DNA of 59,749 nt from Dimargaris cristalligena (Eukaryota): NCBI GenBank assembly GCA_003614675.1, contig ML002247.1, forward strand, positions 1 to 59,749, in the 5' to 3' direction. A model generated the notes under the pieces. That model was not told where the DNA came from. It was given only the letters and a program-made list of their open reading frames with translations, and searched no databases. This document shows positions 1-59,749 of this stretch, one piece after another (position 1 is the first letter of the stretch; every line of letters starts with the position of its first letter). The translations under genes were made by a program, and so were the position numbers.

Positions 1-69
1 TTACATGGGACGCTGGGCCAGCATTGGGAACCCCCAGTGATATAGTATCAACAATAGCTATAGAAATCG

Positions 70-1690
70 CAAAAAGGGGGGTGGATGGGGAAAAATGGTG
101 GGGAATGTAGGAGATATTACCCGAAGTAGCGACACAGGGAGTGTCAATTTCCAATTACTTGATGGAAATGGCAGGTGGTAGTTGAAGATTGGGGGTATTG
201 TGTGGAAAGGGAAGCTATGCCCTCGGGAGAGGAAATGGGTAAAGCAGCGACTAGCGAAGTCAAATGTATGGCAAATAGGTAAGCCCAAGAAGTATCCCCT
301 GAGAATAGTAAGTGATGGTGTCCTGGGACCACGAGATAAAGGGTCCGGAGAAGAGCGCCTAGTAAGCAATGCTTTGGGGCTTGTTTTTCTGATTGACGCA
401 GCCCGGGCCTGGTGGGAAGGTGGAGGGGGCCTGTTGTTGGCACACTATAGGGTCATTTATCTCCTAGGTCTAAGTACATTCTTGATCTAAACCGGTTGGT
501 ATAAAATAATATATAGAAAAAAAAACGTCATTAGTTAGAAGCCATTATGCACTAAAATCCCAAACCACCTTGGGAACTCGCACTTGGTTGTAGTCGTAAT
601 GAATAAAAGAACCGGCATAACAGTAAGGAAGCAAAGCGCCACCGCCCCAGCCTTCCTTTCATCCACTCTTTTACCAGCTGCAATATAAGCACTGATTATT
701 ACAATTGCAAAACAGCAGTGTAAGTGGTACTAATGGAGTAGTATATAAGGGGTGGGTGGTTGCACTGTGGTAAAAATATTCGGAATATGTATAAATATAT
801 ATAAATTAGACCTACCTTTTGTAAAACCCAATATATGGGTTTTATAATGGGCGCCTTAGGATCGGCTGTAGGGTAGTCCCTACTGGGCCGATCCTTGCCC
901 ATGGTTATGAATATTTTTTTCCAAGCCATGTCAATGAATAAAAAAGTATTTTTGGATTATATTTGAACACTCTGGGGGGGGGGCATGTGTATTTATACAT
1001 CTCCGGGGGTATGGCACCTGTCCCAGAAAAAACATGTGGATAAGACAGGGAATAAGGGTTTCCCTTACAAGAAAAATAATAATAATGAGGCCATTAGGGA
1101 AGCCAATTTTTAAGATTGTCCAGTATAACAGTATTTCCAAGTCGGTTTTTCCTTGTATTGTATACTTCCTTCTAATTCAATCCAATTCAATCACAAGTAC
1201 CACTGGTATTGTGGTTTTACATATCCCGATGGTAGGCCCTAATCTTTTCCCTGAAGGTCAGGTGGCTCTTTCACTAACAATGGTAGTTCCCACCCATTTG
1301 TAGAAGCATTCGTTCCATGAATAATACTATCTTTCCTGATGGCAGTCATGTATGGTATGGCCATTATCATCAACTTTCCTGTATAGTTAAAAAAAGGTGC
1401 ATCATCATTATTTTCTTTCTCCATTGCTAGTATGGCCCCCTGTTCCCACTTATTGACCCTTTCTTTATGTATACCCCATTTACATTGCTTAGTCTGATAT
1501 GATATCTTTATTTTCAAACCCCCCCTTCCTTACCTGTATCTAATAATAGTGATAGTAACATCAGTTCTTCAAGTTTTAGCCCCAGCAAATCCTATTCAAG
1601 CAGACTAAGGGTTGCCCCAGGCATGATGAATACATCTGAAAATTGAATGTTGTTTATTATCATGAATATTAGATTATAGATTCCTATATT
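70..1690 (-). pseudogene. Decayed copy A of an unknown spliced multi-copy gene/element (left arm of inverted duplication)
   Basis: The reverse complement aligns by eye with 3695-5330 (e.g. 1091-1195 vs 4185-4292; 815-905 vs 4485-4575). It encodes GKDRPSRDYPTADPKAPIIKPIYWVLQK followed by a GTAGGT donor, and carries stops and frameshifts. Confidence 0.7.
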
Positions 1691-2349
1691 TACTGCTACC
1701 CTGGTTGACCACTCTTAGTACATGAAGTGACCTGGTGGGTAGTTTTTTAATGGTAATACAGGTGCCAGCTAGCCCATGTGGTGTAATAGTGTCAGGTACT
1801 GGTATTCTCTATTAAAGAACAAGGTACAATATTATCAGGGACATTGCATTAGTGCATACTTACTAGTTGGTAGGGGAAATGGAGAGTCATTAAAGATGAA
1901 GATATTGGTAGAGTAGTGAAAGCATTAGATGATCATACCAGTATGCAAGTAGGGGAAGTATTCAAGACAATGAAGCAACTAGGTAGTACACATTGTACTT
2001 GGTTAGTTGGGGATACTACAGGTTGAAAAGGGATCTACTACAGTTGTTGTAAGGGTGGTTAGAGGTTACTTTAGCATGAAGGATCCCTGTCACTGGTGAC
2101 CATTCATGAATATACATATGGCCATCATTGGGTGTAGCAGGAGGTACTTCTGTGGCTGGAGCTTATAATGGCATAGTTAAGTGTTAATGAACATGGCTGC
2201 CTTTGTCTTTAGCTTCACTTTCTGTTTCTTTAGGGTAATCAGCTGGACCAACAGAAAGAACTGTGACTACTTATTAGCCTACCAAGGATTTCAGTAGGGG
2301 CCCAACACTTGGTCATCCCATCAAAACTGGTTGCTGTTCATTCTACTGT

Positions 2350-2560
2350 GGGACTTTTGGGTTTCCCCTAGACATATAAAATCTGCTGGTTTGCCTCTTC
2401 TTTTGGCCTGCATATACCAATAACACAATATTAGATAATAGAAATAGCTACAAGTAAATCTTATATAGAGAGCAGTGGTGTTGTTGGTAGGGGTTACCCT
2501 ACAACCAACCCCATTGCTCCAATTATTAAGCCCATAGTCTGGGCTTATCACAAGGTAAGT
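2350..2560 (+). pseudogene. Third, more diverged copy B of the same element
   Basis: Translates to GRGYPTTNPIAPIIKPIVWAYHK followed by a GTAAGT donor at 2554, at the same codon position as copies A and C. Confidence 0.6.
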
Positions 2561-3694
2561 TGTGAGTTTACTAATATTTATTAATATATATAACTTGTTA
2601 TCTTTTTGTGTATTGATGAGTAAAGACATTATTAATATATAGAATTCTGGTCATAATGGTTATTGAATTTCCTATGCCAAACATTTTCCCTTTTTTTGAT
2701 TAGTGTGTGTGTATAATGGTGTTAATGAGACAGTGGTACTTAGTTTCTAAGAAATTATAATGCTCACATTTCAATTATGCTATCTTTTTGGTCAAGTGTT
2801 TTCCAATTGCACATACTTTTGAATTTAATGCAGCTGTTATTGACCTAGAGCTTTACTTAATATTCCATAGTTTGTGTTGGACCTTCTAATCTAACTTTTT
2901 CCAGATATAATAATTGTCTATTCCTATTAGGCCTTATAGTACCATATTAACCTTCCTATGGTCACCCCCAGTACTATGAGATCACCCTATATTATATAAT
3001 TGTTCCCCTTCCAGACTCCTTGGTTTACACTAATCACTCCAGTGCTAATCTGAAGACCATTCCAAGTCCTCTTGGCCATCCAGTTGGTCTATTTTATCTT
3101 ACCCTAGTCTTAGTAGTATCCTTCTCTGGGGACCTCACTCTGGAGTCATCCTTGCATATATATAACTGGGCCCCACCAGGACTGTTTTGAACCTTAGCTT
3201 ATTCCTGCCCCCTAGTTTATCCTAATAAACTATATATATGCTTACCCCCCTTTGTATTTGACTAATAAGTGTGCTTACTGCACATCCCTTACTTATACCT
3301 GTATCTAGTAGCCTTTATTAGTTCATACTGTGCCCCCAACCTAATAATAGGACCTGCTTAGCTGAGCCTAAGCCCTATCTGCCATTAAAAGCCTATCCTT
3401 GTCACTCTTGATGGACTAGGAGTGGTTAACTTGGGTGACACTATTCAAATGTGAATGATTGGATACTACTCAGGCTGTGGCCTTTTATTGATGCTTATTA
3501 GGCCACCTATTATTACTATAAACTTATTACACATCCCCTATATTATTCAAAGCCTTATTATTTAAGGACCTATGTTAGATTATGGCAATTTTAATATTTG
3601 GAATATTTGAAGCACCTTTCAATAGAAATTTAAACATCTATAGTGGCATTCTACACTGACACAAAAGGGACCTATAGAATATTCCCATACATCT

Positions 3695-5330
3695 GAATTA
3701 GGAAATATTCTAGTTTTCATGACATAAAAATAGTCATTCGGTTTTATGATATATTCTTATAACCTGTAGTCATGCCTAATCCAACACAAATTGGCTTGGC
3801 TGGGCCATGCCTTGAATAAATAGCGACATTAGCATTATATTTGGTCATTAACGAGACACAGGGGGTGGGAAACAAAGGTGTCATATCTAACTAGACAATT
3901 CGAGTGTAGAATATGGGGAAAAAAGAGTCAATAACCAGGAATGGAAGGCCGTATTAACAATGCACAAATAGGATAATGCTAGTGTATCTTGTTTCTAGCT
4001 AGTAGGGAAAATCAATGGGAATAGCCGAATTGTTCTTGACTACGGCAGGGAAAAGCATTGTTATCCATAGAATGAATGCTTCACCCAATGGGTGGGAAGT
4101 ACTGTTATTAGTGAAAGAGTCGCCACCTTCACGAAAAAGATTAGGGCTTGTATATCAGGATGTATAGGTCTATTATGCTGTTTGTCTTGGTATTTGAATT
4201 GCATTGAATTAGAAGGAAGTATACAATACAAGGAAAACCCAACTAGGAAATACTGTAACACTGGAAAATGTTAAAAATCAGCTTCACTAATGGCCTCATT
4301 AGTTCTTTTTTTTTATCCTGTGTGGGAATCCCTTATTCCCCGGCCAATATATCTGTTTTTTCTGGGTCAGGAGTTGTACCCCCAGAATTATATAAATGCA
4401 CCTGCTCCTGTCGCCCAAAGTTTATGAATATAAATTTACTGTCACACATTATTTGACTATGGCTTTGATTAATATCATTCTAACCAGGGGCAAGGATCGG
4501 CCCAGTAGGGATTACTCTACAGCCGATCCTAAGGCGCCCATTGTAAAACCCATATATTGGGTTTTACAAAAGGTAAGCTCACACTTTTATAAATATATAT
4601 ATATATGTTGTTAATATTATCACTTCGGTGCAACCCTCCGGCCTTTTTATACTTCTCCATTGGTGATCATTACACTGCCATTTGACCGTTGGAATATTTC
4701 ATACTGATACTACAATTAGTGAAAGGGTGGGGGTGAAAGGATAATTGGGGTGGTGGCTGCTTGTTTCCAAGGAGTTATACTGACCCTTGTCCCATTTGCC
4801 ACGACGGCCAATTTTTCATTCCTAGCATGTTAGAAGTTATAATACAGGGGCCTCTTTCAAATGCGTAATGGATTCTAACTAATGATGATATATCTATTGT
4901 ATTTTATAATACCTTGTCCCCTCTATACAGATTAAAAACACATTTAGGTCTAGAAAGTAACCGACCCTATAGTGCAGCTCTGATGGGCCCCCCTCACCTC
5001 TGTACCTGGACCATACTGCGTCAAATGGGTTATTATGCCCCATAACATGGCCTTACTGGTCACAATTCCCCGGGCCTTTCCCCCCTGGACGCGGATGCCA
5101 CTACTAACTGTTTCCTGGGGGTTCTTTTTAGAGTTCTATCAGTCATCTATTAACATTATTTGTGCAGGTCACTGCTTGGCCTCACTTCCTCTCCCGGCAG
5201 CATAATCACCTTTCAACTTTAATACCGCCAACCGTCACCTGCCATTTCCATCGAGTAATTGGAAATCGCCACTCTGGGTAATATATCCTTCATTACCCCC
5301 CATTGTTCCCCATTCACTACCCTTTTTACT
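3695..5330 (+). pseudogene. Decayed copy C (right arm of inverted duplication)
   Basis: Encodes GKDRPSRDYSTADPKAPIVKPIYWVLQK followed by a GTAAGC donor at 4573. It mirrors 70-1690 and has in-frame stops. Confidence 0.7.
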
Positions 5331-5477
5331 ATGTGGAACGACAAATTGGTAAAATAGCGTGCAGGTATAGAATTCTCCGAGGTTCACTATACACTATGTC
5401 TAACCTGGTGCTATTGCATCCTGGTTTAAATATTAAATAATAAATCAACCCATTCTATAACTTCCTATTAATAATAG

Positions 5478-5690
5478 TGACATTACCTGCTAGAGCGTGA
5501 AGGTGTCTCCTGTAGCAAGCCTACGCACTAAGTTGGGTTCGAATAGTAGTGACCACGGCGAGGCGTATCCCTCACAGCCTGTGATTCGCCTGAGCTTCTG
5601 CGGTCACCGCGTTGAGACCTCATAATACCCCTACTCTGTGGTTAGCGCGTTAACTACTTACCAAATGGCCTTAGGGCAGTAACATTTCTT
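5478..5690 (+). ncRNA. Candidate structured non-coding RNA of unassigned family
   Basis: Nested complementary segments read by eye: TTAC(C)TGCT/GGCAGTAA, AGGT(G)TCTC/GAGACCT, GTGACC/GGTCAC, AGGCG/CGCCT, TCACA/TGTGA and GTGGTTAG/TTAACTAC. It is a GC-richer island in AT-rich flanks. Confidence 0.3.
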
Positions 5691-5912
5691 GCATGACTTA
5701 GTTAAGAATAGCTCTTTCTATTCAACTATCTCCATTTTTAGATTGCTTTATTCAACCCTAATTCGAAATCTCAGTAAGGAGACGGAAGCACAATCAGCCT
5801 GTATTTGTTTTCCCTCTCCCCTCCCCTTCAGCACCACCCAATCGTCGCATTACTTGAATTCGGAACCTATATTTTTTTTTGCTACGCTGCGTTGTCCGAT
5901 TCATTGGGCCTC

Positions 5913-6822
5913 ATGAGTGCCTACGACGATCTCATCGGGGGTTCCCTTAAGTTGAAAGGAAAAGGCGGGGGAGTTACCAAGTAAGTTACACCTCCATCCC
6001 AGGGCGATTCGGTTACATACATTCCAATGGAGTGTCAGGGAGGTGCACCTCCTTCCTCAGTATTGCATTAGGCGATCCCATTTTACATTGAAGCTGGAAC
6101 CATGATCCCCTCAGACTTGACATGCCACATTGAGGTATTTCACCTAACTCTCGCATGTACCGTATGTCCCATCTACGCGTCTTTACAACCCTCGCTCCAC
6201 CGCTTACAGAAAGAGTAAAAAGTCCAAGAAGTCGAAAAAGGCTAGTCACAGTGGTAGTAGCGGCAGCGGTAGATCAACTGCTAAGCAATACGACCAGAGC
6301 CAAGATGGCGATTCAAGTCAGATTATCACTCCCGCTGAAGCATCAGTAGCCAAAACCAAGGCTGAAATTGAATTCGAAAAGGCCCAAGAAAGACGGGTAA
6401 GTTCGTGGATTGATTATTTAGTAGTTTGGCGGCGACTGGGGACTAGTTAGTTAGTCGGACACTCTCATTCAGCAGCTCTAAGAGTGCTTTTACATTTCGA
6501 TATACGGTCACTCCATTTGATTTGAAGACAGTCAAGGCCATGACGGAGTGTATCCACCCCCTCTCCTCGGTATATATTACCACCTATAACTTAGTTTGAT
6601 TAGAAGTGCGGATACTTACATATATGGATCTCTTTATTCTTGGTATATATATTCTTATTGTGGGGGGTGTATTATTATGGCCATTCCCGGCATCTTTACT
6701 AGAAAATGAAACAATACTCCAAATTCGTCGAGAAATCCCATCCCGAACGGGTGGCTGAGTTTAACGAGAAATTAGACAAACTATCCGAGCACTATGATAT
6801 TCCGAAAGTGGGACCTGGCTAA
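5913..6822 (+). CDS. FAM32A-family (DUF1754) small basic nuclear protein
   Basis: Exons 5913-5980, 6210-6396, 6703-6822 with GT-AG introns, in frame. Begins MSAYDDLIGGSLKLKG, contains KTKAEIEFEK, and ends LSEHYDIPKVGPG, the family signature. Confidence 0.9.
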
Positions 6823-7045
6823 TGTGTGCTGCTGTGTCGATGGTTTGATCCCATCGATCGCCTAGCGACTCACTTCGCTATTCCCCTTTACTATATTCCA
6901 AATTACCTCGTTTGTTGTTGGAGGAGGGATGTCGGAAGTATGTTTGACCCTTTTGATTGGCCATTTTCCGGCTGGGTGCCGCAGTACTGTAAATCCCACC
7001 TTTCCCACCCAGTCGCTCGTTCTATTTCTCTCACCCTTTATCAAT

Positions 7046-7190
7046 AAATGGGTGAACTTCAACCCAACTGTATAAGATTTTACACAATATGTGTATGGGA
7101 GAATATGTGGGAGAATAACTTTTGACCAGTAATATTTACCTCATCAAATGGATTATTCGTTATACAGCCTGGATGAATATCTGCCAAATT
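7046..7190 (-). repeat. Dispersed ~150 bp relic repeat, copy 1
   Basis: Similar to 23233-23388 (same orientation) and 33966-34112 (inverted). Residual peptide on the minus strand: HPGCITNNPFDE...PYTYCVKSYTVGLKFTH. Confidence 0.75.
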
Positions 7191-7512
7191 TTACTGTTTA
7201 TGTTTTATCAATCCCCCCCCCAGTCACTAAATCTGAGCAATTTGCTTGGGGTTGGGCTAAAATCGCGCAGTATAGGTTGTTGACTCATCTGTAGCGAGTT
7301 GAGTGCTGGGCGTTTTTAGGAAGGCACTGGAAGCCATGGATTTTTGTGACGGGGAACTGCGGAAGTCCCCTTCTAACCCAATCGAGGTTGGTTAAGTATC
7401 CCAATAATGGTTAAAAGGGGGAGATTGGCAGGCATTAAAGTTTAGTTCTAGCGGAGGAAAGTCCTAATTGACATGGGTTAAAGAGGAAGGGCCGATTGAC
7501 AGCAGCTATTGT

Positions 7513-8036
7513 GTGACGTCACGGGCTTTAGTTTAATAGTGCCGTAAAGCAAGGGAGAATGGCCTGTCCAAACTTGGCACGTAGTTTCCTTTATTGGCAG
7601 TGGTAAGGGGGGGAAGTTGAATTGTTTGGACCTATGGTAATGAATGACGCAGGGCTTAAAATTGGGTGTAACCCTCACTAACTACTACTTATTGACGTAA
7701 TAATTCCGATTGGTTCCCACACCATCGAGATTTATGGGGGCGCATCCCGCAGCAAGCTCCGTCCAAAATAACTAACTAAGCCATTCACACCTTCTCTACC
7801 CATGTGCCGCTTCAATAGAATCTATTCATTAGCCCCTGTCTATAGAGAAATAGAGAGAAACACCCCTGCCATTCTTGGTGACGAATGACGTATGACCACC
7901 CATCGACATCGGAGAAGCGGAACCATGGCTACGAAATGAATGACGAAGAGGCGTATTATTATTAACCTTCCGCTCGTCATCCATCTAGGTCTATCTTCGC
8001 CCGGCTAACCTCGCACACAGCCAGTCACAGATGACG
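7513..8036. promoter_or_regulatory. Cluster of CRE/ATF-type (TGACG) sites upstream of the RTC3-like gene
   Basis: Palindrome GTGACGTCAC at 7513-7522; TGACG at 7645, 7693, 7879, 7886, 7941 and 8032; CGTCA at 7975. A TATA-like (TA)n run lies at ~8245. Confidence 0.6.
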
Positions 8037-8535
8037 CGACACAGGCTCTTTCCTTTGGAGAAGACGGGAGGGAGGGATACTCGCCATCAGTTGCCAAGCC
8101 TTCTCTCGCCTTCGAAACCGCCCTCGCCCATCCTGCTAAGAAGATAGACAAAGTGGCTTTGGTCCTCCTGTTATTGTTGTTGTGCCCTTCGCCTTAGCGC
8201 CGTTTCGCTTGAGCCCTCTCGCATCACCACGAATTAAGAATATCTATATATATAGAGAGAGAGAGACGGCTGAGCCCAACTCTTTGGTTTGACTTACATC
8301 CCGATCATCCTATTGTTCAGGTTTCACTCCTCAAACGCTATACCCTCTTTCTCTCCTTACATCTCTGACTTCGCCACTATATAGTAATCATTGCTGCAAT
8401 TAACCCGCCTCTTTCTTCCCAATACAACCCCAACCTTACCCCTTTTCTCTACCCCTATCTATCATTTTCGGTATTCGTGTTACACGCGATTGAATTGTTC
8501 TTACCTATTTTACCCCTACCCATTCATTTACCATC

Positions 8536-9284
8536 ATGTCGAGCGCTACCAAGATCGTTTACAAGGACACCCACAAGGGCAGTGAAGAATTCTTCGTCTT
8601 TGCCGAACCCGACATGATCAAAAAATGGCGCAAGGATAAGTCTATCCCCCTGGCCCAAGTGCTCGAAAGTAAGTGTAGTATACTCCCCCCTCCCTTCCGA
8701 TATAGCGACCGAATGCACGCCATCTCTACTCATACCTCGGGGGATGGCTTGAGCCCGAAATCGATTACCTAGTGCGTTAATTGAGATATCCACTCAGCAA
8801 TACATAATTAACCACCCTTATTGTATCTGCTCGGTCTGGCCATGTAACTCCTATACACCTGTTACATAATCATACTATATAGCCTTCAATGTCTACACCG
8901 TTGACACGGGCGGCAACACCGGTTTGGCCTCCACCCCTTCCAAGGGCACCTTAGAGTAAGTACAGTAGTAGTCATATCCTTCCTAATTATAATGAAAGAT
9001 ACCACCATCCATGATGGGGTACTACCCCTTCCCTTCTCCCCAAGACGTAAGAATCCCCTCGGTCTACACCACAGCTCTTCCTAGAAAGACTTACTAATTA
9101 ATCCCCATTGGATATATACTTCCCCTGGCATACCCATCGTGATTCTAGATCGACGTTCCAAACCTCGAACGTTGATGATATTTGCCGGTTTATCTTGGAA
9201 CGCGGCGAAATTAAGGGCGACTTTGAAGGCATGGGTAACCGCGATGAAACCAAGGATCCCTTCACTCTGGGCCAGTACAACTAA
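8536..9284 (+). CDS. RTC3: SBDS N-terminal-domain-only protein (RTC3/SDO1-like)
   Basis: Exons 8536-8668, 8883-8955, 9149-9284. Protein: KIVYKD..EEFFVFAEP..KKWRKDKSIPLAQVLETFNVY..GNTG..TPSKGTLESTFQTSNVDDICRFILERGE. Confidence 0.85.
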
Positions 9285-9946
9285 AACCGGGGGATAACCA
9301 GTAGTGTCTCTCTCTCTCTCTCTTTCTCCACAATATACTAGCTACCCTCATTGCCATCTGTCGAGTACAAAAGTCCCCTCAAAATAATATTTAGGGCAGA
9401 GCGGCAGACTCGCTGATTCGGAATAGGTTGTGTGTGGTCTCTGCTTATTTTCTTGGCTCCATTTAGTCTCATCAATAAAGTATGCTGCAACTGTCAAATA
9501 GTAGGGGTCATGCATGCGCTTCACCCTTTAGGGTAGGTGTGGTTACTTCATTGGAGTGCGGAGAGGGGCTCTGGGAATGATACTAGACAATAGGAGCTTT
9601 CGCATAGGTATACCACCCAATGACATCAGAATAGTAGAAATTACCTACCTTCGTTTGGTTTGATGACCTAGCGAATACATCATGGGAAAATAAGCGTAGC
9701 ACCATAGTAAGTACGTATACAGCCAAGAGATATCTTTGGAAATACAAAAGAGAAAGGGTATATCGTAATTTATTTAGCTACTATTTAGTATTACCAGTGG
9801 AGCAATAGCACTGCACTAGGAGGCGGGGTGGTCCACGGAGTGAGAGGGGCTATGGTTAGCCAATGCGGAACACAACATGTATGAAAGTCACATACACATG
9901 ATTGACCCCCCGAAAAATGACGCGGTGATGAGGGAGGTGTTTGCTT

Positions 9947-11546
9947 CTACTTTTTATCGGTCCGGCGCTTCTTGTGTCCCGAATCAGATTCCTTTTTGGT
10001 CTTGTGAGACTTCTTTTCCTTCTTAATGGGCGTTGATTCAACTTCATTGGTATCGGCGGCGATGGTGGTGGTAGTAGTAGTAGTAGTGGTGGTGGTGGTG
10101 TCAGTGGGACCACCTAAACAAAGCAAAGTAAAGCAAACCAAACAAAACCAAACGAAAAAAGAATAGCATAGGGAAGTGCTAAATGTTTAGCCAGACCTAT
10201 CGATGACATTATAAATAGGTAGGTTGATTGAGCCATACAATGCCTCTATAGTTTTGTAGAAATAATTCAAACTTACCGGTTGTGAATCCGTTGGGCTTGA
10301 AGCGGTGGATAATATTATCGGGCAGAGGACGCTTAGTGGGAGGTCGCGAGGCGAGGGCTTTCAATTCCTCGGTACTATCAGGAACATCGCACCGCTCGAC
10401 AATCGACATGAACTTGGTGGCCTCGAGATTGGCTGGTAATCCCAAGTTAACATATCATCACATCATAATCAAAAATACATTAAAAATGAAAGTGGCATAT
10501 ATAATCAGCAATAATGTATATAATAATATACATATATATATATATATTGCCAAACCCGCTTACTTGACTTAGTCAAAGTGAGCTTGTATGGTGATACTCG
10601 CTGTTGCTGTTGTTTGTTTTTTTAGGAGGGGGGGATTCAATGAATATAGTCCACATGGCACCCATTTTTTCTATCAATAAAACCGTTATATTTATAAATA
10701 TGTAAATATCGAAAAGACTTACCGAATGATAGGTTGCCGGCACTATTGGCCAAAAGCGGAGTCATACTACGGAGTTCCTGGGCACCGGTGAAGTCATTGG
10801 AAATACTTTCATGGCTCACCAGAGAGTGCTCAGCAGTCTCGGGATTGATGGGCTGACTCATGCGAAGGTCATACTTCGTAGTACCCAATTTAATGCGCAG
10901 AACCCGGCTGTGGCCGTTTTCCGGCTCAACGCGGTTCAGGTCCAATTCGGCACCGTTAAATACCTCGGGGTCGAGCTGGAAAATGCAAGCATCATTATAA
11001 AATTATATATATATATATATATGTATGTATATTAGTAAATTACATGATGAGACAGATATGCCCAGTAATACCGGGGTTTGCCCCATTAAACCCGAGCGGG
11101 CCGGTGTAGGGAAGAATACTACTGATTGAATAAAGGGTACATTCGCGAGAACTCGGTATCTTCCGCGGGAGCTTCACTTACGCTGTCAGGAATACGGATG
11201 AGCCAAATCTGTTGGTCTTGGAGATCATCGACTTTGGTGGTCGCGTCCTGATCGACTCCGGCATCTAAAAAGTCCTTGGGGACATCGAATACTACTCTAT
11301 AAGAAATAGTGGAAAATATATATAAAAGACAAGGTGCCATTATCGGACAATCGTACCCATACATAGTAGAGAAACTCGGTTAAACGAAAGTGGCAATAGT
11401 GGGGTTATTGTATCAATATGCCAATATGCCGAGGGTCAGGGAGGCGAATCTCTGCAGCGCTAGGCTCTATGCGATTAAGGGGAGGGGGGAGGGGAGATTG
11501 TACTAAAATTGTCTCGCTTGGAGCGGATAACCTACTTTGACGACAT
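9947..11546 (-). CDS. RPA34: RNA polymerase I subunit RPA34.5-like protein
   Basis: Exons 11546-11536, 11296-11182, 10975-10723, 10432-10277, 10113-9947. Motifs FDVPKDF, QIWLIRIPD and RFKPNGF, then a poly-Thr tract and a Lys-rich tail. Confidence 0.75.
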
Positions 11547-12623
11547 GGGATTGGATACTATAGGGAAGTGGTTGAATAGAGGGGGGCAGCAAACGAAACT
11601 GAACTCACAATGGAGACGAAATTAGCTAGTATTAGAAGAAGAGGAGGAAATAGGCGGTATGCCGAAAGGAATTTTTTTAAAAAAATATATAAAAATAAAT
11701 ACGCAGGTAAAAGGTATATTGTAGAGAAGGTACGTTCAGGAATTGAACCAATGGTTTGCCGGGTTAATGGAAATGGGAATGAGGATTAGGCACGGCACTG
11801 GGAGGGGAAAGGTAGACGAGTTCACCAAAGTAGCGTTGCTTAGAGACAATGCCTCGAGGGGTGGATTCGCTGTGAATTGAGCTTCGAAGTAAAGGACACG
11901 CTGTGACAACTAATAAAAACTTTCATCCTTTCTCCCTAACCACGTATATCTAGTATGCGGCCAAAAAAAAAAAGGAGAACAGTATGTACTCACCACCCAT
12001 TAGCATATAATCAGAAAACCCGATCCATAAATCCATTCACGTGATCTATCACTATCCAATATGGAAGAAACGGTTAAGTGCGTGGGGGTTTACTTTGGCT
12101 ATTACAAGTAAACCTTCTGTCGCCATTACGGTCTTTGTCTTAAGGGTTGTTGAGCATTTAAATATCAGCTAGTAGTAGCACAACCTATGTAGACAATGTA
12201 ATACGTTCAATTCAGCAGTATATCGAATTATATATTTGATGAGAGCAGAATTACCAGCAAATGTTAAACCCCCCGCCTATCTTCTCATATTATATATATA
12301 TATGTTTTAAATTATATACAGTCGAGTTGAATCTTGCCCATACACATCCTGATAAAATTGAGAGGGAGTGATATTTAATGATATATGAGGTATAACTAGT
12401 ACACGAGGCTTCCGGTGATACGACAGCGAAGAGACATTAGAAAGAAGGTGTATGGTAGTGAAGAAAGTTATATATGTATATAGAGAGTAAAGCGAAATCA
12501 TGGAAAACGGGACATCAACGATAGGTGGAAAAAGAACCCAAGAGGATGTGTGCGTGTGTGCATACATATACCACCCCCCATATAAATGAATGAATGTTGT
12601 TTTATGTTTATCAATCGCCCAAT

Positions 12624-14184
12624 CTAACCAAACACGCCGTTGGCCTCAAGGGTCTGCACCAACTCACCCATGGGAGCCACATCTTTCTTGTCCAGAAGAT
12701 CAAACTCCTTGCAAAAGGACATGAAGTGAGCAAACAGTGAGTTAAAATGCCTCTCCGCCGTGAGATGTAGTAATTTATCGTAGTGGCTGTAAAAAATGTG
12801 GGCAAAAACGCGGAACATTTGTTTGGCAATGGCTCGCACGATCACGGCAAAGTCACGCGGAAAGGCGTTACCTATAGGAGAGAGGGTGGGTGGGTCAACG
12901 TGGTTAAATAACAATAGCTATCATCATAATAAGTCACATAGAAATAGGCGTAGGGGAGTGGCACCCCCCTCCATCATAATGCTCCAAGGGGCATGTATAT
13001 GGAGAAGATCCCTCCTGGATTAACCCAACTCGGTGGATGGCAGCCAGCCGAAATAGTTTGACGGGTGGGGGGATCCGCCATAGGATAGGCCAAGAAAATA
13101 GTGATATATTTATACCGGCTGTCAAATCACGCAACCACACAGGGTGGACGGTGTTTAAAAATCATGAGAATAACGTGCTTTGACTGACCTGCTTTGGTGG
13201 GGAATACCGCCTCGTCATCGAGCTGATTCTGGATCCAGGTCATGACATAGTCAGTGTACTGCGACGCGGGAAGTTTGGCATTCCGCTGGCTATTGTCGGT
13301 CCAAGTGTAGTCGACTCTGTATAGAAACGTACAGTTAGGTATATAGCGTGATAAAGAGGGCGGTGGAGATGGCAGAAGGGGGTGAGGAGTGGTGGTAAAG
13401 AGACTATTGGTGATTGTAATGGGGGGGGGGGTGGCATACCACTGGTATGTATGGTTTTTATACAGCGGGTCATTCATTATAAGCTTGGCTAAAAGGAAAC
13501 ACGGTGATGCCGTTGAATAAATGAAAATAAGTTAAAAGTGGGGAGAATGGAGGGAAGCTTACCCGGGGCCAGCGGACATGGTTGGGCACTCCGTAGGGGT
13601 GCAAAAATCGGAGATGGCGCCGTAGAATAGATTGAGGTACTCGAAAAAGTCAAATATATTGGAGGCGAGCCATTCATTGAGATCAACGTATTTGGGGAGT
13701 TCGACTAGGGGCTTGATTTTCCCCTTGAGTAGCGAGGATGTGGCCAGGGACGGTAGTAGGAACAAGGGAGTGCCATCGTGAGTCTCGGCGTTGTGCTTGT
13801 GGTGATGGTCGCCACTGGACCGCTTGGTTTTGGTCTTGCCGAATTTGCTGGTGGAGATAAAGAGAGAGAGTGCAGGAAATTAGAGAGGGAATAGACTGTT
13901 TAGCCACGGTAAATGTGCTTTATATATATATTTAGGTGTGTGTATGCGCATATATAGATAGAGGGATACACCAGTCTGGGAGCATATATGCTGCTGCGCT
14001 GGTTTGGGTTGCACGGTAGGGTAGATGGGGCGCGGCTCCTGGGTGGGGTGTGGGGGTCAGATTGGCTAGCCCTGGCCTGATGGGTGTGGGTTCTTCGAGC
14101 AGATGCGGGGGCTCTGGCGAGGGTCCGAGACTAGGCGGCTACTCGGTGAAGAGGGTGTGTTTACCTTAGGTTAAAAAAGCTCAT
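12624..14184 (-). CDS. MOB2: MOB kinase activator (Mob2-like)
   Basis: Exons 14184-14165, 13847-13563, 13316-13189, 12871-12624. Motifs LVELPKYVDLNEWLA, CTPTECPTMSAG, YTWTD, LPASQY, FPTK and FRVFAHIFYSH. Confidence 0.88.
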
Positions 14185-15173
14185 TGCGAGCTTTTGAAAG
14201 CGTTTAATGGACCGAGTGATGGTTATAGGGTAACAAGTATGGCTTCCAGAGGTTGGAAAGCCACGGGGCGGGGGAGTTATAAACCAGGGGGGAGAGAGTA
14301 GTATGTAAAGTGTGCTGGGCAAGGGGCACACAGCAATAGAATATAATAGAATAGTATGCTAATAATAATAATAATAATATGACGACGGTTTAGTGGTGGT
14401 ATATGCACTGCACGCGTGGCTAAGGACAAAACATAAGGGGGAGGAGAGGGAGGAAGGAAAAGGCCGGAAACTCCACTGCTTTCTGTCGTCAGTCGGCGGA
14501 ATACCAGGCTGACTTTCCCTACCTCACTTTCAGTTGCAACTAAACTACACAATCCCTTTCCACTGCCCCCGCTCACTAGGGCTAATTTTGGAATAGAATG
14601 GACGAGGTAACGTAGCCCGGGCCTTTGTATATGTATCTTTTCTCCTACCCACACTAGTTAGCAGGTCCTATCTAGTCCACCGCCCCACCCACCAATATAA
14701 AATCCCCCCACTTTTTCCCATCCGCCGGTAGGAAATATGCGTAGAGGAGAGGAAGAGTGGCTGGCGATTTTACATTCGGTATGTGCTCTCTGTAGCCCTC
14801 TCCCCCAGAGGTAGCCAATGACAGCCAGCTCCAATCTGACCGCATTGCCAATGAGGAAAAAAGACTGCCAGTACACTTTACTAATGTGCCCGCTGTTCAT
14901 GCGAAAACGAAAAGAAGGTGTATATTTGACCCTCCAAGGCCCCCGCCGATTAGGTTCCCTCTCTTTTCATCCCCACCGATATTCCCCTATTCCGAATTCG
15001 AGTGTCTCAACGGAGGTACGCCTCGTCGCCTAACCATACCCCTAACCTCATTATCGCATCCACCTGTCCGTTAATCCGATCCCGCCCTTTCCCCACCAAA
15101 CTTACCCTGAACCTCCCCACTATACTCATCTATCCATCCATCCATCCACCACCCAATAGGTCTATAATTAAAC

Positions 15174-16703
15174 ATGGGTGCCTACAAATACCTCGAGGAA
15201 CTGTCCAACAAGAAGCAGTCTGATGTCGTGCGCTTCCTGCTGCGTCTGCGCTGCTGGGAATACAGGTAAACACACGCACATACATACATCCATATCGTAA
15301 CGTCGCCATCGGGTCCACTATGACCGGGTTGTTCCCTAATTCTCGATCCCCCCATGCTTAGCGATCTTCCCCCCCTTCGAGATTCGATGGGGGACGATAT
15401 TACGCCACGGCCTGTTATTTCTCTAGGTTAAAGCAGCGGATTCGTCCCCGGTGAAAACGGCATGTCAGCGTTCGATACCCCTCAACCTTTCCTCGTTCCA
15501 ATGGTTATCCGCTCTATGGAGTGGACTGTCTAAAGAATGTGCGAGACTTGTGTAAGGGGATCGCGAGAGCTGACATGAGTTCCTCACCCACCGGGGTGTG
15601 AATCCGATTCGGGTAGGAAGGTCCAGTGGGATTCCAGATGGTCTGGTTGATTCCACTAGACTGGGGGTGTGTACGGTTCTCTTTCGGTTTGGTAAACTCC
15701 CTCGTTCCACTCCCCACGATGTAGGGGTGGTCGGTTGGACTGCCCGTATTGAGAATTCGGCACCCTTTCCTAAGTTGGTGAATGAGCGGCTCCCATAGTG
15801 GGCCTGTCCCCCCATCAAATCCCTTATCCCTGCTTTATACCCATGACTAGTCTTGAAATAACTTGCTTTGGTATTAATCCGTCTTCCTCAATTGCTTTGT
15901 CCTATTACTCCCCCGGTTGCTACATGCTATGCGTTGGTTCATTGGGTTCAATGATTGAATCGAATGCTGCTATGGATCAAACCGCACTCTCCTCCCTGGA
16001 TATGTCTTGGCCGTTTATTAACCATTTAGACAACTCAATGTTATCCACCGCGCCTCCCGCCCCACTCGCCCAGACAAGGCCCGTAGATTGGGCTACAAGG
16101 TAAGTTGTCCAATCGAATCCTGCTTAAGTTTTTGACGTCTTCATACATTAGCATGTTTGTCCAATATAACCGATTGTTTCCACTGATTCTAATTTAAGAC
16201 CTTTTGATTTCACCTCTTTACTGTTACAACTAACTACCAACGATTATTAGGCCAAGCAAGGTTACGTGATCTACCGCATCCGTATCCGCCGCGGTAACCG
16301 CAAGCGCAAGGCCCACAAGGGTCAGGTCTACGGTAAGCCCACCAACCAGGGTATCAACGAGCTGAAGAACCAGCGCTCCATGCAGGCTATCGCCGAGAAC
16401 CGCGTGGGCCGCCGTTGCGGTAACCTCCGGATCCTCAACAGCTACTGGATCAACGCCGACACCACCTACAAGTACTACGAAGTCATCATGGTGGACCCCA
16501 GCCACAAGGTTATCCGCAACGACCCCCGCATCCAGTGGATCGTCAACCCCGTGCACAAGCACCGCGAAGCCCGTGGTCTCACCTCCGCTACCCGCAAGAG
16601 TCGTGGTCTCGGCAAGGGTCATTTGTTCAACCAGACCAAGGGTGGTTCCCGCCACGCCTTCTGGCGCAACAACAACACCCTCTCCCTCCGTCGTTACCGT
16701 TAA
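15174..16703 (+). CDS. RPL15: 60S ribosomal protein eL15
   Basis: Exons 15174-15265, 16030-16099, 16251-16703. Protein: [48 protein letters not shown]...LSLRRYR. Confidence 0.98.
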
Positions 16704-17498
16704 ATTTAACCCACTTAAAATCACTCATAACGTACGTCAGATGGTTGAAGGATGGCTGGAGGGGCTTCTGGTTTCCCCGATGGTGCTGGCCCTCGAAGCT
16801 ACTGTATCCCGCTTTGTATCTGTTGCTGTTCCCTTCGGCTTTTCAAGTATTTGCGCATAATGTGGTCTTGCGGACCCTTTAGTGCGTTTTGCCTGATTAG
16901 GGGTTTTTTATTCCTTCCCTTACCCTGCAATAAATCATCCTTTGAAATATTGATTCTATCGTTGATGTGCGAGAGTTTGTAAAAGTAGTTTCCCTTTGCT
17001 GTATTTAATGTTTAATGGAATTGTCAGATTGTTTACTATTGACTGTTTTTTTTTTAAATGTCGGTCACTTCGGGAGATTATACATAGATTTGAGATTCTT
17101 TAATACTTGCGAGGCAAATGGGAGGGAACAGGTGGGGGCAGATATGCTGGCTTGGGAAATGTACAACGCTTGTCCAACCTTTAAGTCTCCATACTGCGGT
17201 CAATGATGCTCCTTGTTTTTCCGTATTTGGCCGGCTTACGAGGAACCTAGCAATCCTCGCGTAAAAAAGCGGAAGCCTTTCTAATTTGCCCAACTGATAA
17301 GGCTCTGAAAAAAAAGGTATATATATATATATATATATATGCCAGCCAACCACTGTCCTAAGTTCAACAACTATTGGCTATCTGGATGTTTAGACCTGTG
17401 GTAATTTTCCTACCTCTTTATTTGCCTTCTTACTTCTCCCGCATTCGGTTTACTTTATTCCCCTCCTCATATATTATATATACTCCTCTTATTTCACC

Positions 17499-18473
17499 AT
17501 GTGTCTTCCCACTGACATTCCGACTACTTCCGCCGCCCCAGCGACCGATGCCACCTACGAGAGCCTGGAGGCCCTCCTACTCAATCACAGTGGCCAAGTG
17601 TCCCTCGCCGAGCGGTTCCGGGCCCTTTTCAGTCTCAAAGCGCTCCCGGACCAACGCAGCGTTGACATCATCGGCCGCGGCTTTGCGGATTCCTCGGCCC
17701 TCCTCAAGCACGAGCTGGCCTACGTGCTGGGTCAGATGGGTAACCCCCACGCCCTGCCCGTCCTGGAACAGGTCCTGCGGGACGACGCTGAAGACGTGAT
17801 GGTCCGCCACGAAGCGGCCGAAGCCCTGGGGGCCATTGGTCAACCGGAATCGTTGCCGGTATTGCGGGAATTCGTCAACCACCCCGCGGCGCCCATTGCC
17901 GAAACTTGTGAACTGGCGGTAGGTCGCATTCAATACGAAGCGGACCAACAGGCGCCTAGTACTGCTACGATTGATGCCGATGCCAAGGCCGCTATTCTTT
18001 ACGCCTCCGTTGACCCGGCCCCGGCCCATAACGACGCTTCCCAGTCCACCGAAGCCCTCGGTCACCGACTGATGGACCCGAATCTCCCCCTGTTCGAACG
18101 GTACCGCGCCATGTTCGCCCTGCGTAACCGGGGTGACACCGCAGCGGTTGAGGAGCTGGCCCGGGGTCTGGAAGACCCTACGAGTGCCCTGTTCCGCCAC
18201 GAAATCGGGTTCGTGTTCGGGCAGATGCAGCATCCCGCCAGCGTCCCCGCGCTGGTCAAGGCGCTTGCCAATACCGCCGAGGAACCCATGGTGCGTCACG
18301 AATGTGCCGAGGCTTTGGGGTCCATTGCGAGCCCCGAGGTGCTCCCGGTGTTGCAGACGTTCAGTAAGGACCCTGAACGTGTGGTGCGGGAGAGTTGTAT
18401 TGTGGCCTTGGATATGTATGAGCATGAACAGAGTGGTCAGTTCCAGTATGCTACCGTGCCGGATTCCCAATAG
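17499..18473 (+). CDS. LIA1: Deoxyhypusine hydroxylase
   Basis: Intronless 324 aa HEAT-like protein with four HE motifs (LLKHELAY, VRHEAAEALG, LFRHEIGF, VRHECAEALG) and SVDPAP. Confidence 0.97.
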   Translation: MCLPTDIPTTSAAPATDATYESLEALLLNHSGQVSLAERFRALFSLKALPDQRSVDIIGRGFADSSALLKHELAYVLGQMGNPHALPVLEQVLRDDAEDVMVRHEAAEALGAIGQPESLPVLREFVNHPAAPIAETCELAVGRIQYEADQQAPSTATIDADAKAAILYASVDPAPAHNDASQSTEALGHRLMDPNLPLFERYRAMFALRNRGDTAAVEELARGLEDPTSALFRHEIGFVFGQMQHPASVPALVKALANTAEEPMVRHECAEALGSIASPEVLPVLQTFSKDPERVVRESCIVALDMYEHEQSGQFQYATVPDSQ

Positions 18474-20664
18474 AAAAATAGGCATGAATAGATGTAAAAT
18501 GGGGGAAGGGGGAGGTTATTATATAGTAATGTACGGTTTGGTTTGTGAATCCCCGTCCGCACATCCCCCTCCTATTTTTTAAGGAATCGGGCGACTTGCT
18601 TGATCAATATCGGTTGCTGCCTGGTTCTCTATTTTTTCGAAGATGTCACTATTAAAATGATTACCGAAATAAATACCTAAGCCTAGCTAATCAGTATTGT
18701 TATGTCTTATCTCTTGTGGGGGTAGCTGTGTTTAGGGCGGGGGCAAGGATGGCTTCCCGGAGCTAAGCCATAAGTGGGTATTGGTTATGGTTCCATTTGA
18801 TGAGCGATCATAATTCCAAGAAAATCACATTGTAGGGCTTGATCAATTGTTTTGGGCGACTTCAACAGCATTTGAAGACTTTCCCAATTTCTAAATGGGG
18901 CACATTAATGCCCGTGCAGTGTCTATACATGTGTTCTGCCAGGCAACTGACTTGCTTTTAAGCGGCTTTCTGACTCAACGGTGACATCGTATCCCCTTTT
19001 ATCCCCCCTCCCAGAACCCGGGTACTCTTCGCTTATATATGAGATTCTGACGGGAAATAACAGAGACCGATGGATCACAATTATTGACCGTTGAATACTG
19101 CATTGCCAGAAGCTAGGATGACCCAGATCAAGACAGGCGTTGCCTACTACCCGTTTACTATTGGGCCAAGCAATTCGCAAGAAATCTTACCTGTCGGATA
19201 ACCTTGTGTCAAATTCTGGGGGTCTTTGCCTCGTTAGCTCCGACCAAGTTACTGTATTATTGTGGGACTTATAGCCCGGATCGCCGCTACATTAGTCACT
19301 CCTCTCATCTTGCTCTCAGCCATCAAGTGTTGGACATCGTAACCATAACCGGTCACTGGGGGACCTGCCGCCATCATGATTACCAGACGCCCGACCATCG
19401 TACTAGCTTTGGCCATTCGGGATGCTATCTAAACCACAGTTCCGGTGTTTCCCTATGACTATCCTAAATACGTGGACCAGGTTCATGGGTCGGCTTACTG
19501 TCACCTGCTCGTTGCATCGCACGAGCCGTTCTATAAGACAATGCGCCATTGTTCTACACACTCCTAGGGACATTGATTTGAAACTATAAGTCGATATTAA
19601 TGGATTGGGCTGTATTTTATTCATAATGACCCAAATGGAACTCGCAACTAACATTTTAATTTGTAGCCCGCTTAGCTAACGATCTAAAGCGTGGCACTTA
19701 TCGAGCTACTTGGTGGGCGGCAGGACCAGTCCAGAGGAAGCCCGGTATTGAGGTTCCTTTTGGATTCGATTACCTGTGGGGTGGAGATGTTCCGGCGGTG
19801 AGTGTAATTACATGAACGGGATGATTGGGCAAGAAATGAAATTATAGGCGGTGACTAACAATGCGAGAATGGGGCCACTTTGCAAAGAATCTCCCCTTGT
19901 AATAGCCTAAAGGGCTATATAAATTAATGGTATATATTCCTAAAGCGACAACAGGTGGCAGGTCTGGTGTATGTTTTAGGAAGTTAATTCACGGATTTCG
20001 GCGATGGGGGCCTCTGGGATTTGATGATCGTCTTATTTGAGATACTTTTATACCCAATTCCCTCCCCCGAATTACTATTGAAAGGCTTTTTTTGGATGTC
20101 CTAAACCACCCTACTCCTAAACTTATAAACCCCGGCCTTCCTCAAAAAGCTCGCATTATTTGTACCAATGAGGCCTAAACCCCTGGAACCCAGGCAAAGT
20201 AATTTGTGTTTGAGTGTCATAATTTATATACACTATTTGAATGTGACCAGGGGTAATAAGGATGAAAGAAACTGAATGCTTTTGGGTAAAATGGGGAATG
20301 CAATGTAAATACGAAGATGTATCGAGACAATTGTTTAAATATGACCAGAATGGCCCTGCCCAGTTTAACCCGCTGATTTATCCCGTGTGCGTCCGGGTTG
20401 GGTACACCGCCGGTGTCCAACAAACGTGGCGAGAATAAAAGGGGGGTTCCCAATGTGAACTGGTGAAAGGGTCAAGAGGAGAGGGGATGGTCAATTTGGT
20501 AAAACCAATGGATCGACAGTCAGCTAGATAAAACAAAGCAGGATTGGTGCGGTGCACACGATATAGCAAAATGAACTCCAGGCCGTGCAGGCAATATAAG
20601 GGGTAGCAGGTGTAGATTCCCAGATGAACTCAAGGGAGAGGATACGGTGGGGCAAGTTCCCGAC

Positions 20665-21159
20665 TCATTTTTTACCCGCCTTCGCTACAGCCCGATTGGG
20701 AGTAATATTCTTACCCTCTGATAAGCCCTTTACCTCCCCTTTCGTGGGGTTACCCCACGCGGCCTTGGGCTGGGCCGCAGTGCCGGCCGGGTTTGGTTTG
20801 CTTCGTTTGGTTAGGGGCCAGCTTGGCCATAGTTGGCTTCGCCGAAGTAGGAGGGGGGGGGGTCTTTGGGGAGCCCCGAGCACTAGGAACTTTAGCGATT
20901 GGCTTAGCGGTGGAAATCCTCGGCGGTGTGGTACTGGGCTTGTTTTTTCCATTCCAATCGGCGACGCCATTGGGAACAATTTTATTGGGTATCTCCAGTT
21001 TGTCTGCAGCGGTCGGTTTGGCTGCTTCGGCGCGACGAACCAATCGAGCGGTTGGGGCAGTCATCGAGGTATCAGCCACAAGAAAATGGCCCAACACAGC
21101 GACCACTAATGAAACGAGGAGGGGGGCAGCACAATGGATTTTAGGTTGGAAATTTTCAT
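20665..21159 (-). pseudogene. Small secreted Pro/Lys/Ala-rich peptide precursor, frameshifted
   Basis: caccATG at 21159 gives MKISNLKSIVLP. The hydrophobic stretch LLVSLVVAVLG continues only after a frameshift at the G6 run 21121-21126. A Kex2-like LVRR site follows, and a second shift is probable near 20790. Confidence 0.5.
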
Positions 21160-21239
21160 GGTGCGAACTTATAAATAAGAGGGTTCTTAGAACCAAGGGA
21201 AGAGGGGGATTGGGTTCTAATGAAAGGCAGCCGAAGAAG

Positions 21240-21271
<32 letters not shown>

Positions 21272-23232
21272 GGGTGGGGCGTGATTTAATGGAAGTAATT
21301 GTAGGGGGGGAAATATGCTTGTTGAAAAATAAAAGAGACAGGTCGGCCCATATTTATATATGGCGAGTAAGAGGATGCAAACGAGCACTTCGTTGCCTTT
21401 GACACACCATTGGAATCATTCCGTCGACCCACCACCAGCACCTCATTAAACCAAAAAGGCGTTTCCACCATCCATGTGTTGTATAGTTGGGAGAGGATTA
21501 AGCGAATGGGTATGAATGCCCGGCCAGTGCGTCGGGATGTATATTAATAAATAGATTGGTTGTTATTATAGTCGCGGGCCCTCTTAGTTGTCGCAAATTC
21601 TTTGTTAGGATGGCGGCGGCTGGATAGAAGGAAAGGGGAGGGGCACATGGTTGGATAAATAGCGGCCCAGACTTAACGGGCTCACCGGCAGTAATAAACA
21701 TAGCCGAATATTTCCGGTGGATTAGAGAAACCTAGTGAACTCCACCGAGTGCGGCTCAGGAGACCGTTTTTTGTTTTATATATACTTCAAAGCATATGGT
21801 TTTATTCGAGTTGTATATACAAACCCGCTTAACTATAGTATACACTAGTAGGTAAAGCCATTTACCCTTGCAATCACGCATTCTTAATTCTTTGGCGAAG
21901 CCCATGAACTTGAAGGATACCCGCGATTGAAAAACGCCCACATCCCCGGCTGGGGGACCTTTGAGCGGCAATCAATATAAAGCAATGTAGCCGCTTCTAC
22001 CCTGCTTTCCTTCTTCGCCCTTGGTGCTTTTCTTCAGAGGAGTGAGCCAATAATACCTCCCTAGAATTGGCATGATGACTCTTCCCGCACATTGCTATAT
22101 CGTCCTGAAGAAGGTCATGTTAAAATAGTGGGCGGAGACTTGAAACTGTGGCAATGCAATACTATCCGACCAGCCTGGACATTCCTTCATTACATACAGA
22201 TATTATCTATTTCTACTACCAACCTATTTGGACTAAGGGAAGTATTTTACTTACTATAATATTGGGTATCTAGGCTGATTTAGCCAGTACTATCCTCCAT
22301 GTGGCGTCTAATAGCCGGCGAAGCCTAAGAACCACGCTGTCTCTTCCCCCTCCCCTTTGTAATTGACCATTGTGATCTGAGCAATCTACAAATCGCCTCC
22401 GCTTTGTCAACACTGCCCCCGATCATTGGATATGCGGCTGCCTCGACTGTTAATTAATGGTCCCTCTAACCCTTCTGTTTGGAAAGGGCCATCAAACCGA
22501 CCCCATGGACTGTATCTCCCCCTCCTCTTTTTAACTTGAAGGACTGGCACCCGGTTTCATTTAATATTGAATGACTGGACCGTTGGCAGCCTATTTTACT
22601 TCAATAAAAGCACACCTTCCCCAACCCAGCCTAGTAGTTATTCGGCTTGATTTCTGTACACACATAAGTTAGGTAGGCAACCTTACCCGACCCAACGGAT
22701 TTATATTGGCTCTTACTAAGCGACAGTATTGATATAGAAAAGAAAGATCGAGCAGAAGGGCTGTCTAGAATTTGACAGTTATTTGTAAGCACCGCGGCAG
22801 GAGGGACATGTGGCAATATACCCGGTGGGGTAATTTTCAGCAACTCCGACCAGAGTTAGAACAATCCCAAGGAAATATAGCCGACTGTGAGACCAAATGC
22901 AAGAGTACACACATATGTAATGGTGGACATATACCGTAGGCACTGGTGGGTCAAAAATAATAAAACGTTGTATAAAAAGAAGCTAGCTTAGATGCGTTCC
23001 TAACGCCTCTTTAATGGAGTTGCCCTTTGTAGAAGAGACTATGTCCGTGAAATTGGGGGGACTGGGGCTAGAGTAGGCGGAAGTAGCCTGAACATTTTGA
23101 TATGCAGCGGAGTGCGCTGGGCGGAACGCGAGCCAGTTGGCCACGCCAACGGCTGAAGCCAGGCATCCCACGACTCCCTTCTGGTTTTCTTACCGAAATA
23201 GCTGGGGTGGGAAAATGGGACGTATCGTCCAC

Positions 23233-23388
23233 AATATGGTTGAAATTCAAACCAGCTGTATAAGGTTTTACATAATACGTGTATAAGTGGGTGAACATAT
23301 GTGAGAATAGCTTTTAACCACTAGTATTGTACTGGCCTTGTCCAATGGATTTTTCATTAGACAGCCTGAATGAACTTCTCCCATATGT
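23233..23388 (-). repeat. Dispersed relic repeat, copy 2
   Basis: Similar to 7046-7190 and 33966-34112. Residual peptide MGEVHSGCLMKNPLDK...YTYYVKPYTAGLNFNHI. Confidence 0.75.
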
Positions 23389-24139
23389 TGGGTGGGCCCA
23401 ACACTACCTTTTCTTTGGGTCACTAGCAAGGCTAGCTGTTTTGGCCGCTTTGTACTAGCAGCACTCTATTTTATATGTTCGGATCACCGGCCGTCTGTGG
23501 TTACCATAATAGGAATCAGTAGGCGGAAAGAGTCGCCAAATATGTCCCCAGTTTAGAGTGGAACTCAATAGAAAATATAATGGAGGGTAAAAGCAAGATG
23601 ATGAAAGTGTGTCAATGAGTGAGTTGACCCATTTGAAACGTACTATTAAGAGTTTAGCTCGATAAATAGCGGGGCTCCAAAGCTCCCGCCTGAGCCCCCC
23701 GGTTGTTGCAATCTCGTGACGAAGTAGAGCCACACCATTATCGTTAATAGATGCCGTCTATGTTATTTTATTTATTAGCACAACCTATTATACCCTAAGG
23801 ACAGGTCCGTGGTCTACATGAACCGAAAAATCGTCGTGAGCATGGGTAATGAACACAGCAGAGAACAATTTTGTTAGTAAAATTATAATAAACTAGATAG
23901 GGTTGGCTAGTAGGAAGAAACAAAAGGAAGAAAATGATAATAAACTAATTATCGCTCTAAAGGTTTCCCTTTATATTTCGGGGAGAGAGGTATTTTTCAG
24001 AATTTTTACTGCTCCCCTCGACGAACCCCCAAGTTTTTATCTGGAGTTCTTTGCCTGGGTGAGGAGAGGTTCGATATTTTGGATGAAGTCCAGTAATATA
24101 TATTTATATTTCCCGAATGGGCGGCCCATAAACTCCACC

Positions 24140-24265
24140 TAACCCCTATGGACGATAGATTCGTCAGTGACCACACACAGGGCATTCCACAAACCCCGGT
24201 TAAAAAGCACATTTATCGCTTAAACTATAGAATGTGGGAGCTGGGAGGGTTACCCACTATTATAA
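24140..24265 (+). repeat. Probable more diverged copy of the relic repeat
   Basis: Short anchors shared with 33966-34112: aacccctatggacga, acatttatcgcttaaa, gagctg and acccactattata. Confidence 0.4.
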
Positions 24266-25016
24266 AATTAAAGCTACTATGAGGGTACCTAAGGGGATCA
24301 CTAATAGGCATTATGCTTCGGCATCTAGGCCACTACTCGGGTTAAGGGCACAGTTAGCCAAGGCATTGATGGACATTTTAGCTACTTGGCTGAACATATT
24401 AATCGGGCCCGATAAAAGATATAGTTAGTCCGACATACTTTGTACTTTGGGGGGAGGGGAAACTGTACCAACAGGAGGGCGGGTCTAGGCGGCCTTTAAT
24501 AACTTACTGCTGGTTTTGGTGCCAGTGGCTCAGAACACCCTGGCATCGGATTAATTGTTCGCAAGTTTGAATCAATGCTACTTCATTCACAAAAAATGCC
24601 CTGGCCAGCCAATTCAATAAAGGCCTGCGACACGCATCTAAGTATAACTTACACCAATTTTTGGTTATGTTGAAACTGTACGCATTTCTCTCCACCGAGT
24701 GTAGTATACATTAGTATGGCCAATATTGAAACCTTAAATGTCAATAATAGACGTTGGATCCGGGTTAGCGGATCCTGCCAATCTACCCAATTTAGTATAA
24801 AGATTGGGTTATTCGCGGAGTTACTCCTGATTTAGGAGTTTGAGGTATTGTTGACTATACATTATATTTATTTAGAGGTATAACAGCTTCCAAATTCTTA
24901 CTAAAGGATTGAATTGGCATGTTTTATAGATAGATACAGACTCAGATTCCCGATGTTATTTAAAAGAAGATAATAATTCGAGTTCAAACGACGGCTCTCC
25001 ATCAGCCACGGGATAT

Positions 25017-26616
25017 TCAAATGCTGGTACTGGAATTTGAACCAAGTTGGTCTGATTCATCAGCAGGGTTTGATTGACCTTCTGGGGTTTCTGGGCCAGA
25101 GGACTGGTTAGGCGACGGATTGTCGGACTCCGAATCAGTCTCGTGACGAGGCCCAATTTTGGAGACGGAATAGTCGGGAAACTGGAAGGTGTTCGCATAA
25201 AAGGGCATTACCAGATTGCCGTTGGGCAAAATGTTAAGCCAATGGGTTCCCCAATACTCGTTAGCGCACTGCGATCCGTCAGTACCGGATGGTTGGTACT
25301 CAATGGACCATTGCGCACGTAAATATTTCGCATGCACCCCCAGTCCATGGGCATTCAAGCAGTCCAAGAAAGGTCGCTTAAATTGGTCTAGAGAGCCACT
25401 TTTATAAACATTGAAGTACCATTCCAATCGTCGGGTCAGAGCTGTGATCAGGTGAATATCTTTGTGGATTGTAGCCAGGGTAAGTATGAACGTGGCGGAG
25501 GAGCGCAACAGTTGGGTATGTTGGGCGTAGGGGTCATACCCACCGGCCGATGGGCCATGCATATCCAAAAAGGAGTTGAGGGCTTCCCAACGCTGCGTGC
25601 GATAAACATGCCACAGGGCCGGAAGGAGCGTCAACTTGATGATGGTCAAGTGAATCCGGTGAAGATTATTATACCTCTGATGGAGGCTCGTAAAGTTCAG
25701 ACCACTGGCCAATACGTCGAGGTTAGGTACGTAATTACTTAGGCCTACAGAGACTTCCGCTATCCGCTCGTAAATACGGTGGAGAAGAGTCAATGTTTGT
25801 GAATCGGCTACGTTCGCCAACGGAAAATTAAAGTGGAACTGGTAAGGTCCGAGTAGTGCCAAATTCACACGTTTCCAGTGTTCACCGAAAAAGGGATGGC
25901 CGACATTGGCATTCAGAAAAGAATCTAATTGTTCAAAGTCGCGTTGGCCCCTTCGTCGGCTTCTTTTGGTCACACCAGGGACAGATTGATCTCTGCTATT
26001 TTGGATATAATCGATTATGATTCCCAACAGAGCCGTGGTAGACTCCAAGGGTACAAACTCATGCCACTGACTCAGTACCTGATTTAATACGACATTGCCA
26101 TCTAAATGGCTACCTGGGGTGTGGCCCAATGTTCCTATCAACCTCACCAGAAAGTCATTGATCTAGATTTTAAGGTACGGGTATGTAACATATATATATA
26201 TAGATTGATAGATAGAAATATACCAATGGTTAAGTATTGGTAGCGTATCAATGTATGGGTTTCGATGTGTAACCAAAACGATGGCCAACTATGCCACTCA
26301 AATAACTCTGAAACAATCCAGTATACCAACATTACCAACAATTAAATAGAATTGTACATCCATATGCGCCCAACATAGTAATTTTGCTAACCTTTCCGAC
26401 GCTGCGAATATAAACTCCGGGCTCCCCTGGTAGGATGGCCGGGGCCATTTGTGCATAACCACGGGGACCTAATTCATTGGCGACAATGTTTCGTAACTCT
26501 AACGGCAACATCTGAATCCTGTCGCCAAGAGTCTGGCCATTGGCAGTATTGGCTGATGAATATTGGCGACCTGCCAATAAGGCGAATAAAGCGATGCCGA
26601 AATTGTTGACCTTCAT
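25017..26616 (-). CDS. Orphan secreted protein (~456 aa) with an F-box-like motif after the signal peptide
   Basis: Exon 26616-26392 (signal-like MKVNNFGIALFALLAG; IQMLPLELRNIVANEL) joins in phase 0 through a GT-AG intron (26391-26163) to exon 26162-25017. Acidic Ser-rich tail. Confidence 0.7.
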
Positions 26617-28273
26617 GGTGCAATATTGGTTTCGAAAGATACCGGTAATAGTGGGGGGATAATCAAAATAGAAAAACGCTCGCTGTCAATTCACGGCTGT
26701 AAGTTAGCAATTGTAAATGATGATAATGGGGCACCGATAATTGTAAATGGCTCAAAAAAGTGAAGATAGGCAGGAGCAATGTTTAGGTAATTATGGTGGG
26801 GATAAATGAAGGGTTTATATAGATAGAGGGATATCAATACCCGCTTGAATTCATATGGGTGCGCATATTATCCTTTGCGCGGTACGGTGTCCTGTACGGG
26901 AACCGTCAAGCGAAAAAAAATATACCCAAGCCAATACACTGTTTCATGGAATGGTAGCACGAAAAAACTGACTCGAAACAGTTTCTTCCTTCACTGTATA
27001 ACGCTCCGATTAATCGGAATGTTCCCAATTCTGCGTCGCTACCAGTGGGGGCCAGTACGGCGAGTTTTCAAAGAAGGAGGGTGACACTGCCATTTACAGT
27101 GATATATATGCAGGCGTCCTCTATGGACTGGTCACCCCTAAACCGTTGCTTCGGAATGTTCGGGGTGTGGTACCAATGGGTTAATCCAAAGAATGGTGTG
27201 GCCCAATGGATGGACAGCTAGTGTCTATTTTTTGTATTAAGTGAAAAATAAAATGGCATCTTTTACGCTGTATATACAGGTGGCCTGAGCTTCAATCGAG
27301 TGAAAGATTGCGGGGCATTTTGGCGCAAGGGGGTTGGATACTATTGCTGCGAAATTTCGTAGTATAAACCCCCCCCGTTAGTTCTATAGACTAATTTAGT
27401 CGACGGAGACGCACATCGTAGATATTTATTCGGGGATGATCATATACTGGGAGGAGTGTCTAGACTATTTGGGTGGAAAGGTTGACACTCAGTTACGTGA
27501 AGCAAGGCAGGAACTCCGGACTAGTACACTATTCTGAAGCGTCACTATATCTAAGGGTTGTTACATAAAAATATGTATTCTTTGAGGCGTAAATTTTTTG
27601 CTTACGCGAGTATAATGTATGTTGTTTGGCTCATATCATGAGTCGCGAAACATGCCTAGACACTGCTTGAGATTAGGGAAATGATAGCCCAGTGCACTAA
27701 AATGTGATACAGCTAAGTTCGCACTACCACCAGATTTATGTTCTATGGACGCTTGTAGCAGCTTGAAGGATATACCCTGGTCACTAATTTATCGGATGAC
27801 TTCGGCTAAAGCCCACGCTAATTCTCTTTCAAGCGGGTGTAGTTTTTGAACCTACTCAGTAGCCAATGGGCATGGCTTATTTAGCACTATTTTTATCGAG
27901 CTCCACCACACTTGCCGTAGACGTTTGTGGCCATTGTCGGTTAACCTAGGAGCGACTTCCTGTCTCATTTTGGCCAAGTTCCTCTTTTATTTTGACCCAT
28001 CACTTGACCTATGTGTTTATTACTCCACAGTAATTAGTATCATATAGTCTGCACTCTCAAGCTCATTAAAAGTCTAGTCGTACTTTACCACGTTTATTAG
28101 TTTTATTAATGAAGCGCCAATGTAGTTATGACAGAAGCTTTCCTACCTCATCTCTAATGTGGGCCATAGAAAAGCTCTGGAGGGGGACTACAAAGTTAGA
28201 GTGGTTAACCGACTATAGACATTTTAGTACCTGGTGTATTTTATCATTAATATAAAATCGGGCGGTGGCTCCT

Positions 28274-28986
28274 CTATTCGACATTAGCAAGCTTAGGTAG
28301 CGCAAGACCGACACGTTTGGCACTTAGGCCGATCCTTTCGGAATCTGTTATATCCTTGGTTGGGCTATAGAGTGCCTCCAGTTCCTGATAACGCACATCC
28401 AAAAAGGCGCAAATAAATAACAAAATTGGTGTTGGTTAATATATAGAAGTCGAAGAGCCGTGGTATATATTAAGTGCACCCCCCAAAAAAGGCTCTGATT
28501 ATAGTCGAGACATTGGTACTTATTGGGATTATACATAAGATTATGTGGCCGTACCTTGTGGCGGCGGTTTCCGTGGAGAAACGTTAAAATATCCTGCGCA
28601 TCAAGTCGTAGCCGGTGGAGGGTGGCAGGGTCGGCCACCTGCCGGTGCTGGTCGAAGCGGTTATACAGTTCGGTACGAGTAGCCTGCATACTCGAAGCGG
28701 TTTGATGCTAGTAAGAGTATAGTCGTTAGGGATATGGATGTAGAGTTGATATATTAAGCCATTAGGTTGGGTGGAATACGAAGGTGACTCTAGGCATAAC
28801 AGAAATGTAAAGGCATCCCCCGGGTCAGTTCTAATAAATGGCCCTGTCTCATTCTCAAGGGGAGCACGTCACTAAGGGTGAGCGTCAAGGGGACGGGCTG
28901 TCACATTAGGGTGGGGGAGCATATACCATTTTGCGGATTTCCCGGAGCAGACCGCGGAAAAGGTGAAGCGAGGATTCGGCGGGCAT
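28274..28986 (-). CDS. FMC1: Mitochondrial LYR-type F1Fo ATP synthase assembly factor FMC1-like
   Basis: Exons 28986-28927, 28707-28555, 28384-28274. Protein: LHLFRGLLREI ... TFLHGNRRHKELEALY ... RIGLSAKRVGLALP. Confidence 0.8.
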
Positions 28987-29455
28987 GGTTGCTGACTAGA
29001 GAACTTAAAACGATTAGGAAATATATTTCAGTTGAATTAGTTGAGTAAAGTAAAGGTCTGAGTGCGAGTAGATTCTGTGCATCGATGGCCTGGATCAAAT
29101 GGGTAAGCGGGTCACAACGGTTTGTTAGTACTTCCCACTTTAGCAGATAGATGGGACTGAAATGCAGATATTTCACCCAGAAATTATCCCCCTTCCCAGC
29201 TGTGCAGACATTCGCCCGTCAATACCAAAGCCCCGCCAACTGCCACGTTGACTATGCCTAACGAATATACACATCTGGTGGCCAACGACGGGAACCTACT
29301 GTCCACTCATACTCCGTTCGTTCTTTAGCACATCTGGTCGTTATTTTTAAACTATTATTCGTCAATTGAGCTTTTCGCTTTCCAATTCTATCTCCACCTT
29401 CTAAATTACACCCCGTCATCTCCCTTCAATAGCCCAGCGCTAAAGCACTTCCCCC

Positions 29456-30729
29456 ATGTGGCTCTCGGATTCCCAAAGTAAGGCCATTTCCACCGCTTAA
29501 TGCCCGTACGGCTAGTGTAGTCAGCGCCTACCTGCTCGCTGAGGGATAAGCGCTGCTTGATGAGTTCCCCATCGCGCACATACCCAAACAGCATTAATAT
29601 ATTCGACATGTTCTCTCTAACCCACCCCCATCGCTGTACCTTTCGATTTATTCACGCGTAGAACTTGGCGTCGGCCTGTCCGGCTTCGGTATCGTATTTA
29701 CGTTTCTCGGTGTTTTGCTGTTTTTCGACGCTGGCCTGATCGCCCTTGGAAATGTAAGGTCACTCTATACTGCATTACCCCCACCTTATCTATTAATGAA
29801 CCGCAGTGAATTCAAACCTCGATTATAAAGTGTTATTCCAAGTCGCGTATTCGATAATCGATGCTTATCCAACCTGTACGGAGAGTAACCATATTGGGCA
29901 TTGCATTCTACCCTGCGATAACCCGACTCGTATTATCCGATAGTTCACTAATTAGATGGATTTCATCATTGTGCTTTATTCAATTTAAACTTCAGGTTAT
30001 GTTCCTGGCCGGGGTGACTCTTATCATTGGCCTACAAAAATCGGTCTACTTCTTCGCGCGTCCGGGTAAAATCCGAGGAACAATCTGCTTTTTCGCCGGT
30101 ATTATTTTAGTTTTCGTTAAATGGCCCGTGATAGGCCTATTGGTCGAAGGCTTCGGGTTTATCAATCTGTTTGGGTAGGTCCATAGCCCTAGATTATGTT
30201 ACTTTAACTGAGAGGCATTCTTTCATAATATCTCGCTGACTATATGCCAGTATCTGTATTTTAGCATTGGCCCTGGGTCCTTTTTATTTATACGGGACTA
30301 AATATATCCCTAGGCTGGTTATATAGGCCAGCACCATACGAATCAACTCAATTGTCCTGCTATTGACTGGTTACTAATATGCGTACTTCCACCTTTTTCC
30401 TCTTCCAAACACGCCCGCTCTGCCCTTCCAACAGCGACTTCTTCCCTGTCGTTATCAGCTTCCTGCAGAAACTTCCCGTCATTGGGAGTTTCTTGGCCCT
30501 GCCCGGTGTCTCTCAGGTATGTCATTATATATTGGATTGCGCCTTTAATCCCAACTCCTTGACCATGTAACTGACTAATCGAGCTATTCACCAACACGAT
30601 ATAATTCAGCCAATCCGTTGTGTCTAACTTGTGAATTTAATTAACTGCCTGGGCTTGGTTTTGATGTTTATGCACTTGTATATTGGGTAGGTCGCCAATC
30701 GGCTAGCTGGAGTTCAGTCCCCTGTGTAA
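29456..30729 (+). CDS. GOT1: Vesicle transport protein Got1
   Basis: Exons 29456-29477, 29662-29753, 29996-30174, 30435-30516, 30691-30729. Protein: [45 protein letters not shown]. Confidence 0.95.
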
Positions 30730-31404
30730 TACGTCAACTATAGGCAACCCATTTCCCCTTGGGTTATTTGTCTGTCGGAGATAACGTCGAACAGCACTCC
30801 CACCCTGACTCTCTATCAATAGAGCCCCTCCATTGTTTTTCTACGCGTGGCTCTTTCAATATATAGGCCTATTTTCCTGTGGGTTTTGCTGGTCTGGTAA
30901 ATAAAAATGCTTTCAGTTACATATAGTGGATATTTATAAATTGAGTAGGGCTAGGAGACTACCGTGGTTTGCTTTGCAATTTCATTGAGTTGAGGTACCT
31001 GAGGGATGCTTGAGCCATAGATTGACCATTGAAGGGGGAATAATCGCATTGGAAATAATGTACCACATGGTATTTACTTTTTCCCCACCACCTGTGGTCG
31101 TTATATGGCCTAAAGGCTAAGCTGTGTGGCCCTGGTCCTCCTACTCCGCCCAGTCGCAAACGATAGGCTTGGGCTCAAGGAGGGCGGTTCTTCCATATTT
31201 GCCACCACCCAGTCCCCCTGACTGTCGAATCGCATCTCATTAGTAATCCATCGTATACCTTTACATTGCCCATTTCACCTTTTCTTCCGCCCTATTCATC
31301 TCTCCTCCTTTCATCCCCTCGGTGCATCCCAACTCATTGCTCCCTGATATTCCTTCAATCACCCCCCCCTAACGTCCTACCGGTTCTTACCAATCAACTC
31401 CATC

Positions 31405-33508
31405 ATGGCCACTACAGCTAACGCGAAGGCCCCCGCCTCAGGTAATTCGGAACACAGGGAACGAATACGGTTTATTATTCTTATCTATCAACGGCTAAGT
31501 GCTTACCGAATGTTGGCCCAGCGCGCCGCATTGTAGCTTTAACTCGCCAGCCCACGATGATTGGCCCAGTAAATTCATATACCTTCGGACTAGGTTTATA
31601 CACATCCGCCTGTTGACTGTCCAACCTCCTTTCTATTCTAACATGGTATTAATAGTTATTAACATCCCTATTTATCGAAATACGTATGCTACACCCCCTT
31701 CTTTCAATTGGAAACCCGGTCGTAGCTCAGGAGCAGGAAGTTCTGCGCCTAGCCCTGATATACCGTGATGAGAAGTAAGTCACTCCACTCTGGCGGACTT
31801 TAACTGATGTATCATCCTCACTTGGGCCATTTATCCCATGGTTTTAAATACGGTAGTCTAATTGTACTTTAATGCCGTACTTGTATTAACCCCACCCCGT
31901 CCCTTCGCCCCTCCGACCACTAGGAAACCCCAAGAGCTGTGTCAGCTGATTCGCAATTCCCGGGAAATGCTTGGCTCCATTCCTAAAGCCAAATCGACCA
32001 AAATCAGTAAGTTTTACATACTAAGCTAGCAGACGTACCCTTCCCGGTCCACACGCCGGGAGTTTTCCACTTGGAGTTGGCGCATCCTGTATCTATGCCA
32101 TGTAATCCCATTAAACTAATTTTCTACTCGTGTAATTGCATGGCCGTCCCTCTCTTGTTCCCCTCATCAAGTCAAAACCCTGATTGAGCACTTTTCGCAA
32201 ATCCCCAACTCGCTGGACCTGCAGATTGAAATCTGTAAGGAGTCCGTCGAATGGAGCAAGCGGGAAAAGCGCCTCTTCCTCAAGCAGTCTTTGGAGACTC
32301 GGTTGGCCGCTCTGTAAGTTTTACCGCCTGTTTTAGGACAATTATTTCCGGTACACCCGGGAATTCGGGCTGATATCGCCCAGTTCTTTGGCTTCCAGGC
32401 TATAAACGAAAAATTACATATATATCCCCTCCCAGCTAATCATACATTTACTACTACCCGATATCTTTCCTCTCTCCTGTCCAATAGATACCTCGAGAAC
32501 AAAATGTACTCCGATGCTCTGTCTCTGATTAGCCCACTTCTCACCGAGCTCAAGCGCCTGGACGACAAGATGGTCTTGGTTGAGGTTCAGCTGTTGGAAA
32601 GCAAAGTGTACTACGCCCTCCGTAATCTGCCCAAGGCCCGGGCGGCTCTCACCTCGGCGCGCACATCAGCCAACGCCATCTACTGCCCACCGCTAGTTCA
32701 GGCCACCCTGGATATGCAGTCCGGTATCCTCCACGCGGAGGAGCGGGACTACAAGACGGCATACTCGTATTTCTACGAAACCCTCGAGGGCTACTCGTCG
32801 CAGGACGATCCGTTAGCTGTGATGGCCCTTAAGTACATGTTGTTGTGCAAAGTGATGCTGAACCAGGCCGACGATGTTAACGCCATTGTCCACGGCAAAC
32901 TGGCCTTAAGATACTCGGGTAACGAAGTAGATGCGATGCGGGCGATTGCCAAGGCCCACCAGAATCGTTCGCTAGGCGATTTCGAGAAGGCCCTGGGCCA
33001 ATACCGCCACGAACTGGGCGATGACCCGATCGTGCAGTCCCACCTGGCCAAACTGTACGACACGCTGCTCGAGCAAAACCTGATTCGCGTGATTGAGCCC
33101 TTTTCGCGGGTAGAAATCGCCCACATCGCCCATTTGGTGCGCCTTCCCACCGACCAGGTCGAAAAGAAACTGTCCCAAATGATTCTGGACCAGGTGTTCC
33201 ACGGTGTTCTGGACCAGGGGGCTGGCTGCCTGATTGTGTTCGATCCCCCCGTCGGAAACAAATTTTACGACTCGGCCTTGGATACGCTGAAGAATATGGG
33301 AAATGTGGTCGATTCGCTGTTCCAAAAGGTAAGTTCGATTGTCTAGTCTTTGGCCGAAGCAACTATGTAAATGGACAAGCATAACGCTACCTGTAGCATT
33401 CCCGACATGATCTAGGATATATCGACTAATCTAGTTTTATATATGATCCCCTTGACTAAACTAATGGTGCCACAACTCTCCTCGAAATAGGCTGCCACTC
33501 TGAACTAA
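31405..33508 (+). CDS. RPN6: 26S proteasome lid subunit Rpn6 (PSMD11)
   Basis: Exons 31405-31441, 31726-31774, 31924-32006, 32172-32313, 32488-33328, 33491-33508. Motifs [28 protein letters not shown] and a PCI domain (LSQMILD). Confidence 0.97.
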
Positions 33509-33965
33509 GCTGGGCTACTCCTCCCGATTAGTTCATTCAGCTAGCTGTATATCCAGAATACTTGGTCCACCACTATGCCAGCGCCTTTACTGACCTAGGC
33601 AATGGCGGGCATTGCGGCTGAGCTTGCCTATATTATTATCCCATATATTTTCCGGGGGTTATTCTATTTCTCACTATTAGTTGTCAACCCTCCTTCCCCT
33701 TCTCCTGTATTCGCGTCACATTTTATTTTCCTTGATTTCAGCCACTACTGTCGCCTCGCCACTATCTTACATTTCAATGTTTCAGGATCCTATAATCAGT
33801 AAAGCCCAATTTTCGTTATCTGGACTACCCAATTACTGGGGGTTGGCTCTATTATTTCATTAGTGGGGCTTAAATACAAAAGGGAGTGTATTTTAATGGT
33901 ACCCTCTTTCCCAATGCTGTCTATCAGCGAGTTGGAAGGGCCTCGCCATCCCCACCCGTAATTTT

Positions 33966-34112
33966 CATGTGGGAGTAGTTCAATAAGGCTATATAACAAA
34001 AAATCCGTTTGATGAGGCAAATACTACTGGTTGAAAATAAACATCCCACCGATTTTCCCATATACATATCGGTTAAAACCTTATACAACCGAGCTGAACT
34101 TCACCCATATTA
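33966..34112 (+). repeat. Dispersed relic repeat, copy 3
   Basis: Residual peptide GYITKNPFDE...PYTYRLKPYTTELNFTHI. Inverted relative to copies 1 and 2. Confidence 0.75.
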
Positions 34113-34895
34113 TAGCGGAGACTACTAGCCCCACATCCCTTTTAATTATTAAAGCGGATGGTAGGTGTTCAATAGTAAAAATCCGGTGGACAAGAGCGAG
34201 CGTCATCTGGCCAATATACCGGGATCATATCTCCCCCTAAGTAAGGAAGCCCCATTGGAAGCCGGGATCCAGCACCCGGATCCAGAACCACGGGTTTCAG
34301 AGTTCCTGGTAATATTTTTGCTTAAGTCAATTTTTGTCAAGTACGCCTGTCTCCACTATGTGAGACCACCAAACGCCATTTCTGGCACATGTTATCTACG
34401 CTCACCCTGTGGGTGGTAGATTATATAGCTCAGATGATCAAATGTGGCGGGATGATGATAGTCACGGGCTAAGACTAGGGCTGACCTTTCGGAATTCCTC
34501 TTTTTGGTGGACTATCCCTTGGTAGAAGCGATATGCTATCAGGTATATTTCGGCGAAGTTAGTTTTCATTGGCATTGGGGTTTCACCACCCATATCCGCC
34601 CACGGTACTAATCAACCGTAGTCCAGAGCAAATGTAAAAATACAGGCTTCCCTTTCATTTGACCGAATACCACCATTTCATATATCTCATTTTTCAAGAT
34701 TATAGCACTGGCAACTGGTTGCCATGTATAGTTCACCTACGCATTGGCACATATTTTCATTGTAGTAGCATCGCATGTGATCGGTTAGGGATCCCCATTT
34801 TTCGCATTTGCATTATTTCGTTTCCTACACAGCTATTTATTTTTATTATCATCAGCTGTCTTGCATTGAGCCCCGATTTTCTAAAAATATTCAAG

Positions 34896-37599
34896 ATGGT
34901 TAATCTAATGCCCCCGTTTAATCTCGACAAGAGCCCCCTCAGTCGCCACAATTCGGTCAATAGTAGTATCTTCAGTTTCCGGCCCCGGCGCCACACGGTC
35001 ACTGTACCCGAAGCCAAACCCCAGGAGCTGCGCCGTGGTTTCCGGGCCTACGAGGAGGAAATCATTCCCGGCAACGTGGGCAAAGAACAGATCATCCAAA
35101 CCGAACTAACCTCGGTCATTCCCGGGGTGTCCGCGTGCGACGAGCGGTTTCTCCTCCTCTCGGGTCTCCAGCCGGGCATTTACGTAGTCGTCTTCATCAA
35201 CCCCTATTCAGGGGGACAAATGGGTATGGAGCTGCTCAAACTCCGGTTCCAGCATTTCCGGTTACGCGAAAACAACCGAGTCCAGATTCAGTGGTACAAC
35301 ATGTTTGACGACGAGGACCGCGACCGTGGGGTCGAGTATTTGCGCTGGATCCTGACGGCCAAGGAAACCGTCAACAGTCTGCTACGTAACGCCGGGCGGC
35401 GGTCCATTGACATTTACTACATCGATAACGCCCGCCTAACGTCTCACAACCCCCGCGCCAAATCCGGGTCCATGGTGTTCTTTGACGATCTCAACGTCGC
35501 CAAATTGCCCCCGGAGGACCGCGATTTTATTTACCAATATGCCCATAAAACGACGGTGGCGCCCTTTGAGGTGCACGTATGGAGCGCTGGGGGGGACGGC
35601 ACGGTCATGTCGGTGTACGATATGTTGGTGAGCGAAAACATCTCCTTTTCCAGTATCTACTTCTCGTGTATCCCCTTCGGCACGGGTAATGATATGAGCC
35701 AGGCACTGGGGTGGGGACGTACCGTAAAAAAGAATTTGGTGAGCGCTAATTTATCGAACCTCATCAGCTTGACCGAGAGTCGACTCACCGGTGATTTGGC
35801 CCTGTTGGACGTCTGGGAAGTGGAAATCAAAACCTTCCCCGGTGGCTACGTGAAGGAGATTCACAAGAATGATAAGGATTCGACCAAGCGCCAGACTTAC
35901 CGCCGTCGGTTTTGCAGCCTGTTCAGCATGGGTGTACAAGGTAAAGTTCAATGAGTATTATTTTGGGATAGCCTATATACATTTATGGGTGGCTATACTG
36001 AACCGGGTTGCTAAGGATACACTTTAAATACTGCTAAATGGCCGCCTATCCCTCTACCTAGAATGCGGATAAGTATCGCACCCCATGATAGTTCGTAGCC
36101 TACATAAGCCACCCACTGTAAAAATGGAGCGGTCCCATCCCCTCGTACTCGTAATAATTCGTCAATATCCGACCTTAAACAACCTAATATCTAACCATCA
36201 CCACTCTACCGACCTATCGATCCATTGGCTAATAGGTCTCGTCGGTAAGGAGTTTGAACCCCGTCGTACCAAGTCGCGCATTCGCAATATTTTGCAATAT
36301 ACCGCCCAGTCGGCCAAATGGGTGACCCTTCGGAAATTCCCGGTCATCACGGAAATCCTCGAGTCCATTGAACAAAACGGTCGGATTGTCATGAAGACCG
36401 CCATGCCTAAGCTCTACGATGACTTAAGCCCCGAGGTCCGGGCGCGGGCGGCCCTACCGGACACGGACGCCAACGGGGTCCCCATTCCAGTTCTGGATAT
36501 CCACCCGATTGAAATCATTGCCCAAAACATTCCCCACATTTGGGGTCGCGACCACGATTTGTGGGGCCAGGCCAAATCCCTGCCTATCATGAGCCAGCGC
36601 AACGGCCCGACGGACCAAAATAACTGGACCCCCCAAAACAGCGGCGACGGAAAACTCGAAGTGTTCATCATCGAGAGCGTGAAATCCTATATTCGTAAAC
36701 AAATGACCACCAAGGACAGTTTGGGGCGCATTGGTCAGTTGCAGGAGGACTTCACGATGCGGTTCCGGAATCCCGAGGTGTACCAGAGTTTCCATAATAA
36801 TTCGTCTCATACCAATCGGCGCCATAAAGCGACGCCCCCGGGATTTACGTGTCTGATGATCGACGGAGAGTTTTATGAACTGTTTCAGCCCCAGACCATT
36901 GAAATTCGCCGACACTCTTGTATCCGGGCCATCGGGTCGGGTGAACAGAATTCCCGGTTGGTGCGCGATACGCAGAATTATTGCCAAACCCTCCATACGC
37001 CGTCCATGACCCCCACGCCCAATTCCCCCAATCCAACCCCGACGTTGGGGTCCGGTCGGGGGATAGATACCTCCGCCGGACCGGCGGTCATGGTTCCTCT
37101 CGAAGGAGAACAAACCGTGGTCAATAGTAACAACGATCCGGGTGGTCCCAGCCCCAGTGGTATGGGTGGTGGTGATGTAGATGCTGGTACTTCGGGGCTA
37201 TTACATCCCTCATCCCAGCTGCCTAACGAGCGCAACGTTATGGTTCACCATGAACCGGTCCAAGTCGAGGTATCGCTTGATTCCGCCGAATGCACTTCCA
37301 ATTCGCGGGCCACGAAGGTGGTCCCCCAACCAACGGATGGTCAGGCGGTTCCGGGGGGGCCACCCATGCCTTCCCCCCTCCAACCAGTGGCCCCGATGCA
37401 CCCGGCTGTCATGCGAGTTAAGGAGATACCCCCCCATACTCGAAAGGTGTCCACCATTAATAACTCCTATTTCGCGAAAGTGGATTTCAAGATTCCGTCC
37501 AAATCTTTCAGCGACGCTAAATCCACCAACGTGATTGAGCCCAACCGACACATATCGCCGGCATTAGAGCCCGAATCACCATCCCCCACACCTCAATAG
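34896..37599 (+). CDS. ATP-dependent diacylglycerol kinase family protein (DAGKc + DAGKa)
   Basis: Exons 34896-35940 and 36236-37599 (phase-1 intron). Motifs VFINPYSGG, SAGGDGTV, PFGTGNDMSQALGWG, FSMG, IWG, DGKLEV and IDGE, then a disordered C-terminal tail. The start codon is inferred. Confidence 0.85.
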
Positions 37600-37793
37600 A
37601 TTAGACATGTACAGTTAAATATATAATAAACGTTCACTCTGTTAGGTCTATTCATTGTGTAATTCATGATTACTTCCGATGGTTAGTTATTTTTCTAAGG
37701 TACATATTAATCATTTTATATTTAGTAGTATGTATACTACAATTGATAAAAATAAAAGAAGAGTAAATAAAAAAATATAAGATAAATATCAAT

Positions 37794-37800
37794 AAAAAAA
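37794..37800 (-). terminator. RNA polymerase III oligo-T terminator of the 5S gene
   Basis: A-run on the plus strand directly abutting the 5S 3' end. Confidence 0.7.
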
Positions 37801-37917
37801 GTTATAGCATTAACTATTCCCAAGTGGTCACCCACCTCAGTACTAAATTAACTGACCGGAGCTTATCTTCGCAGATCTAACGGGATACGGAGCAGAAGCC
37901 GACATGTGGCCATAATT
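37800..37917 (-). rRNA. 5S rRNA gene (solitary, divergent)
   Basis: Minus strand reads AATTATGGCCAC...CCGTATCCCGTTAGATCTGCGAAGATAAGC...TTAGTACTGAGGTGGGTGACCACTTGGGAATA...GCTATAAC, then a T-run. About 118 nt; the terminal helix pairs; box A and box C are recognisable. Confidence 0.9.
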
Positions 37918-40900
37918 GGAAAAGTTTAAATGTATTATATTTTATGCACTACGGTTTTTAAAAGAAAAAAAGGTCGAGTGGGAATATAGGTCCGGTAGGT
38001 GGGAGTGGGCTGCTCTACCTAACCGAAGAATTGAGAGGTAGAACCTTGACGGGACCTAAGTATTAGTGGAAATACTAATGAATATAAATAATTACTACAG
38101 CATGATATGTACGAGTTTAAGTGTTGGTGATATATCCCGTAAATGCCAATTACCGACTGGGACCTTTAAACCCCATACCCTTAACTGAAAGTATGTTGAG
38201 AATATGAAGAGGTTTACTACTATGGTATTCAAGGGTACGCAGGATCCAGAATGCCTGTAATGCAGTTTAGGTAATCCTATATTTTTTTCACCTGCCCGAT
38301 GAAATTTTCAGCCGACAGCTTTGGTACAGCCGGTGGGAGGCTCTGGACCAAAATACTCCAATACTACTCTTTATAATGCCTTCCCCCCTCTTTTCCTCCA
38401 CCCCAGCTTATGATGGGTTTATTCATTCACTGCTTTACTGTTGTGTGCGACCGTCACGTATTGTGTTACCCTTCCCGGTGGACAAACGATTGCCCAATCC
38501 AATTCACCGGTTTCGACATGTGGGCGCACTTTTGGTTCAGCCTAATGTGGCTGCTGCTGGGAAAAGAAAATACCCATTTGGGATATTCCAAGTTAAGGTT
38601 TGCGTAAGTATTCAAGGTAATATAGAGAAGAGGCCCAACAGCTCATGACAATGGTGGTTGGAAAACCAGGAGGCCGGAACATGCGATGATTCGGCCCGAT
38701 TGGTTATGGGGTTCTTGGCAAGGGTAGCCTCACTCTCTATTTCCTCTTTTCTCTCCTTTCCGATACAGCACTAATATTCCATTTTAGCCAGTGTGAGCCT
38801 CACCAGAACATATTTTATTATTGACAGAAGAACTACCATTTCGGCTCAGATTAAATGCGACTAATAGGTTTGACGTACATCGGGCCGTAAGATTGATAAT
38901 AGAGGCTTGGAACGAGTATTAGTAGCAAGGTAAAGCCAAGCGTGGCACCCTAAGTATACTTTTCAGAAGTAAAACAGCCCTTTTGTTTCTTCGGGGAGAA
39001 CTTATTTTTCTAAAAGATCAATCATTTGACTGACTTCGGGAACCCCGACCACTTCAAAGCCAACCCAGTCGCCAATTGACACACTACTGGACCGTAAGCA
39101 AAATTCCTGTTTAAGAAGGCTCCATTAGTCAGCAGCTTCCCATTTTTGACCCCCCACAGGCCTAGTGGGGCTTAGTCGGATTAACCATAGTAAGTCCAAA
39201 GGGTTGTCGTGATAGGGTTGGTTCTCGATATACAGGTGGCTGGTTGTACAACGACGGTATGTAACCTAATGAGCGGGCAAATTAAAAACCAGAAATTGGC
39301 CCACGATGGTTCACAAAGAGTTTGGCATTGTGCTCATAGATGAATAGAAAATAGCCAAGGGTTATATACCGATTCGAAAAGACCAGATAAGCAACGTGCG
39401 AAGCCTGTCCGGTCGTGACTGGCTGTGGTATTATTCGAGGCGTCCTATTTCTGGTAGATGTTTATTTTGTCGTGGTTAACAGTTTTAGATTCTCGCCGTT
39501 CAATGTGGAACGGAGTCCATGAGAAATAACATTCCCTAAACTAGACCGCCCTCCCCTTTTTCTCCCGTCCCTGGTCCGCCAACTTGGTGTTTCTGGAACT
39601 AGTAAGATCTAGAGTGGTGGCCACTGGGGGTCGCCGCATGGGACGTGGCCCTTCGCAAATTAAGCCAAAATCGGCCAAGTTCCCGTAATCCAAACTCCGC
39701 ATTTGGTATTTTTTAAATGGGAGAGGCTCTGCCCGTTTTAGGGAATTATTTTTATTGCCGATTTTTGGAAGGAGCGAATCAGCGGTAAAATAACCAAGCG
39801 TGGGGGGAGAGTGAGTATATAGCCGGATCGCTCGCTGCTACAGGGTCCCATTCAATGAAATCAGGAAGACGGCTAGTAGTAGTACCTAATCAGTAGTAGG
39901 AGGGGGTCAGCCAGGAATCGTTCGCCATTATTGCAGGTGGGGAAAAGTTTATGAAACGCTGTCCAACCCAGGGAGGAAAGGATCAATCGGGACATTTTTC
40001 AACGAACGACTCGCACCACGTTTCGTTAGTTTAGGCCCCTTAATCACAGCTCTAACGCGCTGAGCCAGCTGATTTATGGATTTCGGGATATTCAGTCGAC
40101 CAACCCCAGGGTCCGCGGTTGGTTTTCCGGTGGACTGACTTCCAGATACATGTCAAATACACGTGGTGGGATTTCGAGGGCATTTAGGTGTCAGGTGCAT
40201 ATTGAATATAATCTAAGCACAGTGATGGAGGAGGTCAGAGTAGCTTCATAGGAAACTATCAGGGACCTGGGCGATGATTCCATGGAACATTTCTACAGCC
40301 CAACCAATCCGGCTGGCTCACTCAGTCTAAATCGGGCGATTGTATCGTATTAAATATCGATGGGGTAGGTTTGGGCGTGACTTCCACCCCCCCCATCCTC
40401 CAGTGAATTGGGCGGTCAATTGGTACTCCCGGATGACTAAACCTCGGCCCCCCTAATACCCTGCGATCGGCAGAGCCTTATTTAGTATGGTGAGGCGGAG
40501 GCTTAACAATATCAACTTAAGAAATAATGGCGTCGGTGTACACCCAAGCGAGCCCGCAGTAAGATATTACGCATGCTGTATTATACGAGTCGCTGTCACG
40601 CCCACCCGAGGTATGCCCAAATAAGTCGGACCCGTATTTTATAGAGTACGTTGCCAGGGGTGGGTTCTAGAGCAGTCCCGGCCATCCCTCCTCCGAGGAC
40701 TCACCCAAACGATCCACCGAGCATGTGCTTGTTGTCGCCCCTGGCGACCTTGTGTGCGGCAGCCCCTGCCAAACAGCGGGGTTTTACGCACCGGGTTTCT
40801 GGTGGACCAAAATTGGAACATGCTGGCCTCTTTCCCTCATTTACCTTATCGGGCAGCTCTAAACAAATATAGTTTGGAAGAAATTGACCGGCTGAAACTC

Positions 40901-41837
40901 GAAAGTCGGCTAAACCACATCAGTAATGTCAGCTGACAAAACAGCGGCAGAGTAGAAGAGGCCGATACCGTGTTTAGGTGAAAAGAAAGAGGCAGAGGCA
41001 GAGGCACCATGCTTTTCTGTGGTCAGCTAGGCTGGCTGCTCGCTCTGGTTTTTCAACTAGGTAGGCCGCGGTGGTGACACGAGTTGGGAAGTTCGGACGG
41101 CCGCCAACGAATGGGCCGAGATGAGACGACGGTGCTACCCTTGTGTCCGTAGCGGGTGTGCCGCCGGTGGCTCTTGGCCATGGTCGGGTACTGTATATGT
41201 TAATTGCCCAATGCCTAAGGTTTATAAAAAAATATAGGAGGGGGTCACGCTGGTGCCTTCGTTAACCCAACTGGTGGGATCTGGAGGCCGCTCGTTATTT
41301 CCCTCGATGGTACTGAGAGACCGAAAACATTCAACAGGAGGAACCCCCAATCAAAGGGAACTGAGAAGGGTGAACGGAAGAAAAATATCCAAATGTACGG
41401 GGCAATGGGTTGGGTAGTTCCACAGCCATTGCTTTATCGATATCAAAAAAACGAAGAAAAAAAAGCACGCTCCCTATTATCGATCGATGATTTCGGGAAA
41501 GCTTGGCTGTACTTTGCCGTCCATATAAATACCCCCTGAACCGGCTCCATCGGCCATTCTTTGACAGTATAACTTTCCATTTTATATACTCTTACTCGGG
41601 TGCTGCTCCTTGGAGTTTCAATATTTTCTTGTCTAGTGTTCTATAAGCCGCTCTTTACACCAAACCAATCCCACCTGAGGGTGTTTATCAATTCCCAGCT
41701 TCATTTCTTTCCGTTAGTTTGTCAGCCAACCCCCAGCCTAGTTCGATCCTGTTTATATTATATAGATATATATATTGATAGTATATTTTAATCGCCCGAT
41801 TCTTCCCCGGCGGACCAAGAGTATAGGTATTATTAGG

Positions 41838-42823
41838 GTAAGTCAAGTTTTGGATGTATATCTTGGTTTTAGACTTATTTGCGAAATTATGTGTTTGGAA
41901 GAGGGGCCCAGGGGTTGACGCAACCCCAAGCGGATTAAACCTCCCTGACATTGACCGGCATGTGCAGTTTCTTACAGTGGGGGCGTCGGGCCCTCAATTA
42001 CGCGATCCACACCTCCTCAACCTTCATTTCGTGCCCATGGTTTAGCGAGGCCAAGTAGTCGGACACGTTAGGAGCAAGTGGTATTTGCGCATCCAGGCTG
42101 GGCGGCCCGTGGTCTGGTGGGGGGGACAAGGCTGGCAAAATTGAGTGGGTGGGGTCTGCTCAGCCGGTCCCAGGGGCGTTTTATGCTCCACGCGGGTGCC
42201 CACCATCTTTTAACGAGGGCGTTTGTTGCTAGCTGGCTGGCCTTGCTTAATTCGTCATTGGCGGGTGGGTGCCCCCGTGGCTTACACATACCGGGCGAAT
42301 TACCTTGGGCTACTCTGGCTGTTTACGCTCCGGCGAGCGGGGTTTATTTCGCAGGAGCTGCCGTAATGACCCCAGCTGACAATGGGAGCGGTGCCTCGGG
42401 AAGGAATAGGATCGACATGAATTAGAATAATGGGATTAATGCACCTCGTTTAGTGGGGGAGAGGTGTCGGCCAGGTCGCTGCTTCGTTGTATTTATTGGG
42501 CCAACCAGTCGCCCCCTTCCCCCCACCCATTGTCCTGTCCCATCAATGCGCATATACTGAGGAATAACGTTGATACTGGTGGTTGAGAAAACTCCTATAC
42601 CCTAAGCCATTGCCCCACTGGCTGCTTCTTCCCCATCTTCCTTTCCTTCACTGCCATTCTATTTGTATTTTACCATAATAACAGCTGCCCTGTACCATAC
42701 TAACCCATTTGGCTCTATTATATATATCCCAATACTTCCTCTTTTCGCTCCCTTCACTTTATGCGGCTTGCCTTGTCCTACCTTGTATTTCTGTTCCGTA
42801 CTCCCCGTCTTCCGCCCGAATAG
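41838..42823 (+). other. Predicted 986-nt 5'UTR intron of the phosphate transporter gene
   Basis: GTAAGT at 41838; perfect TACTAAC at 42698-42704; no AG from 42685 until the TAG ending at 42823. The flanking putative UTR exons contain no ATG. TATAAATA at ~41524. Confidence 0.6.
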
Positions 42824-43080
42824 ACCGCGAACAATACCCTTGGCAACTACCCCTTTCCCCCCAAAACGACCTGGAGGCTCGTTTTCCGTATCTTTATATA
42901 AAACCAACCCGCTCCCGAGTTTCACTCCAGCAGTGAGACCCTCCCCATTCTCCCCCCGCGAAAAGCAGTCCACCACACCACCGACTTCACTTGGTTCCAC
43001 CGGTAATCTGTCTTAGTATTTAATACTATTTTCACCCGCCGAGCTGCCCTGCTTCATTAGCTACACGCCTCGCTTACTCC

Positions 43081-45621
43081 ATGAAGTTCTCTTCGGCCCT
43101 TCAGTTTAACTCGGTTCCCGAGTGGGCCGACTACTACCTGGCCTACTCCAACCTTAAAAAACTTCTCTACCAGATCGAGAAGGAGGTCTTCACCCCGCCC
43201 TCCTACCCCAATGGAGACACCACCAGTCCGCCCGTGGCTCCGCGCCGTTCTAGCGTCGAGTTCCCCGAGGACAGCACCCTTTTGGAGCCCGGCGCCCGCT
43301 GCCGCGCTCTTTTCGTACCCGCCTTGAATATCGAGCTCAAGAAGATTGTCGATTTTTACACCCGCAAAGAAGCCGAGCTGTACCGGAAGTTCCATACCGT
43401 TCGTGGGGAACTGGATGATATTGCCTGCGCCCATAGTCTGCTCATTTCGGTTGGTGATATCGATAGTCCCAATCACCACGACACCTCCACTACCCGGCCC
43501 AAGACTAAGGGTTCTACCGATGACAAGAAGGTCCCCGGGACCAAGCATCGGTCTCAGACCGAAAACTACCACGGCTCGGCCGAATTTTCCGCCGCCGGTT
43601 CTTCCACTCATGATATCCCCGCATCCACCGAGACCGCCCGCAACAGTCTGAACGGTGAGGACGACGATGATGATGATGAATCCCTGGTGTCGCCCCGCCA
43701 GAGCATGGATGCCAAGGCGATTGACAGTGATGAGCACCGTGAGGAACTCGCCAACCAGGCTCGTGACCTGTTCATCCTGCTCAGCGACCTGAAGAGTTAC
43801 GCTAACCTGAACTTCACCGGGTTCTCCAAGATTCTCAAGAAATACGACAAAGTCACCCAAAGTGATCTCAAGGAAAGCTATGTTGAAAAAAGCCTGCGAC
43901 CCGCCTACCCCTTCCGCGACGAGACCCGCCAGAGTCTGAATCAACACATTTTGTCGGTCCAGCGCATGTACGCCGAATTGGGTCGCTTCCCCGATATGGA
44001 CTCGGCTACCCGGGCCCTGCGCTCGTGTCTGCGGGAACAGGTCGTTTGGGAACGCAACACCGTGTGGCGGGATATGATCAGCCAGGAACGTAAGGTAGCA
44101 GCGGTTGGAGTGCGCCCCCCCATGATGGTGCAGGACGAAGCCGAAGGCCTGGCCGCGGGGACATCCGTTAGTGCCCCACCCGGTCCCTGGTGGCGTAACC
44201 TGCCTCCTTTCAGCCGCCAGCTCGGCCTGCTGATCCTCTGTACTACCATTTTTGCCATCCTCGTCAGTGTCCATATTTTCGATACCCCCGAGGAACAAAA
44301 CTGCCTGGCTCTCCTGGTGTTCGCCTCTTTGCTTTGGGCCACCGAGGCCCTGCCCCTTTTCGTCACTGCTCTGTTGATTCCCTTCCTGGTGGTTCTTTTG
44401 CGCGTACTTCGGTCCGATATCCCCAACCAGGATCCTGTCCGTTTGGATGCGCATGCTACGGCCAAGGCCATTTTCGGCGCGATGTTCTCCCCCGTCATTA
44501 TGCTGCTACTGGGTGGGTTTGCCATTGCGGCCGCCATGAGCAAATACAACATTGCCAAAACCATCGCATCCGCCGTCCTATCCAAGGCTGGCAGCAAGCC
44601 GCGCTGGGTTCTGCTCATGAACATGATGGTCGCGACCGTGGCTAGTATGTGGATCAGTAACGTCGCTGCCCCTGTACTCTGCTTCTCGCTGATCCAGCCC
44701 ATTCTCCGGACTCTGCCCCCGGGCAGCCCCTTCGCCCGCTGCCTGATTATCGGTATCGCCCTGGCCTCCAACATTGGTGGTATGTCGTCGCCCATCAGTT
44801 CCCCTCAAAATATTATCGCCCTGGATGTAATGAAGCCCGCCCTTAACTGGGGTGAATGGTTCGCCGTGGCCCTGCCCGTCTCGGTGGTCTGTAACATCCT
44901 AGTCTGGCTCTTCCTTCTGCGGGTGTACAAACCAGCTGACTCCACTCCCGCCGTCCACCAGGCCCGCTACGTGCACGAACCGTTCAATATGAAGCAGTGG
45001 TTTATCATCCTCGTCACCATCGTGTCTATTGTCCTTTGGTGCATCGAGTCCGTTATCCACCAGTATGTCGGCGACATGGGTGTCCTGGCCATTATCCCCC
45101 TGCTTCTCTTCTTCGGCACGGGTATCCTGACCAAGGAGGACTTCAACAATTTCCTGTGGACTACCATTATTCTGGCCATGGGTGGTATTGCCCTGGGCCG
45201 TGCCGTCCTGTCGTCGGGTCTGCTCAACACCATCGCCACCATCATTAAGGGTAGCATCGAGTCCTACTCCCTGTACTCCATCTACGTCATCTTCTGTGCC
45301 CTCGTGCTCTTCATCGCCACGTTCATCTCCCACACCGTCGGGGCCCTCATTATCCTGCCCGTTGTCAACAGTGTTGGCACTAGTCTGCCTGAGCCCCATG
45401 CTCGTCTGTTGGTCTTTGGCGCTACCCTGATGTGCTCCGGTGCCATGGGTCTGCCCGTCTCTGGGTTCCCGAACATGACTGCCATTATGATGGAAGATGA
45501 AACGGGCAAGCCGTATTTGACTACGAAGGATTTCCTCAAGGCCGGTATTCCATCGAGTGTTATTGCTTTCGCGGTAATCATTACCTTGGGCTACGGTATC
45601 TGTAGCTTGTTGGGCTTCTAG
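43081..45621 (+). CDS. SPX-domain low-affinity phosphate transporter (Pho87/Pho90/Pho91 family, SLC13-type)
   Basis: 846 aa. N-terminus MKFSSALQFNSVPEWADYYLAYSNLKK, LNFTGFSKILKKYDK, VVWERNTVWRDMI, SMWISNVAAPVLC and LPVSGFPN. Confidence 0.97.
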   Translation: MKFSSALQFNSVPEWADYYLAYSNLKKLLYQIEKEVFTPPSYPNGDTTSPPVAPRRSSVEFPEDSTLLEPGARCRALFVPALNIELKKIVDFYTRKEAELYRKFHTVRGELDDIACAHSLLISVGDIDSPNHHDTSTTRPKTKGSTDDKKVPGTKHRSQTENYHGSAEFSAAGSSTHDIPASTETARNSLNGEDDDDDDESLVSPRQSMDAKAIDSDEHREELANQARDLFILLSDLKSYANLNFTGFSKILKKYDKVTQSDLKESYVEKSLRPAYPFRDETRQSLNQHILSVQRMYAELGRFPDMDSATRALRSCLREQVVWERNTVWRDMISQERKVAAVGVRPPMMVQDEAEGLAAGTSVSAPPGPWWRNLPPFSRQLGLLILCTTIFAILVSVHIFDTPEEQNCLALLVFASLLWATEALPLFVTALLIPFLVVLLRVLRSDIPNQDPVRLDAHATAKAIFGAMFSPVIMLLLGGFAIAAAMSKYNIAKTIASAVLSKAGSKPRWVLLMNMMVATVASMWISNVAAPVLCFSLIQPILRTLPPGSPFARCLIIGIALASNIGGMSSPISSPQNIIALDVMKPALNWGEWFAVALPVSVVCNILVWLFLLRVYKPADSTPAVHQARYVHEPFNMKQWFIILVTIVSIVLWCIESVIHQYVGDMGVLAIIPLLLFFGTGILTKEDFNNFLWTTIILAMGGIALGRAVLSSGLLNTIATIIKGSIESYSLYSIYVIFCALVLFIATFISHTVGALIILPVVNSVGTSLPEPHARLLVFGATLMCSGAMGLPVSGFPNMTAIMMEDETGKPYLTTKDFLKAGIPSSVIAFAVIITLGYGICSLLGF

Positions 45622-47408
45622 GCGCTTCTCTTACGGGATGTGGTCTATTAAATTTATCTGCTACCATTTTCTTTTCTTTTCGATGAATATATTTTATCTC
45701 ATCATTCCGGTTCCCTGTCCGTGCATTTATGGATAGGGATGCCCCCCCTCTCTTCCCGGGATTATAATCCCTCTAGATCGTTCAACGTGTATTCACCCAG
45801 ACTATTCCATGTTACTCCATTTTCTAGCGTTTGTTTGCTCTCTATACCATATTTATTACAACCAAGACTATGTTCTTACACCCTATTTTATATATATATA
45901 TATATTGGGGTTGTCGTTTTATGCTATCCCGCTTCCCACCCTATGTTTTGCTTTCCTGTGCGCTTTCTGTTTTCTAAATAACGCAACACCTAATGATTTA
46001 CATCTATATATATATGTTTATATATAACAACACCTTACGTATTGTTTGCTTTACTTTATCATTTCCACCTTTATTGACTTGTGTTTACAGTCTCGCCTTA
46101 TATAGCACTTGCCTCTCAGTCCAGCGTGTCTTAATTTGAACTATTCTAATATATGCACTCACTTGAATCAATGCGCGTGGCCATAATTTAATGATATTGG
46201 CTGTTAAAATTCCCCTGACGTAGTATTTACAGGAGAAAGGGGTACCACTGAGTAGGCCTGTTAACGGGATTAACAAGGCAGTAACTAAATGCAATAGTAG
46301 GTATATTTTTAACTTGTGGTGTATCGGAATTACGAAGAGCCGATTACAGTATCACTATTGCCGAGATCCACATTAAACAATATACGTATATTGTTTATTG
46401 ATTTATAAGAACGTGGTTTACTTTGATTAATGTGAGCATCCCGTGTTGCAGCGCTACCAAGTAAAAGCGCCCTGCACTATTTCATCACCAATCCACCCTG
46501 ACCTAGCCCACCAACCTCTTTGACTCTCTCACTCTCTCCTCACCCACCAAGACCCCACTGATCGCTTAAAGCTGTTATGTCCTAAGTAGAATAAAGCACC
46601 AAACCGTGACCTTATAGGTCTCTTGTATGGATTCGCTTTCACCTATGCGATAGCACATTATGTAGACCCCCCCCCGATCGGGGCAATGTGTCCTTGGAGA
46701 GATCCCGTGCATATAGCTAGGCAATATGCCCATTCCAAACGATTTCCAATGACGAGACTCTCTGAGCTATGCGGGGTGGGGTTTCGGGATACAATTCCCT
46801 ATGAGGCTAGGGGTGGAGAGTGTAGGGACCACATGATTGTAGGAGGAATCTATTGAGTATGGTTTAGAGGGGTGGGGCGATTAAACCGTATTAGTGAGGA
46901 AATAATGATCAATCTAAAACCATATGCTAACTTGCACCTGGTTCCCAACTGTTTTGGCCTTCTCGTGAAAATATTGGGATATCTTCATCAGATACATCTC
47001 ATTTTGTTCTCGAAATGTTATACGTATATAAGCACTATGGAACTGTCGCGAAACAATTAAAATTGAAGTAGCCAGATAGGACGATTATGATCGCATGCTT
47101 TATTGCTAATTATAGGTTGTTTTTCTTTTCATATGATTTGGTCAACAGAAATGGGCAGGGTGAAGAGAGGGAGAATGGGTGAGAGAAGGTAGGATAGGGG
47201 AAGGGAGGGCTATATATAGTGGGGGAAGAAGGGGGTGTGTATAGATATGTATATATTTAAATAGGTATGATACACGACATGTCGCTGAGGGAAGGGAACG
47301 GGGGTGTTTTTCTTTTCATTTTTAGATACGGTAGAGGATGTGAGGGAAAGTGGATATAATGGAAGCGAAAGGAGGGTGGGGGGAACAAACCCACACCACC
47401 ACCACTCT

Positions 47409-49076
47409 CTACGCCAAATACTCAGCACCTTCACTGCCCACCCGTTTGAGGCATTTCGCCACCTCATGGTCCCAGTCGGTGCGGAAATAGAAGTGAAGTT
47501 GGGCGAAACAAACGGATATTACGCCGCTGCACAGCCCGGTCCAAATCCCCACAATACCCCAGTCCTGCACGAAGGCCAAATGCAGGCCAATAGGGATGGC
47601 AATCATGTAATAACCGGGCAGGGACAGCAATGCGCCGAGTTTCTGGCGACCCTGACCGCGCAGAATGCCCCCCACGACGGCCGAGACTCCGTCGCAGATC
47701 TGGTAAACGGCGGCGATTTTCATGAGCATAGCCACGAGCTCAATAACCACGGGGGAGTCGGTGAAGACATGGCCCCAAATACTACTGACGGCGACGAAGA
47801 AGAACGAGTTGCAGCTGCCCATGACGATGGCGAACCCAATGGCCACGGCGCCGGCCAGACGGGCGGCCCGGGGTCGCGCGGCCCCCAACAAATTACCGAT
47901 GCGGGCGGTGGAGGCCACACTGATGCCCTGGGGGATTTGGTAGCTGAGGGCCGAGGTGGTCATGATGACGGACTGGGCGGCCAACGGCGTGTTGCCCAAA
48001 TAGGATACGATGAGGGCCACGAATTCAAAGGCCCACCATTCCGCGCAAATCATCAAAACCCCCGGGAGACCCAGTTGCATAAATTGCCCCAATTTGCGGA
48101 ACCCCTGGCGGGACCAACCCCCCCAGGCTTGGTACCCGTCCACATACGCGGTGTACAGCACCAGCAGAATGAACATGAGCCAGTACGACAAACTAGTGGC
48201 CAAGGGTGCGCCAATGAAGCCCAGCGCAATCGGTTCGTACCACACCAGCGCATAATTGGTCAGAACGTTCAGGGGCGCCACAATGCACAGCACCAGGGTA
48301 CTGGCGTGCATGATGCCCTGGGCCTGGAGGTAGCGCTTGATGCATTCGAAAAGCAGGTTGGGTAGACACCCCAGCATGAGGTAGCGCAGGTAGGTGCCGG
48401 CCAAATGGGCGATGTTGGGGTCCTGGTGGAGGGCCAGGAGCAGCCATTCGCTGTTCCACCACAATAACATGATGGGGAAATGGAAAGCCGTGACCGCCAC
48501 AATCCCGCGCTGGAGATAGGTACCGACGGCGTGGACGTCGCAGGACCCGGTGTAGGACTGACTGCACAAGGTATCGAGGGCGGTGATCAGGCCAATACCG
48601 ACGGCCCACCCGGTCACGGTGGCGAACATGGTGGCCAAGGCGGAGGCGGCCAGAGCATCGGGGCCCAGGTGGCCCAGCGAAAAGACGCTGGCCATGTTGA
48701 TGGAATATTGGAGCAAGTAGGCTAGGACCACGGGGTACGATAATTTGGCCAGAATCTTGGCCTCCTGGCGGTACTCGGACCAGCTGAACGGGGAGGTCGA
48801 CGGTCCGCCGTATAAACTTTCGGAACCCAAAGAGCTGGAGGACGGCGAGGTGGGTAGTGTGACGATGGCATCGTAGAGCGGTGGCGGGGCGTTGCCGCTG
48901 CTGGTGGTAGACCCTACGACGGTGGCCAAACTGGCGGCGGACGGACTTGCCCGTTTGGGGGAGCCCAGGAGGTTGGCGCCGGGGGTGGTCAGGAACGGAG
49001 TGGTCTCCCGGGCCGACAAGTCCGAATTTTGGGTGCCGAACAGTTGTTGGCTGATGTTGTTCCAGAACGAAACCAT
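47409..49076 (-). CDS. MATE family efflux transporter (ERC1-like)
   Basis: 555 aa. Motifs GHLG..ALAA, ALDTLCSQSY, RYLQAQG, CAEWWAFE, RIGNLLGA, GILRGQGRQ and TDW. Confidence 0.96.
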   Translation of the reverse strand: MVSFWNNISQQLFGTQNSDLSARETTPFLTTPGANLLGSPKRASPSAASLATVVGSTTSSGNAPPPLYDAIVTLPTSPSSSSLGSESLYGGPSTSPFSWSEYRQEAKILAKLSYPVVLAYLLQYSINMASVFSLGHLGPDALAASALATMFATVTGWAVGIGLITALDTLCSQSYTGSCDVHAVGTYLQRGIVAVTAFHFPIMLLWWNSEWLLLALHQDPNIAHLAGTYLRYLMLGCLPNLLFECIKRYLQAQGIMHASTLVLCIVAPLNVLTNYALVWYEPIALGFIGAPLATSLSYWLMFILLVLYTAYVDGYQAWGGWSRQGFRKLGQFMQLGLPGVLMICAEWWAFEFVALIVSYLGNTPLAAQSVIMTTSALSYQIPQGISVASTARIGNLLGAARPRAARLAGAVAIGFAIVMGSCNSFFFVAVSSIWGHVFTDSPVVIELVAMLMKIAAVYQICDGVSAVVGGILRGQGRQKLGALLSLPGYYMIAIPIGLHLAFVQDWGIVGIWTGLCSGVISVCFAQLHFYFRTDWDHEVAKCLKRVGSEGAEYLA

Positions 49077-50922
49077 GGTGGTTGATTGGTCTGCGCGCGC
49101 GCGTGCGACTTGAGCGATTCAAGCGGGTGTGTGTGGTGTTGAAGTGGATATATATATATATATATATACGGGAGTTGAGGGAGGGATGCGCGCGCGCGGG
49201 GTCAAACGAAGGGATGGTCACAGCCAAATACTCTTAATGATGTCGACAGAACAGCGGTTAATGAAGGGCGGGGACGAGCCACCCGCCGCGGGCTCTAAGG
49301 AGGGAATAGTGGACTGAGGTATTGAAGGAACGGGAGGGAGGACGAAGAGTAAGCGGGGCCGTCGAGGGCGGACGACCCCGGGTTTATATAGGGGGGGGGG
49401 TTAAGGGAGGGGAGAGAGGGCTGGGGGAAGAAAAGGGTCCTTCCTGCCCTCCCAGCCCCAGCTTCACCTACCTACCTTCATAGACCAATGGATGGATCTA
49501 TCTCCCACTCTAGAGCAATAGAAAAAAATGGCATATCATATGCTCACCCCTCTCCTCCCAAAAACCCCTCCGCCATTCAGAACCCAGGGCCACTCATATA
49601 ATCCGTACGGTCGGATTTCCACCTGCGCCGAGAATATAATTAGAAACAGCGTATTAAACTAAGGTATAGCCCACGCTTCAGGAGGGGCCAATTCCATAGC
49701 CGCCGGACCCACACATACATATCACCCAAATAAGCAGCCCCCTCCGTTCAGTGTGGAGTATAGTCTACTCACACGTACCACTCTGATTGGCCCCAACCCA
49801 GAGAATCCCCTATATTTCGCTGTGACTGTGACTGGTCGGCCAGGGTGCTTTTCAACCTGAAACGAACCAACTAAACTCCTTCTCTTCCACGATTGCCACT
49901 CGTTGGGTTATATGAGTCGAGAGAAGAAGTGGAAATGGGCATCTCCTCCACCCGTTCCTGCTGGGTGGCTCTTTTGGCCATCGCCGTACTGGGAGGTCGG
50001 ATAGGAGGATTTTGCCGGTACATCTTCCCCCTTGGTATGGGGAACTAGACTCGTATAGCCACATTTCCACCCGCACATCTCTAAATCCACCTGGGAAAAG
50101 GCGTTCGGCTGGGGGCTTTACGGACTAAAGGCATATCCCCTTATTCACTGACGCACGCCCACTTAAGGCCATGCCGTGTGGTCCACACTCTCCAATCCAC
50201 GGAGCCGCTGTTACTACTTCACGGGAGGCCTCTTCCTCTTTTATTCTCTCCTCCCCGCAAGACAAGCTTCATTCAGGGATTTTGCCGCGACTGAATATCC
50301 CGGAATCCCCTAATTGCCTATATCCCCCGCTCATCGCTCAACCTTCCACCAACTGATCCCCCCGCAGTGACCATCCTATGTGTAGGTCACACATCTTGGG
50401 ACCTCCTGCCCTATCCTGTGCCCCTCTCTCGAACCCATCGTATCCCTGACCTGGTCCTGTCATGATGACCAACTGGATCGAATGCCCTGGTTCCCCTCGA
50501 CCATCGTGCTCAACTTCTTCATCGCCCACCACCTTTTTTTGCGCATCCTTTTTCTGCTTGGTGGTCGAGAGTTTGGTAATGGAAGACACATTTTGGGGGG
50601 GAGTGTCTGTAATCTGCAGGGGCAATCTGTTAGGCCCCCTGGGCCAGTGATGCGGGGTAATTTCCTGCCCAACCGCCTCACGAATCCTCTATAACCCACC
50701 ATGGTCACTCATCGACCCTGGATGCTGGCAGTATTACTCCCACCCATCCACTCGCACAGTAATCCTTTTATCCTCTCCCCCCCTCCGAAGTGAAGTGCAC
50801 AATGCGGGTGTTTACCTAAAACTATAAGGAACCTTATAGTGTACGGATCTCTGTCGCTATAGTCCAAGCAGGCCGCGCACGTTGGCGAGAGGCAGGGGCA
50901 AATGTGTGTCTGAGTGAGTGCT

Positions 50923-50966
<44 letters not shown>
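50923..50966. repeat. Compound (TA)n(TG)n microsatellite
   Basis: Read directly from the sequence. Confidence 0.95.
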
Positions 50967-53900
50967 AGTGGATGTGTACGGGAGTGAGCTGTCTAGGCGC
51001 CCAGGTACACCTGAATCATACCCGGTCCATCCAGCAGCCCCCTGGCGGTCTTCATCTACGCTGAATTTCCCACTGGATTAACTAACCACCTCCCCTACCA
51101 CCAACGCCGTTAGTATCGTGGCCATTTAGGGTTGGTGGGAGGACTCCGAGCCGCTGACTGACTGACTGGGTAGTAATCCCCTAACTGACCATACTTGGCG
51201 GGAGGTGAATATGGTGGTGAGGATGAAGCCATTACTGCAATGCGGAACTTGCCTCGGCTTTCTCCTCGCGTCATAGAGGTTGGAGTAAGCGGTTAAATGA
51301 CATACATATCTGCCTATGCAACTCGGCAAACTAGTTTCCAACGCAAATTGCGGTATCCAATGCCTTAAAACCCCGCCAAGCACACCCACCCACATTGTTA
51401 TCCTCGCGTATATAGAAATAATAAAATGGTGGCGTGGGTTAGGTGTGAAGGAAATGATAAAGGTATAGTACAGTATGGTACGGCACGGTTAAGTAGGGTG
51501 GAGTAGGGTTCGAACCAGACTACACTAGACTGGACTGGGTCAGGTAGATTACTCAGCTTGGTTGCATAGGCAGTTAACATAACCGGGTTCGGCGGCCCTG
51601 CAGACTGCGGCTCTTTAGAGTCCATATCAAATCATCGGCTGGACAATCGGATCCCTGTGACTGCCCTTATATCTTGTTTCATGCCACCCGGGCCGATATT
51701 TAATATTAAAAACCTGATTTATCCCCTCGCCGCAATTCCCATTCTAATAAATCACCCATACCAACATGTTAGATTCCTAAACTATATATATTGTTTATTT
51801 TTTTACGTAACACTCATAAGCACTGCCATGACTGTACTGCAGACCAGTTCACATCTGCATGGGTATAAATAAATATGGAATATTCCCAGTTCAGAAAATC
51901 GTCCCACATGAAACACGCCCCAAAGTATGGTATAGGTGCGCCTCCAACTCCCCGCCCCTTCGCTCCCCCGTCTACCCCAACTACTTACTTATTCCCCAAC
52001 TTTTCATCAGCCATCTACATTTGGCATTAATACCCCTTCTCCTCCCCCAAAGTACATACTCTATTCTGCTGTGTCGATGGTTCCAGACACTGCATGTACA
52101 TCCCTACCATTGTGGGCGGGAGGTCCACGCAGCCACTGATAGGCATATCGGATAACAGCTTCTTTATCATTTCAAATCGCCTTGCTGCCGCCGTTTCTTT
52201 TTATTGAATGTACCGAGGGTATTAGTTTAACCAAAGTAATCAATGAAGGTATCGCCATTATGCATATTCCACTCTCGGTATATTTAAAAAAATGCGACAC
52301 TGAGAGACATGGGCCACCCGGCTCTATATAATGCGGAGATATTAATCCCATCAGGGGACACTTGTTGAATAGGCGATTTAAATTTGGATCCTTAGCCGCT
52401 AGTCTGGAAGGTGAGAAACCCTGTGAATATGTACTTTTATTGAAAGCCCCCCAAGAATAGCTCCAGGTTGAGTGGGTCTTCACTATAAACAACGCTGAAC
52501 CCCCCCCATAATCCCCCTCTTTCCCTTCAGGCTAGTTGTTAGGCAGGTGCATGCCAAACAGTTTATGCTCCACCATCTATAAAAAAAATATAAATTTCCA
52601 CGACCACACACCACCTTCAGAAAAGACAATGCCGACATAATAAGGCAATTGGTTAAGTTGCAGTGAAGATTTCACGTAGCAAAAACGGAAAAAAGAAACA
52701 CACACAGCCACCTACCTGGCAGGATACCGAAAACCGCCCAGGGTAACCAAGGGATTGGCTATTGTAATGCCTACAACAAAGTAAAAAAGCGACATTCAAA
52801 TTAGAGGGCCTCCCCCCTTGCAATAGCCGTGCCACTGGCGAGTCTTTAAACACGGAGTGGGTGGTGAGTATACGGACCGTCTCATTAGTCAGTACAGATT
52901 GTCGTTTCTAACCTAATTTTCCAATTCCCAGATTAGCCAAACCCGACACCACATTCTTACCAGCGAGTGGTTTTAGGCCAAGTGTAACCTTATATTCCCC
53001 CCACTTACATTTGTGTATGGGTTGTGAGTATTTTGGTCTTCCCATCAGTCCAATGGTCTGAACCTATAATTAAGATTATCCAGACCGCTCCTACTAATAT
53101 CCCCGGACGGAGCTTTGCCGATCCCGTTGGTGGTTCCATTGATTGGTTTCAGACACTCTTCAAAATCACAGTCGGTTTCGAATGGCTTTGGGGCATTGTT
53201 GGCCTGGCTTCTACACCCCGCAGTCCTTGCCTAGTATACCGAGTTGGATTTTTTTAAGCGGGTAGACATTCTTGAATATGCAGAAGATTCTCAACATTGC
53301 CACCATGGTGAATACAAATTCTTCTATAGATACACAGTGAGTCTTTAGAGGGCCGCCGTCCAATCACGTTAGATCCATAATATATCATAATGAGTGAACG
53401 TTCAGTCCAGGTAGTTTTCACACGATACCACTGAACACCAGCACTTGAGTCTGAAATCAGTCCCTATTGAGTTTAGCAGACAAGCCATTGTTGTGACTCT
53501 TTATGAATACCGAGCGATCTCATCTTCCTCACTGTGTATTTGCGGATTTTTGAATCAAAAAAAGATATACCCTTCTCCACCCCCACTAGACCGCTTCTGG
53601 CCGGCAGTGGCGCGACTGAAGCTTAGGGAACCGACCACAGTTCCACAGTAGAAAATGGTGTGTGTTGGTGTTGCTCCCATTTCATTATAATTTTTGCATG
53701 GCGTAGTCTAACTGTGCTTCCTAAAACCCCCAAGCCCACGAAAGAAGCGATAGGCCAGAGACTAACGGTCAAGAGCAAACATTGGTCGAATTACACGCAC
53801 TGATCAGTCAACTGTCCATGAACGACCATCCGGACAAAAAGAACCAAAAACAACAAAGCACCGATACAGGAGTGTAGCCATTGGGATGGGCCATAGTGTT

Positions 53901-56190
53901 TATATGGTTATATAAGCGAGTGGAAGAGGAATAAACGAACGAAGTGGAGGGGCAGCGTATTTCGGCCCAGATGACGAGTGTTATGCGGCCGACTTTATTA
54001 TAGTGTAATACCTATGGGATCATGTATTCAAAAGTGGCCTTGGTGAAATTAGGGAATGATGTATATGTAGTTTTGGGCCGCTCCACCCGCAATGAACTGG
54101 TCCTAGGAACAGGAGGGCTGGATTCGGCTTCCTTATCAGGATGGTTTGCCGCGGATGTGGAGGGAGTCCCCTATTGGCAAGCGCGGGGATGCTTGAAGGT
54201 ACAGATAGGCCGAATTCGGGGGCGCTGGAACTCCCAGTAGACAATGGGTGGAGTTTCAGGGAACAAGGGATAGCCGTGGCCAAAGTGCTCTGAAATACTG
54301 GCAAATGGTAGCCTGCAAGGCCGACCGGCCCTAGATTGAATATGGTTACCATTGGCCACTAATGGTGGAGGAGTCTGAACCGTATTTACACATTTATTCC
54401 AGACATTAATGTCCCTATTATACACGGTGTGCTTGATCATCCAGATCAAGCCCCGAATACACACTATTCGAATGTCAGCCCATTTCTGCTTGCACTCTAA
54501 CCTGGCTTATACAGGACGATACTACCGCTGCATTGCTATTCCAACGACTAACTTCCCGATAACGGATCATACTCCAGTAACCATGACAAACCTCCGGCCA
54601 TCTCTGCCAATATTGCTGCCAAGTAGTAATCCTTGCTATTGTTGAATAATCGAATAAGACGAGCGTTTTATTATGGAAATATAGTGAAGGAGATGTAACA
54701 ACGTAATATAATAGTAGTAGAAATGCTGGTAAACTAAGGGAACATCTACAAGGTAGCCGCAGCACCTTTTATAAAGCTGGTTCTAATTCTATTAAACACG
54801 ACCGCTAGCGCCTAGTAGTTACGGGGTGCTCCCATCAAGCGGCGTGTCTTTGGGAGGAAATCCGTGGAAGAGAGGGGGCGTGGTTGCATCCTATCCAGTA
54901 TGCTTTTGGTAATGAATGCCTCGGAAGTCGGGTAATTGTAGCGGTGGACCGGGGTCATCCTTCGTTCATGACCAGAGTTTCTGGTTGGCCGACCCCCTGG
55001 TTGTTGTGGTTTCGAGGCATGTTATCGTCAGACAAGGCTGGTGCCATGTTAGTCTCACTAGGACTGCAGTCGGTCGTCAGTACAAATGTAACACTATCAC
55101 TGTCGTAGTATAAATAACGACGGAATTACCGATACATTGATACATCAGCCGATTATCACCCTACTATTTTTCAGATTGTCTTTCGTAGTATAATTTAGTA
55201 GTATCCTTTAGTACCTTATCATTTATAGCCCTTATTCCTAACATCTCCGGTGGTAGGAAACTCTAATGCCCCCCGTGCCCCTATTCTCCCGAGTCCCTCC
55301 CTACCTTTAACCCACGTACCCTCCCTGCCTAAAAAGCCATATACGTATCAATTGCCGTTTTATTCTTATAACTCCCGTTTTTCCGGCTCATCCTTTGGGG
55401 ATTTAAGAGATACCCATAGGGCCCACTAAATTATTCGAGTAGGCTATACTCTAAAGAGGCAGCTTGGATGTGACGGTTGGTATTGAAACTCATTTTCGGG
55501 TCCGCTGTTTCTCAATGTCTTGTGTTTTCTCGCCAGGGCCTAACCAAATCTAGATTATAGTGCCATGCACCTTAAGCTGTCTAAAAGTCACCATGCTTGA
55601 TTAGAGCGACAGCGAGAATTGAATGTGTCCATTTTTCCGGTCAGGTGACCGTCCTGGTAGCTGCACATCTGCCTAATCAAGATGTTCGCGCCGTTCCTGG
55701 TTTATTATATTATCTTACTGGAGATCAGAAGTATGGAAGGGGAAGGTGTGTGGCACTCAATTAGAGCATGTCCAACCTACCACCTAGTCTTTGTCAATTT
55801 GTTAATATTTGGATTGTTTGAGGCCCTGTCGTTGCTCTGGGCCCAATGTACCAGGAGGAAGTTAAACCAGTAGCAGTGGCTCTCCTCCCTGCCTTCATAG
55901 CAGCGAGATCCAACTGGTTTTTTACTACTCCTCATCTGGTATCCCCACAGGATCTATCCCGTTTAGAGAATCCTTAGTTTAGTGCCAATTTCCTCATCTT
56001 GGTGATGAGCATGATCTAGCCCTTTTTAACGTTCTTCGCCTACCATCTGAATTGGGGTCTACTTACTTACTTACCGCCTTCGAGTCACTCCGTGGTTTCA
56101 CTAACCTTTACCCATCCAGTTCCTGGCTATATTTATAGTTATTTTCGGACCCCGCCCTCCCAAGTTGACGTTCCCTAAACCACCCCCTTC

Positions 56191-56226
56191 CACACACATA
56201 CACACATACACACACACACACACACA
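56191..56226. repeat. Imperfect (CA)n microsatellite immediately upstream of the VRG4 ATG
   Basis: Read directly from the sequence. Confidence 0.9.
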
Positions 56227-56235
56227 TTGCCCACC

Positions 56236-57249
56236 ATGCCTCTATCCAGCGGGGCCCTCCACTCGGCGGTGCCGATCATGGCCTACTGCCTGTCGTCCAT
56301 CTCCATGACCATGGTCAACAAGTTCGTGCTCTCAGGGTTCCAGCACCACATGGTCTTCTTCATGCTGGCCATCCAGGCCCTCTCCAGCGTTGTCTTGCTG
56401 ATGGGCCTGGGTCGGTTCCTCGGTCTCCATTACCGGTCGCTTAATGCCGCCGATGTGCGCGCCTGGCTCCCCGTCTCCATCACCCAAGCGGTGATGCTCT
56501 ATACGGGCGGCAAGAGTTTGCAATACCTCAATGTCCCTCTTTTTACCATTTTCAAAAATCTGACCATTATTCTGGTGGCCTACGGCGAACGGATGTTGTT
56601 CAAAGCGGCGGTGACCCCGTTGATGATGGTGGCGTTTACGCTTATGGTCCTGAGTTCGATGGTCGGCGGGTGGAACGACTTGCAGTTCAATTTCGTGGGT
56701 TACGCTTGGATGGCGGCTAACTGTTGCTCGTCGGCCTTCTTTGTGCTCCACATGCGTAAAATCATGAAAGTGGTGAATTTCAAGGACTTCGATACGGTCT
56801 ACTACAACAACATTTTGACCGTACCCATGTACCTGATCCTGAGTCTGCTGGCCGAAAACTGGGGCGAGTTTCTGGCCTATTATGACGCTCCCGAACACAA
56901 CGCCGAATACTGGACGTTTGTGCGGTCCAATCTGTTCAGCGGCATCTGTGCGTTTGCCATCAGTTACTGTACCGCGTGGTGCATCCGGACCACCAGTTCC
57001 ACCACCTATAGTATGGCGGGTGCCCTCAATAAATTGCCCATCGCCGTGTTCGCCATGTTCTACTTCGATGATCCCGTCACCCTCGGTGGCATCTTGGCCG
57101 TCCTCCTCGGGTTCGGCGCCGGTCTGGTCTACACCCACGCTAAGAATCTGCAAAAGGCCGCTAGCGGAGCGGGCTCCGGTGCCAGTGGCTTGCCGGCCCC
57201 GATTTCGATGGAACCGGTGAAGAATATCAACGTGAATATCAAGTCTTAG
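56236..57249 (+). CDS. VRG4: Golgi GDP-mannose transporter
   Basis: ccaccATG at 56236. Motifs YCLSSISMTMVNK, FTIFKNLTIILVAYGE, DFDTVYYNN and TSSTTYSMAGALNKLP (GALNK motif). Confidence 0.96.
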   Translation: MPLSSGALHSAVPIMAYCLSSISMTMVNKFVLSGFQHHMVFFMLAIQALSSVVLLMGLGRFLGLHYRSLNAADVRAWLPVSITQAVMLYTGGKSLQYLNVPLFTIFKNLTIILVAYGERMLFKAAVTPLMMVAFTLMVLSSMVGGWNDLQFNFVGYAWMAANCCSSAFFVLHMRKIMKVVNFKDFDTVYYNNILTVPMYLILSLLAENWGEFLAYYDAPEHNAEYWTFVRSNLFSGICAFAISYCTAWCIRTTSSTTYSMAGALNKLPIAVFAMFYFDDPVTLGGILAVLLGFGAGLVYTHAKNLQKAASGAGSGASGLPAPISMEPVKNINVNIKS

Positions 57250-57972
57250 GAAGAGCGAGGGCAGCTTCTCTCTCTCTCTCTCTCTCACATCATCTCCCTC
57301 TTTGTTCCAAATGGACCTTTCTCCACCACTCCCATTCACTCACATATCTATTTTTACTATTTTAATACCCTCGTATTGGCCGGGTTCTCTACTTAATAAT
57401 CGGATTTAATGGATTGTTCAGACTCTTCCTCTTTCGTTCTCCATAATATGTATACACATATATGCCAAAACTATAAACAGTCACTTAATCTTCAATATCA
57501 TGGGGGGTTTTTTTTCTTCATTTGGTTATGTTTTCAGGTCGATGTTGCACTAACCGGATACTTCTCCATCCTCACAAGTAGTTTTATTAGTGGCTTATAT
57601 TACTAATTCGTCCTTTCCGTACATATACCCAGCTATCATATCTGATGCCACACCGCCGCACCCTTGTGTTGCTTAGTCAAGCGTGATCAACGTCTACCCT
57701 CGCCTTATATATACATTCATACACCTATAGCCATTTCGTCATCATGGTTAGTTTATGTGTAATCAATCAGTTATGGGTAAATATAAATGTAAAGAAATCC
57801 ACATTTTAAATATATATATATATATATTTAAGAAAAACAATCCTCGACTAATAGTCGATGAAGAGTTTAGGAAAGTATGAGTAAAACGGATTCGTAATAG
57901 TAGGGATTGTATGCCAACCGATGTAGTGACCCGGGACACCACAAATGCCTGGAGGCCATACATGGTCATCTA

Positions 57973-58028
57973 CAAGTGATAAACGAGGGCCAAGAAAGGT
58001 GGAGGAGAAACGGCTTAACTAAAGACCG
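57973..58028 (+). repeat. 56-bp perfect inverted repeat, left copy
   Basis: Exact reverse complement of 59642-59697. Confidence 0.97.
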
Positions 58029-59634
58029 CCTTACGACCCTTCCCAAACAACGCCGGGCGTTTACTATCATTGCCTTCATCGCCCATAGTTACGTTTGGTG
58101 TGACCCCCAGAATGTCCGTTCCTGGCTCCCCGCCGGCCTTTCAGTGCCCTGGGTCCAACTAGCCGATCTTCTGGAGCTGAAACCCGTCGTATGCTGTGCC
58201 TCGGTGGTATCCTGGAACTGGCGCAAAATCGACCAAGACGGCCCCTTGGACCTAAGCAATCTTGCCATTCTGCAAACTTTCGCCGGCTCCTTAGACGAAG
58301 CCTGGTTCTACCTCATCACCGCGGGGGTCGAGGCCCGTGCCGTCGACATGCTCCGGTGCATTCCCTCCACCCTACAGGCCATCGAAGACCGGAACCATGC
58401 CCAACTTCGCGCCGACCTGCAGATCTATTTGGATGTGATTTCCGACTTAACCCCCATTCTCCGGCGCATGTACGAACACTGCGACCCTTATGTCTTTTAC
58501 TGGAAAATCCACCCCTACCTAGCGGGTTGGAGTAACCAGGCCAAGGCGGGCTTACCCCACGGCCTTTTATACCGGGGCGTGGACGACACTGACCTCGACG
58601 TGAATAATCCCCGGGACGCTGAAGCCCTCCTGGCCCGCCACCGGCAGTACGCCGGGGGTAGCGCGGCCCAAAGTACCGTCATCCAAGTGTTTGATATCCT
58701 GTTGGGCATCCAACACTACCCCACCGGCCTGCCCAAGGCGGAACGGAGCGAAGCCCAGCGGACGGACCGCAGTCTAAAAACCGGCAATTATCTGCTGGCA
58801 ATGCGTCAGTACATGCCCGGCCCCCATCGCCGATTCCTGGAAGACTTCGACCAGATCTGCCATTTAAGGGAGTACGTCCAGTCCCTGGTCCCCTCCCCAT
58901 CATCGGCAACTGAACATTTATCAGAGGAAGAAGTTAGTTTACGGACCGATATTTACCAGCTATACAATGCCTGTGTTGAACGAATTGGTCATTTCCGGGA
59001 CGCCCATATCCAAATGGTCACGCGTTATATCATTAGTCCCGCCCGCCGGGGATCCCAGTCAGCCACTGCCCCACCAACACCCACGCCGACATCTCTATCA
59101 TCGACACCGGCATTTTCCCAAACGGCTTCTCCCTCGCTTTCCAAACCCGACAGTGCCATTGGGTCGGAATCTATGGGTCATGACCACCACCACCCCCCCG
59201 CCGTAGCCTCAACTCCCCCGTCACCCTGTCCCACGGATGGAACGACAACCCCCAATGAACCGACCGCGGGATTTATGGCGAGTGCCGCTAACCCGAACGT
59301 TGATATGCCGACCCCCCGAAGTTTTTCGTCATTCCTTAATATGCGTACCATCCGGGAAGCCCTTAACCGCGTTTCCCCCGCCGCAACTCCCAAAACCACT
59401 GATACCTCTCCATTACCCACACCCATCTTAAGTCCCGCCGGCTCGCGGACTCCTCTAGCAGCCTCTTCACTGTGGTCAGCGCCATCCCCCGCTACTTTAT
59501 CGGTAACTGGCGCCAATAATCCACCACCCTCCGCGACTCCCGCCGTCAGTGAAATCGTCGGGTCAGGGGGTACCAACGCCATGGCGTTCATTAAGCAGGT
59601 GCGCGATGAAACTAAGGAGGCCATACTTCCATAA
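58024..59634 (+). CDS. BNA2: Indoleamine 2,3-dioxygenase (BNA2-like), 5' end missing
   Basis: Motifs RRAFTIIAFIAHSYVW, WNW, DEAWFYL, PYLAGW, AGGSAAQS, MRQYMPGPHRRFL, FRDAH (proximal His), GSGGT and VRDET. ORF sequence upstream of ~58024 is not IDO-like. Confidence 0.9.
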   Translation, partial: DRLTTLPKQRRAFTIIAFIAHSYVWCDPQNVRSWLPAGLSVPWVQLADLLELKPVVCCASVVSWNWRKIDQDGPLDLSNLAILQTFAGSLDEAWFYLITAGVEARAVDMLRCIPSTLQAIEDRNHAQLRADLQIYLDVISDLTPILRRMYEHCDPYVFYWKIHPYLAGWSNQAKAGLPHGLLYRGVDDTDLDVNNPRDAEALLARHRQYAGGSAAQSTVIQVFDILLGIQHYPTGLPKAERSEAQRTDRSLKTGNYLLAMRQYMPGPHRRFLEDFDQICHLREYVQSLVPSPSSATEHLSEEEVSLRTDIYQLYNACVERIGHFRDAHIQMVTRYIISPARRGSQSATAPPTPTPTSLSSTPAFSQTASPSLSKPDSAIGSESMGHDHHHPPAVASTPPSPCPTDGTTTPNEPTAGFMASAANPNVDMPTPRSFSSFLNMRTIREALNRVSPAATPKTTDTSPLPTPILSPAGSRTPLAASSLWSAPSPATLSVTGANNPPPSATPAVSEIVGSGGTNAMAFIKQVRDETKEAILP

Positions 59635-59641
59635 CTGATGC

Positions 59642-59697
59642 CGGTCTTTAGTTAAGCCGTTTCTCCTCCACCTTTCTTGGCCCTCGTTTATCACTTG
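59642..59697 (-). repeat. 56-bp perfect inverted repeat, right copy
   Basis: Exact reverse complement of 57973-58028; starts 8 nt after the IDO stop codon. Confidence 0.97.
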
Positions 59698-59749
59698 CAG
59701 CTGCCCATGACGATGGCGAACCCAATGGCCACGGCGCCGGCCAGACGGG
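59695..59749 (+). repeat. 55-bp exact copy of MATE gene interior (47809-47863)
   Basis: TTGCAGCTGCCCATGACG...CCAGACGGG is identical at both sites. Confidence 0.97.

What the first reader, a model, noticed from the sequence alone, without database searches (positions are those of the whole stretch)
1313..3738. 2.4 kb with zero CpG: possible CpG-targeted, RIP-like genome defence in an early-diverging fungus
Seen: reading line by line I find no CG dinucleotide between the CG at 1311 and the CG at 3739. GC, CC and GG are common there, and dozens of CpG would be expected at this base composition. The rest of the window has abundant CpG. The zone covers the spacer and the inner left arm of an inverted duplication. 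The mirrored right arm (3739-4070) keeps several CpGs, so erasure looks domain-bounded rather than sequence-bounded. Established: classical RIP (Pezizomycotina) targets mostly CpA, and 5mCpG deamination depletes CpG in methylated repeats. Inference: complete erasure suggests very efficient methylation-driven or RIP-like mutation at duplicated sequences in this lineage.
Basis: partly seen in the sequence, partly recalled or inferred. Interest (0 to 1): 0.72.

Follow-up and report, generated by a model that had tools for sequence, protein, structure and literature searches.

The report
CpG-free core of a fungal repeat cluster
A 2.4-kb stretch with no CG dinucleotide at all is real and lies in the middle of a cluster of old repeats in an early-diverging fungus, and it most likely shows the known decay of methylated CG sites carried to an unusually complete end, not a new defence system.

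Summary
There is no CG between 1311 and 3739 (0 seen, 82.6 expected; next largest gap 209 bp).

The tract is the core of the only CpG-poor block in this 59.7-kb contig (701-5100, o/e 0.21; genes 0.84).

It is a mosaic:
- the inner 374 bp of the left arm of a diverged inverted repeat;
- about 1.1 kb that is single-copy in public contigs;
- a third degenerate copy of a hairpin motif;
- a 516-bp fragment of a high-copy repeat;
- about 300 bp of low-copy DNA.

Every piece is CpG-free.

Between the arms, CpG is the least conserved dinucleotide (24% against 57.5%). Of 37 differing CpG sites, 23 are single CG/TG or CG/CA transitions. Outside the tract the arms keep equal numbers of private CpGs (17 against 16). 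Inside it the count is 0 against 7.

There is no general C-to-T excess, no AT enrichment and no CpA target, so classical RIP fails.

Best reading: dense CpG methylation with 5mC deamination, limited to a domain. Methylation and DNMT genes could not be tested because no genome is held. This is a new, extreme example of a known kind.

The parts
1313..3738 (.). CpG-free tract (0 CG, 82.6 expected)
1..1686 (+). Left arm of a diverged inverted repeat (low-copy repeat family 'A'). It is cut by the contig end. The outer part 1-1312 has CpG o/e 0.35-0.53; the inner part 1313-1686 has none.
   Evidence: other genomic copies 10-14% diverged, table 8
3699..5400 (-). Right arm of the inverted repeat (family 'A'). 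CpG o/e is 0.45-0.59. Repeated DNA runs on to about 6140 by depth.
   Evidence: depth table 2
1687..2486 (.). Spacer segment with no detectable relative in the window, single-copy in public contigs. 0 CG against 31.2 expected.
   Evidence: (tables 2, 8)
2487..2600 (-). Third, degenerate copy of the arms' hairpin motif, in the orientation of the right arm. The three CpGs of the motif read TG, CA and CT here.
2601..2924 (.). AT-rich spacer segment (GC 29%). 0 CG against 6.9 expected.
2925..3440 (+). Fragment of a high-copy dispersed repeat ('B'), cut at both ends. 0 CG against 21 expected.
   Evidence: summed depth 27,000-52,000 in X1 against about 1,040 for single-copy; loose ends at 2923/2925 and 3440
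3441..3698 (.). Low-copy segment between repeat B and the right arm, CpG-free. Another genomic copy spans 3660-4147 with 69 differences.
   Evidence: tables 2, 8
812..905 (+). Two-hairpin motif of the left arm. It holds the 3 CpGs (852, 863, 889) that both arms share in the 700-1324 block, half of the 6 they share in all.
4483..4576 (-). The same two-hairpin motif in the right arm (90-94% identical to the left copy, against 72-80% for the rest of the arms)
7048..7177 (+). Second fragment of repeat B. In other genomic copies it follows position 3440 after 19 letters. 1 CG against 3.8 expected.
   Evidence: tables 2, 5, 5c, 7
5900..6822 (+). First ordinary gene to the right of the cluster (FAM32A-like). 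CpG o/e is back to 0.83 over 5401-7047.

Best explanation
The first 5-6 kb of the contig is a nested cluster of old, non-coding repeats. It holds two copies of a low-copy family in inverted orientation, a truncated piece of a high-copy family, and unique relic DNA between them.

In this fungus such DNA loses CG by C-to-T transitions. The most likely cause is that CpGs in silenced repeats are densely methylated and 5-methylcytosine deaminates to thymine (inferred, not shown). The 2.4-kb zero tract is the core of that methylated domain. It cuts across the borders of the elements, running 374 bp into the left arm and about 40 bp into the right arm. There the decay has gone to completion. The flanking arms are only partly depleted, and the neighbouring genes are untouched.

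Shown: the CpG void, its significance, its mosaic make-up, the transition signature at CpG sites, and the absence of a RIP-type signature.

Inferred: methylation, its domain-like extent, and the very high ratio of CpG loss to CpG gain. A back-of-envelope equilibrium gives expected CG = (TG+CA)/(2k) = 321/(2k). At most 3 expected CG then needs k of about 50 or more.
For: 1. The depletion is specific to CG: 0 of 82.6 expected, with GC at 75 of 82.6.
2. TG and CA are in excess by about 42 over the window's norm, which is roughly 60% of the 69 missing CG (computed).
3. Between the arms, CpG is the least conserved dinucleotide (12 of 49, 24%, against 1652 of 2871, 57.5%; p = 6e-6). Of 37 differing CpG sites, 23 are single transitions.
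4. In the tract, 3 of the 4 aligned right-arm CpGs read TG in the left arm. In the third motif copy, 2 of 3 motif CpGs read TG or CA.
5. The only block of the contig with o/e below 0.45 that is longer than 400 bp is 701-5100, which is the repeat cluster. Beyond 7500 the mean is 0.85 and the minimum 0.40.
6. All six sub-pieces, of different origin, are at zero. The arms are symmetric outside the tract (17 against 16 private CpGs) and asymmetric inside (0 against 7; two-sided binomial about 0.016, my arithmetic).
7. Other copies of repeat B differ at CG/CA. The loose-end consensus left of 2925 has two CG in run X3 where run X5 has CA (table 7).
8. The lineage plausibly methylates CpG. CDCA7F occurs in two Kickxellomycotina, and nearly all CDCA7-bearing species have DNMT1 (PMC10538959, passages read). 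DNMT sets are called diverse in Zoopagomycota (PMC7074731, passage).
Against: - No methylation data and no DNMT gene could be examined, because no genome is held.
- Zero in 2.4 kb is more extreme than passive decay gives in vertebrates (bulk o/e about 0.2, recalled). The process must be unusually efficient, or an active one.
- Only about 60% of the missing CpGs show up as TG/CA excess.
- 14 of 37 differing CpG sites are not simple transitions. Some of these may be misalignment in regions of 60-75% identity.
- The high-copy repeat B may be CpG-poor family-wide. Glimpses of other copies in the loose ends show about one CG in roughly 250 nt. Its zero may therefore be inherited and not made at this locus, which weakens the domain argument.
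- The 0-against-7 asymmetry rests on 7 sites.
- Only one locus was seen.
Confidence: 0.55

Rival explanations
1. An active, enzyme-driven, CpG-specific hypermutation (RIP-like or MIP-like, carried out by a DNMT1-family enzyme) was triggered by the inverted duplication. It spread into, or centred on, the DNA between the arms and converted essentially every CpG in one or a few episodes.
For: - The completeness (0 of 82.6) and the step-like edges. CG occurs about every 63-76 bp in the flanking arms, then none for 2426 bp.
- The erasure crosses element borders.
- CpG-targeted, RIP-like mutation is described in other fungi: TpCpG in Pucciniomycotina (PMC3318451, abstract) and a CpG signature linked to Masc2-type Dnmt1 (PMC4352252, abstract and section 12).
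- RIP can leak into adjacent single-copy DNA (stated in PMC4014442, passage).
Against: - The duplicated arms, which should be the primary targets, are less depleted (o/e 0.35-0.59) than the single-copy spacer.
- The arms are only 72-80% identical and show no directional C-to-T excess.
- No TCG preference is visible. TCG and CGA are well represented among the surviving arm CpGs (read). TTG is at 1.31 times the rest of the window but CAA at 0.83.
- One locus cannot separate an episode from long decay.
Confidence: 0.18
2. The loss is bounded by sequence, not by a domain. The tract is simply a patchwork of the oldest relics in the cluster. Each piece lost its CpGs by the same methylation-linked decay over a longer time, or arrived already CpG-poor, as repeat B may have. 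The arms are younger, or were refreshed by gene conversion from other copies. On this reading no special local chromatin domain exists.
For: - The unique part has no relative at 80% or more anywhere in four contig sets.
- The third motif copy is far more decayed than the two in the arms.
- Repeat B looks CpG-poor in other copies too (table 7).
- The right arm has more close relatives than the left (depth, table 2).
- Identity along the arms is uneven: 72%, 80% and 74%, and 90-94% in the motif. That would fit conversion.
Against: - The left edge lies inside one continuous repeat copy.
- The inner arms (74% identity without gaps) are no more diverged than the outermost arms (72%). Yet the left inner arm has 0 CpG and its mirror has 7, while the outer arms are balanced at 17 against 16.
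Confidence: 0.2
3. The tract is CpG-free by origin or by selection: foreign DNA from a CpG-avoiding source, or DNA selected to lack CpG.
For: The void is absolute and the tract has no homologue in any search made.
Against: - Part of the tract is homologous to the resident repeat family A and to the resident high-copy family B.
- GC content (37%) matches the arms (38-39%).
- There is no ORF over 109 aa and no Pfam hit.
- Aligned sites show CG replaced by TG or CA, which is decay in place.
Confidence: 0.04
4. Chance, base composition or an assembly artefact.
For: None beyond the low GC content (37%).
Against: - P is about e^-83 from base composition, and about e^-49 at the mean of a first-order Markov model of the CpG-poor arms (means).
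- None of 2000 simulations under the arm model fell below 27 CG.
- Independent contigs reproduce the sequence.
Confidence: 0.01

Closest known systems
CpG decay of methylated transposable elements by 5mC deamination (vertebrates; fungal repeats with a CpG mutation signature, e.g. Tuber, Microbotryum, rusts: Amselem et al. 2015, PMC4352252)
   Same: The depletion is specific to CG, with TG/CA excess. CG/TG and CG/CA differences dominate at CpG sites between repeat copies. It is confined to repeats while genes keep normal CpG.
   Different: The loss is complete over 2.4 kb (o/e 0; 95% upper bound about 0.04, my arithmetic), where partial loss is usual. It includes DNA that is now single-copy. 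It occurs in a Kickxellomycotina-like lineage, for which my searches found no description. Methylation is not demonstrated here.
RIP-like TpCpG hypermutation of Pucciniomycotina (Horns et al. 2012, PMC3318451, abstract read)
   Same: C-to-T change at CpG in repetitive DNA of a fungus outside the Pezizomycotina.
   Different: No TCG preference could be shown. The duplicated arms are less affected than the unique spacer, and the lineage is different.
Classical RIP of Neurospora and other Pezizomycotina, with leakage into neighbouring single-copy DNA
   Same: The mutated zone has sharp edges, is associated with a duplication and reaches into single-copy DNA.
   Different: The target is CpG, not CpA. 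CpA+TpG is raised, not lowered: (CpA+TpG)/(ApC+GpT) is 1.20 against 1.11 in the rest of the window. There is no AT enrichment and no directional C-to-T excess.
CpG-biased 'RIP-like' SNPs of Rhizoctonia solani AG8 (Hane et al. 2014, PMC4014442, passages read)
   Same: CpG-to-TpG bias in a fungus, more frequent near repeats. The authors also name methylation plus deamination as the alternative cause.
   Different: There it is genome-wide, includes genes and is only a moderate bias. Here it is a local, complete erasure with the genes spared.

Membership tests
Classical RIP (Neurospora type) | C-to-T transitions mainly at CpA, which lowers (CpA+TpG)/(ApC+GpT) and raises TpA/ApT | tested here: not met
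   CA o/e is 1.09 and TG 1.18, both raised. (CpA+TpG)/(ApC+GpT) is 1.20 in the tract against 1.11 elsewhere. TpA/ApT is 1.09 against 0.90. The index thresholds are recalled, not from a call.
Classical RIP (Neurospora type) | Acts on duplicated DNA; both copies are mutated and become AT-rich | tested here: not met
   The arms keep CpG (o/e 0.35-0.59), while the single-copy spacer 1687-2486 is at zero. GC is 35% (left) against 37% (right) in the inner arms. C>T 18 against T>C 16.
Classical RIP (Neurospora type) | RID-type cytosine methyltransferase homologue in the genome | not testable with these tools
   No whole genome is held.
RIP-like TpCpG hypermutation (Pucciniomycotina) | Preference for TCG over other NCG | tested here: inconclusive
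   All 8 NCG/CGN trinucleotides are at zero. TTG is at 1.31 times the rest of the window but CAA at 0.83; CAT is at 1.45 and ATG at 1.09. TCG and CGA survive in the arms. Numbers are small.
RIP-like TpCpG hypermutation (Pucciniomycotina) | Hypermutation seen across aligned copies of repeat families | not testable with these tools
   Other genomic copies were seen only as depth and 30-letter consensus ends. Read laying is capped at one call.
5mC-deamination decay of methylated repeats | CpG-specific deficit with TpG/CpA excess | tested here: met
   CG 0 of 82.6. TG+CA is 321 against about 279 expected at the window's norm.
5mC-deamination decay of methylated repeats | CpG sites evolve faster than other sites, by transitions | tested here: met
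   Conservation is 24% against 57.5% (p = 6e-6). 23 of 37 differing sites are single transitions.
5mC-deamination decay of methylated repeats | Confined to repeats or heterochromatin, with genes spared | tested here: met
   Within this one contig, 701-5100 has o/e 0.21 and the rest averages 0.85. Genome-wide this was not testable.
5mC-deamination decay of methylated repeats | CpG methylation present at the locus, and a maintenance DNMT (DNMT1 or DNMT5) in the genome | not testable with these tools
   No reads with base modifications and no genome. There is only indirect literature on related Kickxellomycotina. The source data of that paper are supplements, which I could not see.

The most novel reading that the evidence does not exclude
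Kickxellomycotina-type fungi have a highly efficient, CpG-specific C-to-T conversion process. It would be driven by a DNMT1-family enzyme and work like RIP, but act on a chromatin domain of a few kb that is nucleated at nested or inverted repeats. It would wipe out every CpG in the domain, single-copy DNA included. That would make it an early-diverging counterpart, or a forerunner, of RIP/MIP.
Probability: 0.13. Interest if true: 0.7.

Novelty: new member of a known kind. Interest (0 to 1): 0.4.

Why it matters
If the tract reflects dense CpG methylation, it is a clean genomic footprint of 5mC-based repeat silencing in a zygomycete lineage (Dimargaritales-like Kickxellomycotina), where cytosine methylation has hardly been studied. 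My literature searches found nothing on CpG loss in repeats of this group.

The completeness of the loss, and the fact that it crosses element borders, make this locus a good test case. It can help separate passive decay of 5mC from an active, RIP-like deamination outside the Dikarya, which bears on where RIP and MIP came from.

If the ordinary reading is right, the result is a useful marker of heterochromatin for annotating this genome, and no more than that.

Tried and rejected
- Whole genome: none is held. Genome-wide CpG profiles, alignments of repeat families and DNMT searches were therefore impossible.
- Expression: no RNA holder is listed among the runs. This says nothing either way.
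- Coding content: the 10 longest stop-to-stop ORFs of 1-5205 gave no Pfam hit at E up to 1. ORFs 2951-3190 and 58-444 gave no protein homologue. The repeat families therefore stay unclassified.
- RNA families: Rfam found only the 5S gene at gathering score. At E up to 1 in 1-7600 it found two chance-level hits. ARAGORN found no tRNA.
- Further homology of the spacer: apart from the hairpin motif, 1687-2924 has no significant match to either arm on either strand (scores 15-18 against shuffle maxima of 17-19).
- A split-insertion idea: I considered that 3441-7047 was inserted into one copy of repeat B, because other copies join 3440 to 7048. I rejected it because an ordinary FAM32A-like gene lies in between. 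These are two separate B fragments.
- An MDA-chimera or assembly origin of the inverted repeat: rejected, because the arms are only 72-80% identical.
- Earlier findings of this scan: none for this genome or sequence. Word searches gave only unrelated phage, bacterial and ascomycete cases.
- Literature on 5mC or DNMTs in Zoopagomycota or Dimargaritales: two reviews contain nothing or one general sentence. A giant-virus paper that names a Dimargaritales species has nothing on its methylation. The paper on cytosine methylation across the fungal tree of life was not among the 8 papers listed for my title-phrase search (84 papers held both phrases), so what I say about it is recalled.
- Tandem repeats: only five short AT-rich arrays.


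Full report
**Observation**

The window has 2706 CG dinucleotides. None lies between 1311 and 3739, a gap of 2428 bp, and the next largest gap is 209 bp.

The tract 1313-3738 (2426 bp, 37% GC) should hold 82.6 CG by base composition and holds none. GC (75), CC (147) and GG (110) are common.

Chance is excluded:
- 2000 shuffles of the tract never gave fewer than 57 CG.
- 2000 simulations from a first-order Markov model of the CpG-poor flanking arms averaged 48.9 and never fell below 27.
- The poorest window of the same size outside the repeat cluster has 78.

Independent contigs from public runs reproduce the sequence over 1152-2538, 2509-2944 and 3102-4232 with 0-1 differences (table 8). Those runs may be the window's own source. 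A run of a second study covers 1444-2341 with 14 differences.

**Setting**

The window is a whole contig (one search reports a longest contig of 59749) of a eukaryote with split genes. It carries IDO, an SPX-type transporter, MatE, a diacylglycerol kinase, RPN6, deoxyhypusine hydroxylase and a 5S rRNA gene.

The one protein I used for placement (deoxyhypusine hydroxylase, 17499-18473) has its best named hits in Tieghemiomyces (69%) and Dispira (67%). Other Zoopagomycota, chytrids and Mucoromycota follow. So "early-diverging fungus" is reasonable, on one marker.

The only block of the contig with CpG o/e below 0.45 that is longer than 400 bp is 701-5100 (33 CG against 160.7 expected, o/e 0.21). 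Beyond 7500 the mean is 0.85 and the minimum 0.40.

**Anatomy**

BLAST sees an inverted repeat at 715-1324 against 4678-4061 (77%), with weaker outer pieces out to 71 and 5327. A more sensitive local alignment carries the arms inward to 1303-1686 against 4082-3699 (score 82; the best of 30 shuffles scored 18).

Laying public contigs at 80% likeness or more gave copy numbers for the parts:
- The arms belong to a low-copy family ("A"). Other copies are 10-14% diverged.
- 1336-2403 carries only its own contig, at single-copy depth, in all four runs. In X1 the depth is 1035 against 1049-1161 for the unique flank.
- 2925-3440 is a fragment of a high-copy family ("B"). Its summed depth is 27,000-52,000 in X1, with loose ends at 2923/2925 and 3440.
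- A second B fragment lies at 7048-7177. In other copies it follows 3440 after 19 letters.
- 2487-2600 is a third, degenerate copy of a two-hairpin motif of the arms (score 40 against a shuffle maximum of 17).

No ORF in the tract exceeds 109 aa. The 10 longest stop-to-stop ORFs of the cluster (1-5205) have no Pfam hit.

Every sub-piece is CpG-free:

| Sub-piece | CG seen | CG expected |
|---|---|---|
| 1313-1686 | 0 | 11.0 |
| 1687-2486 | 0 | 31.2 |
| 2487-2600 | 0 | 3.5 |
| 2601-2924 | 0 | 6.9 |
| 2925-3440 | 0 | 21.0 |
| 3441-3738 | 0 | 6.7 |

The arms outside the tract have o/e 0.35-0.59. The gene-bearing DNA from 5401 has 0.83.

**Mutational signature**

The arms were aligned over 60-1686 against 5335-3699, and 43 CpG sites fall in ungapped columns:
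- 6 are shared. Three of these lie in the conserved hairpin motif.
- 23 differ by a single CG/TG or CG/CA transition.
- 14 differ otherwise. Some of these are probably misalignments.

CpG is the least conserved of the 16 dinucleotides (12 of 49 against 1652 of 2871 for the rest; Fisher p = 6e-6).

Outside the tract the private CpGs are balanced, 17 in the left arm and 16 in the right. Inside the tract the left arm has none and the right arm has 7, of which 4 are aligned, and 3 of those 4 face TG.

In the tract, TG (o/e 1.18) and CA (1.09) exceed the window's norm (1.01 and 0.97). This accounts for about 42 of roughly 69 missing CpGs.

The loose-end consensus of B copies just left of 2925 differs between runs, with CG at two sites in one run and CA in the other (table 7). 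This is thin evidence that copies of B also vary at CpG by transitions.

**What it is not**

- Substitutions between the arms are symmetric. In the inner arms C>T is 18 against T>C 16, and G>A is 8 against A>G 8.
- GC content is equal between the arms.
- The tract is not AT-enriched relative to the arms.
- CpA+TpG is raised, not lowered.
- The duplicated arms are less depleted than the single-copy spacer.

Classical RIP therefore fails on its defining features. The TpCpG preference of the Pucciniomycotina process (PMC3318451, abstract) cannot be shown either. All NCG are gone, the product trinucleotides give no consistent signal, and TCG survives in the arms.

**Mechanism**

The pattern is the known footprint of CpG methylation followed by 5mC deamination. 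It is CpG-specific, it works by transitions, and it is restricted to repeats with the genes spared. I take this as the best explanation (0.55).

The zero tract would be the densely methylated core of a domain that cuts across element borders. Two things keep me from more confidence:
- Methylation and DNMT genes could not be examined, because no genome is held.
- Zero in 2.4 kb is extreme. With 321 TG+CA sites able to mutate back, a simple equilibrium (CG about 321/2k) needs CpG loss about 50 times faster than the back-transition to give 3 or fewer expected CG. This is my own estimate.

An active, DNMT-driven conversion therefore stays open (0.18).

A third reading (0.20) keeps the same chemistry but denies a local domain. 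On it the tract is a patchwork of the oldest relics plus a B fragment that was CpG-poor on arrival, and the arms are younger or were refreshed by gene conversion. Against it, the left edge lies inside one continuous repeat copy. The inner arms (74% identity without gaps) are also no more diverged than the outermost arms (72%).

Foreign origin or selection (0.04) and chance or artefact (0.01) are poorly supported.

**Comparison with what is known**

- CpG-biased C-to-T change in fungal repeats is in print for rusts, Microbotryum and Tuber, where it is linked to Masc2-type Dnmt1 (PMC4352252, abstract and section 12).
- It is also in print for Rhizoctonia solani (PMC4014442, passages). Those authors themselves name methylation plus deamination as the alternative to a RIP-like process.
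- For the present lineage I found only indirect hints of CpG-methylation machinery. CDCA7F occurs in Coemansia and Linderina, and nearly all CDCA7-bearing species have DNMT1 (PMC10538959, passages). The species table of that paper is a supplement that I could not open.
- My searches found no description of CpG erasure in repeats of Zoopagomycota. That is a statement about those searches only.

**Verdict**

CpG-targeted transition decay bounded by a domain is supported. "RIP-like mutation at duplicated sequences" is not.

This is a new and unusually complete example of a known kind of process in a little-studied lineage. Interest is 0.4.

The boldest reading still allowed is a domain-wide, CpG-specific active deamination system outside the Dikarya. 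I give it a probability of about 0.13. It would deserve about 0.7 if true.

Noticed in passing
window 812-905 (+), 4483-4576 (-), 2466-2562 (-): A two-hairpin motif of about 95 nt is 90-94% identical between the arms, while the rest of the arms is 72-80% identical. As RNA, 805-935 folds at -56.3 kcal/mol (z = -6.1; 0 of 200 shuffles fold as well). The motif holds 3 of the 6 CpGs that both arms share. The degenerate third copy keeps the fold through 4 compensatory pairs out of 33. No Rfam family matches. It could be a functional part of repeat family A or a small RNA.
   Followed up: partly
window 2925-3440 and 7048-7177: These are two fragments of one high-copy dispersed repeat. Summed contig depth is tens to hundreds of times the single-copy level. 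Other copies join 3440 to 7048 through 19 letters and run on to the left of 2925. Depth is highest at the 7048-7177 end, as expected for 5'-truncated retroelement copies. The family is unclassified.
   Followed up: partly
window 5341-6141: This stretch has normal CpG content but 2-7 times single-copy depth in the public contigs. It includes a GGTTCGAAT (T-loop-like) motif near 5537. ARAGORN and Rfam find no tRNA or other RNA there.
   Followed up: no
window 47809-47863 and 59695-59749; 57961-58028 and 59642-59709: The last 55 bases of the contig are identical to a stretch inside the MatE-type gene. A 68-base stretch near the contig end is a 96% inverted copy of a stretch at the start of the IDO reading frame. 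This may be a paralogue cut by the contig end or a small dispersed repeat.
   Followed up: no
window 37799-37917 (-): A single 5S rRNA gene (82 bits) lies among protein-coding genes, so 5S genes are dispersed here and not linked to an rDNA unit within this contig.
   Followed up: no
window 34659-37599 (+): Two adjacent ORFs carry the catalytic and accessory domains of a eukaryotic-type diacylglycerol kinase. This is probably one gene split by an intron.
   Followed up: no
window 1444-2341: The run of a second study differs from the reference at 14 of 898 positions here. It differs at 4 of 1136 positions in 5940-7075 and at 0 of 844 positions in 7157-8000. The CpG-free DNA is therefore the most polymorphic part seen between samples. 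The kinds of change were not shown.
   Followed up: no
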